From: Octopus vulgaris
Taxonomy: Eukaryota
Direction: 5' to 3'
DNA length: 64,000 bases
Assembly: GCA_951406725.2 (NCBI GenBank)
Contig: OX597815.1
Location: 66,650,001-66,714,000 of the forward strand
Part shown: positions 1 through 64,000 of the stretch, one piece after another
Layout: each line of letters starts with the position of its first letter
How positions within the stretch are numbered: the first letter of the stretch is position 1
The notes under the pieces: generated by a model
The model's database searches: none
Seen by the model: the letters and a program-made list of their open reading frames with translations, nothing else
What the model was told of the DNA's origin: nothing
Translations under genes and position numbers: made by a program

Positions 1-339
1 TCTTTCTCTCTCTCTCTCTCTTCCCCCTTTCTCTCACTTCCCTTCTCTCCCTTCCACTCTTCTCTCTTCCTCTCTCTCTGATGTACCTTACATGCAAGAT
101 GCGTGTAATATGATTGGTGCCAGTCATCAGGAGCGCGCTGAAATGTACGATTCCCAGCAGAGCTAACAACGAAACTCTGACATCATGCGATACATTATAA
201 AGAGGGTAGGGGTAATAAACCGGGTTTGGTGGGGCTCTAATCTACTGCAGTCAATCCAAACCCTTCGACAATAGCCCAGATGCGGTGGATTACCACATGA
301 ACATGTAGTTAGTTGTAGTCATTTTCGATGAGCTCAGTG

Positions 340-760
340 ATTTACTGTGGTCACAACGTAACATGAATTTCTCAACAAAATTCGAAGTTCACCGAGCAAG
401 GTTACTTATCCTATCTGTTGAATTCTGCTGAGGCGTACACATTGTGTCGTTGGCATAACAAAATATGAGATGCTACTTGTGCCAGTTACGATCCATAATG
501 AACGTTTATTGGTGAGAATACATTTCTAACGAGGACGTCCTGCATGTCTAAATTTGTGTATTGCCGAGTTTGACTTGTGTGAAATTGCATTTGCTTCTTG
601 TGAGATATATGATCCGCATGGAGAATACAAAAATCACCCATACTGTCCTCTACAGCAAGCTGAAATGTGGAAACTGTCGCAGAGGACACCGGAACTCCGT
701 TATAAGGACGCCATCAAGCAACATCTTTAAGAGGTGGATGGCCTGATGGCGTCTGCGTGT
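340..760 (+). mobile_element. Degenerate RTE-clade LINE fragment (post-RT region)
   Basis: CQLRSIMNVYW*EYISNEDVL, IRMENTKITHTVLYSKLKCG and LRYKDAIKQHL match the RTE pattern LRRILxIxWxDxxTNxEVL...RMxxxRxPKxxLYGEL...RYKD. Confidence 0.7.
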
Positions 761-1083
761 GAGAAGAGAATGTCTGACAGCAAATAATGACAGAGAATGT
801 AATAAACAAAAGAGTGAATGCTGCAGAGTCTAACAGTATGAAATAACAAGGAGAAAAGAAAGAAAAAAAAACTAAAATAAAACCCACTACACCAGAACAG
901 TATTATGTAATGATATATGTTCATTTTTTTCCCTCGCGTTTCGGACTTCTGCAATTTTTATTGACAATACATGTATGTGTATGTATACATAATAAATATA
1001 ATGTAATCATGCATGCATATGTTTATACAATAGGATCGTTTATATTTGTTTATCTAAATAATTTAGAGCAAAAAAAGATCGCA

Positions 1084-1904
1084 AGTGTCTTCTACGCCTT
1101 GGGCTGACCAAAGCCTTGTGAGCGGATTTGGTCGACAGAAGCTGAAAAAATCCCGTCGTATATAAATGTAGTGGATCTTGCATGCATGAAGTGGATTTGA
1201 TCCAACATAGCCAAATTTAAATTAACACTGCAACAGAACTGTTCCCACGGTGGAACAATGGTTTTTCTCTGACAGCAGTTTTACATTTTCCAGTTGCCTT
1301 TAGCTAGGCCGAAATAATGTCTTCACCACTTGACCCTTTCTAACCTCTTCTACTTCAAGAAAAGCTAGAATAGAGATAACAAGACCACCAACTAAATCTA
1401 TTGTTCTCAATGATATATCTATCCTTCTGGATAGATATATAAACAAGCACATCCCAAGCAAGAATCAGTTAGTCACCAACCGGTGACAACTCCGTGAGAA
1501 CGAAGTCTGACTAACCAGCTAGAACCTTGGTCAGAGGGAGAAATGAAGTTTACTGTTAGCTACTGTGAGACAACGTCCCACACCCTACAACTCTCACTAG
1601 TTCTAATTCTGTTCTCTTACAACATCATTCTATCTCACTCTGTATTTACTACTAAACAATGAAGAGGACACAAACACAAACTTTACTTCGCATGCTTTTG
1701 GGGTCATCATAACCTGCTCGTCGAGGCAAGGTATTGTAACGTAACGGTAAATAAATATTTCCTTAAAACTTCATACATTGTTCATCTTTCAAAACAACAA
1801 ATTTTTATCGTCACAACTACTGACTCTCACATACCATATTATTGTTTACAATTAATTTCTATCGTTACAACTGGTGACCCTCGACTTCAACAAAAACTTT
1901 ACCG

Positions 1905-1951
<47 letters not shown>

Positions 1952-2163
1952 CATGTGTGTGTGTATCTTTGCGTCTGTGTTTGTTCCCCTACTAACGCTT
2001 GACAACCAGTGTTGGTATTTTTATGTCCCCGTTTCGGGAAAAAAGACCGATAAAGTGAGTACTAGGCTTTAAAAAATGTTCGATTAAATTCCCTGTAAGG
2101 CGATGCCTCAGCATGGTCGCAGTCAAATCACTGAATCAAGTAAAAGATAAAAGATAAAAGATA
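1084..2163 (+). mobile_element. SINE family A split by the LTR-like insertion
   Basis: 5' part at 1084-1160 and 3' part at 1910-2163. Confidence 0.75.
1167..1909 (+). mobile_element. Solo-LTR-like element with tRNA-Trp-like PBS, inserted into a SINE
   Basis: TGTA...TACA ends, TATA-like motif at about 1436, aataaa at about 1750, and aca|ac|tggtgaccctcgac at 1872-1885. No TSD is evident. Confidence 0.5.
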
Positions 2164-2500
2164 CCTATCCCCTTCCTCACGTCAGAGAAATATCTGCAAA
2201 GGCTTGTCTGCAATGAGTGCAGTCAGGGTTGTTTCAGTAACTTTTGAACTACAACACCAAAAAAACGAGCAGAACACCGTTGATAAAGTTCTATTACGAT
2301 ATTAATTATAAAAAATACTTTCCTGCTACTCACCTGATGCCATATCATATGCGATCACGAGTGTTAACGATATGTGTGTGTGTGTGTGTGTAAGGGGGGT
2401 GTATCTTTTACTCTTTTACTTGTTTCAGTCATTTGATTGCGGCCATGTTGAAGCACCGCCTTTAGTCGAGCAAATTGACCCCAGGACTTATTCTTTGTAA

Positions 2501-3015
<515 letters not shown>

Positions 3016-3327
3016 CAGAAGAAAGGCCTGCAAAAACAGCCATGGGCTGGATGTCCCTGGAAGATAAGAGGAAAAAGAGGCTAGCCAATGAAGACACGAC
3101 GTAGTACTCTCAACGAAGACCTACGCAGACTGAAACATCATCTGGAAAGAAGCATACCGGTTGGTCAGATACAGAGATAACTAGTGATCACTGATTGCTC
3201 GATGTGCCGCTCAAAGGCACCGACGGACCTGAGAGAGAGAGATACATACATATAATAGATATGTATGTGTATATATATATATAAATACACATACATATAT
3301 ACACATATATACATACATTTATATATA

Positions 3328-3394
<67 letters not shown>

Positions 3395-3396
<2 letters not shown>

Positions 3397-3701
3397 AGGC
3401 GCAATGACCTAGTGGTTAGGGCAGCGGACTCGCGGTCGTAGGATCGCGGTTTCGATTCCCAGACCGGGCGTTGTGAGTGTTTATTGAGCGAAAACACCTA
3501 AAGCTCCACGAGGCTCCGGCAGGGGGTGGTGGCGATCCCTGCTGTACTCTTTCGCCACAACTTTCACTCTTTCTTCTGTTGGCCTGCTCGCTTAGCCAGC
3601 GGGGTTGGCGTCATTTGAAGGCTAAAACAATGCGAAGCGCATTGTGACCAGCGATGTGCAACAACATCTGATGGCCTGGTCGGTCACGGTGATCACGGTG
3701 A
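3395..3701 (+). mobile_element. SINE family B (tRNA-derived), full length in (TA)n
   Basis: A box tagtggttagg, B box ggtttcgattccc, tail ggtcacggtgatcacggtga. Related copies at about 29680-29820 (-) and 61058-61345 (+). Confidence 0.88.
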
Positions 3702-3842
3702 TATATATATATGTGTATATATATATATATATATTTATATATACATTTATATATATATGTGTACACACATACATATCTACGTTTATATATTTACATGCAT
3801 ACGTACAGACATATGAGTATACATACCCACAATCACGTGATT

Positions 3843-3883
<41 letters not shown>

Positions 3884-5006
3884 GGTATCTACTTATAAGT
3901 ATCTACTATGTAACAACCAACTACTTCTCACTAATGACCAACAAATCACACTACAACAGCTACTTCTTAAACTAAACGAGACACAATACAATGGCCATGC
4001 CACTCGAACAAGTCTTTCTATTCGAAGTTTAAGTAATTACTGACACCTTCACTCCAGTCTTTGCAGTTTTACCCAAATATTCTCTCCGAACATGTTTGAC
4101 CCAACACAAATTAGGTTTCTTTTCTCTTTAGTATTGGAAAACTTATTTGTGCAAGTCACCGTTTTCAATCACGCTGCTCACCGTGCAAATGATGATTTAT
4201 TATCGGTTGGGAAATATCAGCGAAAAGTTTGTTCATTGAAATTATAAGCATTGAAATTATAAGCAAGAAATTATAAGTGTTGTTAGACTCATTGGTCCTG
4301 GCAGACACTTGTCGAAACACTGGTGCTCCATAACCCCTTGCGTTGATGAGGTAGAGGCGGCGGCAGTGGTGGTGATGGTAGAGGTGGTGGTAGGAAGATG
4401 ATGGCGATGCTTTGATCCTATTGCTGGGATATTTGTTCCATAAAATGGCCGAACAAGTAAAGAGTTGTAATAAACAGCCCATGGGTTATGAGTTTAAATC
4501 CGCTACTAACGTTTCGTTATGTTTTGGGATAGATCACGTTATTCCGTAGCCGATCAACCTCAGACTTCGTTAAATATCTTGGTTCGAACAGCTAGGAACG
4601 GAAGCTATTATAGCCACGATAAATAAAAAAAAAACAGAAAGGAGAGGCAATATACGTGTGGGCCAGAGACTGGATTGTGTCCGTTAATGGTTGAATGCCA
4701 ACCAGTGACCCTTCTCCAGATGTGGCCCAAGATGTCTATGGATAGCAGCAGCAGCACCTCCCAGAGGTGTTGATTTGTTTGCGACCCCGTAACTTAGCCA
4801 TTCGGCAAAACAAACCGATTAAGTACCAGACTAAAATCTTACAAGGCGATGCCCCAGCATATCTGCAATACAATGGCTGAAACAAATAAAAGGTATAAGA
4901 TTTATGCGTGAAAGGACTTGATCAAGGTATTCAAAAATTGAATTGTACGATATCCCCAAAATACATTATTTACATTTGACTGATATTTGTCCTCATCTTG
5001 TTTGTT

Positions 5007-5052
5007 AACACAATGTTTCGGTTGATATACCCTCCAGCCTTCATCGGGTGTT
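5007..5052 (-). ncRNA. Degenerate minimal hammerhead-like motif in a short repeat (about 4970-5105)
   Basis: AACAC-CCGAUGA-A-GGCUG-gaggguauau-CAACC-GAAA-CA-UU-GUGUU. Confidence 0.5.
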
Positions 5053-6154
5053 TTGGGGAAATTTCGAACCTGGGTTCTCATTCCTAAAGTATTTTTCGAT
5101 GTTGTTGTTATTATAACATCGAAAAATAATATCTTAATGTTAATTTGTAATTGTTTTTAAGCCAGTTCATATAAAGTATATGTAGCAAACTCTAGTGAGC
5201 TTCCTCTCTTATGTTAAGTACATACGAACGTAGCAGGTAACAGCTAACCTTTGGAGCTGTTTTGGACCCCGTTGTGTCTACTCCGATTGGTTGATATTGG
5301 CGCAATATCACTTTCTCTATCGCGTGCCAATATGAAACCCAATCAATCTCAGCCTTCAAATAAGTCGTGTGAGACAGTCTGTTCCAAACAAGCATTTGAG
5401 CCAATCCATCAGCTATAAAAGCTCACCTCTTCCTAGGCTCGGCGTCAGTTGGTTCTAGACTTCCATAGGTCTAACCACTGACCACCTTGCAGCAACCTCC
5501 ATCTTCGTCGCCACACCAGATGTCTCTCACCAGCGTCGTCAACGTCTACACAGCACCAACACACTGCTCTGGTTCCTACATCGCTGTTCGTGAGCTTCTC
5601 ACCAGGGTTAACGGCTTACATACAAACAACGCAGAAGCCTGTAGATATATATAAATGTACATCAACCTTCCATGCAGCGTGCGCGCGCGCGCGCGTGTGT
5701 GTGTGACAACAATAAACGTGTTTAAAGTTACCACCTTTTGTTTTATACATTCTTTACCGGGTTCCTGCCACCACAATAACATAACAGCCTCCTGAGAGTC
5801 TCATTAGATGATATATAATAACATATAACATCTAAATATATATATAAGTTTTATTGCTAACAGACTACGAGTGACGCTGAAGTCATCCGTTTTCGATACT
5901 CTTTTAAAACATATCACTTCACTTCACTTCACTTAAACTAAGGAAGTTTATAATGCAGAAAATAGTTGTTTCCATGGGATAAGTTATATTTAAATCACTA
6001 CCTGAAGATAAAGTGTTCAATGGCGACTAACGACCAAATTATTGTTGGTACATTTTAATTTTCTGTATATGTAAAGTAACCGTTGTCAGAAATGCCAGGC
6101 ACCGAAAAAGAAGCCAGTAGTTCATATACCGAAGATTTTGTATTACACCATCGT

Positions 6155-6550
6155 TGGTAAGTAGCTTGCTTACGAACCACATGGTTCCGGGTTCAGTCCA
6201 ACTACGTGGCACCTTGGGCAAGTGTCTTCTACTATAGCCTCGGGCCAACCAATGTCTTGTGAGTGGATTTGGTAGACGGAAACTGAAAGAAGCCCGTCGT
6301 ATATATGTATATATATAGGTATGTGTGTGTATATGTTTGTGTGTCTGTATTTGTCCCCCCAACATCGCTTTACAACCGATGCTGGTGTATTTACGTACCC
6401 GTAAATTAGCGGTTCGGCAAAATAGACCGATAGTATAAGTACTAGGCTTACAAAGAATAAGTCCTGGGGTCGATTTGCTCGACTAAAGGTGATGCTCCAG
6501 CATGGCCACAGTCAAATGACTGAAACAAGTAAAAGAGTAAAAAGAGTAAA
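6155..6550 (+). mobile_element. SINE family A (tRNA-derived, Octopus-type), near full length
   Basis: B-box-like ggttcagtcc, cttgggcaagtgtcttct core, central microsatellite and (aaaagagt)n tail. More than 15 related copies occur in the window. Confidence 0.9.
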
Positions 6551-7024
6551 TCTGTATAAAGATTTAAAATGAGATCCAAAGAGTGGGGACAATAAACTTC
6601 GTTTTAAATATTGAGAATACCGTACTGCAGTTTTTGTTCTAGTTGTTTTTGTTATTATTGTTGTCATTATTGTTGCAGTAGTTTTTATTACAGTTGTCGT
6701 CGTCGACACAGTTGTTAATGTCTTCGAGAAAGCAATAACTTCCTCGAAGCAGTTGTTTTTCTGTCTTCGAGGAAGCAATAACTTCTCCACAACAACAAAT
6801 TGCAACACACATGATGCAATACATTTAGAATATTGCATCAGAACAAAATCTATTTCTCACTCTTTCACTTTGCATTACACTTACGTATATTTACTTATTG
6901 TATTACATTACATTACATAGCACAAGGACACGGATGTATTCAGCACACAAGCATATCTGAGCGGGGTTTTCCCATAAATTTTGCTTTCACACATGAAAAC
7001 GAAACTACACATTCGCCGACCCGC

Positions 7025-7085
<61 letters not shown>

Positions 7086-7317
7086 TATGTATGTACGTCT
7101 CTCTTTCTTTCTCACTCTCACACTTTCAATATAATATAAATATGTATATAAATATGTATTTATATATATATATATATATATATATAAGTTTTTGTCAAAT
7201 TATATACAGAAAATATTAAACTGAAAGATTACTCAATACATTTTAGTAGAGTACATGAGTACATATTTATAGATCCTTACAAGAAGTGTGTCAGTGACTT
7301 GAAAGTTTCGGCTTGCT

Positions 7318-7352
<35 letters not shown>

Positions 7353-7389
7353 TCTTCTGTCAAAATCTCTTGAATTGAGAACATATCTC

Positions 7390-7665
7390 ACTTCACCCTT
7401 CCAAAGTTATCGTGCTGGAGGACTTCAAAATCTACAACTCTTCGTGGATCTCTCACACTTCCCACACCGATATCGCTGGTACTGAAACGGAATCTTGTAC
7501 ATGTATCCAGATCGACGCTTAGATTACTCAACTAAATGCCCGTGATCGACTCTTAGTCTGGTACGTCCCAAGTACGTCTGGTCTCTTTCTCACCTTCATA
7601 CCTAATTTATATCAAACTACAACTATTTTGCACCGATTAGGTCATCCGACCGCTGCCTATAACGT
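7390..7665 (+). mobile_element. LINE AP-endonuclease fragment (CR1/Jockey-like)
   Basis: VIVLEDFKIYNSSW...HTDIAG and GLFLT...SSDRCL resemble the GDFN, DLxLT and SDH motifs. Confidence 0.55.
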
Positions 7666-8075
7666 TCTCTAGCCCTCAGAGCCAGTTGGCTCATGCCACA
7701 ACCACTAATGTATTCCTGACCCACTCGACTTACCTTTCAGCACCCTTGTTGTGTCCAACCCCAACCCATCCTCCGCTCTAATCACTACACTCAGTCCTTC
7801 CTCCTCTGAAATTCCCTTTCTCATCATGTTTTTTTTTTCTCCCAGCTGTTAACTTATAAAGGCACGAGAGTAACTTTAATGGTACACAAACTCACCAATT
7901 TAAGGAATCCCGCGAGGCTCATTGGTACTGCACCTTTCTCCAGACCCAGCACGTAATTGTGTGTGTGTGTACGTATGTATATACGTAAGTATGAACGTAC
8001 GAAAACATGCATTTGTATATGTATATATGCATGTATATGTGTTTAGATAGATAGATAGATAGATAGATACATACA

Positions 8076-8109
<34 letters not shown>

Positions 8110-9419
8110 GATAAAGACAGACTTATATATATGTTTGTATGTGCGCGTGTGTGTATGTATGTATTGTATTGTATGTATGCATCTGTGTAAATACACATAT
8201 ACAGATAGTTTTGCATATTGAAAGCCTTCGCTTGGCTAAGATTACCCTTATTATTAAAACTCAATAACTTCTCAGGGAGTTCTTTGAAATGTAAAGCAAA
8301 TATGTGGGTATTTGGCATAGAAGATATCTTTTATCGATCAAGAAGTGAAAATTTAATTCCGAAATCACGTTTAGTACAAGATATTCTTTGTCTTTTTAAC
8401 TGTCAGTGTGTGGTTGTGAGTCACTAAAATCAGTTCCTTCTGTAATATTATGTGTGATTATGTGTGTGAGTCATTCAACGCATTCTTTTACAGTTACGTG
8501 TGTGTACGTATATGTATCAGTCTGTGTATACACTCACAAACGCGCGTGCGCACACATACACACACACATCTGTATGTATATGTATGTATATATGTGTGTG
8601 TGGGGGGGTACCTACTACATGTGTGGAAAATCGGTGGGTATTTGTTTGTGGCGTTGTTAGTAAACTCCTCCCACATCGTTTTATTGATTTTGATGAAACT
8701 TGACACGTGAGTAGAACTCGTGTCTGGAAACCTCGTGACATACTTAAATTGTTGAAAAATATCTATAATACGGCCCCTGGAAGGGACCTTTATATCTACC
8801 CCATATAACTATTTTTTAAACACCCAAGGGAAATAACCCATAGCATTTGCACTATTTTTTAAACAGTCAAGGGAAATAATCTATTTCATTGTTTATGTTC
8901 AATTACTTTGAATATTGATTTTTTTGTGTGTCCAATTTCTAATTTTTGCAGATAATATCACTTAATTTGACACGTGAGCAGAACTCATGTCTGGAAACCT
9001 CGTGACATACTTAGATTGTTGAAAAAAAATCGATAATAGCTCTTCCAATGAATCCTTCTATCTACTACATATTGCTAATATTTTATTTAAACAACCCAAG
9101 GGAAATGACCCATACCACCTGCAATTTTTAGCGAAGCTATCTACATTTGATTCTCACGATCAGCTGACCTAATTCTGCATTTCACTACTCAGTTTTGAAC
9201 TGCTAAACATTATTATTGCACTTTCTTCAAACACTTCATTCATATATTTATATAACTTCTCTTACCAACTGCCGACAATCTTTCTCTTTAACCTCCGAAA
9301 ACCTCTCTCGCCAACCGCCAACAATCTCTCCCTCCTCCAACTGACAGTTTTTTGTACTTTTTCGTGACATGACTTATAAACACCTTCTACGCTGGAATTG
9401 TTTATATATATATATATAG

Positions 9420-10216
9420 AAAGTTGAACACTTCACATACCTTCGAAGTATCCTTTCGAAGACCCTCACGAAAAGGACGTGGAGAACCGGATTAGGGCGG
9501 TCCATCCCGCCGTTAGCAGATTCAACCAACGTGTATTCTTCAATCACGTGCTGGCCATTCGGACAAAGATCATGATCTTCCGTGCCATTGTCCTGTCAAC
9601 TCTACTCTACGCTTGTGAGACTTGGACGTTGTACCGCCGTGACTTCAAGCGCCTTGAATGCTTCCAGCTATTGAAGCTACGACAGATCCTCAACACACAA
9701 TGAAAAGATCACGTTACCAACAACGAAGTTCTTCACCGCGCCTCACTACCAAGTGTCGAATCCACCATTCATCGCCATCGTCTCCGCTGGGCAAGTCACC
9801 TCCAGCGTATAGAACCCTCCCAAGGATCATGCTCTACGGAGAACTTGCAATCGAAACAAGACCCAGAGGAGGTCCAAAATTCCGTTTTAAAGACCAGCTC
9901 AAATGGACCTTGACTTAAGCTAACATCCAGCCATCCTCATTGGAACAGATTGCCATGGATAGGACAGCCTGGAGGACTGCACTCCGCAATGGAGCCAGCT
10001 ACTTCGAGTAGAACAGATAACAGAATGAGGAGGCAAATCGCAGGAGAAGAAAGAAGCGTCTTCAATATCATCGACCTGCACCGACCATCCCGTGCGAGTT
10101 CTGCCCACGACTCTTTCACCGCGGACTTGAACTCCAAAGTCACTTTCGGCACAAACATCAGCCAAGGAGACTGGATGGGAACTGATGAACCCAATGCTCG
10201 GATACGAGCTGGAGCC

Positions 10217-10220
<4 letters not shown>
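9420..10220 (+). mobile_element. 5'-truncated RTE (BovB-like) LINE pseudo-ORF with C-terminal C2H2 finger
   Basis: TKIMIFRAIVLSTLLYACETWTLYRRD...LRQILN, LPRIMLYGEL...RPRGGPKFRFKDQLK and CEFCPRLFHRGLELQSHFRHKH, with stops and frameshifts. Flanked by (TA)n. Confidence 0.9.
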
Positions 10221-10260
<40 letters not shown>

Positions 10261-10642
10261 TATATTGAGGGTACTACTATTCGTAGATACCAACACGCTA
10301 AGAGGGACCAATGCGGTCAAAACTACTAAAAATAAACAAAATTTTACCGAATGCAAAACTTCAAAACACATCATTTTAAAAAGAATTCAGTTACATATCA
10401 CATGTGATTTCGCATTTAATGCAGAATATGCATTTCATGTTCGTCAGTGCAACAAACTCAAGAAATATAAGAAAAAACATAACATTACAAACTCGATAGC
10501 CAACCGTAGAATTCGTCGTAGCATGTACGAATGTTTATCCTTACATATCTATGAAAATGGCGGGCTTTTTCGCAATGCATTTCGGTAACAAATTGCCTAG
10601 TCGGAATAAAAATTCAGTATTGAACTATTCCGGTGAAAAAAT

Positions 10643-10702
<60 letters not shown>

Positions 10703-10952
10703 AATAATGAGGGTAGAAATTAATATTATTAATTAAGATTAATTTAAACTAGTGGCTAGCATACTTAAAAAATGCCCGAGGATTATGAATTATATTACAT
10801 ATATAAATAAGAGGAATAGCCACCAAGGTGGATTCCTAACATGCTAGAAGAAGACGCCGAATCGCCTTACCGCGAATATGTTGTCAAAAATTTTACCAAA
10901 TGCCAGAATGTATGCGAGCAAGACAAATGAGAGGAGACAAAATAGAGCAATT

Positions 10953-11021
10953 AACTCCATATCTTAAGATTTCGCTATCAACGATCACTTACGTGATCAT
11001 CTATAGCTCTTCAGTGAAGTC
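10953..11021 (-). ncRNA. Type I hammerhead ribozyme with long stem II
   Basis: GACUUCA-CUGAAGA-GCUAU(aga UGAUCAC guaa GUGAUCG uug)AUAGC-GAAA-UCUUAAGA-UA^UGGAGUU. Intact core, 7-bp stem I, palindromic stem III. Confidence 0.85.
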
Positions 11022-11076
11022 ATTGCAGGACAAATAATCCGCGGAACTAGATACAAAACGTTTTGTGTCCGGCAAC

Positions 11077-11145
11077 GACTTCATTGAAGAGCTACGGATG
11101 ATCATGTTAGTGATCGTTGATAGCGAAATCTTAAGGTATGGAGTC
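11077..11145 (+). ncRNA. Hammerhead ribozyme, mirror copy with a C3->U core change
   Basis: GACUUCA-UUGAAGA-GCUA...UAGC-GAAA-UCUUAAGG-UA^UGGAGUC. Confidence 0.65.
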
Positions 11146-11467
11146 TCCTCTCATTTGTTTTGCTCGCATACATTCTGGCGTTTGCTAAAATTTTTGAGAA
11201 CATATTCTTCGTAATAAGGCGATTTGGCGTCTTCTCGCATATTAGAAATCTACCTTGGTGGCTGTTCCTCTTATATATATATATAAACTTACTTGGAAAT
11301 ATCGTTCAATGCTCGAAATAGGGAGTAGCTAGACAGCCGATAAATGATGAAGGGTCGTTCTTTATGTTGCTTGTCTTGTTTTCCATTTATTTCTCTCGTT
11401 TATATATAATATATAATATATATATATTATTTATATTATTATATATATATATATATGCATATATATA

Positions 11468-11559
<92 letters not shown>

Positions 11560-12476
11560 AACAATCTTACTTAGAAATGGATGCGTGCGTTCCGTCATAT
11601 AATAAATTAATAAATAAATAAAACACATGCATATATACATACATATATGTACGTACCTACCTCTACATGTATATATGCATGCATATATGGGTACAGGACA
11701 CCAAAAAAACGACGAACACAATGAGAAACGAAAACATAAACACAAAACCAAGGAAATGGACATTTTTCTTAAACAACGAAAAAATAGAGTACAGGACATA
11801 CAAAACAAGGAAAACTCCCCTTCTTCAGTCGCCTTTGTTTCATCTACTCCACGTTTCGAAGGTCAAGGCGATACATGACTTTAATGAAACAATCCTTCCC
11901 GCGAAAATCAAATTAAATAAAATTTGAGATTTTTTTGAGGAGGGGTAAAAATGGTAGCAAAAACAGGACAGTAACAACAGTACAAAATATAAACAGTAAA
12001 AGACAGGACAAGGAGAATAACAGTAACACAAAAAGAAGGGCTGTTAAGCCGAACGAGATAAAAAATTTTACGAACGCTATTTTTTGAGAACGGCGAAGGA
12101 GCAACAGAAAGTGCCGTCTCTACCTGAAGGCAGCCAGGACAGAAAGACAGTAGCAGAGTTCTCGTCGCGGGTCAACGACGGGAGGGAGGAGGAGGAGTAA
12201 GAGAAAGGGAGAGAAAAAAAGGGAATGAAGAATGAGAGAGAGAGAGAAAATAAGTTTTAGTAGAACAATTCAAACTTTTTGTGGCGTCCAAAATAATATA
12301 TTTCTAATAAATATTCTTCATATCAAATTAATAGCTTGCTATAGCAAGCATTTAAAATATGAAAATAACAAGTAAAAAGTTTGTTATAGGCATACATAAG
12401 ATAAAATCTTATATAAAACACTACTAGTAGTGTTTTATATAAGATATTCTTATACATGCCTATAACAAACTTTTTA

Positions 12477-12555
<79 letters not shown>

Positions 12556-12857
12556 CAAAGCAATGAATAGCTTATGAATTGCTTTCTGATTTTTTAATCA
12601 TCTCATAATAATGACTTTTATTACTACCTCAGTCCATCTAAATGTATATATCTGTCGTTACCTTTCATAAAAAGCCTTTTCTTTTTTTTATTTACAATGT
12701 GCATTTTCGTTGATTTTTCATATTTTCCCCTTACATTTCCACGTGTATTTTATATTTTCTTTTTGCAACAAATTTCTACTATATATATATATATATATAT
12801 ATTATATATTATATATATATAAAACAAAAATTGGTGAGGTATTTCCACGCAGGAAAA

Positions 12858-14036
12858 ATATAGGGAAATGTGTTGTTGAAAATGCACCTAAATTTCAAAA
12901 ATTCGTAAATGTTTAAAATACATTTATTTATATATATACCAAACTAGTTTCAACAATAGTTTTTGTTTATCAATGGTAAAAGTTTAAAATTATGAATTAG
13001 AAAAACATCTTTAAAATTTTCAATCTTGACAAATTAAAATGTTTCAATGTTGGCAAATTAACATGTTCAAAACAGATAAATTTAGCATTATGAATTAGGA
13101 GGACAGGTGCAAGTTTGAATGTTCATAGCAGTCAATAATATTAAAACTGTATATCAATTTGTTTGAATATGTACAAAGTTCATTAATGTTAGTGGTGATC
13201 GACGAGTCATACTGAGTTAAGAGAGAAAAATTAGGGAGAAATGAAAATAGTTTTTAAAAAAACGGGAATTTGTTTTACAGTTTCTCTGATCCTCTTTCCG
13301 TAGGTATGTTTCGAGATCAGATCTATTTATAATTTTTTCCGCGAGCTGATTTGATTTTTGATTCGTTAAAGTACTGGTGACGTTTTGACAAGCAACTAAG
13401 TTTGTCATTCTACTTGGCTTTCCTGTGGAGACGGTCGTCAGTCGTTCCGGTTGGTTGGTTCTCATAAAGGGTCATTTCGTTGTATTTGCTGAAGTTCGGT
13501 TTTGATTGGTCTGGAGTTGTGTGACGTCAGCAACTGGTGTTTGTAAATTTCATTGGAAATTGTAAAATTTCATTGGACGTCAGCAACTGGTGTTTGTAAA
13601 ATTTCATTGGACGTCAGCAACTGGTGTTTGTAAAATTTCATTGGACTTCGGCAACTGCTGTTTGTGTGGTGACTTGGAGTTGCGGTTTCAGAACCCGGGT
13701 AGAAGATTATTACGACAGTTTTTTAAAAAATTGTTTGTTGTTCTTGATTGTTTTTTTTTTGTGTGGTGAAATTGAGTCTTTTTCTTTTCTTTTTACTGCT
13801 TTTTCTTCTTTCTAAAGGATATTCAGCTATGGTTTATAGTTTTTAATCAGTATGTTTTCCTTATTTAAATGGAATTGGGTTAAATATATTTTTCTAATTC
13901 ATAATTTTAAACTTTTACTATTGATAAACAAAAACTATTGTTGAAACTAATTTGGTATATATATAAATAAATGTATTTTAAACATTTACGAGTTTTTGAA
14001 ATTTAGGTGCATTTTCAACAACACATTTCCCTATAT
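12858..14036. mobile_element. Fold-back element with 148-bp inverted termini and internal 34-bp tandem repeat
   Basis: Arms 12858-13005 and 13889-14036 differ at only about 3 positions. gacgtcagcaactggtgtttgtaaaatttcattg repeats about 4 times at 13523-13663. Confidence 0.8.
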
Positions 14037-14051
14037 ATGTATACATATGTG

Positions 14052-14114
<63 letters not shown>

Positions 14115-14714
14115 CTAACCACCACACATTCTATATTTTCTCTTGTTTCTTTCTGTGTTCCTTTCTGTGAAAGAGCGTAGGCTCGAAACTTTAAAGACTT
14201 TTTCACTTCCCGAGCGTTAAACTAATACATCTGTTTGTTGTCTACACCACCTGTCTTCGTCTTTTTTTTTGGGGGGGGGGTGAATTCTCCCCCTCTCTCT
14301 ATATGTGTGTGTGTGCGCGCGCACGTGTATGTATGTATGTATGTATATTAATAGAGCAAACTTGCTCCAGATTACATAGACTCAAAGAATTAGCGGGGAG
14401 AAGGTATAGCGTTACAAATCTGATAGCAGTTTCTGGGGGCTTGAGCTTACTTTATAATGTTGGAAGATGTAGTTCATCAAAAATTTACAGCAAGTAATGG
14501 AAGTAAATAAGCATTGGTAAAATCTAGAGTCTCCTTCATCGGTTTGGATAGATAAGAGTCTAACGCAGTAGTTCTTAACCTGGGGACGTCAGTATGTGTA
14601 TATATATATATACGCGCTCACACACACACACATACACATACACACACATACACACACATTCACACACACATACAAACACAGATACATACATACACGCGCG
14701 CGCGTGTGTGTAAG

Positions 14715-15590
14715 TGCGGGCGTGTGATTACTGCCCAATAACATACTTTCGGGTTCAGACCCACAACACACCACCTTGGGCAAGTGTCTTCTACTATAGC
14801 CTTGAACTCACCAATGCCATGTGAGTGAATTTTATTAGCGGAAACTGAAAGAAGTCATTCTTATACATGCATGCATGCATGCATGCATACATACATACAT
14901 GTATGCATGCATGTATACATACATACATACATACATACATACACATACATACATACATACATACATACATACATACACACACATACATACATACATACAT
15001 ACATACATACATACATACATACATACATACATACATGCATGCATGCATGCATACATACATACATACATACATACATACATACATACATACATACATACAT
15101 ACATACATACATACATACATACATACATAATTTCCTAAATACCAGTCTTGATAAATTAGGTTTCTCAAACCAGAAAGGAGGAAGCTAATTCGAAGACTAC
15201 AGATCCAATCCATCGCTGGAACTGCAAAAATATGTAAAACTTTCCAGAAGTTTATCTTTTAGATATATATGAGCATGTCTAGATATGCAACTAATAAAGC
15301 AAAACATACAAATCTGCACACATACATACATACATACATACATACATACATACATACATACATACATACATACATAGACGTGTGCCTTTGTGTCCCCACC
15401 ACCGCTTGACAACCCGTGTTGGTCTTTTACGTCCCTGTGATCTAGCGGTTCGGTAAAAGAGACAGATACAATAATTACCAGGTTTAGAAAAAGATATATA
15501 CTGGAGTCGGTTTGTTCGAATAAATCTTTCAAGGCGTTGCTCCAGCACAGCCGCAGTTTAATGAGTGAAATACGTAAAAGATAAAAGATG
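14715..15590 (+). mobile_element. SINE family A split by (TACA)n expansion and insertion
   Basis: Head at 14715-14860 and tail at 15380-15590. Confidence 0.75.
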
Positions 15591-15591
15591 A

Positions 15592-16125
<534 letters not shown>

Positions 16126-16169
16126 ATGAAAACATCACTGTTTGGAAACTCTGATTTCTGCAGTGAGAG

Positions 16170-16640
16170 GGAATTAGATAACCCACCATTTCCACTCTGC
16201 CATGACAAAGAAACAATGGAATATGCACTGAGCTCATGTAAAGTGACGCTAGCCCAAGCAAGGTACACATGGAGGCACATTCAAGTGCTTAAAGAGATCT
16301 TACATGTCCCTTGTGATGTGACAAAGAAGACGACGCCACCAGAAGTCCCACAGTATTCTACACAGCAGGGTTTTAAAAATTGTGGTCTAGAACAGCTGTA
16401 CCGATTCGATCATGGAAGCAAGGTCTACTGGTTGGGGCAGATGACTTGTGATGCACAGCAGACCTTCCAAAATGAAAAATCACTCAGACATCATTAACAT
16501 AAGTGGTATGAGAACAGATATTTATACTCACCACATTTTCATCAAAACAAATGATTCTGGTTGAATTCACTGTGCCATATGAAAGCAGAATGAAGGAAAA
16601 TGACATCTACAAGATATGACAGTTTAGCCTGAAATTGAGA
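16170..16640 (+). mobile_element. HERO-like restriction-endonuclease LINE fragment
   Basis: PLCHDKETMEYALSSCKVTLAQARYTWRHIQVLKEI (decayed CCHC + RH motif), then MILVEFTVPYESRM (RLE motif). Confidence 0.75.
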
Positions 16641-16738
16641 GAATCAGAGAGGGAGCTCCCAGTCGTCAGCTAATATTCATTTTCAGCCAAGGAGACTGGA
16701 GCAACATGAAATGATATGCATTCACAATGTGCCCCTAG

Positions 16739-16788
<50 letters not shown>

Positions 16789-16835
16789 ATTTCTTTCTCT
16801 CTCTCTCTTTCTTTCTTTCTCTCTCTCTTTCTTTC

Positions 16836-16894
<59 letters not shown>

Positions 16895-18090
16895 TCCTCA
16901 CATGATCTAATTCGTCATGCCGTTTCACTAAAGGTATCTTGGATACCTTTAGTGGCTCCACACTGTTACCTGCATTCACGGGTCTTCTAAAAGGTGATGC
17001 GCACAGGTCTTTGCCACTGACTAAAAGAGTAAAAGCAAATACACATTCGCATGTGAGTGCGTACGCACACGTACACACATAAACATACACTCAGAATCAT
17101 ACACGCAAACATACATACGCACACACAACCACATCCACACATCCACACACAAATATACACCGACACTCACTCAAATACATGAAAGCACACAAACACACAT
17201 ATATACACACACACAAACATGAGTACTAAAAACACAAATATGCAAACATACAAATACACGCGCACGTATACACAAACACACGTACGCGCACAGTCACAAA
17301 CATGCTCACACAGTCTCTTTCCCTCCCTCCCTCTCTCTCTCTCTTCCTCACGCGCGCGCGCCTATATATACACATACAAATACTAAACACTCAAACACAG
17401 ACATAGGCACATATCCACGCTCATTAAACAATTCTAAGAATACCCTACTATTTTCAGTGTTTTTGTGCTCCCTTACACCTCAGCAATGAATAACAACTAA
17501 ATAGGAAGTTATTCCCTGTTGATTTTATAGTCAGCGCCTGTCAAATTATATAGTAAAATACACCACACTATATTAATCTTTTGTCGTGAAGTTCTTATTG
17601 TTAACCTTTTCAACGAATATCAAATTTCCGTTGGTAATTTTAAGAAATGTTATTAAAAGGTGGTAAAATCTTTTTAATGAAACAAATGGCATGTATTCAT
17701 ATAATTTATTAACGTTCACCTCTGGAATTGATATCAAGCGGCTGTGATAGTGTTTAGGACGGATTCGGCTGTCAATTAAGGCTATTTTGGACACCGTCTT
17801 CATGCCTTCCATTAGGGAGGACAGTGGAGTAAATTGTTCACCTTTGTCTGTTGGCTGCAATAAATGACGCAGTAGGGATTGGACGAGGATTGAAAGGGCT
17901 GAAAATGGAGGGGGTTTGTTGTTTTTATTGACTTTTTTACCTGTCTAGCGAAATACTCATCGTCTTCTTTAAATATAACTTCAGTTTCACCTATGGAGTT
18001 TGAGTTCAGGAGAGGCCATATGTGTGTGTGTATACACACACACACAGACACACACATATGGCCTCTCCTGAACTTCTGAACATATATATG

Positions 18091-18140
<50 letters not shown>

Positions 18141-18144
<4 letters not shown>

Positions 18145-18784
18145 TAAATGGGTACAGGATGTCACCAACAGTAAACAACATGAAATAAGAAAACAAATGA
18201 GTTCAATACGCAAACGAGAGAAACAAATGGAATTTCGAGCAATCAACGACAATATGAGAAGAGAAAAGATAGAAGAGAGAGATTGAAGACGTCCAGTCCT
18301 TAGAACGTCTGTACAGGAAAAGAAAGATGGACGATGGTCTTTCCTCATGTAACCATCTTTCTTTTCCTGCACGACGTTCTAAGGATTGGACATTTTCTAT
18401 ATCTCTCTTCTGTCTTTCCTATTTTCGAAGAAAATATTTCAGCGTTCAGTATTTTCCCCTCGTTCTGGTCTAACGACTCTTCGTGTTTGTTTTCGTTTGG
18501 TTTCCTTGTATGTCTCCACTGTCCTGTTTTTCTTCCCAACTTTGACACTCCATAAATCTAAAATTTAATTTCCGTATTTATAGAAGCAACTGTCTTCGAA
18601 GACTCATACTGTCGTTCAAAGCTCGAAATGAGGAGTTGATAGACAACCGTCAACTGATGAAGGGTCGTTCTGTGTATTACTTATCCTGTTTTCCATTTTT
18701 TCTCACGTTGTTTGCTTATTTAACTCATTTGTTTTCATATTTCATGCTGTTTACTGTTGGTGACGTCCTGTACCCATATATGCA
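18141..18784. mobile_element. Fold-back repeat (about 90-bp inverted termini plus internal hairpin 18262-18420), dispersed family
   Basis: tgcataaatgggtacagga... is mirrored by ...tcctgtacccatatatgca. Relatives occur at about 11290-11400, 11685-11880, 32650-32820, 41690-42135 and 62870-63065, next to (TA)n. Confidence 0.75.
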
Positions 18785-18789
18785 TGTGG

Positions 18790-18864
<75 letters not shown>

Positions 18865-19110
18865 TATATTATTATTTAATTGAACGCAGCGCATCCATTC
18901 CCAAGTGTATATATATATATATACCATTTCTCCGTTTTTTTTTCCGTCCTTGTTTTCGTATACATTCGCTGCTTTGTTCCAAGGAATCTAGTGTTCTTAG
19001 CCTAGACTGGCGAAAGAAAACTCCGAATGACCCATCCTTGTTTTTTTCTTGTCCCTTTTTATATCATCTGTCTTGTCGCCTGTTGCGTTCTTGTCTCATT
19101 TTCTTGTATT

Positions 19111-19191
<81 letters not shown>

Positions 19192-20070
19192 CCCAGCGAA
19201 TTGGCAGAGTTATTAGATATGCGGACAAAATAATTCCAGCTATTTGTTCTGACTTTGCACTCTTAGTTCAAATCCGGCCGAGTTCAGCGTTGCCTTTCAT
19301 CCTTTTGGGTTTGCAAGAAAAAAGGTACCAAGCCAGGTCGGTAGAGTGGCATAAGTTGTAAGGAAATCGGACCTGATGCCTTGTAACATTTGTTCCGGCG
19401 CTTTGTGTTCTGAGTTAAAATCCTGCCATACACTATGTGAGTCATATACTTAATTCCTCACCAAGTTTAACACCAGCATCTGGTGACTTGGATGTCTGTA
19501 ATGGAGTCCGTTCTTTTGCATGCATTCAGACCAGGACTCTAGTTTGAGATTACCTTCCCTCCACCAGACGTGGGAGCTTTGTAAAGGGTCATGAGTACCG
19601 CCTCCCCTCTTGACTAAAATCTAGTCAAGGTTTTGAGATGCCTTAAACAAATTCTAAGTAGGCATTTCATTTTGATTTGGGTCAACCCCCTTTTTTCTAC
19701 ATTATCTCAATTCACTTAGCTGTCGGGAAATTGGTACCAAATCACTTGGGGATTCTACCCGCAATAGACAAGCGTCTTATCTCGGGTAAGATTTACCCCT
19801 CCTTCGCTTAACACCATGAAATAAAAGCTAGACATGACCATTAAATGCTCTTAAGCATTTGAAAGTACTCACATGTAGATGGAAATGTACCCTATGATGG
19901 CTCTTGTAATTAAGAACGCGTAATCAGTGAGTAAAATAAGGTGCAGACCTAGCTGTGTGGGCAAGAAGCTCGCTCTGCAACCATGCGGTTTCGAGTTCAG
20001 TCCCACTGCGTAGCACCTTAGCCTTGTGAGTGAAATTGGTAGATGTATGTATGTATGTATGTATGTATGT

Positions 20071-20425
20071 ATGTCAAGACCCTGCCTCAGTAAAGCTGGA
20101 CTCATGAGTCATCTTCGTAGTCATAAAACGAGACAGATGAGTGACAACCTGGCCACTGGTGGTGGTGTAACACACCATGCTAATCATATCTGTCGGGCAT
20201 GTGGAAGAGAATGTAATTCGGCTGGAGGACTTAAACGACATGCAAAGGTACATGAAGCCCAGTTACAACTACAGCCGGCTATTACCAGTAAAGGTCTTAG
20301 TTGCCAATTTTGTACAAGACATTGTAGATCTTTAGCTGGGCTAAAAAGTCACGTTCGATCACAGCACTAGTAACAGTTAAGCTTCGTGCAATGGCCATAC
20401 TCGATAACGAGGGGGCAGCCATATT
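20071..20425 (+). mobile_element. RTE-like LINE 3' end encoding 2.5 C2H2 zinc fingers
   Basis: PCLSKAGLMSHLRSH, CRACGRECNSAGGLKRHAKVH and CQFCTRHCRSLAGLKSHVRSQH*, followed by a short UTR with hairpin and a (TGTA)n tail. No TGEKP linkers. Confidence 0.7.
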
Positions 20426-20563
20426 GTATGTATGTATGTAAGTATGTGTACGTACGTGTGTGTGTGTGTGTGTGTGCGCGTAAACCAGTATCGGTGGTGG
20501 CTGGACATGCATGCGGTATTGGTTCACGTCCTCATAACAGTGATTCGGCAAAAGACACACACA

Positions 20564-20605
<42 letters not shown>

Positions 20606-21606
20606 TATATATCAAATTTATTTGTTTCATACTTATTTAACAGATGAAATATTTCCCATCAAAACATTAATGTGTTTTCGGGCCAGTCAAAACGACACAG
20701 AAAATTTCCCGTCGATCTGCCATTCGCGCATATGAAAACGGTACCATGTTGTTTGTCCACGAGATTACTGAGACGCCTGGCCGTCTGAAATCACTTCGTT
20801 TGTCTTGCAAGAGTGATTCCGAGGCGACATGAGCAGACCTAATAATTCCTTTGTCTCCTTAAGCTGATAAAAATGAACGCCTTCTGAAGTCCGCTCGCTT
20901 ACCAAGCAGCCTTTTGGCTCCCACCTCAGACGGCTTCTTCACCCACCCTAAATTATCTACTAGAGCATTGTCGGAAATAACTGAGATATTTGCACGTACA
21001 CGCGCGCGCCCGCACACGGACACACCCACACACATACACACACTTAGTCACATAAACACACTTAATCAGCGACCGTGAATGCTCACCTAGGTTTTCCCAC
21101 CACGCATAGAACCGTATCTAAAATGGTTCTGTTGGCAGTTGTTTATGGTGTTAGTTAGAACCCAGATGAACTCTGATCGAACAGATGTATACATGAAAGC
21201 TTTCCAACAGTGGCTATCCCGACTTATTAGAAATATGTAAGATATATATTTCTATTTAAAGAAAGAGAGATATATTTTTTATATTCGCAGGTCAGTTAGA
21301 TTAACCTCGTAGAGCAATGATTCTCAGCCATTTTTTTACCTATGGACCCGTGTGATACCTATTTTACTCGACAGGAACCCCATGACCATTTAAAGTATCT
21401 TTTATTTTTTATTTCTTTTAGTCATTACACAGCTGCCATGCTGTGGCACCGCCTTGAAGAACTTTTAGTCGAATGAATCGACTTTGTTTTTTTACTAAGT
21501 TATTCTTTCCGTCGCTTTTGCCAAACCGCTAAGTTACAGGAATGCAAACACACCAACACCAGTTGTCAAGCGGTAGTAGGGGACAAACAGACACAAGGAT
21601 ACAACC

Positions 21607-21679
<73 letters not shown>

Positions 21680-21712
21680 CTCTCTCTCTCTCTCTCACAC
21701 ATACATATATAT

Positions 21713-22011
21713 AAGGTACCACCTGAAGAGCAAGATAGGGCTGGAGAGGAGACACCTGTCGCGAAGAAAAGATGGCAGGATGTCGTGAGGAAGTTGGGAG
21801 TGACTGTCCCGGCTTAGTTTCGCCCATTGTGGGGGCGAGGTTTGGTCGCTGAATTTCCGGCCATTTTTGTGAAAGTGTGTTTGTGTTAATTTTTAATTTA
21901 TATATATGATTCATCCAATTTTTTTATTATAAACTCAGCTCATCTATATGTATGAAACGACCTGTATTGTCCTTCTATGTAAAATATATTTATTATCATA
22001 ATAAAGAAAAT
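21713..22011 (+). mobile_element. 3' end of a Tx1/L1-like LINE
   Basis: Translates as RYHLKSKIGLERRHLS / KRWQDVVRKLGV*, resembling Tx1 ORF2 C-termini. An AT-rich UTR follows and ends in aataaagaaaa. Confidence 0.5.
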
Positions 22012-22219
22012 TGGTGATTATCACACACTGAAGACGGGTAACTACTCAGAAACCTGGGTCTGTGTGTATCACGTAAGGCTAAGGATGGTAGCGATGACCT
22101 CCCCTCGCAAATACTAATTGGACGCAGTCAGTGTGTTGTTAGCCAGCTGGAGAAGATGTCTTCCTGGGGCTAAAAACAACAGTAACATCGTGCTCTATGG
22201 AACCGCTACATTTAGTTGG

Positions 22220-22223
<4 letters not shown>
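22012..22223 (+). mobile_element. Partial diverged copy of the 353-bp HHR repeat family
   Basis: Colinear blocks are shared with the minus strand of the 353-bp unit: tgtgtatca, gatgac.tccc...gcaaatact, gccagctggag, cctggggctaaaaac.acagta.catc, tggcaaa. Confidence 0.8.
22014..22072 (+). ncRNA. Type I hammerhead ribozyme, diverged relative of the 353-bp family
   Basis: GUGAU-UAU-CACACA-CUGAAGA-CGGGUA-AC-UACUCA-GAAA-CCUGGG-UC^UGUGUG-U-AUCAC. The core is intact, with one C-A mismatch at the base of stem II. Confidence 0.85.
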
Positions 22224-22292
<69 letters not shown>

Positions 22293-22672
22293 TAAACGAA
22301 AGACGGTCTTCTTTCAATTTCCGTTTACCAAATCCACTCACAAGGCTTTGGTCGGTTTGAGGTTATAGTAGAAGCCACTTGCCCAAGATTCCACGCAGTG
22401 GGACCGAACACGGAACCATATGGTTGGGAAGCAAGCTTCTTACCACACAACCACGCCTGCACATAAATTTTAACAGCAAAAGCTTATATGGACCCCGGTT
22501 GAGATCACTTGTGTAAAGCATTGTTTCTGAAGATAGGGTTCCCGCCCAACGGATGAAATATGACAGTATTTTGGTCGGGTGCAAATTATTTCAAAATGAG
22601 GAATAAGTAACAAAAGGATAAAACTTGCAATAAAGTTTTAATTAAAACGTCTTTTGAATATTTACACGTATT

Positions 22673-23120
22673 GGCGCTGGCCTGACTATGTGGTAAGAAA
22701 TTTGCTTCCCAACCACATGGTTTCGGGTTCAGTCCCACCGAGTGACACCTTCGGCAATTGTCTTCTAATATAGCTCCAGGCCGATCAAAGGCTTGTGAAG
22801 AGTGTTTTAGTTGTTGGAAACTGCAAGAAGCCCGTCGTATACATACACATACACACATATATGTATTATGTGTATATATACATGCATGTATGTGTGTGTG
22901 TGTGTCTGTCTGTCTGTCTGTGTGTTCGTGCATGTGCTTGTCCCTCACTCCCGCTTGTCAGCTGATGTTTGTTAACGTCTACGTAATCTTGCGGTTCGGC
23001 AATAGAGAGCGATCGAAATAAATACTAGACTTAAAAAATAAGTATTGGGGTTGATTCGTTCGACTCAAACTTCGGTACCCCAGCATCACCGTAGTTCAAT
23101 GCTTAAAGCAAGTGAATAAA
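22673..23120 (+). mobile_element. SINE family A
   Basis: Head, core and tail motifs present. Confidence 0.8.
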
Positions 23121-23599
23121 ATAGATGTATAGCTAGCTAAATAGATAGATATGGATAGTTTATTTTTCAAAAACTGCAGTTGGGAGTTTATCTCGTGACT
23201 CGAGTTTCATGGAACTGCGATCTATGGAAGAAATAAATGAACTACTAAATTAATTAGTATATTAATTAAGATGGTTATTAGAATAATTCTCTTCTAATAA
23301 TTGTAGTTCAAAAATGACAAATGACGGAGTATATTTAGACACCACCGGCACTCCTCACATAAACTGCAGCCGTACACTTTGATAGGGTTCTCCTCGCTCT
23401 GTAACTGATGTCATTGTAGTATTTTAATGTAGTGTAGTCAAGTGGTTTGTGTGAAGGGTGATGGCGGTCCGTGCCAGGCGATACTTTTGGTTTTGATCTA
23501 TAATCCTGTATAAGGGACCGGGGGACGGCAAATTTAAAGGTTGCCTCGGTTTGGTACATACTCTAGCTACGTCACTGCCTGCAAACCCGTTTTCCGTTC

Positions 23600-23865
23600 A
23601 CCCAGTCCCGCAAGGATATGGACGCGGTGATTCAGAACCCTGATAATGTGGCCGAAATATTGTAGTTTTATAGTTTTCGCCGTCAAACCATCGTCACTGG
23701 TCCCGTGTCTTCCAGCAAGACACTGAATTGTTTGTTCTATCGATCGCTGAACCAATCCGCTGCGCCAGCCTGTAACACATCCTCACAAATACCCTCATTC
23801 TTTTGGTGTCAATCACCTTTAAGTTACATGTTTCATACCCAAACGACACCACTGGCCGGACTAAT
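23600..23865 (-). mobile_element. Degenerate RTE LINE fragment
   Basis: LVRPVVSFGYETCNLKVIDTKRMRVFVRMCYR...DRTNNSV...KLQYFGHIIR. Confidence 0.65.
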
Positions 23866-24136
23866 GATTTCTTTTCTTTTTTTTTTTTTTTAAGTTTCAG
23901 TTTGATGTTTTGGTAAAGATAACAATAATAATATTATGATGAATACTAGTTAAGTGTTTCTTGAATAATATAAAGTCGGAAGCAAACAAGCAAACAGCCA
24001 ATCAGAATCGAAATACTCAAGTGGAGAGGAAGAATGCCATAAGCAATTTTGATTTCAAGTATTTCCTTGAAGGAACTTTAACGATGTCAACTACAAACCT
24101 TATTTCATATAAAAATACATACATACATACATACAT

Positions 24137-24224
<88 letters not shown>

Positions 24225-24590
24225 CTTTTACCCTTTACTTGTTTCAGTCATTAAACTGCGGTCATGCTGGGGCACTATCTTGAAGAATTTCATGGAACAA
24301 ATCGGCCTCAGTGCTATTTTTGTTTCTAAGCCTGTTATTTATTTTATTGTCACCCATTGCCAAACCGTTACGTTACAGGGACATAAACAATCCAACACCG
24401 GTTGTCTAGTGGTGATGAGGAGAAAATACAAACACATAGACAAACACACATAGATATATATACACACATGTATAATATACGACGGGAAAGCTTCGGTTGA
24501 CCGAGGTTATTTAGTTACCCAAGGTCCGGCCCATCAAACTGAAACTGGACCTATATGGTTGAAAAGTAAACCTCTTACCACACAGTCACG
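24225..24590 (-). mobile_element. SINE family A (degenerate)
   Basis: tacttgtttcagtcatt tail plus head remnants. Confidence 0.7.
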
Positions 24591-24610
24591 ATACATAAGT
24601 ACATACATGC

Positions 24611-24643
<33 letters not shown>

Positions 24644-25014
24644 TGTATGTATGTATGTATGTATGTATGTATGTATGTATGTACGTATGTAAGTATGTAT
24701 GTGCGTGTCCGTTTGTGTATTGTCACTACGAAAGAGATATGTGTACTTGTGTGAACTACTTCTAGAGCCAGTTATAAGTTCCGACTAATTCGGCTTGTCG
24801 AGCGGGCGTTAAATGCTAGGAGGCTCCACGTTCTGCGTTTGAGATCTTTCAAATAAAAGAAGGAGAATTAAAAAATAAAAACAAAAGAAAATAAAAATAA
24901 ATAAAATAAAGGCTGTATTCTTACATTTACAGGTTTTTACTCCACTCCTTGTAGAAATTAAAAATATATTACATTAAAAGGAATGTCCTGTTGCATTTCA
25001 TGATGGGAATGAAA

Positions 25015-25600
25015 CAATAGTTTTCCTCATTATTTATAACATAGTTCAATCTATTTGGTAAATTACGCCCTTCGGTGTGAATTTCTTCAGGTTTCAAAAC
25101 AAAGAAATACTCAATATCATTTTTAACTTTTCACAATTAAAAAACTGTTTTTCCGCTAAATAATGTTGCAATGATCTGCAAAAATGATAGTCAGATTAGT
25201 GTCAATCTTGAGATTATAGGCAATAAGTGGTCTTGCATTATAAGTAGATGTAACACACGCACTGTGTTGTAGTGTAGCATCTGTATGAGGATCAACAACG
25301 AAAGAGCGATTTTCAAGGCTTCAGTACAATTGACCGATGGTGGACGTTTTTTCTGCAAATTTTCGTGCAATGCTTTCAACGAACGACAATATTTCTCCAC
25401 TTTAACAGTGTCGTTTGTTTAACACTTCATCAGAGACGATATACTTCCACACAAAGAGCATAACTTTTTTCGGATATAGTAATGGTTTGGCGATGGATTC
25501 TCCTTTTTTAATAGGTGCCAAACATTGTCATCAACCACAATTGAGAGTGTACCTTCATACACAGTCTCTCTCCGTTGTTAACTTCAGTAAGAGGTCAATA
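25015..25600 (-). mobile_element. Degenerate mariner transposase, C-terminal half
   Basis: AKPLLYPKKVMLFVW, KYCRSLKALHENLQKKRP, YNARP (DNARPH), SDYHFCRSLQHYL and LPNRLNYVINNE. Confidence 0.8.
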
Positions 25601-25730
25601 GATACAAAGAAAATCAAGATATAAATATTTGTACTGAAGCCTTGAAAATCGCTCTTTCGTTGTTGATCCTCATACAGATGCTACACTGCAACATAGTGCG
25701 TGTGTTGCATCTACTTATATTGGATCTATA

Positions 25731-25790
<60 letters not shown>

Positions 25791-25794
25791 CCCC

Positions 25795-26100
25795 TTGGGT
25801 ATGTGGTTCAGCCCCACTGCGTGGCCCTTAGGCAGGTGTCTTCTAGGGCTGACCAAAGCCTTATGAGTGGATTTAGTTGACGGAAACTGAAAGAAGCCCG
25901 TCCTATATATATATTTATGTGTATGTTTTTATGACCGTGTTTGTTACCCCACCATCGCTTGACAACCGATGCTGGTGTGTTTACGCCCCCGTAACTTAAC
26001 GGTTCGGCAAAAGAATACTAGGCTTACAAAGAATAAGTCCTGGGGTCGATTTCTTCGACTAAAAAACCCTTTAAGCTGGTGCTGAAAGAAGTTAAAGAAT
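25795..26100 (+). mobile_element. SINE family A
   Basis: Core and 3' body motifs present. Confidence 0.8.
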
Positions 26101-26707
26101 AAAAGAATATATATATATATGAACCAGGCTTTAAAAATAAGCACAGGGGACGATTTTTCCGACTAAAACCTACAATGACTAAAACAACGAAAAAATGTTT
26201 TTAATTTACATACGTGCGCGCACGCACGCACACACACACACACACACACAAACACAAACAAACAAATTCACAAACATACGAAAATTTAAGCAGCAAAATC
26301 TGCTAATGACATTTCCCTTCATTTACATCTATCGAGTGGTTAGTTGCTTATTTGTTGGTTTCCTACTTGCGAATGGTACAGCGCTTTATTGACATATTTC
26401 GTACATGTAGGTCTCTTGTAAGTATTGCTCAAGTGACCTCGCTCTATCTCTAAGTCCAAGCAACGCAAAACAATTACAACAACAACAGCAACATATAAAA
26501 CATTCTCTATGGCCTGTATTCATTTCAGGGAAATGTTAACAATTTAAATGTTCTGTTAAAAGGAAATAGAAATATTTCACTCAAGTAATTTTTATTTAAA
26601 CAAAACTAACTTAGAATTATAGTTTTCTTAATAAGATAACGCCTTTCGTAATTGAAAAATATCTCTGTAACAGGATATACATGTGAATGTGTATATAGTG
26701 TGTGTGC

Positions 26708-26746
<39 letters not shown>

Positions 26747-26840
26747 ATCCAAACAAGAAAACACAAAAAAACACAACAACGCGAGGACGTGAAACAAATA
26801 TAGTATTATTGGACGCTCGGGAAAGAAGGGAAGAAAGAGG

Positions 26841-26875
26841 GTTTAACGTTTCGAGCGGAGCTCTTCGTCGGAAAC
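26841..26875 (-). ncRNA. Minimal hammerhead-like motif (CCGACGA core), same family as 49841
   Basis: GUUU-CCGACGA-A-GAGC-UCC-GCUC-GAAA-CG-UU-AAAC. Confidence 0.5.
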
Positions 26876-27221
26876 ATAAGAGAAGGAAAGATCCAGAGAA
26901 GGGAAGACAAAGGGAAAAAATCGCCAACGGTACACACGAGGTCACATTTATATATATATATATATATATATGAAAGTAAGTATGTATACATACATACGGG
27001 TTAATAAGGCTATCATTAGTTTCATGCCGAGAGAAATTCCTCAACAATTTTCAAGCCTATCACATGGAAGACAAGTACCAACGTTCCATGTGACAAGCTT
27101 GATAACAATTGAGAAATTCTTCTCGGCATGAAGCCAATGGTAGCCTTGTTAACCCACGAATAAAGAATATTTATCCACCAAAGCCGTGGTGGGCACTCAT
27201 TTACACTGTCCGATATGTGTG

Positions 27222-27275
<54 letters not shown>

Positions 27276-27930
27276 ATAGAGAGAGAGAAAAGAGGGGAGG
27301 GAAACAGTTAAAAATCTTAGCTTCCATGCGTGTTGAATAATCGCTGTTTAAATAAAAGAAATTGATGTTTTAGTTAAACATCGATTATTCAACACGCATG
27401 GAAACTAAGTTTTTTAACTGCACTCTTCCTTCTCTCTATGTCTCCACATATATACATAACCGTCTTTGGCTCCGGTAAGTTAGAAGCATGTTGAATTGTG
27501 AACGAAAAAGCATGCTTTTTTTCTTTCTCTCTAACTATTTTGGAAAATATTTGAGTACTTTGAATTACGAATTGCTGTGGATGAATAATTTTTCTGCGAC
27601 CAAAAATTCTTCAAGCTGGTGCCCCAGTATGGCCGCAGTCCAATGACTGAAACAAGTAAAAAGATTTTTAGAAAATAAAAAAGACCGAGGGGTTATTTTT
27701 TAAAAATTCAAGAAATTTGGCTGTTATTTCTAGCATGTGGAGATACCTTCTAGCTTTAACATCATGCGCTGGTTGACAATCGTTAAAAAAATTCTGAGGT
27801 CGTTACATTCGACTAAAAATTCTTCAAGTGGTGCCCCAGCATGGCCGCAGTCTAATAACTGCAACAATTAAAAGGAGAAAAACACGAAAAAATAATCGGA
27901 AAATATAACCGTGGGGCTTTTGTCATACAC

Positions 27931-28008
<78 letters not shown>

Positions 28009-28009
<1 letters not shown>

Positions 28010-28752
28010 TAGGGTGTTCGAAAAGTAATTGAGTTTTTTCACTACTATGAAATATGAATCAACCAATCACATCAGAACCATGATCGAATGAGCGGAAACT
28101 GTCTAGAATAGTATATAATCTCTTCTGTCCAGCAGTGTGTCATTCATAGTTATTTCAGTTATTAACCCCAATGGAGGATAACTTTACGAAACATATTTGC
28201 CATTGCTTACTGAATGAGTTTCGAAAGAAAAGTACCTTTACAGAAGCAATGAAAAACATTTGTGAAGTGTATCCGGATGCAGTGAAAGCTCATACATGTC
28301 ATCTGTCATTTAAAAGGTTTAAAGATGGCAATTGTGACATATCCGACAAGTCTCGCTCTGAAAAATGACCCAATCTGAATGACGACCTTTCGAATGAAAC
28401 TATTGTATCGGATCCACGTCAAAGCACCAGAGATTTGGCGCAAAAATGTAATGTCATGTTCAACTATCCACATCCTCCATACTCACCTAACTTAGAACCT
28501 ATCGATTTCCACCTGTTCCAATCACTAGAACATTTTATAAAAGGCAAAACATTCAGAAACAGAGAAGACTTTTTCAGAGAAAAAAAATAGGTTTCTTTGC
28601 ACGTGTCATAAAAAAAGCTACTTTCCCGTTGGGTTGCAGTCGTTGAAAACGATGGCGATTACATTCTTGATTAAAACTATTCATATAAACGTACTTTACA
28701 TTCATTTTTATATTCTTTCTGATAAAACACAATTTCTTTCCAAACACCGTAA
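28009..28752 (+). mobile_element. Internally deleted mariner with both TIRs and TA TSD
   Basis: TIRs ttagggtgttcgaaaagtaattgagtttt and aaaacacaatttctttccaaacaccgtaa (24/29 match) are flanked by TA. The HTH ORF (28171-28368) jumps to HPPYSPNLEPIDFHLF and VVENDGDYILD*, so the catalytic middle is missing. Confidence 0.92.
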
Positions 28753-29837
28753 TAAATATATTTTATCTGTTTCAGTCATTAGACTGTATATATATATGTT
28801 GGCGCATCGCTTTGAAGGATATTAGTCGAACGAATTGACTCAAGTACATTTTTAAGCCTTATTCTATCGGTCTCTACCGAACTTCTAGCTTAATTAAACG
28901 TAAAACACATCAACACCGGTTGTCAGCAGGGAAGGGAAATCATAGGCACAGAGACACACGCACACGGATATACATACATACATACACACACACACACATA
29001 CATACAAACATACATACATACATGCATACATACATACATACATACATACATACATACATACATACATACATACATACATACATACATACATACATGCATG
29101 CATGCATGCATACATCATACATACATACATACATACATACATACATACATACATACATACATACATACATACATACATACATCTCCATATTTGTCGCCAG
29201 CTTTCTATCCACTTAGCCCCAAGATGTGGGCATAGAGATTATGGGCTTTGATAACGTAACCAAATTATTGCAGTTTTTGCCATCTGACCATCACCACCAA
29301 CTTCCGTTCCACTCTCGTCTCCTCCACAACTGAATCGTTTATTCTACGGGCTGACCAACTAATCGGCAGTCCTGAGTTGAAGCACATCATCTCGAATTAC
29401 ACTCCCCGCCCCTTACACACACACATCACCCCACACTCCCAATCACTCAACAATTCCTTCTTGCTACCTTTGGCCTACAATAAGATCCTTGTCCTCTTTG
29501 TCTTTTCCACCTCTACTATAACGACTTCATCATCATCAACATCATCATGATCCCCTAGATATCACTGTCTCGAGTCCTAGGACACATAGACCCGGTTGCC
29601 TAGTTCCCATGGTGTATAAGTAAACGAGATCGCAACCCTAAACCTAACTCTGAATGGGACGCCAGCCCGTCGCTTGGTTACTCATTTACAGCTGAGTAGA
29701 TTGGAGTGACTGAAATGAAGTATTTTTTCACTCAAGAACACAACCCTCCGCCAGGTCAGGGAATCGGAACTATGATTTTAGGATCGTGTGTGCAACGCCC
29801 TAACCACTAGGCCACGCGTCTTCACTACAACGGCTTC

Positions 29838-29877
29838 GGTAGTAGTAGTAGTAGCAGCAGCAGCAGTGGTGGTGGTG

Positions 29878-29924
<47 letters not shown>

Positions 29925-30090
29925 GGTGGTGGTGGTGGTGGTGGTGGTGGTGGTGGTAGTAGTAGTGGTAGTAGTAGCAGCAGCAGCAGTAGTGATAGCG
30001 GTGGTAGTAGTGGTAGTAGCAGCAGCAGCAGTAGTAGGTAGTAGTAGTAGTAGTAGTAGTAGAAGTAGTAGTAGTAGAAGTAGTAGAAGT

Positions 30091-30125
<35 letters not shown>

Positions 30126-30165
30126 TAGTAGGAGGAGGAGGAGGAGGAGGAGGAGTAGCAGTATG

Positions 30166-30221
<56 letters not shown>

Positions 30222-30233
30222 TGCAGCAGCAAC

Positions 30234-30284
<51 letters not shown>

Positions 30285-30322
30285 GGTGGTGGTGGTGGTG
30301 GGTGGTGGTGGTGGTGGTGGTG

Positions 30323-30365
<43 letters not shown>

Positions 30366-30420
30366 CAGTAGCAGTGGCTGTTGGTAGAGGGAGGGTGGTG
30401 ACGGTGGCAGCGGTGATAAT
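29838..30420. repeat. Compound trinucleotide microsatellite (GTA/GTG/GCA/GGA)n
   Basis: Direct inspection. Confidence 0.97.
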
Positions 30421-31154
30421 TACTTCCAGCTGTGTCCTTTTCTTCCGCTCGTCTCGTTTGTTACTGATCCCTTGCAACTCATCACGTGATCCCATACAGA
30501 CTTTTCTGTTAGGATGCCAGCTGCTGTCAAAGGGGATAAGCAGGGCAGTGATGGCGGAGGGTGGCGGCGGAATATACAGAAGTAATCAGAGAAGGGCCAC
30601 AAAAGAGCAGACTAATTAGAGAGAAGGGTCACAACTGAGAAAATGATTGGGTGGGGTTAGATAAGATATGCGAAGACAAAGTTTAAAAACGCAGAAAGGC
30701 TGAAGGAAATAAAAGGGATAAAAATGACAGAGAATGATAGGAAGATTGCGAGGATTAAATGATTTCTTAATAAAAGGAAGTGTTTCTTTAACAATGCACC
30801 AAGAGCTTATATTTTGAGGAAATAGGGAAATATAATTAGTGACGTTCATACCTTTCCAGAAGACATCAACAGCATATAATGAAAGGAAATGGTAGAAGCA
30901 GAATATCGAAAAGGAAACCGAATTCGCCGGAAGTTTATTTCTAAATGCAAAAAACGTATTGTTGAAAGAAGCTTTTGTTAATTGCAACAACGACCTACTA
31001 TGAATATAGATATTAACTTTCATATTTTATTTCAATCATGGAGTTGCGGCCCTGTAAGGAGCATCACATTGAAGTTTTTTGGGGTTTTTTTTGGTCGAAT
31101 GGATTGACCATATTATTTGTTTTTAAGCCTATTGGAATCTTTCGCATGGTTTAA

Positions 31155-31980
31155 GGTAAGAAGCTTGACATCATTTGAGGTAAGAAGCTTGGCATCATTT
31201 GAGGTAAGAAGCTTGCTTCCCCACCACATGGTTCCGGGTTCAGTCCCACAGCGTGACACCTTGGGCAAGTATCTTCTACGATAACCTCGGACCGATCAAA
31301 CCCTTCTGAGTGGATTTAATAGACGGAATCTGAAAGAAGCCCGTCGTGTGTGTGTCTGTGTAACTATGTTTCTCCTCCATCACCGCTTGACAACCAGTGT
31401 TGGTGTTCTTATGTCCCTGTAACTTAGCGGTTCGACAAAAAGACACTGATAGAGTACTCTTACTCATTTTACTCTTTTACTTGTTTCAGTCATTTGACTG
31501 CGGCCATGCTGGAGCACCGCCTTTAGTCGAGCAAATCGACCCCGGGACTTATTCTTTGTAAGCCCAGTACTTATTCTATCGGTATCTTTTTGCCGAACCG
31601 CTAAGTGACGGGGATGTAAACACACCAGCATCGGTTGTCAAGCGATGTTGGGGGACAAACACAGACACACAAACACATACACACACACACACACACACAC
31701 ATATATACATATAAACGACAGGCTTCTTTCAGTTTCCGTCTACCAAATCTACTCACAAGGCATTGGTCGGCCCGGGGCTATAGCAGAAGACACTTGCCCA
31801 AGATGCCACGCAGTGGGACTGAACCCGGAATCATGTGGTTGGTTAGCAAGCTACTTACCACACAGCCACTTCTGCGCCTATACGTACCAGGTTTTTTTTA
31901 AGTATTGGCGTCGATTCATTTGACTAAAAGTTCCTCAAGGCGGTGCCCCAGCATGGCTGCAGTCAAATGACTGAAACATA
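31155..31980. mobile_element. Nested SINE A: young minus copy (about 31465-31880) inside a plus copy
   Basis: The plus copy runs 31155-31460 and resumes at about 31885. Its head has a 24-bp tandem triplication (ggtaagaagcttg). Confidence 0.85.
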
Positions 31981-32824
31981 TATTCAAAAAAGAAACCAAC
32001 GCTGTCAAGCAGTAGGGGTGGTAAACACACACACATACACGCGCGCGCGCATAGAGTTTCCGCCAAACAAATCCATTTATAAGGCCTGGGGCTATAGTAG
32101 AGAATATTTGCTCACAGTGTGACTGAACCCCAAGCCACATAGTTGCATAGCGAGCTTCTTAATCACACAGGCAGTCCTGTACCTATCATTTATTCTTTTA
32201 GAGATTTCAGTGAGTGGACAGCGGTCAGTCAATTTCAGTTAATTGTGCATCGCTGGATGTGTGACGAAAGGTTTCCAGACAAAAGATACTAAAATAATAA
32301 TAATAATAATGCTAAAGTGAAGTCAGGGTGTGTATGCGTGTGAATTATTGGCAAAAATACGACCATCCCTAAATGTATACGAGAAGTTTTCTGATTTTTT
32401 GTAGAGAACTAACAAAATGTAGCATGAATTTGAACATTTGTGTTTGATATTATTTATTCGTTTTATAGTGTCAAATTGAAAGTGGAAAAATGATTGTAAG
32501 CAATCAGTATTCAAAAATTGAAATTTTGTAAAAGAAAAGAATATTCACTTGTTTCAGTCATTAGCAGGGATGCCACTGATGGCTTTTTCCACCAAGATCT
32601 GGGCTTTTTGCCGAACTGCTAAGTTATGGGGACGTAAACACAATACCGGTATTGTCCTTACCTTCAAAACGCGGAGTAGATGAAACAGGGACAACTGATG
32701 AAGGGGAATATTTTTTATATTGCATGTCTCGTTTCTCCGTTTGCTTTTTCGTTGTTCGAAAAAAAGTTCGTTTTCTATGTTTTTGTGTTTATGTTTTCGT
32801 TTCTCATGTATATATGCATATATC

Positions 32825-32902
<78 letters not shown>

Positions 32903-33328
32903 GTATGTATGTATGTATAAAAAAATACAAACTGGGACAAGAACGCAAAACATTTAGAAAACGATACAAAAAACACGAACGGGACATTCGAAGCCTTCAA
33001 TCTTCAGTCAAGAAACGGATCATCCTCGCAATTTCGGCTGATTAATCTTGAGATTGCTCCAATCTGGCCAGACCCAAGGAAAAACTAAGCTAAGCGCATT
33101 ATATATATATATATACATATAATGTATATATGAATGTATTTGTTATGTTTGTCCCAACACCGCTTGGCAACCGGTGTTGGTGTGTTTACGTCCACGTAAC
33201 TTTGCAGTTCAGCAAAAAAGAGACCGACTGAACAAGAATCAGGCTTTAAAATGACTATTGGGACCGATTTGTTGTTCGACTAAAATTCTTGAACGCAGTG
33301 CCCCAGCATGGCCGCAGTACAATGACTG

Positions 33329-33399
<71 letters not shown>

Positions 33400-34133
33400 G
33401 ACAGAGAGAGACAGAGACAGAGAGAGACAGAGACAGAGAGAGACAGAGACAGAGAGAGACAAACTGAGAAAGAGAGAGAGCAATGTAGTTTTTGATATAC
33501 AAAAAGACGAGGTAGTCACAACTGGGAAGGCTTGGATCATTGGTCTGCTCGAGCAGCATTGATCTGGGGTTAAACAACCACAACCGCAAAAGTCAAACTA
33601 AGAAAAGATAGAGATAAAAATTGTTATTACATTGTATTAACAAAATAATAAAAAGAGAACATATATTTAAATGAGGTTGTCAATAAAAATCGTTTGATAT
33701 TCAGAAATGAGGATAGCAAAAAAAAAAAAAAAAAAGAACAGTTACAGAAGAAAGATCAGAACAACCTTAAAATTCCGACAGACATTAACAGAGAGCGACC
33801 GACGTAGTGAAATTTAAAACGTGATATTAACAGAGAAAATAGATTGACATGAAAAGAGACCGTATAGATGTGATATAGGAAAACCTACAACATACCGCTA
33901 CATGTGAAGACGGAGAGATATAGAGACTAAGAGATAGATTTAGAGATTAAATGTTAAAATAGAGGCAAAGGAAATATGTATACATACATACACACACATT
34001 AAGAGGAAAATAGATATGAAGAGATAGCAAGAAACAGAAAATAGACAGAAAGACAGACAGGTGTTAAATAAGACAGACGAGACGAACGAAGACACTCGAA
34101 GTTGACGTTAGAAGACAGGCATAACAGATTGAT

Positions 34134-34168
<35 letters not shown>

Positions 34169-35756
34169 CAAGAAAGGTAGAGAGTGTATAAATATAGAAG
34201 GGAGAGCAGAAAGAGAGGAACAGAGACAGGAGAAACAAAGAGAGATCAGAAAGAATGAGAGAGGGACTAAAGAGAGATTGAGCAGAGAAAGAACGTAAGC
34301 AGAAAGAGAAAAGCAGAGAGAGGAAGTAGAAAGAGAGAGGAAGTAGAAAGAGAGAGGGATAAAACTGAGGGTGGGAAAGTAAAGAGAAAGAGCGCGAAAG
34401 AGAGAGACTGAAAACAGAGAGAGAGAGAAACAAGCTGGCCTACAAATCAGACCAAAAGATACACAGATGTTACCAGTTACAGACATGAGCGTAAGGAGAG
34501 AGAAGAGGTCAACTCATTTACTACCATTCAACAACTTCCGAATTTCACAGACACACACACACACACACAGCCACTACTACCCTATTATTTCAGCCCTCCA
34601 TCATCATTGCATTATCACGTTTCAGCTGTGACTATTCCTCTATTGTTTTCTTTATCAAACTCTCTATTGCTTTTTCTTTTTGTACCCCTTTAAGGCAGGA
34701 GAGAAAAGTATTTGAAGAACTTGGTGCCTGTTTTTTTACCATACTGAATTTCCCTAATTGGTTCTTTAAGGAAGTCATTTTAAATTTGTCATTCACATAA
34801 GTCACCTACAACATAGAACAACATCTAACTATACAGAGAACAAATATACACAAAAACAGGTGTATAATCACCTCCGTCTGTAGATGTATAATGGTTACCA
34901 AAAAACAGTTAAGACTAACTAGCTGCACTTGAAGAAGAGATAATCTCAAGAATCAAGATACTCCAAAGTTGACATGTCGCTAAGGAAAGGGACAACAGGC
35001 TTATTAAACAAGGGAGTGGTTGTGTACACATGCTTCTGGCTTAATAGCCGTCATCAGTAATTGCCTGACCTTTTCTCTAGTAGTCAATGGACTTGGACTT
35101 ATATATAAGGAAAAAAAATGAGTTGAACATATCTATGACCTTGAAAATTTTCATAGATTAAACAGATGAAATAAGAGAAACAACTCAGAGTGGCCGCTGG
35201 TATGTATCTCAATAATATAGACAATTACAGGCATGTCAGAGCTCACCGACAGATCACGTCTATCATGAAACGAAAATAATCTGAAATAAAAGATACAGGA
35301 AGAGGAGAAGCACACTATTGTCACTATGCCAATCTCCAACCCATAAAGTCGCTGCACTGTATTAACTTAGCTTTAAATATTCAGAAGACATCTACAAAAC
35401 CTCCTGGATAGCATTACAGCATCTTAAGTCAGTACCTAGATCCTTTACAGAGCGCTCGGGACTGGCAAGAAGGCAGAGCGGAGGAAGGGAAGAAAATAAC
35501 CTCAAACTGGAGTCCTGACCCAAATATTAGCAATAGAATGGACTTCCCTAAAGTGTCATGTAGTAGTGGTAATTCGGGCAGTGGATTATATTTATCAACC
35601 AAGTAGGCAATGGATGGATTTGAATTCAGAATGCAAACAGCCAGAACAAATAACGTAAGCTGTTCGGTTCGGTGTTCTCACATTTCTGCCAATTCAGCAT
35701 CCAAGATTGCCAATTCAGCATCCAAGATTGCCAATTCAGCATCCAAGATTGATGCG

Positions 35757-35877
<121 letters not shown>

Positions 35878-35910
35878 CCATTAGATATATATATATATAT
35901 ATATAGTGCC

Positions 35911-36023
35911 ATTAATAGTGCCATTAGAGTGTCGGATAGAACACCTCGCGGTATTTGTTCTAATTCACAGCGATCTGAGATCAAATCACGCCAAGGTCAC
36001 CGTTTTTTTCATCCTTTCGAGTT

Positions 36024-36077
<54 letters not shown>

Positions 36078-36189
36078 CTCGAAAGGATGAAAAAAAACGG
36101 TGACCTTGGCGTGATTTGATCTCAGATCGCTGTGAATTAGAACAAATACCGCGAGGTGTTCTATCCGACACTCTAATGGCACTATTAAT
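35911..36189. repeat. Near-perfect palindrome (about 112-bp arms) around (TA)n
   Basis: attaatagtgccattagag...cctttcgagtt (TA)n aactcgaaagg...ctctaatggcactattaat. Confidence 0.9.
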
Positions 36190-37029
36190 TCGCCACTAGA
36201 TGACTGCCACTGTAGCACTAAGCCTGAGATCTGGATTTTATTTTCCTGTCTTCACTGTAGTCACTGACAGATCCCTAATAAGTAAATGAACAGACTGAGT
36301 AGTGAAGGACACGGAGTATGTTAGAGTATCCATATTGTTTCTAATGTGAGAAACCACACTCCATATTAGAGTGATGACATGAGGGTGATCCTTAACACGG
36401 AGTATTGATTATATGGAATACATCGAGTCGTTCAACGGAGATCGCTTGTCTGGCTATAATTAACGACCAAATTGCTTCAAATTTATTAAAGGTCCACATT
36501 TGACAGTGTAGTACTAAATTACTCTAAAAAGATGGAATGTCCACGGTTAGAAAGCCTTCGATAAATTTTTCTCAATAATAGCAGAAATAACGACAGCAGT
36601 AGCAACAGCTAACTATCTACGAGCTACAAAGTTGTTTGGTCAGGACTGACAGGGGTTACTCTAGTCATAACAACCCCTAATTATATAATCTAACGTCTAT
36701 AACACCACCACCAATTCTAATGAAAGCATCTTGATAATCTATCCTTGTGATATTCCATCAAAGAACTAATTCTAACATCCCCCCACACACACACCTTGTG
36801 TCTGATTACTGTCACCAACTTGTGAAGGAAGACGAGAAATACATTTTCAATCTCGGGATCACAGCACGTGATCGGGAATCCTCATGACTCATGATGCATC
36901 ATGGCAACAATGTGCACATGACTGGCTGGTTAGATTCTGATATTCAGAACAAGGAAAAGGAAACACTTTATGTTCTATAGATAATATTCATTATCAATTG
37001 CCACAAATTGTCAAATTAAAGATACAACT

Positions 37030-37153
37030 CGAACGCTCTACATCGGAATATTTTCCACATCATAGAAATGATATAGTGCTCACGGCGGCGTTGGAGGGAA
37101 TCAAGTTTCAGCTTCTCAAGACGATCCCAATAATCGAGACTTGTCGTGCTATC

Positions 37154-37188
<35 letters not shown>

Positions 37189-37860
37189 CTCTGGGGTGCT
37201 TCAATTTTCATTATAGTTTGTTTCGTAACGGGAGACCACAGCGGACAACAGTATTCAAGGTGAGGACAGGCGAAGGTGGCGAAAAGGAAGTAGGAGCATC
37301 TTTAGACCAGAAAGTCCTGAGAACCCAGGAGCACGCCTTGCGAATCAAGTCGACTTCCTTAATGAGGGTACTCTAGTTTAAGTTGTTGCCGACATTACTC
37401 CGAGTTCCTAAGCGGTGTTTGATGCCCGAGGGAAGAGCTTAAGTACAACTTCTTTATCGAAGTGGATTAATTCGAATTTATTTTCATTTAGTAGCAATAT
37501 TGTTTTCACTCAACTTGGATAACAGCAAGCAGATCGGAGAGTGATCCGGCCTGCTCCCCTGTCGACGACCTTCAGAAGCGTGCAATCACCCGCGAAAGTT
37601 TTAATATTGCTGTATTTGACAAAGTCAATGATGTCACTGATGTAAGCAATGAAAAGGAGTGGGCCCGTACAGTGGCTTGTGGAACACCACTGATGACTCT
37701 TGCTGAGCTTCATCGAACACCATCGCTCACCATATGCTGGGTTCTGTTCACCAGAAAACATACAATCCTCTCAAATAGTTTCCCACGGACTCCAATATCG
37801 AATAGTTTCTTTAATAGGATGCTGTGGTCAACCTTGTCAGAGTCAAGATATCTGTATTTA
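37030..37860 (-). mobile_element. CR1-like LINE reverse transcriptase remnant
   Basis: DKVDHSILLKKL, GPLLFIAYISDI...IKTFAGDCTL (YADD region), PHLEYCCPLWSP and YWDRLEKLKLDSLQRRR. Interrupted by (TG)n. Confidence 0.85.
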
Positions 37861-37951
37861 AGAACTCTCCCAGAGCCTTTTGGTTGTCATCAAAGTGATG
37901 CAGTTGTGCTTTGTCTGTGCGCGTGCGCGCGTGTGTATGGGCGCGCGCGCG

Positions 37952-37998
<47 letters not shown>

Positions 37999-39013
37999 CT
38001 GTATTTCAGGATGGCCTATTTTTTTGGCCAAATAAACACACACATAAACGTATGTGTGTGTGTGTCTGTCTGCCCCTACCACTGCCTGATAATCGGTGTT
38101 GGTACATTTACGTCCCCGTCACATAATAGTTCGGCAAAGTCACCAATAGAATAAGTATCAGGCTTAGAAGAAAAGAGTAGGTCCTGGGTCGATTTGTTCG
38201 ATTGGAATCCATGGCAATGCTCCTGTATGACCGCAGTCAAATGATTGAAACAAGTAAAAGATAACAGATAAAAGATACATAGATATATGTCAGTTGCCGC
38301 AAACAAGTTACAACTCGTGTTTCACGAAGCAGAACAAGTCTAGACTTGTGTTTCTGAATATAGAACAAGTCTTGTCATGAAAGTGACACAAGAAGTGGTG
38401 GTAGTGGGAGGAGCTAATGCATACAGATGGGAAAAGCTGCAGTAGTAAGAGGGCGATTAAATGTGTTGTGCGTGTGTATTTATATATATAAGTATATACA
38501 CGCTTACGATCGCTTAAAATGTATCCACCACTCGTCTATCAATGAGCCTTTGTTGAAAATTCATTGTTGTTAATGTTGTTAGCCCAGGTCAACCATGATC
38601 AAGAAAATCTAGCATTAAAAACACACTAACCGTGACCCTCCCATCTTTTCACATAATCTAGCTAAGACTACATAGCACAGTACGTCCTTTTTATTTTTAG
38701 GGTTGCTTCGTATAAAATCCGTTATAATATATAAAACAGTGATCCCAGTGGCCCACCGTATTCACTATAACCACGCTTACAACAACAATACAAGTGATAG
38801 ACCAATACAAACACTACCAGTCTTCCCTCTCTTTCATCAGTATCCATTATTTCCTCTTCCCATCACCACTTTTCATGTCCCTTGTATGTCAAAACTTGTT
38901 CTCTATTCATAAACACAAGTCTAGACTCGTTCAGTTTTGTTGAGTGACAGACATATTGTAACTTGTTCCACCACAATTGACTGGTACATACTCAAATACA
39001 CATACATACACAC

Positions 39014-39045
<32 letters not shown>

Positions 39046-39063
39046 TATATATGTATGTGTATG

Positions 39064-39095
<32 letters not shown>

Positions 39096-39293
39096 ATGAT
39101 AAATATCAAAGTGAGTTATATACAGTAGCGGTAACACATCGTGACGTATTTTTGCCATTTCAATATGGCTAACCCCTAAGGGTGGATGCTACTGTAGTTT
39201 TTAGCCCCAGGAGGACACACTCCTCCAGCTGGCCATAGACACACTTTCTGTGTCCTGTCATTATTTGCAAAGGGAAGTCATCCTTCCCGTCTT

Positions 39294-39363
39294 CAACTTA
39301 TGATACACACGGACTCGAGTTTCGAGGTATTGACCTCTCGTCAGCGTGTGACAATCATAGTTG
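39294..39363 (-). ncRNA. Type I hammerhead ribozyme, copy 1 (core 39306-39350)
   Basis: Minus strand reads CACACG-CUGACGA-GAGGU-CAAU-ACCUC-GAAA-CUCGAG-UC^CGUGUG, with all core nucleotides and stems I, II and III. Stem I extends via UAUGAU/AUCAUA and CAAC/GUUG beyond an internal loop. Predicted cleavage is between 39312 and 39311. Confidence 0.93.
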
Positions 39364-39646
39364 TCGCCGAGAATTAGATTTCCTTCACAAATACTTATAC
39401 TTTTTCCAGCGTCCACTGTCGCTGATATTGAAAAAGTGAAATCAAACAATGATAAATATCAAAGTGAGTTATATACAGTAGCGGTAACACATCGTGACGT
39501 ATTTTTGCCATTTCAATATGGCTAACCCCTAAGGGTGGATGCTACTGTAGTTTTTAGCCCCAGGAGGACACACTCCTCCAGCTGGCCATAGACACACTTT
39601 CTGTGTCCTGTCAGTATTTGCAAAGGGAAGTCATCCTTCCCGTCTT

Positions 39647-39716
39647 CAACTTATGATACACACGGACTCGAGTTTCGAGGTATTGACCTCTCGTCAGCGT
39701 GTGACAATCATAGTTG
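39647..39716 (-). ncRNA. Type I hammerhead ribozyme, copy 2 (core 39659-39703)
   Basis: Identical to copy 1, offset 353 bp. Confidence 0.93.
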
Positions 39717-40000
39717 TCGCCGAGAATTAGATTTCCTTCACAAATACTTATACTTTTTCCAGCGTCCACTGTCGCTGATTTTGAAAAAGTGAAATCAAAC
39801 AATGATAAATATCAAAGTGAGTTATATACAGTAGCGGTAACACATCGTGACGTATTTTTGCCATTTCAATATGGCTAACCCCTAAGGGTGGATGCTACTG
39901 TAGTTTTTTAGCCCCAGGAGGACACACTCCTCCAGCTGGCCATAGACACACTTTCTGTGTCCTGTCAGTATTTGCAAAGGGAAGACATCCTTCCCGTCTT

Positions 40001-40070
40001 CAACTTATGATACACACGGACTCGAGTTTCGAGGTATTGACCTCTCGTCAGCGTGTGACAATCATAGTTG
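40001..40070 (-). ncRNA. Type I hammerhead ribozyme, copy 3 (core 40013-40057)
   Basis: Identical to copy 1, offset 707 bp. Confidence 0.93.
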
Positions 40071-40311
40071 TCGCCGAGAATTAGATTTCCTTCACAAATA
40101 CTTATACTTTTTCCAGCGTCCACTGTCGCTGATATTGAAAAAGTGAAATCAAACAATGATAAATATCAAAGTGAGTTATATACAGTAGCGGTAACACATC
40201 GTGACGTATTTTTGCCATTTCAATATATATATATATATATAATAGAAATATTAAAATTACTAAGTCTCTCTAAGAATGCCATATTAGTATGGCGATAACT
40301 ATAACTATATA

Positions 40312-40610
40312 TCATCATCATCATCATCATCATCGTTTAACGTCCGTTTTCCGCGCTAGCACGGGTTGGACGGTTCGACCGGGGTCTGGGGAGCCAGAGG
40401 CTGTCCCAGGCTCCAGTCTGGTCTGGCAGTGTTTCTACAGCCGGATGCCCTTCCTAACGCCAACCACTCCGCGAGTGTAGTGGGTGCTTTTTACGTGCCA
40501 CCTGCACAGGTGCCAGAGGGGTCTGGCACCGGCCACGATCAGTTGGTGCTTTTTTTTTTTTTTTTTTTGTGCTACCGGCACAGAAGCCAGTCAAGGCGGT
40601 GCTGGCATCG
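40312..40610 (-). mobile_element. Short retroposon with (ATG)n tail and RTE-like 3' end
   Basis: (cat)n-cgtttaacgtcc...ggatgcccttcctaacgccaacc. A degenerate copy lies at about 53360-53480. Confidence 0.65.
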
Positions 40611-41420
40611 GGGGATGGGGGGAGGGTGCAGTAATATAGGGGAGCACCAGGGGGGGTGTACGGAGAAACGATGACAGGTTCTAGGCAAGTAGAACGTAGG
40701 ATATCACGAGGGGTAATATATGGTGAAATAGCGTATTGAAGAGGGGGGTTCGAGGAGTAGACACCCATAATGGTGGTGGGAGAAGAGATATCCGGTATAG
40801 ATGGAGCAAAATATAGAGATATCCGGTATTGGTAGTGGGGGTGGGCAAGGGCGGGTGCACCGCGAATGCGCGCGAAGTTGGAGAAATTATCAGCGCATAA
40901 AAATGAAGTATAATTTAGGGCGAAGTGATATGGAGAAGGGGAGAAATTGTCAGCACATGATAATAAGGGGATATTTTTGGGAAGACGATGTAAACAAACA
41001 GCAGAAAATTTTTTTTTAGCTTATCTATATCCTGGCATTGCTCGCAGCTAGATGAAAGAGTAAGAGCACATGGGGTGTCCTTTTAAGTATAGATTGACCG
41101 GAAGAGGATTTTGAGTTTCAAGGGCGGACAAGGCGGAAGTTTACTAAAGAAACAGACTTCAAGATGGCGAAGTTTGGGCAAATTATTGTGGATAATTGTC
41201 GTAGTAACATGGAGAAAAGGCAGAAATTATCAGCGCATAAAAATAAAGTATAATTTAGGGCGAAGAAGAGACAAAGTGATATGGAGAAATATATATATAT
41301 ATATATATATATCCATATATATGTATATATATGTATGTATGAGTGTGTATGTATATACATACATACATACATACATACATACATACATACATACATACAT
41401 ACATACATACATACATACAT

Positions 41421-41458
<38 letters not shown>

Positions 41459-41626
41459 TATATTGTTATTTAATTGAAAGCCACGCATCCATTTCCAAGT
41501 AAGTTTATCTTAATCTTTGATGCGACTCTATTCTATACTACTTTCTTTCTCATCCTTTCTCTAATTCTCCTTTTTTCTCCCTATTTACCGTTTTCTATCT
41601 GTCTCTCTCTCTCTCTCTCTTTCTCC

Positions 41627-41664
<38 letters not shown>

Positions 41665-42131
41665 GCTCACATATGACCATCGTCCATCTTTCTCTTGCTC
41701 ACGTGATAGACCAATACAAACACTACCACTTTCTTTTATTTCAGGACTGAGCTAAGGACAGCACGTATCCTATCTCTCCTATCTTTTCACTTGTCAAAGA
41801 AAATATTTCTCCAGCTTTCGTTATTTTACGCTCGTTCTGGTGATGTTTATTTTCGTTCGGTTTCTCGTATGTCTCCACTGTCCTGTTTTTGTTCCCAACT
41901 TTGTCCCTCCATAAATCTCAAATTTAATTTTGGTACTTATGGGAGCAACTGTCTTCGATGACTCATATTGTCTATCAATGCTCGAAATGAGGAGTAGATA
42001 GACAGCCAACCACTGATGAAGGGTCGTTCTTTATGTTACTTGTCCTGTTTTCCATTTGTTTCTCTTGTTTGGGTATTTATTTTCGTACCTCATGTTGTTT
42101 ACTGTTAGTGATATCTTGTACCCATATATGC

Positions 42132-42216
<85 letters not shown>

Positions 42217-42225
42217 CATAAATAT

Positions 42226-42290
<65 letters not shown>

Positions 42291-42378
42291 TTCTTTTATT
42301 TGTTTCCGTCATTTGACTGCGGCTTTAGTCGAGTTGTCGAGCAATGGTGGGGCGAACAAACAAATACACACACATACA

Positions 42379-42459
<81 letters not shown>

Positions 42460-42540
42460 GACGGGTTTCTTTCAGTTTCCCTCTACCAAATCCACTTACA
42501 AGGCTTTGGTCGGTCCAAGGCTATAGTAGAAGACACTTGC

Positions 42541-43862
42541 CCGAGCATAGTTATACTTCGGAAACAGGAAACACAGGAAAGTCCAAAGGAAAGAAGGAGG
42601 AAAAAAGTAGCCAACAGTCCACGTGTAGATACATTTTTGAAAGTGCTTTTTGGGACAGGAGATTGTGAAGAATGGTTGGTATCTTTTGTGTGCGTGCATG
42701 CGCGCGTATGTGGTGGAATTTGTTTGTTTGTGTGATAGCATGTGTGTATGGTACCATGTGTGCGTGTGTGGCAGTAACTGAGTGTATGTGTGTATACCTA
42801 GTAGCACGTGTGCGTATCGTGGTTACATGTGTGTGTAATATCGTAGTGAGTGATCAGCAGCTATAGTGACATGTTTGTATAGGTGGGTGTGGCAGTGTGT
42901 GTATGTGTATTTTAGCACGTGTGCGTAGATGGAATGGTCAATAGTGAGTCGGGGCAGTTCAACGAATGTATGAGAGGCAATCTGAAGGGTGTGTGAATGG
43001 GTGGATGTGTGTGTGCGTGTATTTGTGCATGCATGTGTGCATGTCCGTACGTGAAAGGGAAAGTGAGTGCGTCGTCTCAACGGTGTGTGATGGGTGAGGG
43101 TGGCTGTGTGTGTGTGTATCTGTGTCTACCTATCTCTGTGTGTCACTCTGTTGCTACCTCTCTCAGTATATATATATGGGTGTGTGTGTGTGTGTGTGTA
43201 CGCATGTGTGTATATGTGTGCGTTGTGTGTTGTGTGTGTGATTGTCTGGATGTATGTGCGTGTGTGTATGTATGCATGTGTGAGTTGTGCGGAGGATAGA
43301 CACGCACCTCACATACACCCATACACGTGCACACACATACACATCCCCACTCCTTCAACGTACATATGCTAACACACACACATACACAGCCACCCTCACC
43401 CATTCACACAGCGTTCAGACAATGTACCCACACTTTTCTCCCTTTCAGGCACGCACACACATACACACATGCGCGCGTGCGCGCACGAATGCACATCCAC
43501 CCATTCACATACCCTTCAGGATGCTTTAGACTGCCTCTCACACACCCTTCAGACTGTCTGGACTCACTATTGACATTTCATCTATACACACGTGCTAAAA
43601 TGCACATATATACACACACAAAGACGCACGTGCACACACACACTGCCACAGCCACCCATACATACATCTGTCGCTATAGCTGCTGATTTCTTATTACGAT
43701 ATTACACACACAATTACCACCACATGCACATATGCTACCGCGCACACGCACACAGACACACGCTATCATACACACACACACACACAGGTGATATGAAAAA
43801 CTTAGTTCAATAAAAAGAAAAAAATACTTTTCACTATCCAATCAAGACCACATCCACCACCA

Positions 43863-43942
<80 letters not shown>

Positions 43943-44640
43943 TTCTTTAACCTCACCATCAGAACATCACTCCTCTACTCAAATTATTTCTAACTGTCCA
44001 TCTCTATATCACTACCTTCAACTAAGGAAAAGAAGGAAGGAAAATATCGCCAATGATCCACGTGCGATTACATTTTTGAAGTAACTGGAAGCAGGAAGAC
44101 AAGGACAAAGTGCTTTCTGGGATAGGATGCACACACACACTTAATACCACGCGCACACACACATGCTATCACACATACACGCATGCTACCATACACACAC
44201 ACAGTTAATACCACACACCGCATATACACACACGCTACCACGCACGCACGCACACACACGGAGTTACTTCCACACACACATGCTACCATACATGCAAACG
44301 CTATCGCACACACACATACACACACACACGCCACCATACACACACACATACCGACCATCTTCACACTCTCCTGTCCCAGAAAGCATTGTTTTCCTTGCTC
44401 TACTTCTGGTAACTTCAAAAATGTAACCGTACGTGGATTATTGGCGATTTTTTCCTTCCTTCTTTTCCCTTTGGACTTTCCTGTTTTTCCTGTTTCCGAA
44501 GAAGCGCTATGCTCGAAACGTAAAACAACTACCTTTTTCCTTCTCCGAGCGTCATATTAATACTTTGCTTGTCCTCACGTTAGTTTGGGTTTTTTTTTGT
44601 TTTTTACTCCCCCGTTTGTTTTCTGTTTTTCGAATTAATT
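42541..44640. repeat. Composite nested inverted repeat with cryptic (TG)/(CA) arms
   Basis: 42541-42690 is the reverse complement of 44345-44517, and a third copy lies at 44020-44130. 42780-43110 is mirrored by 43380-43770. Confidence 0.7.
44491..44527 (+). ncRNA. Degenerate minimal hammerhead-like motif
   Basis: UGUUU-CCGAAGA-A-GCGC-UAU-GCUC-GAAA-CG-UA-AAACA. Confidence 0.45.
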
Positions 44641-45289
44641 ATATATATAGAGAGAGAGGGAGTGAGAGATAAGGGGAGGTAGGGAGAGGGGAGGAGATGA
44701 GAGATCTTTCTTGGATGCTAGTGAAGTGTCAGTAATTGTATATCAACAGAAGACACGCTATGACATGTTTTAGTCTGGCGGGTGATACACATGTGGAAAC
44801 CTGCTTATGCTGGATAATGCCAATATATAGATAAAGAGGGGAAAGAGAGTGCAACCTCGTTATATTCCTTTTTCTACGATTAATGCTCTACTCTTAATTC
44901 TTATACTTTTTGCTTGTTTCACTTATTCGGCTGCGACCATACTGGTGTACCGCCTTTGAATAAATTGATTCCAGTACTTAAATTTGGTACTTATTCTATC
45001 GGTGTCTTTTGCCGAACCGCTAATTACAAACCAACACCGATTATCACACGGTGGGGGTGGACACACAAACACAAACATATATACAACGGCTTCTACAGAG
45101 TTTCCGTCTACAAGATTCACTCACGAGGAATTGCCAAAAGTACCGCAAAATCACACAGTTGCAAAGCTACCGTCTTGACCACACTGACATGTCTGAGCCG
45201 ATTAATTTTTTTTTCTCCAGCCCAAGGACTCAAAGCCAGTAACCCAGTTTCCATGGCGTATAAGTGATGCTAGTCGCAGTGTTTAAGGC

Positions 45290-47220
45290 CAGCAATTTTG
45301 AGAGGAGGGAGCAAGTCGACTACATCACCCCCTCTAATTGACTAGTACTTTATTTAATCGACTCCAAAAGGATGAATGGCAGAGGCAACCTTGGCGGAAT
45401 TTGAACACAGAACGTAAAAAACATGTAAAACTGTCGCTAAGCATGTTGCCTGACGTGCTCACAATTCTGCCAGTTCGCCGCTTTCAGTTATTAATTAGTT
45501 TGTAATTATTAATTTCGTGATTAAGCTTTTCAATAAGGAAAGAAAGACGCTCAGTGCATTCACTTACTGAATAAGTTTCAATGTAGTGAATGCACCAGTT
45601 GAGTTCATTTCCCACCCATGGAGTCCAACAGTCAAGACTCATATCTACAAAGACTTCTTCAACTCTCAACGAACCATAACTCACCATATTTGATTTCTTT
45701 TCTTAAAATGTAAATGCTTAAGGAGTTCATTTTGGATAATTTTATCTATTGAAATGAATTTGTATTATGGAACTTTATTTTTTTCTTTTTAGAGAATAAA
45801 GCAGCGAGCTGGTACAATCGTTAACACGCCGGATAAAATGTTTAACAGTGTTTCTTCCGGCTCTTTACGTTCTAAGTTCAAATGCCACCGAGGTCAACTG
45901 TATCTTTCATCCTTTCTGGGTCGATCAAATAAAATACCAGTTGAGCACTAGTATTCGAATTATCTCTCCCCACTACAAACTGCTGCCTTTGTGCCAAAAT
46001 TTGAAACTATTGTTATGTAGCAGAACTGTTAGAGCATCGGAGAAATGATGCTTTGCAATATTTATTCCGGTTCTAAGTTCAAATCCCACCGTGGTTAACT
46101 TTGCCTTTCATCCTCTCGAGAACGATAAAATAAAGTGTAATCGACTAGCCCTTTCCTCCAAATTTCATTTCCCTATATGAGAAACAATTTGGCAGAATCA
46201 TTCGCACGCCGGAAAATATAGTTTGCAATATTTCTTCCCAGCATTTTACGTTCTGGATTCAAGCCAGCCGAGGTCAACTTTGCATTGTATCCCTCTAGGG
46301 TGATTAAAAGATTGTGCTAGTCACGTACTGGAAACGATGGCTATCGACTAACCCCTCCCCTCAAAACTGTGTTAGTCTTGTTCTTATACAATATTATTGC
46401 TTCTGATTTAAGCAGAAGGCCAGAAAGTTTTGAGGGGAGGGGGTTAGTCGTCATCATTGATGCGGTTAATTTTTTCGATTTTGAAGAGATGAAAGGCAAA
46501 AATTGACCTTGGCGGGATTTGAACACGAAATATAAAGAGCAGCATATTACGAAACATTTTCGCGACTCTTAATAATCCTTTCTATTATAGGTACAAGGCC
46601 TGAAATTTGGTGGGGGGAGGGCTAGTTGATTATATCGACTCCAGTGCTGAGCTAGTACTTACTTTATCGACCTTGAAAGGATGAAAAGCAAAGTCGACCT
46701 CGGCATAATCTGAACTCAGAACGTAAAGACGGACGAAATACCTATTTCTTTACTACCCACAAGGGACTAAACACAGAGAGGACAAACAAGGACAGACAAA
46801 CGGATTAAATCGGTTATATCGACTCTAGTGCGTGACTGGTACTTAATTTGTCGACCCAGAAAGGATGAAAGGCAAAGTCGACCTCGGCGGAATTTGAACT
46901 CAGAACGTTACGGCAGACGAAATACGGCTACGCATTTCGCCCGGCCTGCTAACGTTTCTGCCAGCCCGCCGCCAGCGACTCTTAATAATAAAAACAGAAA
47001 ACTTCGCGGTATTTGTTTTCGTTTATACGCTCTGGGTTCAAATTCTACCTGGGTCTTCTTTGCTTTTCAGCCTTTCAATGTTGGTAAACTAAAATATGGA
47101 CTAAACCCTCTTTCAAACTTGTAGGCTTTATACTGAAATCTGAAACCGTTATAACCATTATTATTGATAAAACACAGTCCCCCCTCGCTCAAAATTGCTG
47201 ACCTTGTGTTTAAATTGGAA
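45290..47220. mobile_element. Cluster of about 8 SINE family C copies in both orientations
   Basis: Repeated ttctgagttcaaattccgccgaggtcgactttgcctttcatcc core. The best-preserved copy is 46740-46972 (-). Confidence 0.85.
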
Positions 47221-47987
47221 ACTATTAACCAGATGACAATTTTTTTTAATGATGAAAGGAATTACTAATAACTAAAATAAAGTTCTTAGACACGAAACAT
47301 ATATAGAGAAAAAATAGTGGAGTTTATTTTTTGCAGTCAACGTTCTGTCAGTGAGCACTTACGTCGCTCATCTTTTTTATGTGTGGTAGACCTGTGTTGT
47401 TCGGCTAGTGATCAACATGTACCTCCAATATGGGTTGGGCGAAATAATATGAAGGGAAAAGAAACACCGGCCTAGTAAGTAGTTCGTTGTCACAGTAAGT
47501 GCAACCATGCAATAGTATCATGAGACGTAAAAGATCATGCGAAGAAGGAAAAACAGAAACTATTGACGATTTTAATGACACTCCTATAGAATAAAAAAGG
47601 AAATAGAAAACATTTCACAGCTATTGTAGCATCAGTGTCAGACGGGAGGATCTCCACGCAGAAATAATGGCGTAGATTAGTTCGCAGTTTATTATATTGA
47701 CTCACTCGAGTGGTAACATTTTGTTTTTGTTTTTTTGTTTTCTGGAGATAGGGGCAGGGCCCATGACCTATTTAGGCGTTCGAGGTTGGTGAGTGTGATG
47801 TCGTTAATGTTCCATTTAAGCTATTGCATGTCAACACAAGTAGGAAAGACGAACAAGGATAAGATTCCAGTGGGCACGGCACTTTGAGTAAGTGCCTTCT
47901 AGTATAGTCCGGGCAGACCAATGCCTTGTGAATGAATTTGGAAGACAAAAACTGTGTGGAAACCCTTCGTATATACAAGTATATATA

Positions 47988-48887
47988 CAGAGTGTTCGGG
48001 CTAAATTTGACAGCTTGCGTAAAAGAAAAAGAAACCAAATAGCCCATCCAAAAATAAAGTACAGTAAAATTTCAAAAGATATCAACTAGATTATGGCTAG
48101 GAGATAATAGCTTAATCAAAGTAGCCGCTCTCAGCTTCCACCACAGCCTCATGACGGCTCCGGTAACCGGGGCATACGTTCTTCACTGTATCCCCGGGAA
48201 GATCTTCGAACGCCTCCTTGATCTTGGCCATCAGCTCGGCTTGGTGTTGCAGGCAGAGCGGTTGGTATCTTTCTTAACTGCACTCCACACATAGTTATCC
48301 ATGGGATTTCAATCAGAGGAATTAGGAGGCCAGAAATTGGGGCTGGTGAAGCCATTGAAATTCTCCGACAACCACATCTGACTCTTTTCAGGGGTATGGC
48401 AAGGAGCCGAATCCTGCCGCCACACATAGGGTCTTCTTACAGCGACTGTATCCAGCTAGAGTTTGACCACAGTCTCCAGCAGCTTCATATACCCATCTGA
48501 ACTGAGTCGAAGGCCCTGTTCAAAGATGTGGGGCGGCATGACGTCACCCTCCCTGGAGAGACACCCAAAGAGCATCACAGTTTGGGGGAGACTTGGCTTT
48601 CATGATGTCCATGTCATGTCTTACAGCCTTTACAGTAATCACAGAGCACTAAGCAGCAGTCATAGTGCTGCTTTTGATACCATTTTGATATCAGCTCGAA
48701 TCATCACAACACAAGTAACTCTTTTCCATTGTTCAAGTAGCTTCCAGTCTTCCATGTCAGCTAGCTTTTTCTCAACAACAACTTTAATCCTTATGCTTTC
48801 CAACGCCGTTAACTGTTCACCAATGCATCAAGCTGTTATTAAAAGTTAGGAGATATAAAAGTCGTCAAATTTATCCCAAACACTCTA
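47988..48887 (-). mobile_element. Tc1/mariner (maT/DD37D-like) element, deleted, with TIRs
   Basis: TIRs cagagtgttcgggctaaatttgac and gtcaaatttatcccaaacactcta. Translation gives VMLFGCLSREGDVMPPHIFEQGLR, RPYVWRQDSAPCH, WPPNSSDxNPMDNYVW and VVEAESGYFD*. Confidence 0.88.
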
Positions 48888-49062
48888 CATAAGGCTGTGT
48901 GTTTGACTTTGTGTTTGTTAGTTTGTTCCCAACGTGTGTGTCTGTGTATGCGCGAGCGCGTTTTATGTCAAGTTATAAATAAAAACAATTTAACATTAAA
49001 TTGAAGGATTACTCACTACTTTTTCAATGCGTGTTTAATAAACTTTTAGAAGGAAAATGTTG

Positions 49063-49102
49063 ATAGTGACTTCGAAGTTTCGGCTTGACCTCGTCAGACT
49101 GT
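49063..49102 (-). ncRNA. Minimal hammerhead ribozyme
   Basis: AGU-CUGACGA-GGU-CAA-GCC-GAAA-CUUCGAAG-UC^ACU. Intact core and palindromic stem III, but a short stem I. Confidence 0.65.
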
Positions 49103-49840
49103 TTGACACGAAGGCAAGTAAGCCGAAAATTCCGAAAATTCCATGTTACTATAAAACTTTGCCTTCTAAAATTGTGTATATATATATATATACATTCACG
49201 CGCGCGCGCGCACACACTCACACACACACACACACACACACACATGAATATATATATGCATATGAATTTTATGCATAACTCCTAAGAGTCTACGTTCTCC
49301 TTATTCTTTAAATATATAAATATATGAACCACGGTTTAAATGGTTACCTTACAGTACTTTCACTGGATTTATGATCCCTTTATGAAGTTTATTACCTTTA
49401 CTTGATTATGTGTGTGTGTTTGTGTGTGTAAATTTCATCCGAGTGTTAACCCTGGAATTTACTTTATTATGCTCATCAACGTGTACAGGCTATCAGACAA
49501 TACTTAAAATCGGTGGCTTATCGTTTTACAGATCAAACTTATGAAAATCCACAAATATCCGTAGAGCTTACATAATTATTCACAAGGAAAATGGAGTGAG
49601 CAAATTGTTTTATTACATAACTTTACAATTGTTTCATCGATATTCGGTCTCAAGGTTATTGCTATATTGTATAATATATGCAACTAAGATTCCTGAGGTA
49701 TCATTATACTGATATAATCGAACGTAGACTCTTAGGAATTATGCATAAAATTCATATATATATTCAATATGTGACCGCGTGTGTATCGTTGGCGATTTTT
49801 TTCCTCCGTCTTCCCTTCCTTGGATCTTTCCTTTTCCTAT

Positions 49841-49875
49841 GTTTCTGACGAAGAGCTCCGCTCGAAACGTTAAAT
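49841..49875 (+). ncRNA. Minimal (dimer-type) hammerhead-like motif within a ~210-bp dispersed repeat
   Basis: GUUU-CUGACGA-A-GAGC-UCC-GCUC-GAAA-CG-UU-AAAU. Stem III is reduced to the palindrome AACGUU. Confidence 0.55.
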
Positions 49876-49972
49876 CCTCCTTCTTTCTTTCCTTTCTTGA
49901 GCGTCCAATAACACTATACTTGTTCCACGTCCTCGCGTTGTTGTGTTTTCTTTTTGTGTTTTCATTTTGGAT

Positions 49973-50016
<44 letters not shown>

Positions 50017-50735
50017 CGATGGAACTCGAAATAGGTAAAGTTATAAATAACATCTTTTTTCACATCTTTATCTAATAGTATAAACATTTGGTAAAAAAAA
50101 AAAAAGACCCTTGGATGAAAAAGATCGAAGACTACCCGTGGTACTCGGAACCACGCTACTATTTGTAGCTTTATCTACTTCCATCATTAATCTCCTGCAG
50201 ACATCATGCTCATGGGAAAAGAAGATACTCACCATTGGAATACCTCTGATCATAGATCTGCTCGATCAGGACTAACTTAGGTGGGTAGGTGAGTGGGTGG
50301 GAATAGACAATAATAGCAACAATAATCTCGTGAATCGATCCTTCCAGTGGAAAAGCAGACTGAAGAGTATACTGGCGGATAAAGTAGAATAAAATATTCG
50401 GAAAAACTGACTTAAGCAGCACAACTGACGTAAGCACAAACAAATTACGCGATAGCATCACGGGATATGGAATTCACGTGACACACCAAAAAAAAAAAAA
50501 AGCTAGTGACTTTATTGGACACTCCTCTAGAAAAAGGAAATAGGAATGACATTTTCACAGTTTTTGTAACATCAGTTTCGACTTTCACAAGACAGTGGGG
50601 ACATCTGACATTATTTTCGTTTTGGTTTTTGATTCATATCTAACTGCGGCCTTTCACTAAGTAATTTTAATTCAGTTTTTACTTGTAAATACATTATAAC
50701 CCACGTTAGTGGTTGTGTGTGTCTGTGGTGTGTGT

Positions 50736-50797
<62 letters not shown>

Positions 50798-51479
50798 TCT
50801 GTGTCTGTGTCTGTGTCTGTGTGTTGGGTGGGTGTGAGATATTTAATTTGTTTTAAAGCTTCAACGAAAATATTGATGCTGATAGTGATGAATATCCGCT
50901 GTTTGATGAGGAGGATTTTAGTTGTTCGAAAACTGAATTACCTGCGCCTGGACTAACATAAAAGTAGCTGAGTATTCCGCAGTAGGGATCTAGTGTTCCT
51001 CACTCGCAAAATGGGCCCCACTTAATTTTGCTCAGATTGCTTTCAATTTTGGTGTATCGATGCAACTCTGAATTTTGATTTCGATCAACCAATTACTTTA
51101 TCTCGTTAATTAAAGAATCTGATGTTATTTGGAATTAAATTTGGGAAATTTGAGTAATTTTAGCCAATCAACAGACAACGTGGCATTAGTAGCTTGTTAC
51201 AATGACAACTGCACGATGTGTTGTGGTTCACTGTTGTCTTTACCACTGTTATCTATGTTGATTTTTCACATTTGATTCTTCACGCCACGAGATTCTTTTC
51301 GCCCGCGTGTTTTGTTTTAATTTGTCTATATGTTAGTATATTACATATTTTTCTGTGCTTCTGTGTTAGTATCTTTCTGTGCTTTTTCTGTGAGTTAGTA
51401 TTTTTACATATTTTTCATTTCATTTTGGGTCTCAGCTGCATTTATGATTTCACTAGGTTAATTCTATTCATAAAGATTT

Positions 51480-51687
51480 AAATTAGGAGTATATCTGAAA
51501 CCGGTGGCTTCACATTGCAACGGCTTAACTGAAATTTAGCCCACGTAACAGGAACTGAGATGGATATCATGAAACAGAGAAACTGTGGATGATAGAGATG
51601 ATTTGACATTATTTTTGAATTCTGCATGCAAAAACATATGAAATACAAGTATTCTTTTCCTTGGGACAAATTCTTTGTTGACCAGTG
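51480..51687 (+). mobile_element. Possible Chapaev3-like DNA transposon 3' end
   Basis: Ends ...gttgaccagtg|tta (CACTG terminus, TWA flank). The other end was not found. Confidence 0.4.
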
Positions 51688-51980
51688 TTATTCTTATCGT
51701 AGTTTACAAATCCAAGCATGAAAACGTTAATCAACTTAGGAGTTTTTGGAGACAGATGCCACCTTTTCGTGCGCGCGCGCACGCACACACACAGCACACA
51801 TACATGCACTTATATATTAATGATGTACATAAATACATGACAGGTATACATTATACTGAAGTACGCATAAAGTAAACACATGCAGACAAATATATTAATA
51901 TAACAAATTTTTAAAAATGATAAAGCATACAATCAATGAAGAGACAAAAGGAACAGTAAGATGATACATGTTGATTTTAT

Positions 51981-52089
51981 TAGGTATTTCTGTTTATTTA
52001 GAATCCTACAATGAAATTAGGTTTCTCTGTTTATTTAGAATCCTACAATGAAATTAGGTATTTCTGTTTATTTAGAAACCTACAATGAA
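51981..52089. repeat. 37-bp minisatellite x3
   Basis: taggtatttctgtttatttagaatcctacaatgaaat repeated three times. Confidence 0.9.
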
Positions 52090-52374
52090 CAGGTCAGACG
52101 CTAAACTATAAATTTCACAGGGCACAACCTTAAAGTTGACACCGTTCCGCTAAACGCAGAAAACTTCTGTCTCGCTATTGGCTAAAATACCCAGTTTTTT
52201 TCGATTTTTAAACCTCGGTAGCCTTTTTCTCCAATTTTTTTTCTCCACAATATCATACCTTCAAAGCAATGAGACTGGAAGTATAGATTATTATAGCTGA
52301 TATTCAGATTTTTTACTTCTTTTAAAAAGATGCATATTTTGTGAATGAAAAAAAAAAAAACTAGATCCCACAGT

Positions 52375-52790
52375 AGGTGCAGGCATGACTGTGTGGCTAA
52401 AAAGATCGATTTGCAACCGCAAGCACGTGGCTTCGGGTTCAGTAACACTGAGCGGCACTTTAGGCAGGTGTCTTCCACCATAGCCCGGGACCGACTAATG
52501 CCTTGTGAGTGAATTTGGTAGAAGGAAACTATGTGGAAGACGTCGTGTGTTTTTGTATATGTGCGTATGTACATGTTTTTGTATCTGTATTTGTCCCACA
52601 ACCACCATGTCACAACCGGTGTAGGTTTGTTTACATCCCCATAACTTAGTAGTTTGTCCAAAGAGAACCAATTGAATAGGTACCAAGCTTTAAAAATAAG
52701 TACTGGGATCTTTGTTCGACTAAGCCCTTCAAGGTAGTACCTCAGCATGACCATTGTCCAATGATTGAGACAGTGGCCATGTAAAAGACA
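52375..52790 (+). mobile_element. SINE family A (older)
   Basis: Full-length degenerate copy. Confidence 0.8.
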
Positions 52791-52812
52791 AAATATCTGA
52801 ATACCATGCTAA

Positions 52813-52847
<35 letters not shown>

Positions 52848-53555
52848 GTTGAAAGACATGATGCTGTAGTTTCCGAATGTATATACATTGGTGAATGTTA
52901 TGTTGTGGTGTGCATATACACCGTTGAAAGGTATGAATTCTGTGCCAAAAATAGCAGCATCATTTCTATACATTCAGTATGATACAAAAATAGAGACTTT
53001 AATTTAATGCTGCTTGAATTACGTACATCGAACTTTATTCAGCCATGCAAGCTCTCCGCAATATCAATGAATGTCTTACTGACTGTTCATCTTATTTCAG
53101 AGGAGACACATTTCGTTTAAGCATGTGACTACCAAGTACACATCATTGACAAGGGCCAAGATGACCGAAACGGGTTTGACAGTCTCATGAGTCACTTGCT
53201 GGGTTGGAGTTCGCCCCATTCCGATATATTTTGTGCTTTTAACACAACATTTTTATGAAGAGATTTTCTCTCTGATAAAAACTAAAGCATTATGCCCTCC
53301 AACGATGTATATACATTAAATATGATATTTAATGTATGATACACAGTTTGTTATATAAATCATCGTTTTACCGTCTACTTTCCAAAGCTTGTATGGGTCA
53401 CAGAAAATCTATTGAGGCAAATATATTACAGCTGGATATTCTTCCTATAACTAATCTTCATCTGTATCTAAGTTAAGTAATACTTCTCATAGTCATTAAT
53501 ACCAACTATCTAGAAGAGCTTGGGCAGTACATGGGCACTGCCTCTTCCTCTAGAT

Positions 53556-53871
53556 CAGTGGTACTCGACCGGTTTTTACCCATGGACCTTATGTTACTGT
53601 GGTGGACGCCCATAGCCATTCGATGTTTAAAAACTAGTTTTATAGATATTTCTTTCAAAATTCCTATTTTGCTTCTCACACATGAACTTGTGTAGGTTGA
53701 ACTATCCAAAACGTCAAAGATAGGAATCTTGCTGTTTCTTGCAAAAAATTTTTCATGAACCCTTAATATACTTCTGTGGGTTCCCAATTTACTATTTTTC
53801 TTGCATAGCCCCCGCAAAAAATTTTATGTGGCTCTCCTAGGGGTCATATGGACCCCAATTGAGAACCACTG
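53556..53871. mobile_element. hAT (Charlie-like) MITE
   Basis: TIRs cagtggtactcga and ttgagaaccactg. The 8-bp TSD ctctagat/ctcgagat matches the NTCTAGAN preference. A partial related copy lies at about 21315-21395. Confidence 0.85.
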
Positions 53872-54157
53872 CTCGAGATCCTACAACAGAAAAACAAAAA
53901 CTATTTCACCAAGATGGCTACGAGAGCAATGAGTCGATAGTTGTTGAGACACTTTGTTGAGACGTACCACTAAAAACGGCTTTTTTTTTACCACAGAGGT
54001 GATGGATATTTTAAAGCTTTTGAAGTCATGTGCAGGGCTAGGGAGGAGTTAAATAATAGCTCCGTAAAGACAGGGTCGAGTAGTTCTGTACCGAGTTTGT
54101 CTAACTCGAGATAGAAGGATAGCAACTGGGTTTGCTGCTTTCCTAGAATTTGCCCTT

Positions 54158-54193
<36 letters not shown>

Positions 54194-56190
54194 AAACTTT
54201 CTGTTTCTCGCTCTCTTTCTCTCTCTCTCTCACATACACACTCATACACACACTCACACATATAAATATATGTATGTACGCATTATTTGCACCAATCTTT
54301 TAAAACGCAAGTGGGTGGTTGCAGAGAGTAATGTCAAATGAATTAAGTTGATGGTTGCTCGTGACATTAAAGCAGTGCAATGGGGGGAAGATTATATAAT
54401 CTTCATTTCTGTTGCTAATTTTTTTCTTTTTATATTTATATTTTTATTTATTTACAGTTACCAATCCTTACCATTCCATAAAATATATAAATTTCTCTGG
54501 CTTACTTTCTTTTCTAGTTTCTCTCAGCAGATTCTGTACAAGGGTCTGGGTCATTTTAATGCTTTCCAAAGGGAATGGTTACTTTAAGGGTATTCAAGTG
54601 ACGAACTTCTGTTTTCCTTTGATATTCTAATTAAACCGGGGTTCGGTAAGAATTTAATAGTTTGTAGGATGGATGTATCAACACGATATTTAACATTACC
54701 GAATAATTAGATAGTAATGTTCGTCTGAATCTAAATCAACCAAAGTATTATTCTTGAATGTGAAACCCAGAGGTGGAGCTAAAAGACTTCTCTTCAGCTG
54801 ACAGGCGGCGCCCTCTGTTTCGCCACTGAACAGTTTCACTCTTTGACTTGTAGTAATTAGTCTGAGATTGACTGAGGTGATTAGCAACACACACGAGCGC
54901 GTACATGTGTATGCATACGCGTCTGTATGTACACCTCTCTCTCTCTCTGTCTCTCTCGCTGTTTATACATATATGTATGTATGTATGTATTTATAATAAC
55001 ACAAATGGGCTAAGGTTCACTAAAGTTGTTTCTGATGTGTTTTTATTGATGAATAAATCAATTATATCATATAATAAAAACAATTTCCTTCAGGTGAATT
55101 AAAATAAAAATAAAATGTAACATTTCGGATTTTTTACACAAATAGTGTAGAATGCATACCATGGTGTCTCTATTATTAAGATATCTCGATTTTTTGGGAG
55201 CTGCAAATAATTATTATATATGTATGGAGAGAGAGGGAGAGAGAGAGAGAGAGAGAAAAGCAATAGTCATAATAACAACAACAACAACCAATAGCAATAA
55301 CAACACAGCAACAACAACAACAGCAATAACAATAGCAACAACAAAGCAACCACCAAATTTGATCTATCTCAAAGTACTTTAAAAATAAAATAAAAAGCCC
55401 CTAAGGAGTTCGGAAGCATTTTTACACCCCAGTTAATTTCATACGCCAACTCAACCAATATGGAGTAGAATTCGACAAGAAGTATAACAGCTTTTTCTCC
55501 ACTTAAACGTGGATGTTCTATTAGAACAAAATATACTGCGGTAGTTACCATGAGAAACACTTTCATATTGGCTTTTTGGTGCAAAATGCATTCTTGTTTA
55601 TATCGATAGCGGGGAGAAAATTCCTGCCGCCTCCAGCGTTGAGATCACAAGGTCACGTGATTTCGACCTTGTTTGGTGTTGTCAATGATGGACTCTCGAC
55701 TGCTAGAAGTAGTAGCAATTCATCTCCCCGTCAGCGATATATAGATTAACAGTGAAAGAACAGGCAATTAGCCAGTTAACTTATTAAAAAATATATAAGC
55801 GACAGAGGCAGCATTAATACCAAGAGGTAATATTTATTCTCACTTGAACGTGAATGTTCAGCTTTATTAAAACAGCTTCACTTTCTTCTCTATCTAAGTC
55901 TTTAGTCTATATGGAGGGAAAAGGTTTTGTAAGAAAAGTGAAATTGGATAATGTGACGTATAAGCTATTCGTTAACTCAATAAGGGTTTTAATGACGTCA
56001 ACACTGCAATCTTGTAGCTTTAATCGTCTAACGAATTGGGGTCACGAACTCGGACTGTCACTGTTAGCTTATCTTCTATCACACAATTTGAATTTAAAAA
56101 GAGAAATCGTGGCAGAAAGTAATTAACACTCTCTCTCTCCCTCCCTATTTCTCTCTGCCTTTCTCTCTCCCACACACACTCTCTCTTTCT

Positions 56191-56270
<80 letters not shown>

Positions 56271-56860
56271 GTAATATGATATAATAAATGCGAAAAATAA
56301 TTTCTGTGTGTCAGTGTGTCACACTTTGACCCTCTCTCTCACTATTCAATGACACTTCCTCGTGCTGGGATGAGAGTAATAGTAGGTAGGTATAGAGACC
56401 GTGAGGGTGGTGGTGAAGACAGAGAGAGGAGAGAGAGAGAGAAAGAAAGAAAAGTGAAGGAAAGAAAGAGGGACAAAGAAATTTAGGGAGTGTTGATGCT
56501 TTAATAAAAGTAGTAGTGTTGATAGTGGCAATGGGAGTAATAATAAGAGAGAGAGAGAGAGAGAGTGGGGTATGTGAGAGAAAGAGGGAGGTGATGTACA
56601 ACTTCTCTGGACAGAAATTCCTGTGGCCAGCATACTGAACCAACAACTGAACACTATCATTTTTGTTTTATTTTTTGCTTTCTTTAATACATATACATAT
56701 ATATGTGTGTGTGTGTGTGTACATATATGCATACACACACACACATTTTAATAATACATGAGTATTCATGTGCATGTGTATATGAGTTTGTGCGTATATA
56801 TGTTTAGTTTATTAGCATATGTATTTGTGACTGTATCTGTGTGATTATGTATGTCTGCGC

Positions 56861-56893
<33 letters not shown>

Positions 56894-56898
56894 ATATA

Positions 56899-56964
<66 letters not shown>

Positions 56965-56967
<3 letters not shown>

Positions 56968-57283
56968 CTTTCATTTAAAGCAGCAGAAAATTCAACAAAA
57001 CCTGTTACTCTGAGTTTCCACAAGTTGCCGTCATCATCGGACAGTTTTTCTAGTGGTAGAGTAATATGCTTTATTTAAAGCAGCGCGAAAATTCAACAAA
57101 ACAAGACGTTACAATGAGTTTCTGCAAAATTCATCGGACAGTTTTGCTAGAAAAGCTGTCACGATGAACGGCAACGAAAACTCAGCCTTTTTTTTTCTGC
57201 TGCATAAATAAACATATTACTCTACCACTGCAAAAATAAAAACTCTTTTTCCACCTTGTTTCACATTTATGTGTTTACTCCGA

Positions 57284-57336
<53 letters not shown>

Positions 57337-58214
57337 CAATAATAAATCGTGCGCGTGTATTTGTAACTGTGTGTGCACAACGTAAGGGGATGATTGTAGT
57401 GTAGGGACAGGGCGCTTGCGTGCGTGCGTGCGTGCGTGTGTGCGTGTGTGTGTGTGTGTGTGATATCAACGTGTCACCAGAAGGTACACCATCGTGATGG
57501 ATTGTAATCTGAATAAAGGACATTGACATTTTAACACCCATCATGATGTTACAATAAAGGTGAGATAATAATTTTTAATGACGACAACGAAAGGTGTGCA
57601 CACTGGAAAAAGTAATCAATTCTAGCCGAACGAATTCTTGCGCCAGTTTTCGATTCTTGGTCAAGTTGGTTCATATTATTTACGTTGTCCATCTTCATAC
57701 CTGTCTTATAAAACTGGAGAGGATTGGTAGTCAGAAGACCTAATGTTTGCGACATACATTTGATTCTTCTCTTATCTTTTGTTTATACTTGTTGCAGTCA
57801 TTGTATTGCTGTCATGCTGGAGCACTGTCTTACCAGGATTTTTAAAGTAGAACAGATCAAACATAGTATTAACTTCTTCGAGGTCGGATGACTTATTCTT
57901 ATATGCTTTGCGGGCAAACAAGGACACCGATATGGTGTCAGAAATGATCGCCTCAACAAAACCTGTTTGGCTGATCCCCCTTACGTTATATATATATATA
58001 TATATATACTTTATTTACAGCAGCAGAAAATTCAACAAAACCTGAAGTTTCCCGTTCGTTCATCGGACAGTTTTTCTAGAAAAGCTGTCCGATGAACGGT
58101 TATGAAACTCAGAGTGTGGATTTTGTTGAATTTTCTGCTGCTTTAAATAAAGCATATTACTCTACTACTGGTATTTGAGTACTCTTTTTTCCACACACAT
58201 TTATGTGTTTACTC

Positions 58215-58277
<63 letters not shown>

Positions 58278-58403
58278 ACATATGCAGTGCGCGTGTATTT
58301 GTATGTGTGTGCACACAAATGATTGTAGTGTAGGAGTGCGTGCTTGCGTGTGTGTGTGTGTGTGTGTGTGTCTGTCTGTGTGTCTGTGTGTGTGCGTGCG
58401 TGC

Positions 58404-58472
<69 letters not shown>

Positions 58473-58900
58473 GCGTGTCAAAAGGTACCTCGTGATGGAT
58501 TGTAATCTGAATAAAGGACATTGACATTTTAACCCCATCATGATGTTACAATAAAGAGTAAGATAATAATTCTTAATGACGACAGAGAAAGGTGTGCATA
58601 TTGGAAAGAAGTAATCAATTCTAGCCGAATCAATTCTTGCGCCATACTTTCGATTCTTGGTCAAGTTGGTTCATATAATTTATTTCCATCTTCATACCTG
58701 TCTTATAAAACTGGAGAGGATTGGTAGTCGGAAGACCTAATGTTTGCGACATACATTTGATTCTTTTCTTTATCTTTTGTTTTACTTGTTGCAGTCATTG
58801 TATTGCTGCCATGCTGGAGCACTGTCTTGAAGGATTTTTTAAGTAGAACAGATCAAACATAGTATTAACTTTTCAAGGTCGGATACTTATTCTATCGGTC
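56965..58900 (+). repeat. About 1-kb tandem duplication with an indel-rich first copy
   Basis: gtgatggattgtaatctgaataaaggacattgac occurs at 57494 and 58492, with colinear flanks. Confidence 0.85.
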
Positions 58901-59165
58901 CATTTTGCCGAAACACTATCTTTCGTGGACGTAAACAAAGTAATATCGGTTATGAAGAGTGTGGATACAAACACAAACCTAAACACACACACACACACAC
59001 ACACACAACGGGCTTCTACATAGCTTCCATCTACCAAATTCACTCATAATGCATCGGTTGGCCGGAGCGTATAGTAAAAGGCTCGTGCCGAAAGTGTCAC
59101 ACAGTGGAACTCGAACTGACATGGTTGCAAAGCGAGCTTCTTACCAACACAGCCATGCCTGCACC
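58770..59165 (-). mobile_element. SINE family A
   Basis: Tail, core and head motifs present. Confidence 0.75.
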
Positions 59166-59560
59166 TCGTGGTCAAGTTATTTCATTGAATTTATTCCATT
59201 TTCATACTTTAAAAAATCTTTTTTTAAATAAAACTGGGGAGGATTGATAGCCGGAAAGTTGCCTAGCGCGGAAAAAGACTTTAATAGTGATTCTAAGTCC
59301 ACAGATATTATTGGAAAACGGTTAGGTTGACTCCGGAGAATATTTAATTAAAGAAATAAGAAACATTTATTTACAAGAAATTTCGAACGTCATTTAAGAA
59401 CACACATGTACACACATACATACATACGTACATACACGTATATATACATGCATTCCTATATGCATATGTATATGTGTGTATATACGCACATACATACAAC
59501 TGGAATCCTCGACGTCGTAAACGACGGAGTGCCATTTTTATATATGCACACACACTTACA

Positions 59561-59658
59561 TACTACTACTACTACTACTACTACTACTGCTACTACTACT
59601 ACTAATGCTATTGCCGCTACTACTGCTGCTGCTACTACTACTACTACTACTACTATTG

Positions 59659-59725
<67 letters not shown>
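59561..59725. repeat. (TAC)n microsatellite
   Basis: Direct inspection. Confidence 0.95.
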
Positions 59726-59899
59726 ATGTTCTTTTAATTTTGTTTCCATTTCTTGCTGAGTATTTTCCCGGCACCTTGGGTAAAGAAATTCACTGAATAG
59801 GCCATTAAAATAAACACATCAGATTGTTCATTTACAAAATCAAATAAGGTAATGTGAAAGAAAAAAAATTACATGACTGGTAATCGTCCTCACAGCAAC

Positions 59900-60300
59900 A
59901 ACGTTCTCAGTATGTATGACGAACCAGCTAAAACTATCTTTCGCACTTCTTGTAAGGATGGCAAGCCAGGGATCATTATAAAAAAAATTCAGTTCCTTTT
60001 TTGGTCAGTCCAAGTTCCCCTACAATCACTGGTATTGCAACCGCCTTGAAATACCACATGTTTTCGATTTCAATGAGCAAATCTTTATACTTTATGAGCT
60101 TCTCAAATTCTTTTGCTGAGATATTATGATGACGAGGAATACTCATGCCGATGAATAAATAGAATTCGTTCATTTTCGTCTTTCACAGCAATGTTTGGTT
60201 TATTAAATTTGGTGGTTCTGTCTGTATGTACTGGAAAGTCCCAGCTACAATCTCAGGATGGTGTTTATATCACTTGTCGATAGTTTTGATTTTCTAGGTT
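59900..60300 (-). mobile_element. R4/Dong-like RLE LINE 3' fragment
   Basis: WDFPVHTDRT, KPNIAVKD, MSIP..NISAKEFEKLIKYKDLLIEIENMW..IPVIVGELG. Confidence 0.8.
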
Positions 60301-61356
60301 TGATTCGGTCCCACGCAACTTCTCAGATTACATACCACAAATGAAAACGCACCTAGATAAGCCCCATCCTAACATTACAGACTGTAACTACGAAAGTTTA
60401 ACTTGCTCGCTTAGAGGATCTTGCCCCTCCAAAACAGTGATATTCAAATTATCTATAACACTTTTCGAAGGTAATGAAAGTATTATAACGAGACTTGCCA
60501 CGAAGACTTTCAGGTTCTAAGCCTTGTCTCAATTTTCTTGGAAATTCTGGGTTTGTGAACCGGATAGAACCCAATAGCATGGAAATGCTACTCTGTAATG
60601 TGATAGAGCCCGAAACTGTGGGCTTTGAAAAATTTCAAATATTTTAACAACCTGCTGTAGCACTTAATCAGAGACAGAAATATCTACTTGTCATCACAGG
60701 AGACAATTTCTCTTGGAAAACTTCATGCTCCCGTGCCTCGTGACGGCTGCAAGACTGAACTGAGTGATATTTCTCTAAATACCACAATAGTCTAGCTAGT
60801 AACAACCATGTCTCTGAAATGCTACGTATTCTACCACCTTGCCTCTCTTGACCAAAGAGAATAGTTTGGCGATGTATTCTGCCAATACACCGCTTCATTC
60901 ACCAAATATTGCCTGAACGAGTGTACGAGTACAATTAGATGTATATGAAACTCGGAGTAGTAACGGAACGAATCATCAACTGAGTCCCAAAAATAAACAT
61001 GTACTGAAAACCTTTTCATTCGTTTACGATAAAAAAGCAGAATGTGGGGGGGTGTAAAGGCGCGTGGCCTAGTAGTTAGGGGTATTGCACTCATGTTCGT
61101 GAGATTGAGGCTTTGATTCTCAAACCGGTTGCTTGTTGTGTGCTTGCGCAAAACACTTCATTTCAACTTGCTCCAGTTTACTCAGCAGCTGTAAATGGAT
61201 AAACCTACGACTGACTAACTTTCTCATTAGGAGGAAGGTTAGCCAGCTCGCCTAGCCAGCAGGTGACATTATTCGAAAGCTAAATCAATGCGAAATGCAT
61301 TGTAACCAGCGATATGTAACAACGTCCGATAGTCTGGTCAATACCGTAATACTGTA

Positions 61357-61387
<31 letters not shown>

Positions 61388-61479
61388 TATATACATACAT
61401 ATATTGAGGGGATAAATATAATCCTACCTATCACCTCCATTAGCACATCCTGCCGGATCTTGGCTAACATAGACAATAT

Positions 61480-62560
61480 CCACCTCACTTATCGACGAGG
61501 GAATTAAACGTGCCAAACAATTAGACATGAAAACACGAAAGCACTAAGAACAACAAAACATAACACCACACCTCATCTCAAAACATTACTATTTATATCA
61601 ACACACAACCCCAGAAATAGTGAGGCATTCAACACAATTGTGCAAAATCTGCCTTTACTAACTAGAGATCCAAAAACGAACGACATCCTGAAAACACACA
61701 AACTCATCAAATGCAAAAAGCAAGACAAATCGCTAAAGAGACTACTAACAAATGCGAAGTTTTACAAAACAACCACGAAACGAACGGTTGAAAAATGTGG
61801 ACGCCAAAACTGTGGAACCTGCCCCAATCTACTTGAAGGCTCGGATTTCCTTTTCAAACAAGGACAGAGGTTCACAATTAAAACTAGTTTATGTAATAAA
61901 CTGCTCAGGTTGCGGACACAACTATATTGGACAGACGAGTATGACTTTGATAAAGGGAACCACTCTACATAAAGAGCAAATGCGTTTCCCGCAATACAAG
62001 CAAATTCCTCTCAGTGAACATATAGGAAGATGTGCAGATAACATCAAACCAAATTTCACAGTCTTCCCCTTCTACCAGTGCAAAGACACAATCTCTCCAC
62101 AAGAACGTTTAAATAAACTTTTTTCATTGAAAAATACAGAACACGTCTTAATATGCACACATAACCAACTTTTATCTTTTTACATATTTCAATTCACGAT
62201 TACATCACTATACATAAATCCCCTCACTAAACAAGTTTTTCGAAACCTTTTTTTGTCTGTACATATATATTCCCCTCCCCTTACCTCCCTTGCCCACAAC
62301 AATAACAATAATAACGATAACCAATTACCTCCCCTTATTTTCTACTTGTGAAGTCATTCACTCGTAAATATCATCACATGCAACATGGACAAAATTTCTT
62401 CTTAAGAAAGTACATATTCAAATAAGTAAAATATAATATCATGAATAGCAATAGCGAAACCGGTCGATATATTAAAAATTATATTAAAACTGTGTAAAGT
62501 GTGCGTATTTTCCTTTTTTAATTTCTTATATACATTATGACTCACCACGTGGGGATAATC
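61480..62560 (+). mobile_element. Penelope-like retroelement 3' remnant (linker + GIY-YIG endonuclease + pLTR)
   Basis: FISTHNPRN...KCGRQNCGTCPNL (Cys linker), then after a frameshift VYVINCSGCGHNYIGQT (GIY-YIG) and PLSEHI. A decayed HHR lies downstream. Confidence 0.85.
62436..62470 (+). ncRNA. Decayed Penelope-pLTR hammerhead
   Basis: AUAUC-AUGAAUA-GC-AAUA-GC-GAAA-CCGG-UC-GAUAU followed by attaaa. It lies about 300 bp downstream of the GIY-YIG remnant, and the first core box is mutated. Confidence 0.55.
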
Positions 62561-63167
62561 GAAATTCCTCTTTTCTGTAATATATATATATATATTAATC
62601 TTAGGTAACAACATCTGCATCTATAATTAGCAGAGATAAAGGCATCCCGAATATTTTAGCAAGTTTAAAGTGATTTCTTTTGTGCTGTAACCCATTTACC
62701 ATTTCTGGGGTGCCCCTTCATTCCCTTGATGCCCTAAGCACGTGTTTATTTTGCTTAACGCTTAATCCATTTTGCTTAATGCTTAGCCCTTACTGTTTGT
62801 TTTCATTGTCCTGTTTTTGTTACCACCTTTGACTCTCCGCAAATCCCAAATTTTATTTTGCTTTGCGGGATCAACTGCCTTCTCGAAGACACATCTTGTC
62901 ATAATTGCTCGAAATGTGGAGTAAACAGCCGACAACTGATGAAGGGTCGTTCTTTACGTCACTTATCTTGTTTTCCATTTGTTTCTCTCGTTGTTCGCAA
63001 AAAAATTCGTATTCCATGTATTTCATGTTGTTTATATTTTATGACCTCCTGTACCCATATATGCATATGTATATACATATATAAGTATGTACCTATATGT
63101 ATATATGCATATATATATATTATTTATATTATTATATGATTGAACGAATAGCATCCATTTCCAAGAA

Positions 63168-63285
<118 letters not shown>

Positions 63286-64000
63286 ACAGGCTTCTTTCAC
63301 TTTCCGTCTAATAAATCCACTCACAAGAATTTGGTCAGCCCGAGGCTATAGGAGGCTATAGGAGAAGACACTTGCCCAAAGTGCTACGCAGTTGAACTGA
63401 ACCCAGTACCGTGTACGTGTGTGTATGCAAGCTTACACACACATACATACACACGATCACATCCAACGTGCTTTCAGAAATGGATTAAAGGGTACTTTTC
63501 CATTTCATTGAATCAATTTAAATCCCTTACGTACATACATACAGATACACACACACACACACACCCGCACCTCTTTCCCGTGTATTGACGTCATACCTGT
63601 TGATATTTCCCCTAAATATATCTGATTTTTCTCATAGTCTGACGATGATTAACGAATTTTTCCGATGAGGCGGTGTAGCAACAGGCTGGAGGCGTGAAGA
63701 GAGTTACAGTTCTATATTTTAGCACTTCTAATTAAATATTTATGTCGACGAGTGTCCTTCTGTAAGTGTGCTAGTAGTGTGATTCTTGATTCTTAAGTAT
63801 GTGCGTGTTGTGTGCAAATATCTTGTGTGAGTATATTTTGTGTCTGCTAATAAATATGTATGTGTGTATGTCTGTTTTTGTGCTTGCGTGTCTATGAAAG
63901 AGAGAGTGTGTGTGTGTGAGAGAGAAAGAGAGAGAGAGTATAAGTGAGTGAGAAGAGCCATTTCTGTCGTCTGCTTCCGAGTGTATGGATGTGTGTATGT

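What the first reader, a model, noticed from the sequence alone, without database searches (positions are those of the whole stretch)
22012..22223. Diverged family member provides covariation evidence for the ribozyme fold
Seen: about 200 bp colinear with the 353-bp unit. Stem I changes G-C to A-U (CACACG/CGUGUG to CACACA/UGUGUG). Distal stem I changes AUGAU/AUCAU to GUGAU/AUCAC, with the same 3x1 loop. Stem II is a different sequence but still pairs, stem III changes CUCGAG to CCUGGG, and the core is kept. Inference: selection acts on RNA structure, and at least two subfamilies exist.
Basis: seen in the sequence. Interest (0 to 1): 0.8.

Follow-up and report, generated by a model that had tools for sequence, protein, structure and literature searches.

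The report
Second subfamily of hammerhead retrozyme repeat
This is a shortened copy from a second subfamily of an abundant non-coding jumping repeat; its paired base changes keep the shape of a hammerhead ribozyme predicted to cut its own RNA, likely in pairs, which makes it a new member of a known class (animal retrozymes) whose cutting is still untested.

Summary
22012-22223 (+) matches the 353-bp tandem unit (39095-40226, ribozyme on the minus strand) at 75% over 176 nt, E 2e-26, in inverted orientation. The unit matches Rfam Hammerhead_1 (E 2.7e-6, just under the gathering score). Three stem pairs change on both sides and stay Watson-Crick; a fourth does so in the palindromic stem III, which can pair only between two ribozymes. 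One correction: the conserved stem II closing pair G10.1-C11.1 is a C·A mismatch. Contigs of public runs show that most of these letters, C·A included, are shared by many copies, so a second subfamily exists; its usual stem III is CCCGGG, not CCUGGG. A neutral simulation gives P about 0.0006, or 0.012 with CpG decay; a formal many-copy covariation test could not be run. The element fits metazoan non-LTR retrozymes, likely copied by Penelope-like elements into TA microsatellites. This scan has already noted such octopus-like retrozymes many times on other DNA. Cleavage and circular RNA are untested.

The parts
22012..22223 (+). 5'-truncated solo copy of the retrozyme, subfamily B
   Evidence: relatives continue upstream of 22012 (loose ends)
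22014..22072 (+). Type I hammerhead motif: stem I 22014-22027 with 22061-22072 (5 bp, 3x1 loop, 6 bp); core 22028-22034 and 22049-22052; predicted cut after C22060
22035..22048 (+). Stem II: C·A at 10.1-11.1, then G-C, G·U, G-C, U-A, 4-nt loop
   Evidence: C and A shared by the subfamily
22052..22059 (+). Self-complementary stem III (2 bp as monomer, 8 bp between two ribozymes)
   Evidence: monomer hairpin +2.9 kcal/mol; duplex -9.8 kcal/mol
22121..22172 (+). Two downstream helical domains that keep most of the unit's predicted pairs
   Evidence: 16 of 18 pairs kept in these helices; 23 of 27 over all downstream helices
22223..22290 (.). (TA)34 tract abutting the 3' end; likely target or target-derived
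39095..40226 (-). Tandem array, 3.2 units of 353-354 bp, over 99% identical, subfamily A, with TA repeats at both ends
39300..39358 (-). Type I hammerhead of unit 1 (predicted cut after 39312); identical motifs at 39653-39711 and 40007-40065
   Evidence: Rfam RF00163 E 2.7e-6
39121..39196 (-). Predicted 9-bp helix closing three hairpins; many genomic copies end at 39141/39494, in the loop of the third hairpin: candidate reverse-transcription start
   Evidence: fold and pair probabilities; loose ends with AT-rich flanks in 27 and 17 contigs

Best explanation
The stretch is a 5'-truncated copy of a second subfamily of a high-copy, non-coding repeat whose units carry a type I hammerhead motif, predicted to cut its own RNA mainly as a pair of ribozymes and likely copied into TA microsatellites by a Penelope-type reverse transcriptase. 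Shown: the homology, the motif, the tandem array, many relatives, subfamily-wide letters, the truncation at 22012 and the TA flanks. Inferred steps: (1) tandem source loci are transcribed; (2) two neighbouring hammerheads pair through the palindromic stem III and cut after C17, releasing 353-354-nt monomers; (3) a host ligase closes them into structured circles; (4) a Penelope-like protein nicks AT-rich DNA and starts copying inside the RNA near the hairpin loop at unit position 39141; (5) copying stops early (this copy, about 210 nt) or runs round several times (the 3.2-unit array). The cut site is intact in this copy, so its template was an uncut or a re-ligated RNA. The paired changes were fixed in the source lineages, where only foldable RNAs multiplied; this copy is likely inert.
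For: Hammerhead match of the unit. Pair retention beyond neutral expectation: P(>=3 compensatory and <=1 broken of 18)=0.0006, 0.012 with CpG bias; with the dimer-only pair 4 of 19, P 7e-5 to 0.003 (rows mutated from the unit). Stem III forms CUCGAG and CCYGGG are both self-complementary; 22054 C>T (27, 26, 22% of depth in X1, X2, X8) and 22057 G>A (24, 17, 16%) run at similar levels; majority 22055 is C (59, 81, 72%). U at 22061 is 67-80% while the mirror CpG product 22062 G>A is 3-7%, so it is inherited rather than decay of single copies. No core position varies at 5% or more in the three large runs. Downstream helices keep 23 of 27 pairs, P about 0.035. Circular monomer folds at -116.9 kcal/mol, z -6.7, 0 of 100 shuffles as low; GC 42%. 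4477 and 4822 contigs laid on the dimer. A Penelope-type endonuclease remnant lies in the window. Published model: PMC7229834, PMC4209133, PMC11167929, bioRxiv 10.64898/2026.07.22.740005.
Against: C·A at 10.1-11.1 breaks a pair that PMC3088659 calls the most conserved after 15.1-16.1, and Rfam misses this copy. Minimum-energy folds of the isolated motifs do not give the hammerhead junction; stem II has pair probability 0.25-0.31 in the circle. In one search, 22061 U>C (33, 20, 23%) and 22065 U>A (13, 9, 10%) have no listed partner change at 22027 or 22023; linkage could not be read, so these may be mismatched copies or contigs too short to reach the partner. Two-sequence pair count is not significant (26 of 500). 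The 19th pair was added after seeing the data. No target-site duplication or second, inverted arm is visible. In the 2026 preprint only 1 of 9 Xenopus dimers cleaved in vitro.
Confidence: 0.8

Rival explanations
1. Subfamily B is catalytically weak or dead because of C·A at 10.1-11.1; its fold is kept as a handle for the Penelope protein, not for cutting.
For: C·A is subfamily-wide and costs stem II stability (-1.4 against -4.4 kcal/mol). In PMC11167929 ribozyme-dead mutants still insert in vitro and uncut RNA is the main template. The cut site is intact in this copy.
Against: The whole core and the self-complementary stem III are kept across the subfamily. A natural U·U mismatch at this position is reported (PMC3088659), and an extra base after A9 is common in Penelope hammerheads (PMC4209133), so C and A may be insertions flanking a G-C closing pair.
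Confidence: 0.25
2. The copy is an old, neutrally decayed insertion of the same family as the array, and the apparent covariation is chance plus CpG deamination.
For: The stem I change is two CpG-type transitions. CpG decay is visible in the family (22056 G>A 20, 10, 12%). With 8-fold CpG bias P(>=3 compensatory) alone is 0.05-0.15.
Against: The diagnostic letters are shared by many contigs and the upstream sequence differs as a block; joint P is 0.012 or lower.
Confidence: 0.05
3. The sequence is the terminal repeat (pLTR) of an autonomous Penelope-like element, or a plain satellite spread by DNA recombination, rather than a free retrozyme.
For: pLTRs carry such hammerheads and are related to retrozymes. 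Tandem arrays can grow by unequal crossover.
Against: Head-to-tail 353-bp units with no long reading frame in them; only 4 matches in the window, none next to a coding remnant; dispersed copies with a preferred end and AT-rich flanks do not fit a plain satellite.
Confidence: 0.12

Closest known systems
Metazoan non-LTR retrozymes (coral, mussel, axolotl; Cervera and de la Pena 2020, PMC7229834; Li, Clavereau and Pollet 2026, bioRxiv 10.64898/2026.07.22.740005)
   Same: Tandem non-coding units of 150-450 bp (mussel 350-390), GC under 50%, one type I hammerhead per unit, several ribozyme families per genome, solo copies beside multimers, highly paired predicted circle.
   Different: No cephalopod case turned up in the two searches made. 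Cleavage and circles are shown there, not here. Subfamily B has C·A at 10.1-11.1. Insertion into TA tracts and a preferred internal 3' end are seen here.
Hammerheads of Penelope-like elements (Cervera and de la Pena 2014, PMC4209133; Frangieh et al. 2024, PMC11167929)
   Same: Short palindromic stem III suited to dimers; covarying families within one genome; internal start of reverse transcription in an AC-rich stem-loop downstream of the ribozyme; AT-rich targets.
   Different: No protein is encoded here; stem I is long and canonical (6+5 bp) rather than minimal.
Rfam RF00163 Hammerhead_1
   Same: Unit matches all 45 model positions, E 2.7e-6.
   Different: 32.2 bits is below the gathering score of 34; the diverged copy is not detected.

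Membership tests
Type I hammerhead ribozyme | Core CUGANGA, GAAA, UH with stems I-III, open stem I | tested here: met
   Both sequences
Type I hammerhead ribozyme | Conserved R10.1-Y11.1 pair | tested here: inconclusive
   Met in the unit (G-C). In subfamily B either C·A replaces it or C and A flank a G-C pair one step out
Type I hammerhead ribozyme | Self-cleavage after H17 | not testable with these tools
   Needs in vitro transcription or raw RNA reads; all runs laid were contigs
Type I hammerhead ribozyme | Significant covariation over many sequences | tested here: inconclusive
   Simulation P 0.0006-0.012; 26 of 500 shuffles with 2 sequences; no full copies obtainable
Non-LTR retrozyme | Tandem units of 150-450 bp, each with a type I hammerhead | tested here: met
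   Subfamily A: 3.2 units, 3 intact motifs. Tandem arrays of subfamily B were not seen in this window
Non-LTR retrozyme | Non-coding, GC below 50% | tested here: met
   GC 42%; no frame of 110 aa or more over either locus
Non-LTR retrozyme | Many dispersed genomic copies | tested here: met
   Thousands of contigs laid for A, hundreds for B, with differing flanks; not a copy count
Non-LTR retrozyme | Expressed as unit-length linear and circular RNA | not testable with these tools
   No run on record as RNA
Non-LTR retrozyme | Target-site duplication where present | tested here: inconclusive
   TA tracts hide any duplication
Penelope-mobilised element | Preferred internal 3' end and AT-rich target | tested here: inconclusive
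   27 and 17 contigs leave the unit at 39494/39141 into AT-rich sequence; this copy ends about 10 nt short of that point and the array 46 nt beyond it
Penelope-mobilised element | Partner element with reverse transcriptase and C-terminal GIY-YIG in the genome | tested here: inconclusive
   Broken remnant at about 61406-62150; 3 of 5 long relatives scanned carry both domains. Intact partner and shared RNA signal not tested

The most novel reading that the evidence does not exclude
Subfamily B is an active natural hammerhead variant with a fixed C·A mismatch (or a two-sided insertion) at the base of stem II, and the CUCGAG/CCCGGG switch is a compensatory change that only makes sense between two ribozymes. 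That would be evolutionary evidence of obligate double-hammerhead cleavage in an invertebrate retrozyme and would let subfamilies avoid pairing with each other, while a conserved cloverleaf marks where the borrowed Penelope enzyme starts copying.
Probability: 0.3. Interest if true: 0.5.

Novelty: new member of a known kind. Interest (0 to 1): 0.25.

Why it matters
It mostly confirms that the array's hammerhead is under selection and extends a known class to a probable octopus genome. The parts worth a specialist's time are small but testable: a natural C·A variant at a position thought nearly fixed, a palindrome switch that reports on dimer cleavage, and a candidate start site for reverse transcription that would help test the proposed retrozyme-Penelope partnership.

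Tried and rejected
Family patterns found 0 matches in metagenome contigs, viral contigs (46) and prokaryote genomes (47). Rfam at gathering threshold found 0 matches in the window; at E<=10 nothing relevant for 21900-22300. A two-sequence profile found only the 4 known copies in the window. Expression: no RNA holder listed; run X5 is only guessed to be RNA, and its high share of subfamily B letters is not used. Summed contig depth is not used as copy number. Simulation rows started from the diverged copy are dropped because its C·A pair is counted as broken from the start, which deflates P. The repeat finder was swamped by microsatellites. Pfam found no family for the endonuclease remnant itself and the word-indexed search of longer proteins found none. 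Look-ups of earlier findings by sequence and by nearby place gave nothing. Literature searches for a 10.1-11.1 mismatch gave 0 papers; this does not show that a C·A variant is unpublished, since subscription papers and supplements were not seen. A U-snRNA-type promoter and LINE target site, suggested by earlier notes, were not tested.

Full report
Observation. The window is microsatellite-rich animal DNA. The 353-bp unit is a 3.2-copy tandem array at 39095-40226, over 99% identical between units and bounded by TA repeats. The stretch 22012-22223 matches its reverse complement: 75% over 176 nt, E 2.4e-26; 152 of 206 ungapped columns, score 180 against at most 54 in 578 random segments. The unit carries a type I hammerhead on the minus strand (Rfam RF00163, 32.2 bits, E 2.7e-6, gathering 34). 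The diverged motif (22014-22072, +) aligns without gaps and differs at 16 of 59 positions. That the genome is an octopus is taken from earlier scan notes and from my recall of such repeat-rich DNA; it was not tested here.

Is the covariation more than chance? Of 18 monomer pairs, 3 change on both sides and stay Watson-Crick, 1 becomes G·U and 1 breaks. Placing 16 substitutions at random on the unit's motif gives this pattern with P 0.0006; with 8-fold CpG mutability, 0.012. The compensatory count alone is weak under CpG bias (0.05-0.15). Adding the pair 15.3-16.3, which can form only between two ribozymes and which I added after seeing the data, gives 4 of 19 and P 7e-5 to 0.003. The pair-count tool, limited by two sequences, gives 26 of 500 shuffles. 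Downstream of the ribozyme 23 of 27 predicted pairs survive, P about 0.035, mostly through one-sided G·U changes.

Private decay or subfamily? Contigs of public runs were laid on both loci. On the unit dimer 4477, 4822, 210 and 4 contigs were laid (40 of 83 variant rows shown); C10.1 (4% and 7% of depth in X1, X2), A11.1 (9%, 11%), G10.2, C11.2 and the distal G appear as recurrent variants. On 21985-22110, 491, 615, 26 and 702 contigs were laid (all 19 variant rows shown). No variant at 5% or more is listed at 22014, 22027, 22035, 22036, 22047, 22048 or 22072. U at 22061 makes 67-80% of depth in X1, X2 and X8 while its mirror CpG product at 22062 is 3-7%, so it is inherited. At 22055 the majority is C (59, 81, 72%), so the usual stem III is CCCGGG and this copy's U is a minority, possibly CpG-derived form. 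22054 C>T and 22057 G>A run at similar levels (27/24, 26/17, 22/16%). In each large run 33-40 contigs continue before 22012 with a shared sequence unlike this window's flank, so the copy is 5'-truncated at the start of stem I. Against a clean picture: 22061 U>C (20-33%) and 22065 U>A (9-13%) have no listed partner change; loose ends show a further type with AUCAC, CGUGUG and CUCGGG; capture favours contigs like the reference; linkage cannot be read. Percentages are my ratios of the depth columns.

Mechanism. Stem III is unstable as a monomer (+2.9 kcal/mol) but forms an 8-bp duplex between two motifs (-10.7 for A, -9.8 for this copy, -14.9 for the majority B form). PMC4209133 describes this dimer arrangement for metazoan type I hammerheads. 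Cuts at 40019, 39665 and 39312 would release 354- and 353-nt monomers, whose circle folds at -116.9 kcal/mol (z -6.7). Many copies leave the unit at 39141/39494 into AT-rich sequence (17 and 27 contigs); this position lies in the CACG loop of a hairpin within a predicted three-hairpin junction. PMC11167929 shows that a Penelope protein nicks AT-rich DNA and starts copying inside the RNA at an AC-rich stem-loop, at two sites 30-40 nt apart, without needing ribozyme cleavage. This copy ends about 10 nt short of the common end, in (TA)34; the array ends 46 nt beyond it. A broken Penelope-type remnant sits at about 61406-62150: its endonuclease part matches the C-terminus of 720-760-aa proteins, 3 of 5 of which show both reverse transcriptase and GIY-YIG in Pfam. 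Transcription, cleavage, circles and the partner enzyme are all inferred.

Comparison and novelty. The anatomy meets the sequence-level definition of non-LTR retrozymes (PMC7229834). Several ribozyme families per genome, with covariation, are already reported there and in PMC4209133. Searches for octopus or cephalopod with ribozyme terms listed no paper on such an element, but this scan has noted octopus-like retrozymes many times (unchecked notes). The C·A feature is the least ordinary point; PMC3088659 reports a natural U·U at that position, and my two searches for a mismatch there returned nothing.

What was read. PMC7229834: passages and sections 13 and 14. bioRxiv 10.64898/2026.07.22.740005: parts 1-3 of 5. 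PMC11167929: parts 1-2 of 4. PMC4209133, PMC3088659, PMC6765202 and bioRxiv 10.1101/2021.04.23.441226: passages. Other papers: search listings only. No supplements were read; they may list cephalopod motifs or C·A variants.

Verdict. Real, correctly read apart from stem II, and a useful confirmation of the array's ribozyme; a new member of a known kind. Interest 0.25.

Noticed in passing
window 10386-10459 (-): A separate type I hammerhead-like motif with a long stem II and a palindromic 5-bp stem III; its minimum-energy fold is the hammerhead shape, but Rfam misses it.
   Followed up: partly
window 49068-49097 (-): Minimal hammerhead-like motif with a very short stem II and palindromic stem III, inside a short inverted repeat 49044-49171; resembles Penelope terminal motifs.
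   Followed up: partly
window 49845-49883 (+): CUGACGA...GAAA motif with stem II but no adjacent stem I, in a repeat with copies at 26743-26947 (-, 88%) and 44418-44605 (+, 71%). May be the rewired hammerhead that earlier notes describe for Naiad-like elements; not tested.
   Followed up: no
window 61406-62150 (+): Frameshifted 3' remnant of a Penelope-like element with a cysteine-rich linker and C-terminal GIY-YIG domain, starting after a TA-rich tract.
   Followed up: partly
window 20014-20370 (+): Reading frame with C2H2 zinc fingers (PF13894, E 5.5e-6); possible exon or retroelement tail.
   Followed up: no
window 22291-22447, 22692-22851, 6155-6422, 31200-31860 and others: Interspersed SINE-like family with several copies in both orientations; one lies right after the TA tract at the 3' end of the diverged copy.
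   Followed up: no
contigs over 21990-22010: One to a few contigs with 13 differences also run into an AT-rich flank at about 22012, hinting that other copies are truncated near the same point.
   Followed up: no
window 12858-13014 and 13880-14036: 157-nt inverted repeat, 97% complementary, 865 nt apart; possible small DNA transposon.
   Followed up: no

What the first reader, a model, noticed from the sequence alone, without database searches (positions are those of the whole stretch)
39294..39363. The HHR combines tertiary-contact features with a palindromic stem III
Seen: stem I continues past an asymmetric internal loop (UGU/U) into UAUGAU/AUCAUA and CAAC/GUUG. Loop II can be drawn as UCAAUA, and stem III is the self-complementary ACUCGAGU. 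Known: stem I bulge-loop II contacts give fast cleavage at physiological Mg2+ (S. mansoni HHR), and palindromic stem III permits double-hammerhead dimers between tandem copies. Inference: cleavage may depend on multimeric transcripts.
Basis: partly seen in the sequence, partly recalled or inferred. Interest (0 to 1): 0.7.

Follow-up and report, generated by a model that had tools for sequence, protein, structure and literature searches.

The report
Canonical animal retrozyme hammerhead ribozyme
This is a textbook animal-type self-cutting RNA motif, present three times in a small non-coding jumping-DNA repeat; its docking loops and short palindrome are the usual design of this class, and it likely cuts as a single copy, with pairing between neighbouring copies as a likely optional boost, so the finding is real but ordinary.

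Summary
Observation confirmed, on the minus strand. 39363-39294 is a type I hammerhead with a perfect core, a UGU/U internal loop, loop II UCAAUA and palindromic ACUCGAGU. It occurs identically three times in a 353-bp non-coding tandem array (39095-40226) set in TA microsatellite: a non-LTR retrozyme. The 'combination' is the published canonical metazoan design (PMC4209133), and Rfam's consensus has it too. With loop III left free, 40 of 42 metagenome matches were Watson-Crick palindromes (three loop sequences), and 31 of 31 well-paired ones had the same 3x1 loop. The palindrome looks selected: a diverged family copy at 22013 stays self-complementary, and a double-hammerhead fold is predicted 6.7-9.4 kcal/mol below two single active folds. 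Strict dependence on multimers is not supported: a coral monomer cleaves at about 0.8/min, and a review reports most invertebrate motifs cleave efficiently as monomers. I put monomer-competent with optional dimer boost at about 55%, dimer-dependent at 30%. Cleavage and expression are untested. The scan already noted retrozyme arrays elsewhere in this genome and palindromic stem III in another. New member of a known kind; low interest.

The parts
39294..39363 (-). Extended type I hammerhead, copy 1 (the finding)
39345..39350 (-). Stem I proximal, 5' strand CACACG (pairs with 39311-39306)
39351..39353 (-). Internal loop 1, 5'-strand side UGU (U-R-Y); last U 39351 is the predicted extrahelical pyrimidine (equivalent of S. 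mansoni IL1.C8)
   Evidence: sequence; equivalence inferred from PMC2632901 passages; URY in 31 of 31 well-paired matches
39305..39305 (-). U1.7, single-nucleotide side of internal loop 1; predicted reverse-Hoogsteen partner of the 3' A of loop II
   Evidence: (U in 31 of 31)
39354..39363 (-). Distal stem I extension, 5' strand CAAC-UAUGAU (pairs with 39304-39294, A39298 bulged)
39338..39344 (-). Catalytic core C3-U4-G5-A6-C7-G8-A9
39324..39337 (-). Stem II GAGG/CCUC with loop II UCAAUA (39333-39328; docking A at 39328)
39321..39323 (-). Core G12-A13-A14
39313..39320 (-). Palindromic helix III ACUCGAGU: 2 bp plus UCGA loop in one copy, 8-bp duplex (-10.7 kcal/mol) between two copies
39312..39312 (-). 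C17 of the GUC triplet; predicted cut between 39312 and 39311
   Evidence: cleavage itself untested
39647..39716 (-). Hammerhead copy 2, identical
40001..40070 (-). Hammerhead copy 3, identical
39095..40226 (-). Retrozyme array: 3.2 units of 353-354 bp, 99% alike, GC 42%, longest ATG ORF 38 aa; predicted unit RNAs 39664-39312 (353 nt) and 40018-39665 (354 nt)
39014..39095 (.). TA/CA microsatellite left flank; a short TA run also follows 40226
22013..22225 (+). Diverged partial copy of the same family (76% over 176 bp) with hammerhead 22013-22075: helix III ACCUGGGU, UAU/U loop, C.A mismatch at the base of stem II; runs into a TA tract

Best explanation
This is the canonical metazoan type I hammerhead motif of a 353-bp non-coding tandem repeat (a non-LTR retrozyme), and it likely cuts its own transcript as a single copy, with a double-hammerhead fold between neighbouring copies as a likely optional boost rather than a requirement. 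Shown: the motif, the array, the absence of a long ORF, and a family that is present as thousands of contigs in public runs. [quoted passage not shown] Inferred from structure: U39305 pairs with A39328 and U39351 enters loop II, which stabilises the active fold despite a 2-bp helix III. In a multimer, the two ACUCGAGU strands can instead form an 8-bp helix III after stem I strands swap.
For: Motif and chance tests. Array and non-coding state. High copy number: 4477, 2229 and 210 contigs laid in 3 of 4 runs. Same 3x1 loop and U1.7 in 31 of 31 well-paired metagenome matches (of 42). All four helices covary across 12 aligned motifs (covariation 0.748 vs 0.234 shuffled, 0 of 500 shuffles). Docking A of loop II shows no variant row while loop positions 2 and 5 vary in 3-8% of depth in 3 runs. 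Palindrome kept through change: UCGA here, UCGG in a loose-end consensus of 23 contigs, CUGG in the 22-kb copy; duplexes -10.7, -8.9, -9.8 kcal/mol, all in the top 20 of 256 loops. Literature: coral monomer about 0.8/min, mussel about 0.1/min, most invertebrate type I motifs cleave efficiently as monomers (PMC7761336 passage); RtcB circularisation in vitro. Folding cost of the single active form, 6.6 kcal/mol, is mid-range among 10 metagenome motifs (2.8-11.4).
Against: No cleavage or expression data for this element. In the nearest-neighbour ensemble a single copy almost never forms stem III (about 4e-5) and prefers a misfold. The double fold is 6.7-9.4 kcal/mol below two single active folds. 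PMC4209133 says such helices III impede monomer cleavage. Axolotl Amex2, also 2 bp plus tetraloop, cleaved only 22% per hour as a monomer and much better as a dimer. The 10 comparison motifs are themselves untested, so one search shows ordinariness, not activity. I did not see the coral or mussel stem III sequences (figures and supplement not readable). In a Xenopus study 8 of 9 predicted dimer elements gave no cleavage.
Confidence: 0.55

Rival explanations
1. Obligate or strongly dimer-dependent ribozyme. A single copy is trapped in a misfold and only the double hammerhead in multimeric transcripts cleaves at a useful rate, which would also keep unit circles from recutting.
For: Double fold 6.7-9.4 kcal/mol below two single active folds. 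Misfold pairs GAC/GUC (P 0.80) and GAG/CUC (P 0.61) in one copy. The inner pair of the palindrome cannot form in a hairpin, yet is complementary in 12 of 12 aligned motifs with 6 double-sided changes. Statements in PMC4209133, PMC3088659 (Figure S8 legend) and the axolotl data.
Against: Invertebrate monomers cleave in vitro. Intact 4-5 bp stem II and complete docking residues here. The double fold is itself rare in the predicted ensemble (0.01 and 0.0001), because each copy's own long stem I forms first and would have to be swapped. Energy models omit tertiary contacts.
Confidence: 0.3
2. The palindrome is an inherited or incidental feature with no effect on this ribozyme; only the single-copy fold matters.
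For: The changes within the family are all transitions, which often keep pairing through G.U by chance. The outer loop pair could simply stack in a hairpin. Only three distinct loop sequences underlie the 40 of 42 count.
Against: Five different loop sequences (AGCU, ACGU, GCGC, UCGA, CUGG) are all self-complementary, where 16 of 256 (Watson-Crick) or 36 of 256 (with G.U) are expected.
Confidence: 0.1
3. The array is a silent or inactive satellite; the motif is intact only because the copy is young.
For: Units are 99% alike, so lack of decay says little. In Xenopus 8 of 9 predicted elements did not cleave.
Against: The 76%-identical copy keeps core, docking residues and stems with compensatory changes. 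Family variants in the listable part fall on tolerated positions.
Confidence: 0.05

Closest known systems
Metazoan non-LTR retrozymes (coral, mussel, axolotl; Cervera and de la Pena 2020, PMC7229834; parts 2-4 of 6 read, supplement not readable)
   Same: Tandem non-coding units of 150-450 bp, GC under 50%, one type I hammerhead per unit, highly self-paired predicted circle. Mussel units are about 350-390 bp and axolotl Rtz_353 is the same length.
   Different: Different host and sequence family. Unlike the mussel motif, this one keeps the loop 1-loop 2 residues. Unlike axolotl Amex1 (1-bp helix III) and Amex2 (U.U at the base of stem II), it has a 2-bp helix III and an intact stem II. RNA not shown here.
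Canonical metazoan type I hammerhead / Rfam RF00163 (S. mansoni Sm-alpha type; PMC4209133 part 1 of 4 and passages; PMC2632901 passages)
   Same: 6-bp helix I, 4-bp helix II, hexaloop ending AAUA, U1.7, helix III of 2 bp with a palindromic tetraloop (Rfam consensus ACGcgCGU, drawn as 4+4).
   Different: Internal loop 1 is 3x1 (UGU/U) against 4x4 in S. mansoni. Loop II starts with U rather than C. Loop III is UCGA, not seen among the 42 metagenome matches. Score 32.2 bits is below the gathering score of 34.
Dimer-requiring hammerheads: newt satellite 2, ASBVd, minimal Penelope hammerheads (passages in PMC6155905, PMC4209133, PMC6765202; Lunse et al. PMC5785218 not held, seen only as a citation)
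   Same: Palindromic helix III able to pair between tandem copies.
   Different: Those have a 1-bp or absent helix III, and the Penelope ones lack the tertiary loops; this motif has both features intact.
Penelope-derived animal retrozymes (Li, Clavereau and Pollet 2026, 10.64898/2026.07.22.740005; part 1 of 5 and passages read, supplements closed)
   Same: [quoted passage not shown]
   Different: Their phylogenetic work is on vertebrates. No link of this unit to a Penelope pseudo-LTR was tested here.

Membership tests
Type I hammerhead ribozyme | Core CUGANGA, GAA, A15.1-U16.1, H17, and G10.1-C11.1 | tested here: met
Type I hammerhead ribozyme | Stems I, II, III around the core, with stem I open | tested here: met
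   22 of 22 drawn pairs Watson-Crick; covariation across 12 motifs
Rfam RF00163 Hammerhead_1 | Score at or above the gathering threshold (34 bits) | tested here: not met
   32.2 bits, E 8.5e-7, full-length match 1-45; a near miss that lowers formal Rfam membership only
Canonical metazoan type I hammerhead | Loop 1-loop 2 docking residues: U1.7, extrahelical pyrimidine, 3' A of loop II | tested here: met
   U39305, U39351, A39328 present; independent model 54.3 bits. Contact formation itself not testable
Canonical metazoan type I hammerhead | Helix III of 1-2 bp with a small palindromic loop | tested here: met
Type I hammerhead ribozyme | Self-cleavage after H17 | not testable with these tools
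   needs in vitro transcription
Non-LTR retrozyme | Tandem units of 150-450 bp, one type I hammerhead each, GC under 50% | tested here: met
   353-354 bp x 3.2, GC 42%
Non-LTR retrozyme | No protein-coding capacity | tested here: met
   longest ATG ORF 38 aa over both strands
Non-LTR retrozyme | Many genomic copies | tested here: met
   thousands of contigs at 80-100% likeness in runs X1 and X3; second copy in the window; no copy number can be given
Non-LTR retrozyme | Unit-length linear and circular RNA in tissue | tested here: inconclusive
   only contigs available; no holder on record as RNA
Non-LTR retrozyme | Mobilisation by a Penelope-like element; target-site duplication | not tested
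   no genome held; both flanks are TA repeat, so a duplication cannot be defined
Obligate double-hammerhead class (newt, ASBVd, minimal Penelope motifs) | Helix III of 0-1 bp or missing tertiary loops | tested here: not met
   2-bp helix III and complete docking residues
Obligate double-hammerhead class (newt, ASBVd, minimal Penelope motifs) | Monomer inactive, dimer active | not testable with these tools
   folding energies point both ways

The most novel reading that the evidence does not exclude
The palindrome is a built-in on/off switch. In the unit-length circle the core is locked by a misfold (G5-A6-C7 on the GUC triplet, the stem II arm GAG on the palindrome's CUC), and pairing with a second copy pulls the palindrome away and frees two active sites. 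That would answer the question left open in PMC7229834 of how animal retrozyme circles avoid recutting themselves. The idea is in print for viroids (cited in PMC4209133); a demonstration in an invertebrate retrozyme would be the new part. Against it: the 22-kb copy has neither C7 nor the GAG arm, so the lock is not family-wide.
Probability: 0.15. Interest if true: 0.45.

Novelty: new member of a known kind. Interest (0 to 1): 0.17.

Why it matters
As architecture it adds nothing new: the design is published and built into the Rfam model. Its value is as a clean test case. The literature disagrees on whether 2-bp palindromic helices III need a dimer, and why the palindrome is kept in motifs that can cut alone is unresolved. 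This family offers natural loop variants (UCGA, UCGG, CUGG) and a perfect young trimer for that assay. I found no paper describing a cephalopod retrozyme in the held library (searches 'hammerhead ribozyme + octopus', 4 listed of 5, and 'retrozyme + cephalopod', 1 listed of 2; listings only); unread supplements and closed journals may list one, and the host assignment is itself unchecked.

Tried and rejected
Rfam at gathering threshold over the whole window: 0 matches; the miRNA hits at relaxed threshold are TA-repeat artefacts. No genome held, so no genome-wide count of loop III variants. Sequencing runs: no RNA holder listed; this blank is no evidence on expression. Runs guessed as RNA hold the stretch, and X5 has an exact 158-base contig over 39294-39451, but the guess is unverified and was not used. 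One search was meant to test conservation of the palindrome. It listed variants only at 39677-39689, and known variants nearer the ends were missing, so I infer an end margin and treat it as uninformative for the palindrome. Variant shares are distorted because contigs split between two copies, and 23 rows were not shown. The pattern scan of viral contigs found 0. No metagenome locus resembled the 353-bp unit. The scan pattern fixed G10.1, C11.1, AAUA and AC..GUC, so those columns were not counted as evidence; 11 of 42 matches were dropped from the loop-1 count for incomplete or truncated stems. Pfam: 0 families in 25 of the 62 stop-to-stop frames of 110 aa or more, so no Penelope enzyme was found among them. 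Core-like matches at 10396, 13411 and 22527 were not recovered by the model and were set aside. Unconstrained folding never gave an active hammerhead as the ground state, in monomer, circle, dimer or whole array; rejected as a verdict on activity because the model lacks tertiary energies. The plus strand folds equally well but has no hammerhead core. Look-up of earlier notes by sequence and near this place returned nothing.

Full report
Observation. The finding describes the minus strand. The core is C3-U4-G5-A6-C7-G8-A9 (39344-39338) and G12-A13-A14 (39323-39321), and the predicted cut lies after C17 at 39312. Rfam RF00163 matches end to end at 32.2 bits (E 8.5e-7), slightly below its gathering score of 34, which is why the standard scan found nothing. 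A descriptor for core plus stems hit only the three array copies and nothing in 100 of 100 Markov resamples. A covariance model built from 10 metagenome hammerheads, without any window sequence, scores the three copies 54.3 bits and a fourth motif at 22013-22075 33.9 bits, against 11.9 for the best background.

Context. The motif sits once per unit in a 353-354 bp tandem array of 3.2 units, 39095-40226, whose units differ at 2-3 positions and whose three hammerheads are identical. The unit is 42% GC, has no ATG ORF above 38 aa, and both flanks are TA repeat. Cut-to-cut RNAs would be 353 and 354 nt and fold into a branched rod with the hammerhead at one end. A 76%-identical partial copy lies at 22013-22225 on the plus strand. 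In public runs the family is abundant: 4477, 2229, 210 and 1 contigs were laid in the four runs. The window is microsatellite-rich and looks like animal DNA; earlier notes of this scan call the genome octopus-like, which I did not check. This anatomy matches the non-LTR retrozymes of PMC7229834.

Is the combination unusual? No. PMC4209133 defines the canonical metazoan hammerhead as helices I (6 bp) and II (4 bp) interacting through conserved loop nucleotides, with a 1-2 bp helix III capped by a small palindromic loop. The Rfam consensus carries a palindrome at the same place and draws it as four pairs with no loop. PMC3088659 notes the same palindromic character (figure legend). I tested it independently by scanning metagenome contigs with a pattern that left loop III and all of stem I free: 42 matches in 39 loci, about seven or eight families. 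Of these 40 had a Watson-Crick palindromic tetraloop, one a G.U one and one neither, against 16 of 256 by chance. The count is inflated by one large family, and only three loop sequences occur (AGCU, ACGU, GCGC). Among the 31 matches with good stems I and II, all 31 had U at 1.7 and a U-R-Y triplet opposite, the same 3x1 loop as here. Across 12 aligned motifs all four helices covary, and the inner palindrome pair is complementary in 12 of 12 with six double-sided changes (relatedness is not controlled by the shuffle, but the slid controls fall to 30-39% paired).

Tertiary contact. [quoted passage not shown] The equivalents here are U39305, A39328 and U39351. The S. mansoni loop is 4x4, so the likeness is in residues, not size. 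Loop II begins with U and could close a fifth pair with the docking A (0.9 kcal/mol), but UAAAUA loops occur in another natural family. In three runs, loop II positions 2 and 5 vary in 3-8% of depth while the docking A has no row. The contact is inferred, not shown.

Is the palindrome selected in this family? Probably, on modest evidence. Three states are seen: UCGA in the array, UCGG in a loose-end consensus of 23 contigs and as a variant row, and CUGG in the 22-kb copy. All stay self-complementary, with duplex energies of -10.7, -8.9 and -9.8 kcal/mol, within the top 20 of 256 loops. The outer pair runs U-A, U.G, C-G, a compensatory path. All changes are transitions, which often keep pairing by chance, and I could not count variants genome-wide.

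Monomer or dimer. Folding energies cut both ways. In one copy the active drawing costs about 6.6 kcal/mol against the ensemble, stem III is almost never formed, and a misfold pairs GAC with the cleavage triplet (0.80) and GAG with the palindrome (0.61). In a two-copy transcript the double hammerhead is 6.7-9.4 kcal/mol below two single active folds but still rare in the ensemble (0.01 and 0.0001), because each copy's long stem I pairs locally. The 6.6 kcal/mol cost is the middle of the range for 10 metagenome motifs (2.8-11.4), so it is not a special trait. Experiments on relatives favour monomer competence in invertebrates: coral about 0.8/min and mussel about 0.1/min from single-unit clones, and PMC7761336 states that most invertebrate type I motifs self-cleave efficiently as monomers while amphibian ones need dimers. 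Against this, PMC4209133 says such helices impede monomer cleavage, axolotl Amex2 with a 2-bp helix but weakened stem II worked far better as a dimer, and 8 of 9 Xenopus dimers did not cleave at all. By inference, during transcription stem I of one copy can close 350 nt before the next copy exists, so single-copy cleavage gets the first chance. I therefore put monomer-competent with optional dimer boost at 0.55, dimer-dependent at 0.30, palindrome irrelevant at 0.10 and inactive at 0.05. Confidence that the motif is a canonical retrozyme hammerhead is about 0.9-0.95.

Mechanism. Shown: motif, array, non-coding state, multi-copy family. Inferred from studied retrozymes: transcription, cleavage to unit RNAs with 5'-OH and cyclic phosphate ends, RtcB-type circularisation, and reverse transcription by a Penelope-type element into new short arrays. 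Expression could not be judged here.

Papers seen. PMC7229834: parts 2-4 of 6; supplement not readable and may show the coral and mussel stem III. 10.64898/2026.07.22.740005: part 1 of 5 and passages. PMC4209133: part 1 of 4 and passages. PMC6155905, PMC2632901, PMC6765202, PMC7761336, PMC3088659, PMC2837043: passages. PMC5785218: not held. Nucleotide numbering (1.7, 10.1, 15.1) follows the standard hammerhead convention, partly recalled and partly.

Verdict. Real, correctly described, and ordinary: a new member of the canonical metazoan type I hammerheads in a non-LTR retrozyme. The remaining open point, whether the palindrome boosts, gates or merely accompanies cleavage, is a general question for the class that this element could test. 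Interest 0.17.

Noticed in passing
window 49068-49097 (-): Another hammerhead core with a different sequence: short stem II, 10-base palindrome ACUUCGAAGU at helix III (self-duplex -12.5 kcal/mol), poorly paired stem I; not recovered by the canonical model. Possibly a decayed Penelope-type motif.
   Followed up: partly
window 49845-49875 (+): Minimal hammerhead core with an extra A before stem II and almost no helix III (AACGUU palindrome), matching the description of Penelope pseudo-LTR minimal motifs in PMC4209133. It lies about 750 bp from the 49068 motif on the opposite strand.
   Followed up: partly
window 22013-22225 (+): Diverged family copy starts just upstream of its hammerhead and ends in a TA tract at nearly the same unit position where many public contigs pass into AT-rich flank (39494 and 39141), suggesting a preferred end point of insertions. 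It carries a C.A mismatch at the base of stem II that is also a common variant in runs.
   Followed up: partly
runs X16 and X13 laid on window 39095-39800 and 39644-39720: Each holds a single near-exact contig of the young variant and no diverged copies; the X16 contig is 383 bases, i.e. the unit plus 30, the form a closed assembly loop takes for either a tandem array or a circle. Trace carry-over would explain it; cannot be told apart.
   Followed up: no
one search run list: Near-identical sequence (60-79% of words) is held under nine organism labels; for at least three labels the family is present as hundreds of contigs with similar variant shares, so the young subfamily may span related species.
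   Followed up: no
L002, L021, L024 and other loci: Several metagenome hammerheads lie in inverted (head-to-head) pairs 230-450 bases apart rather than in tandem, an arrangement in which one transcript cannot form a double hammerhead, yet their loops III are palindromic.
   Followed up: no
window 40320-40560: A GC-richer stretch beginning after a (CAT)n run looks like a separate interspersed repeat inserted next to the array; identity not tested.
   Followed up: no
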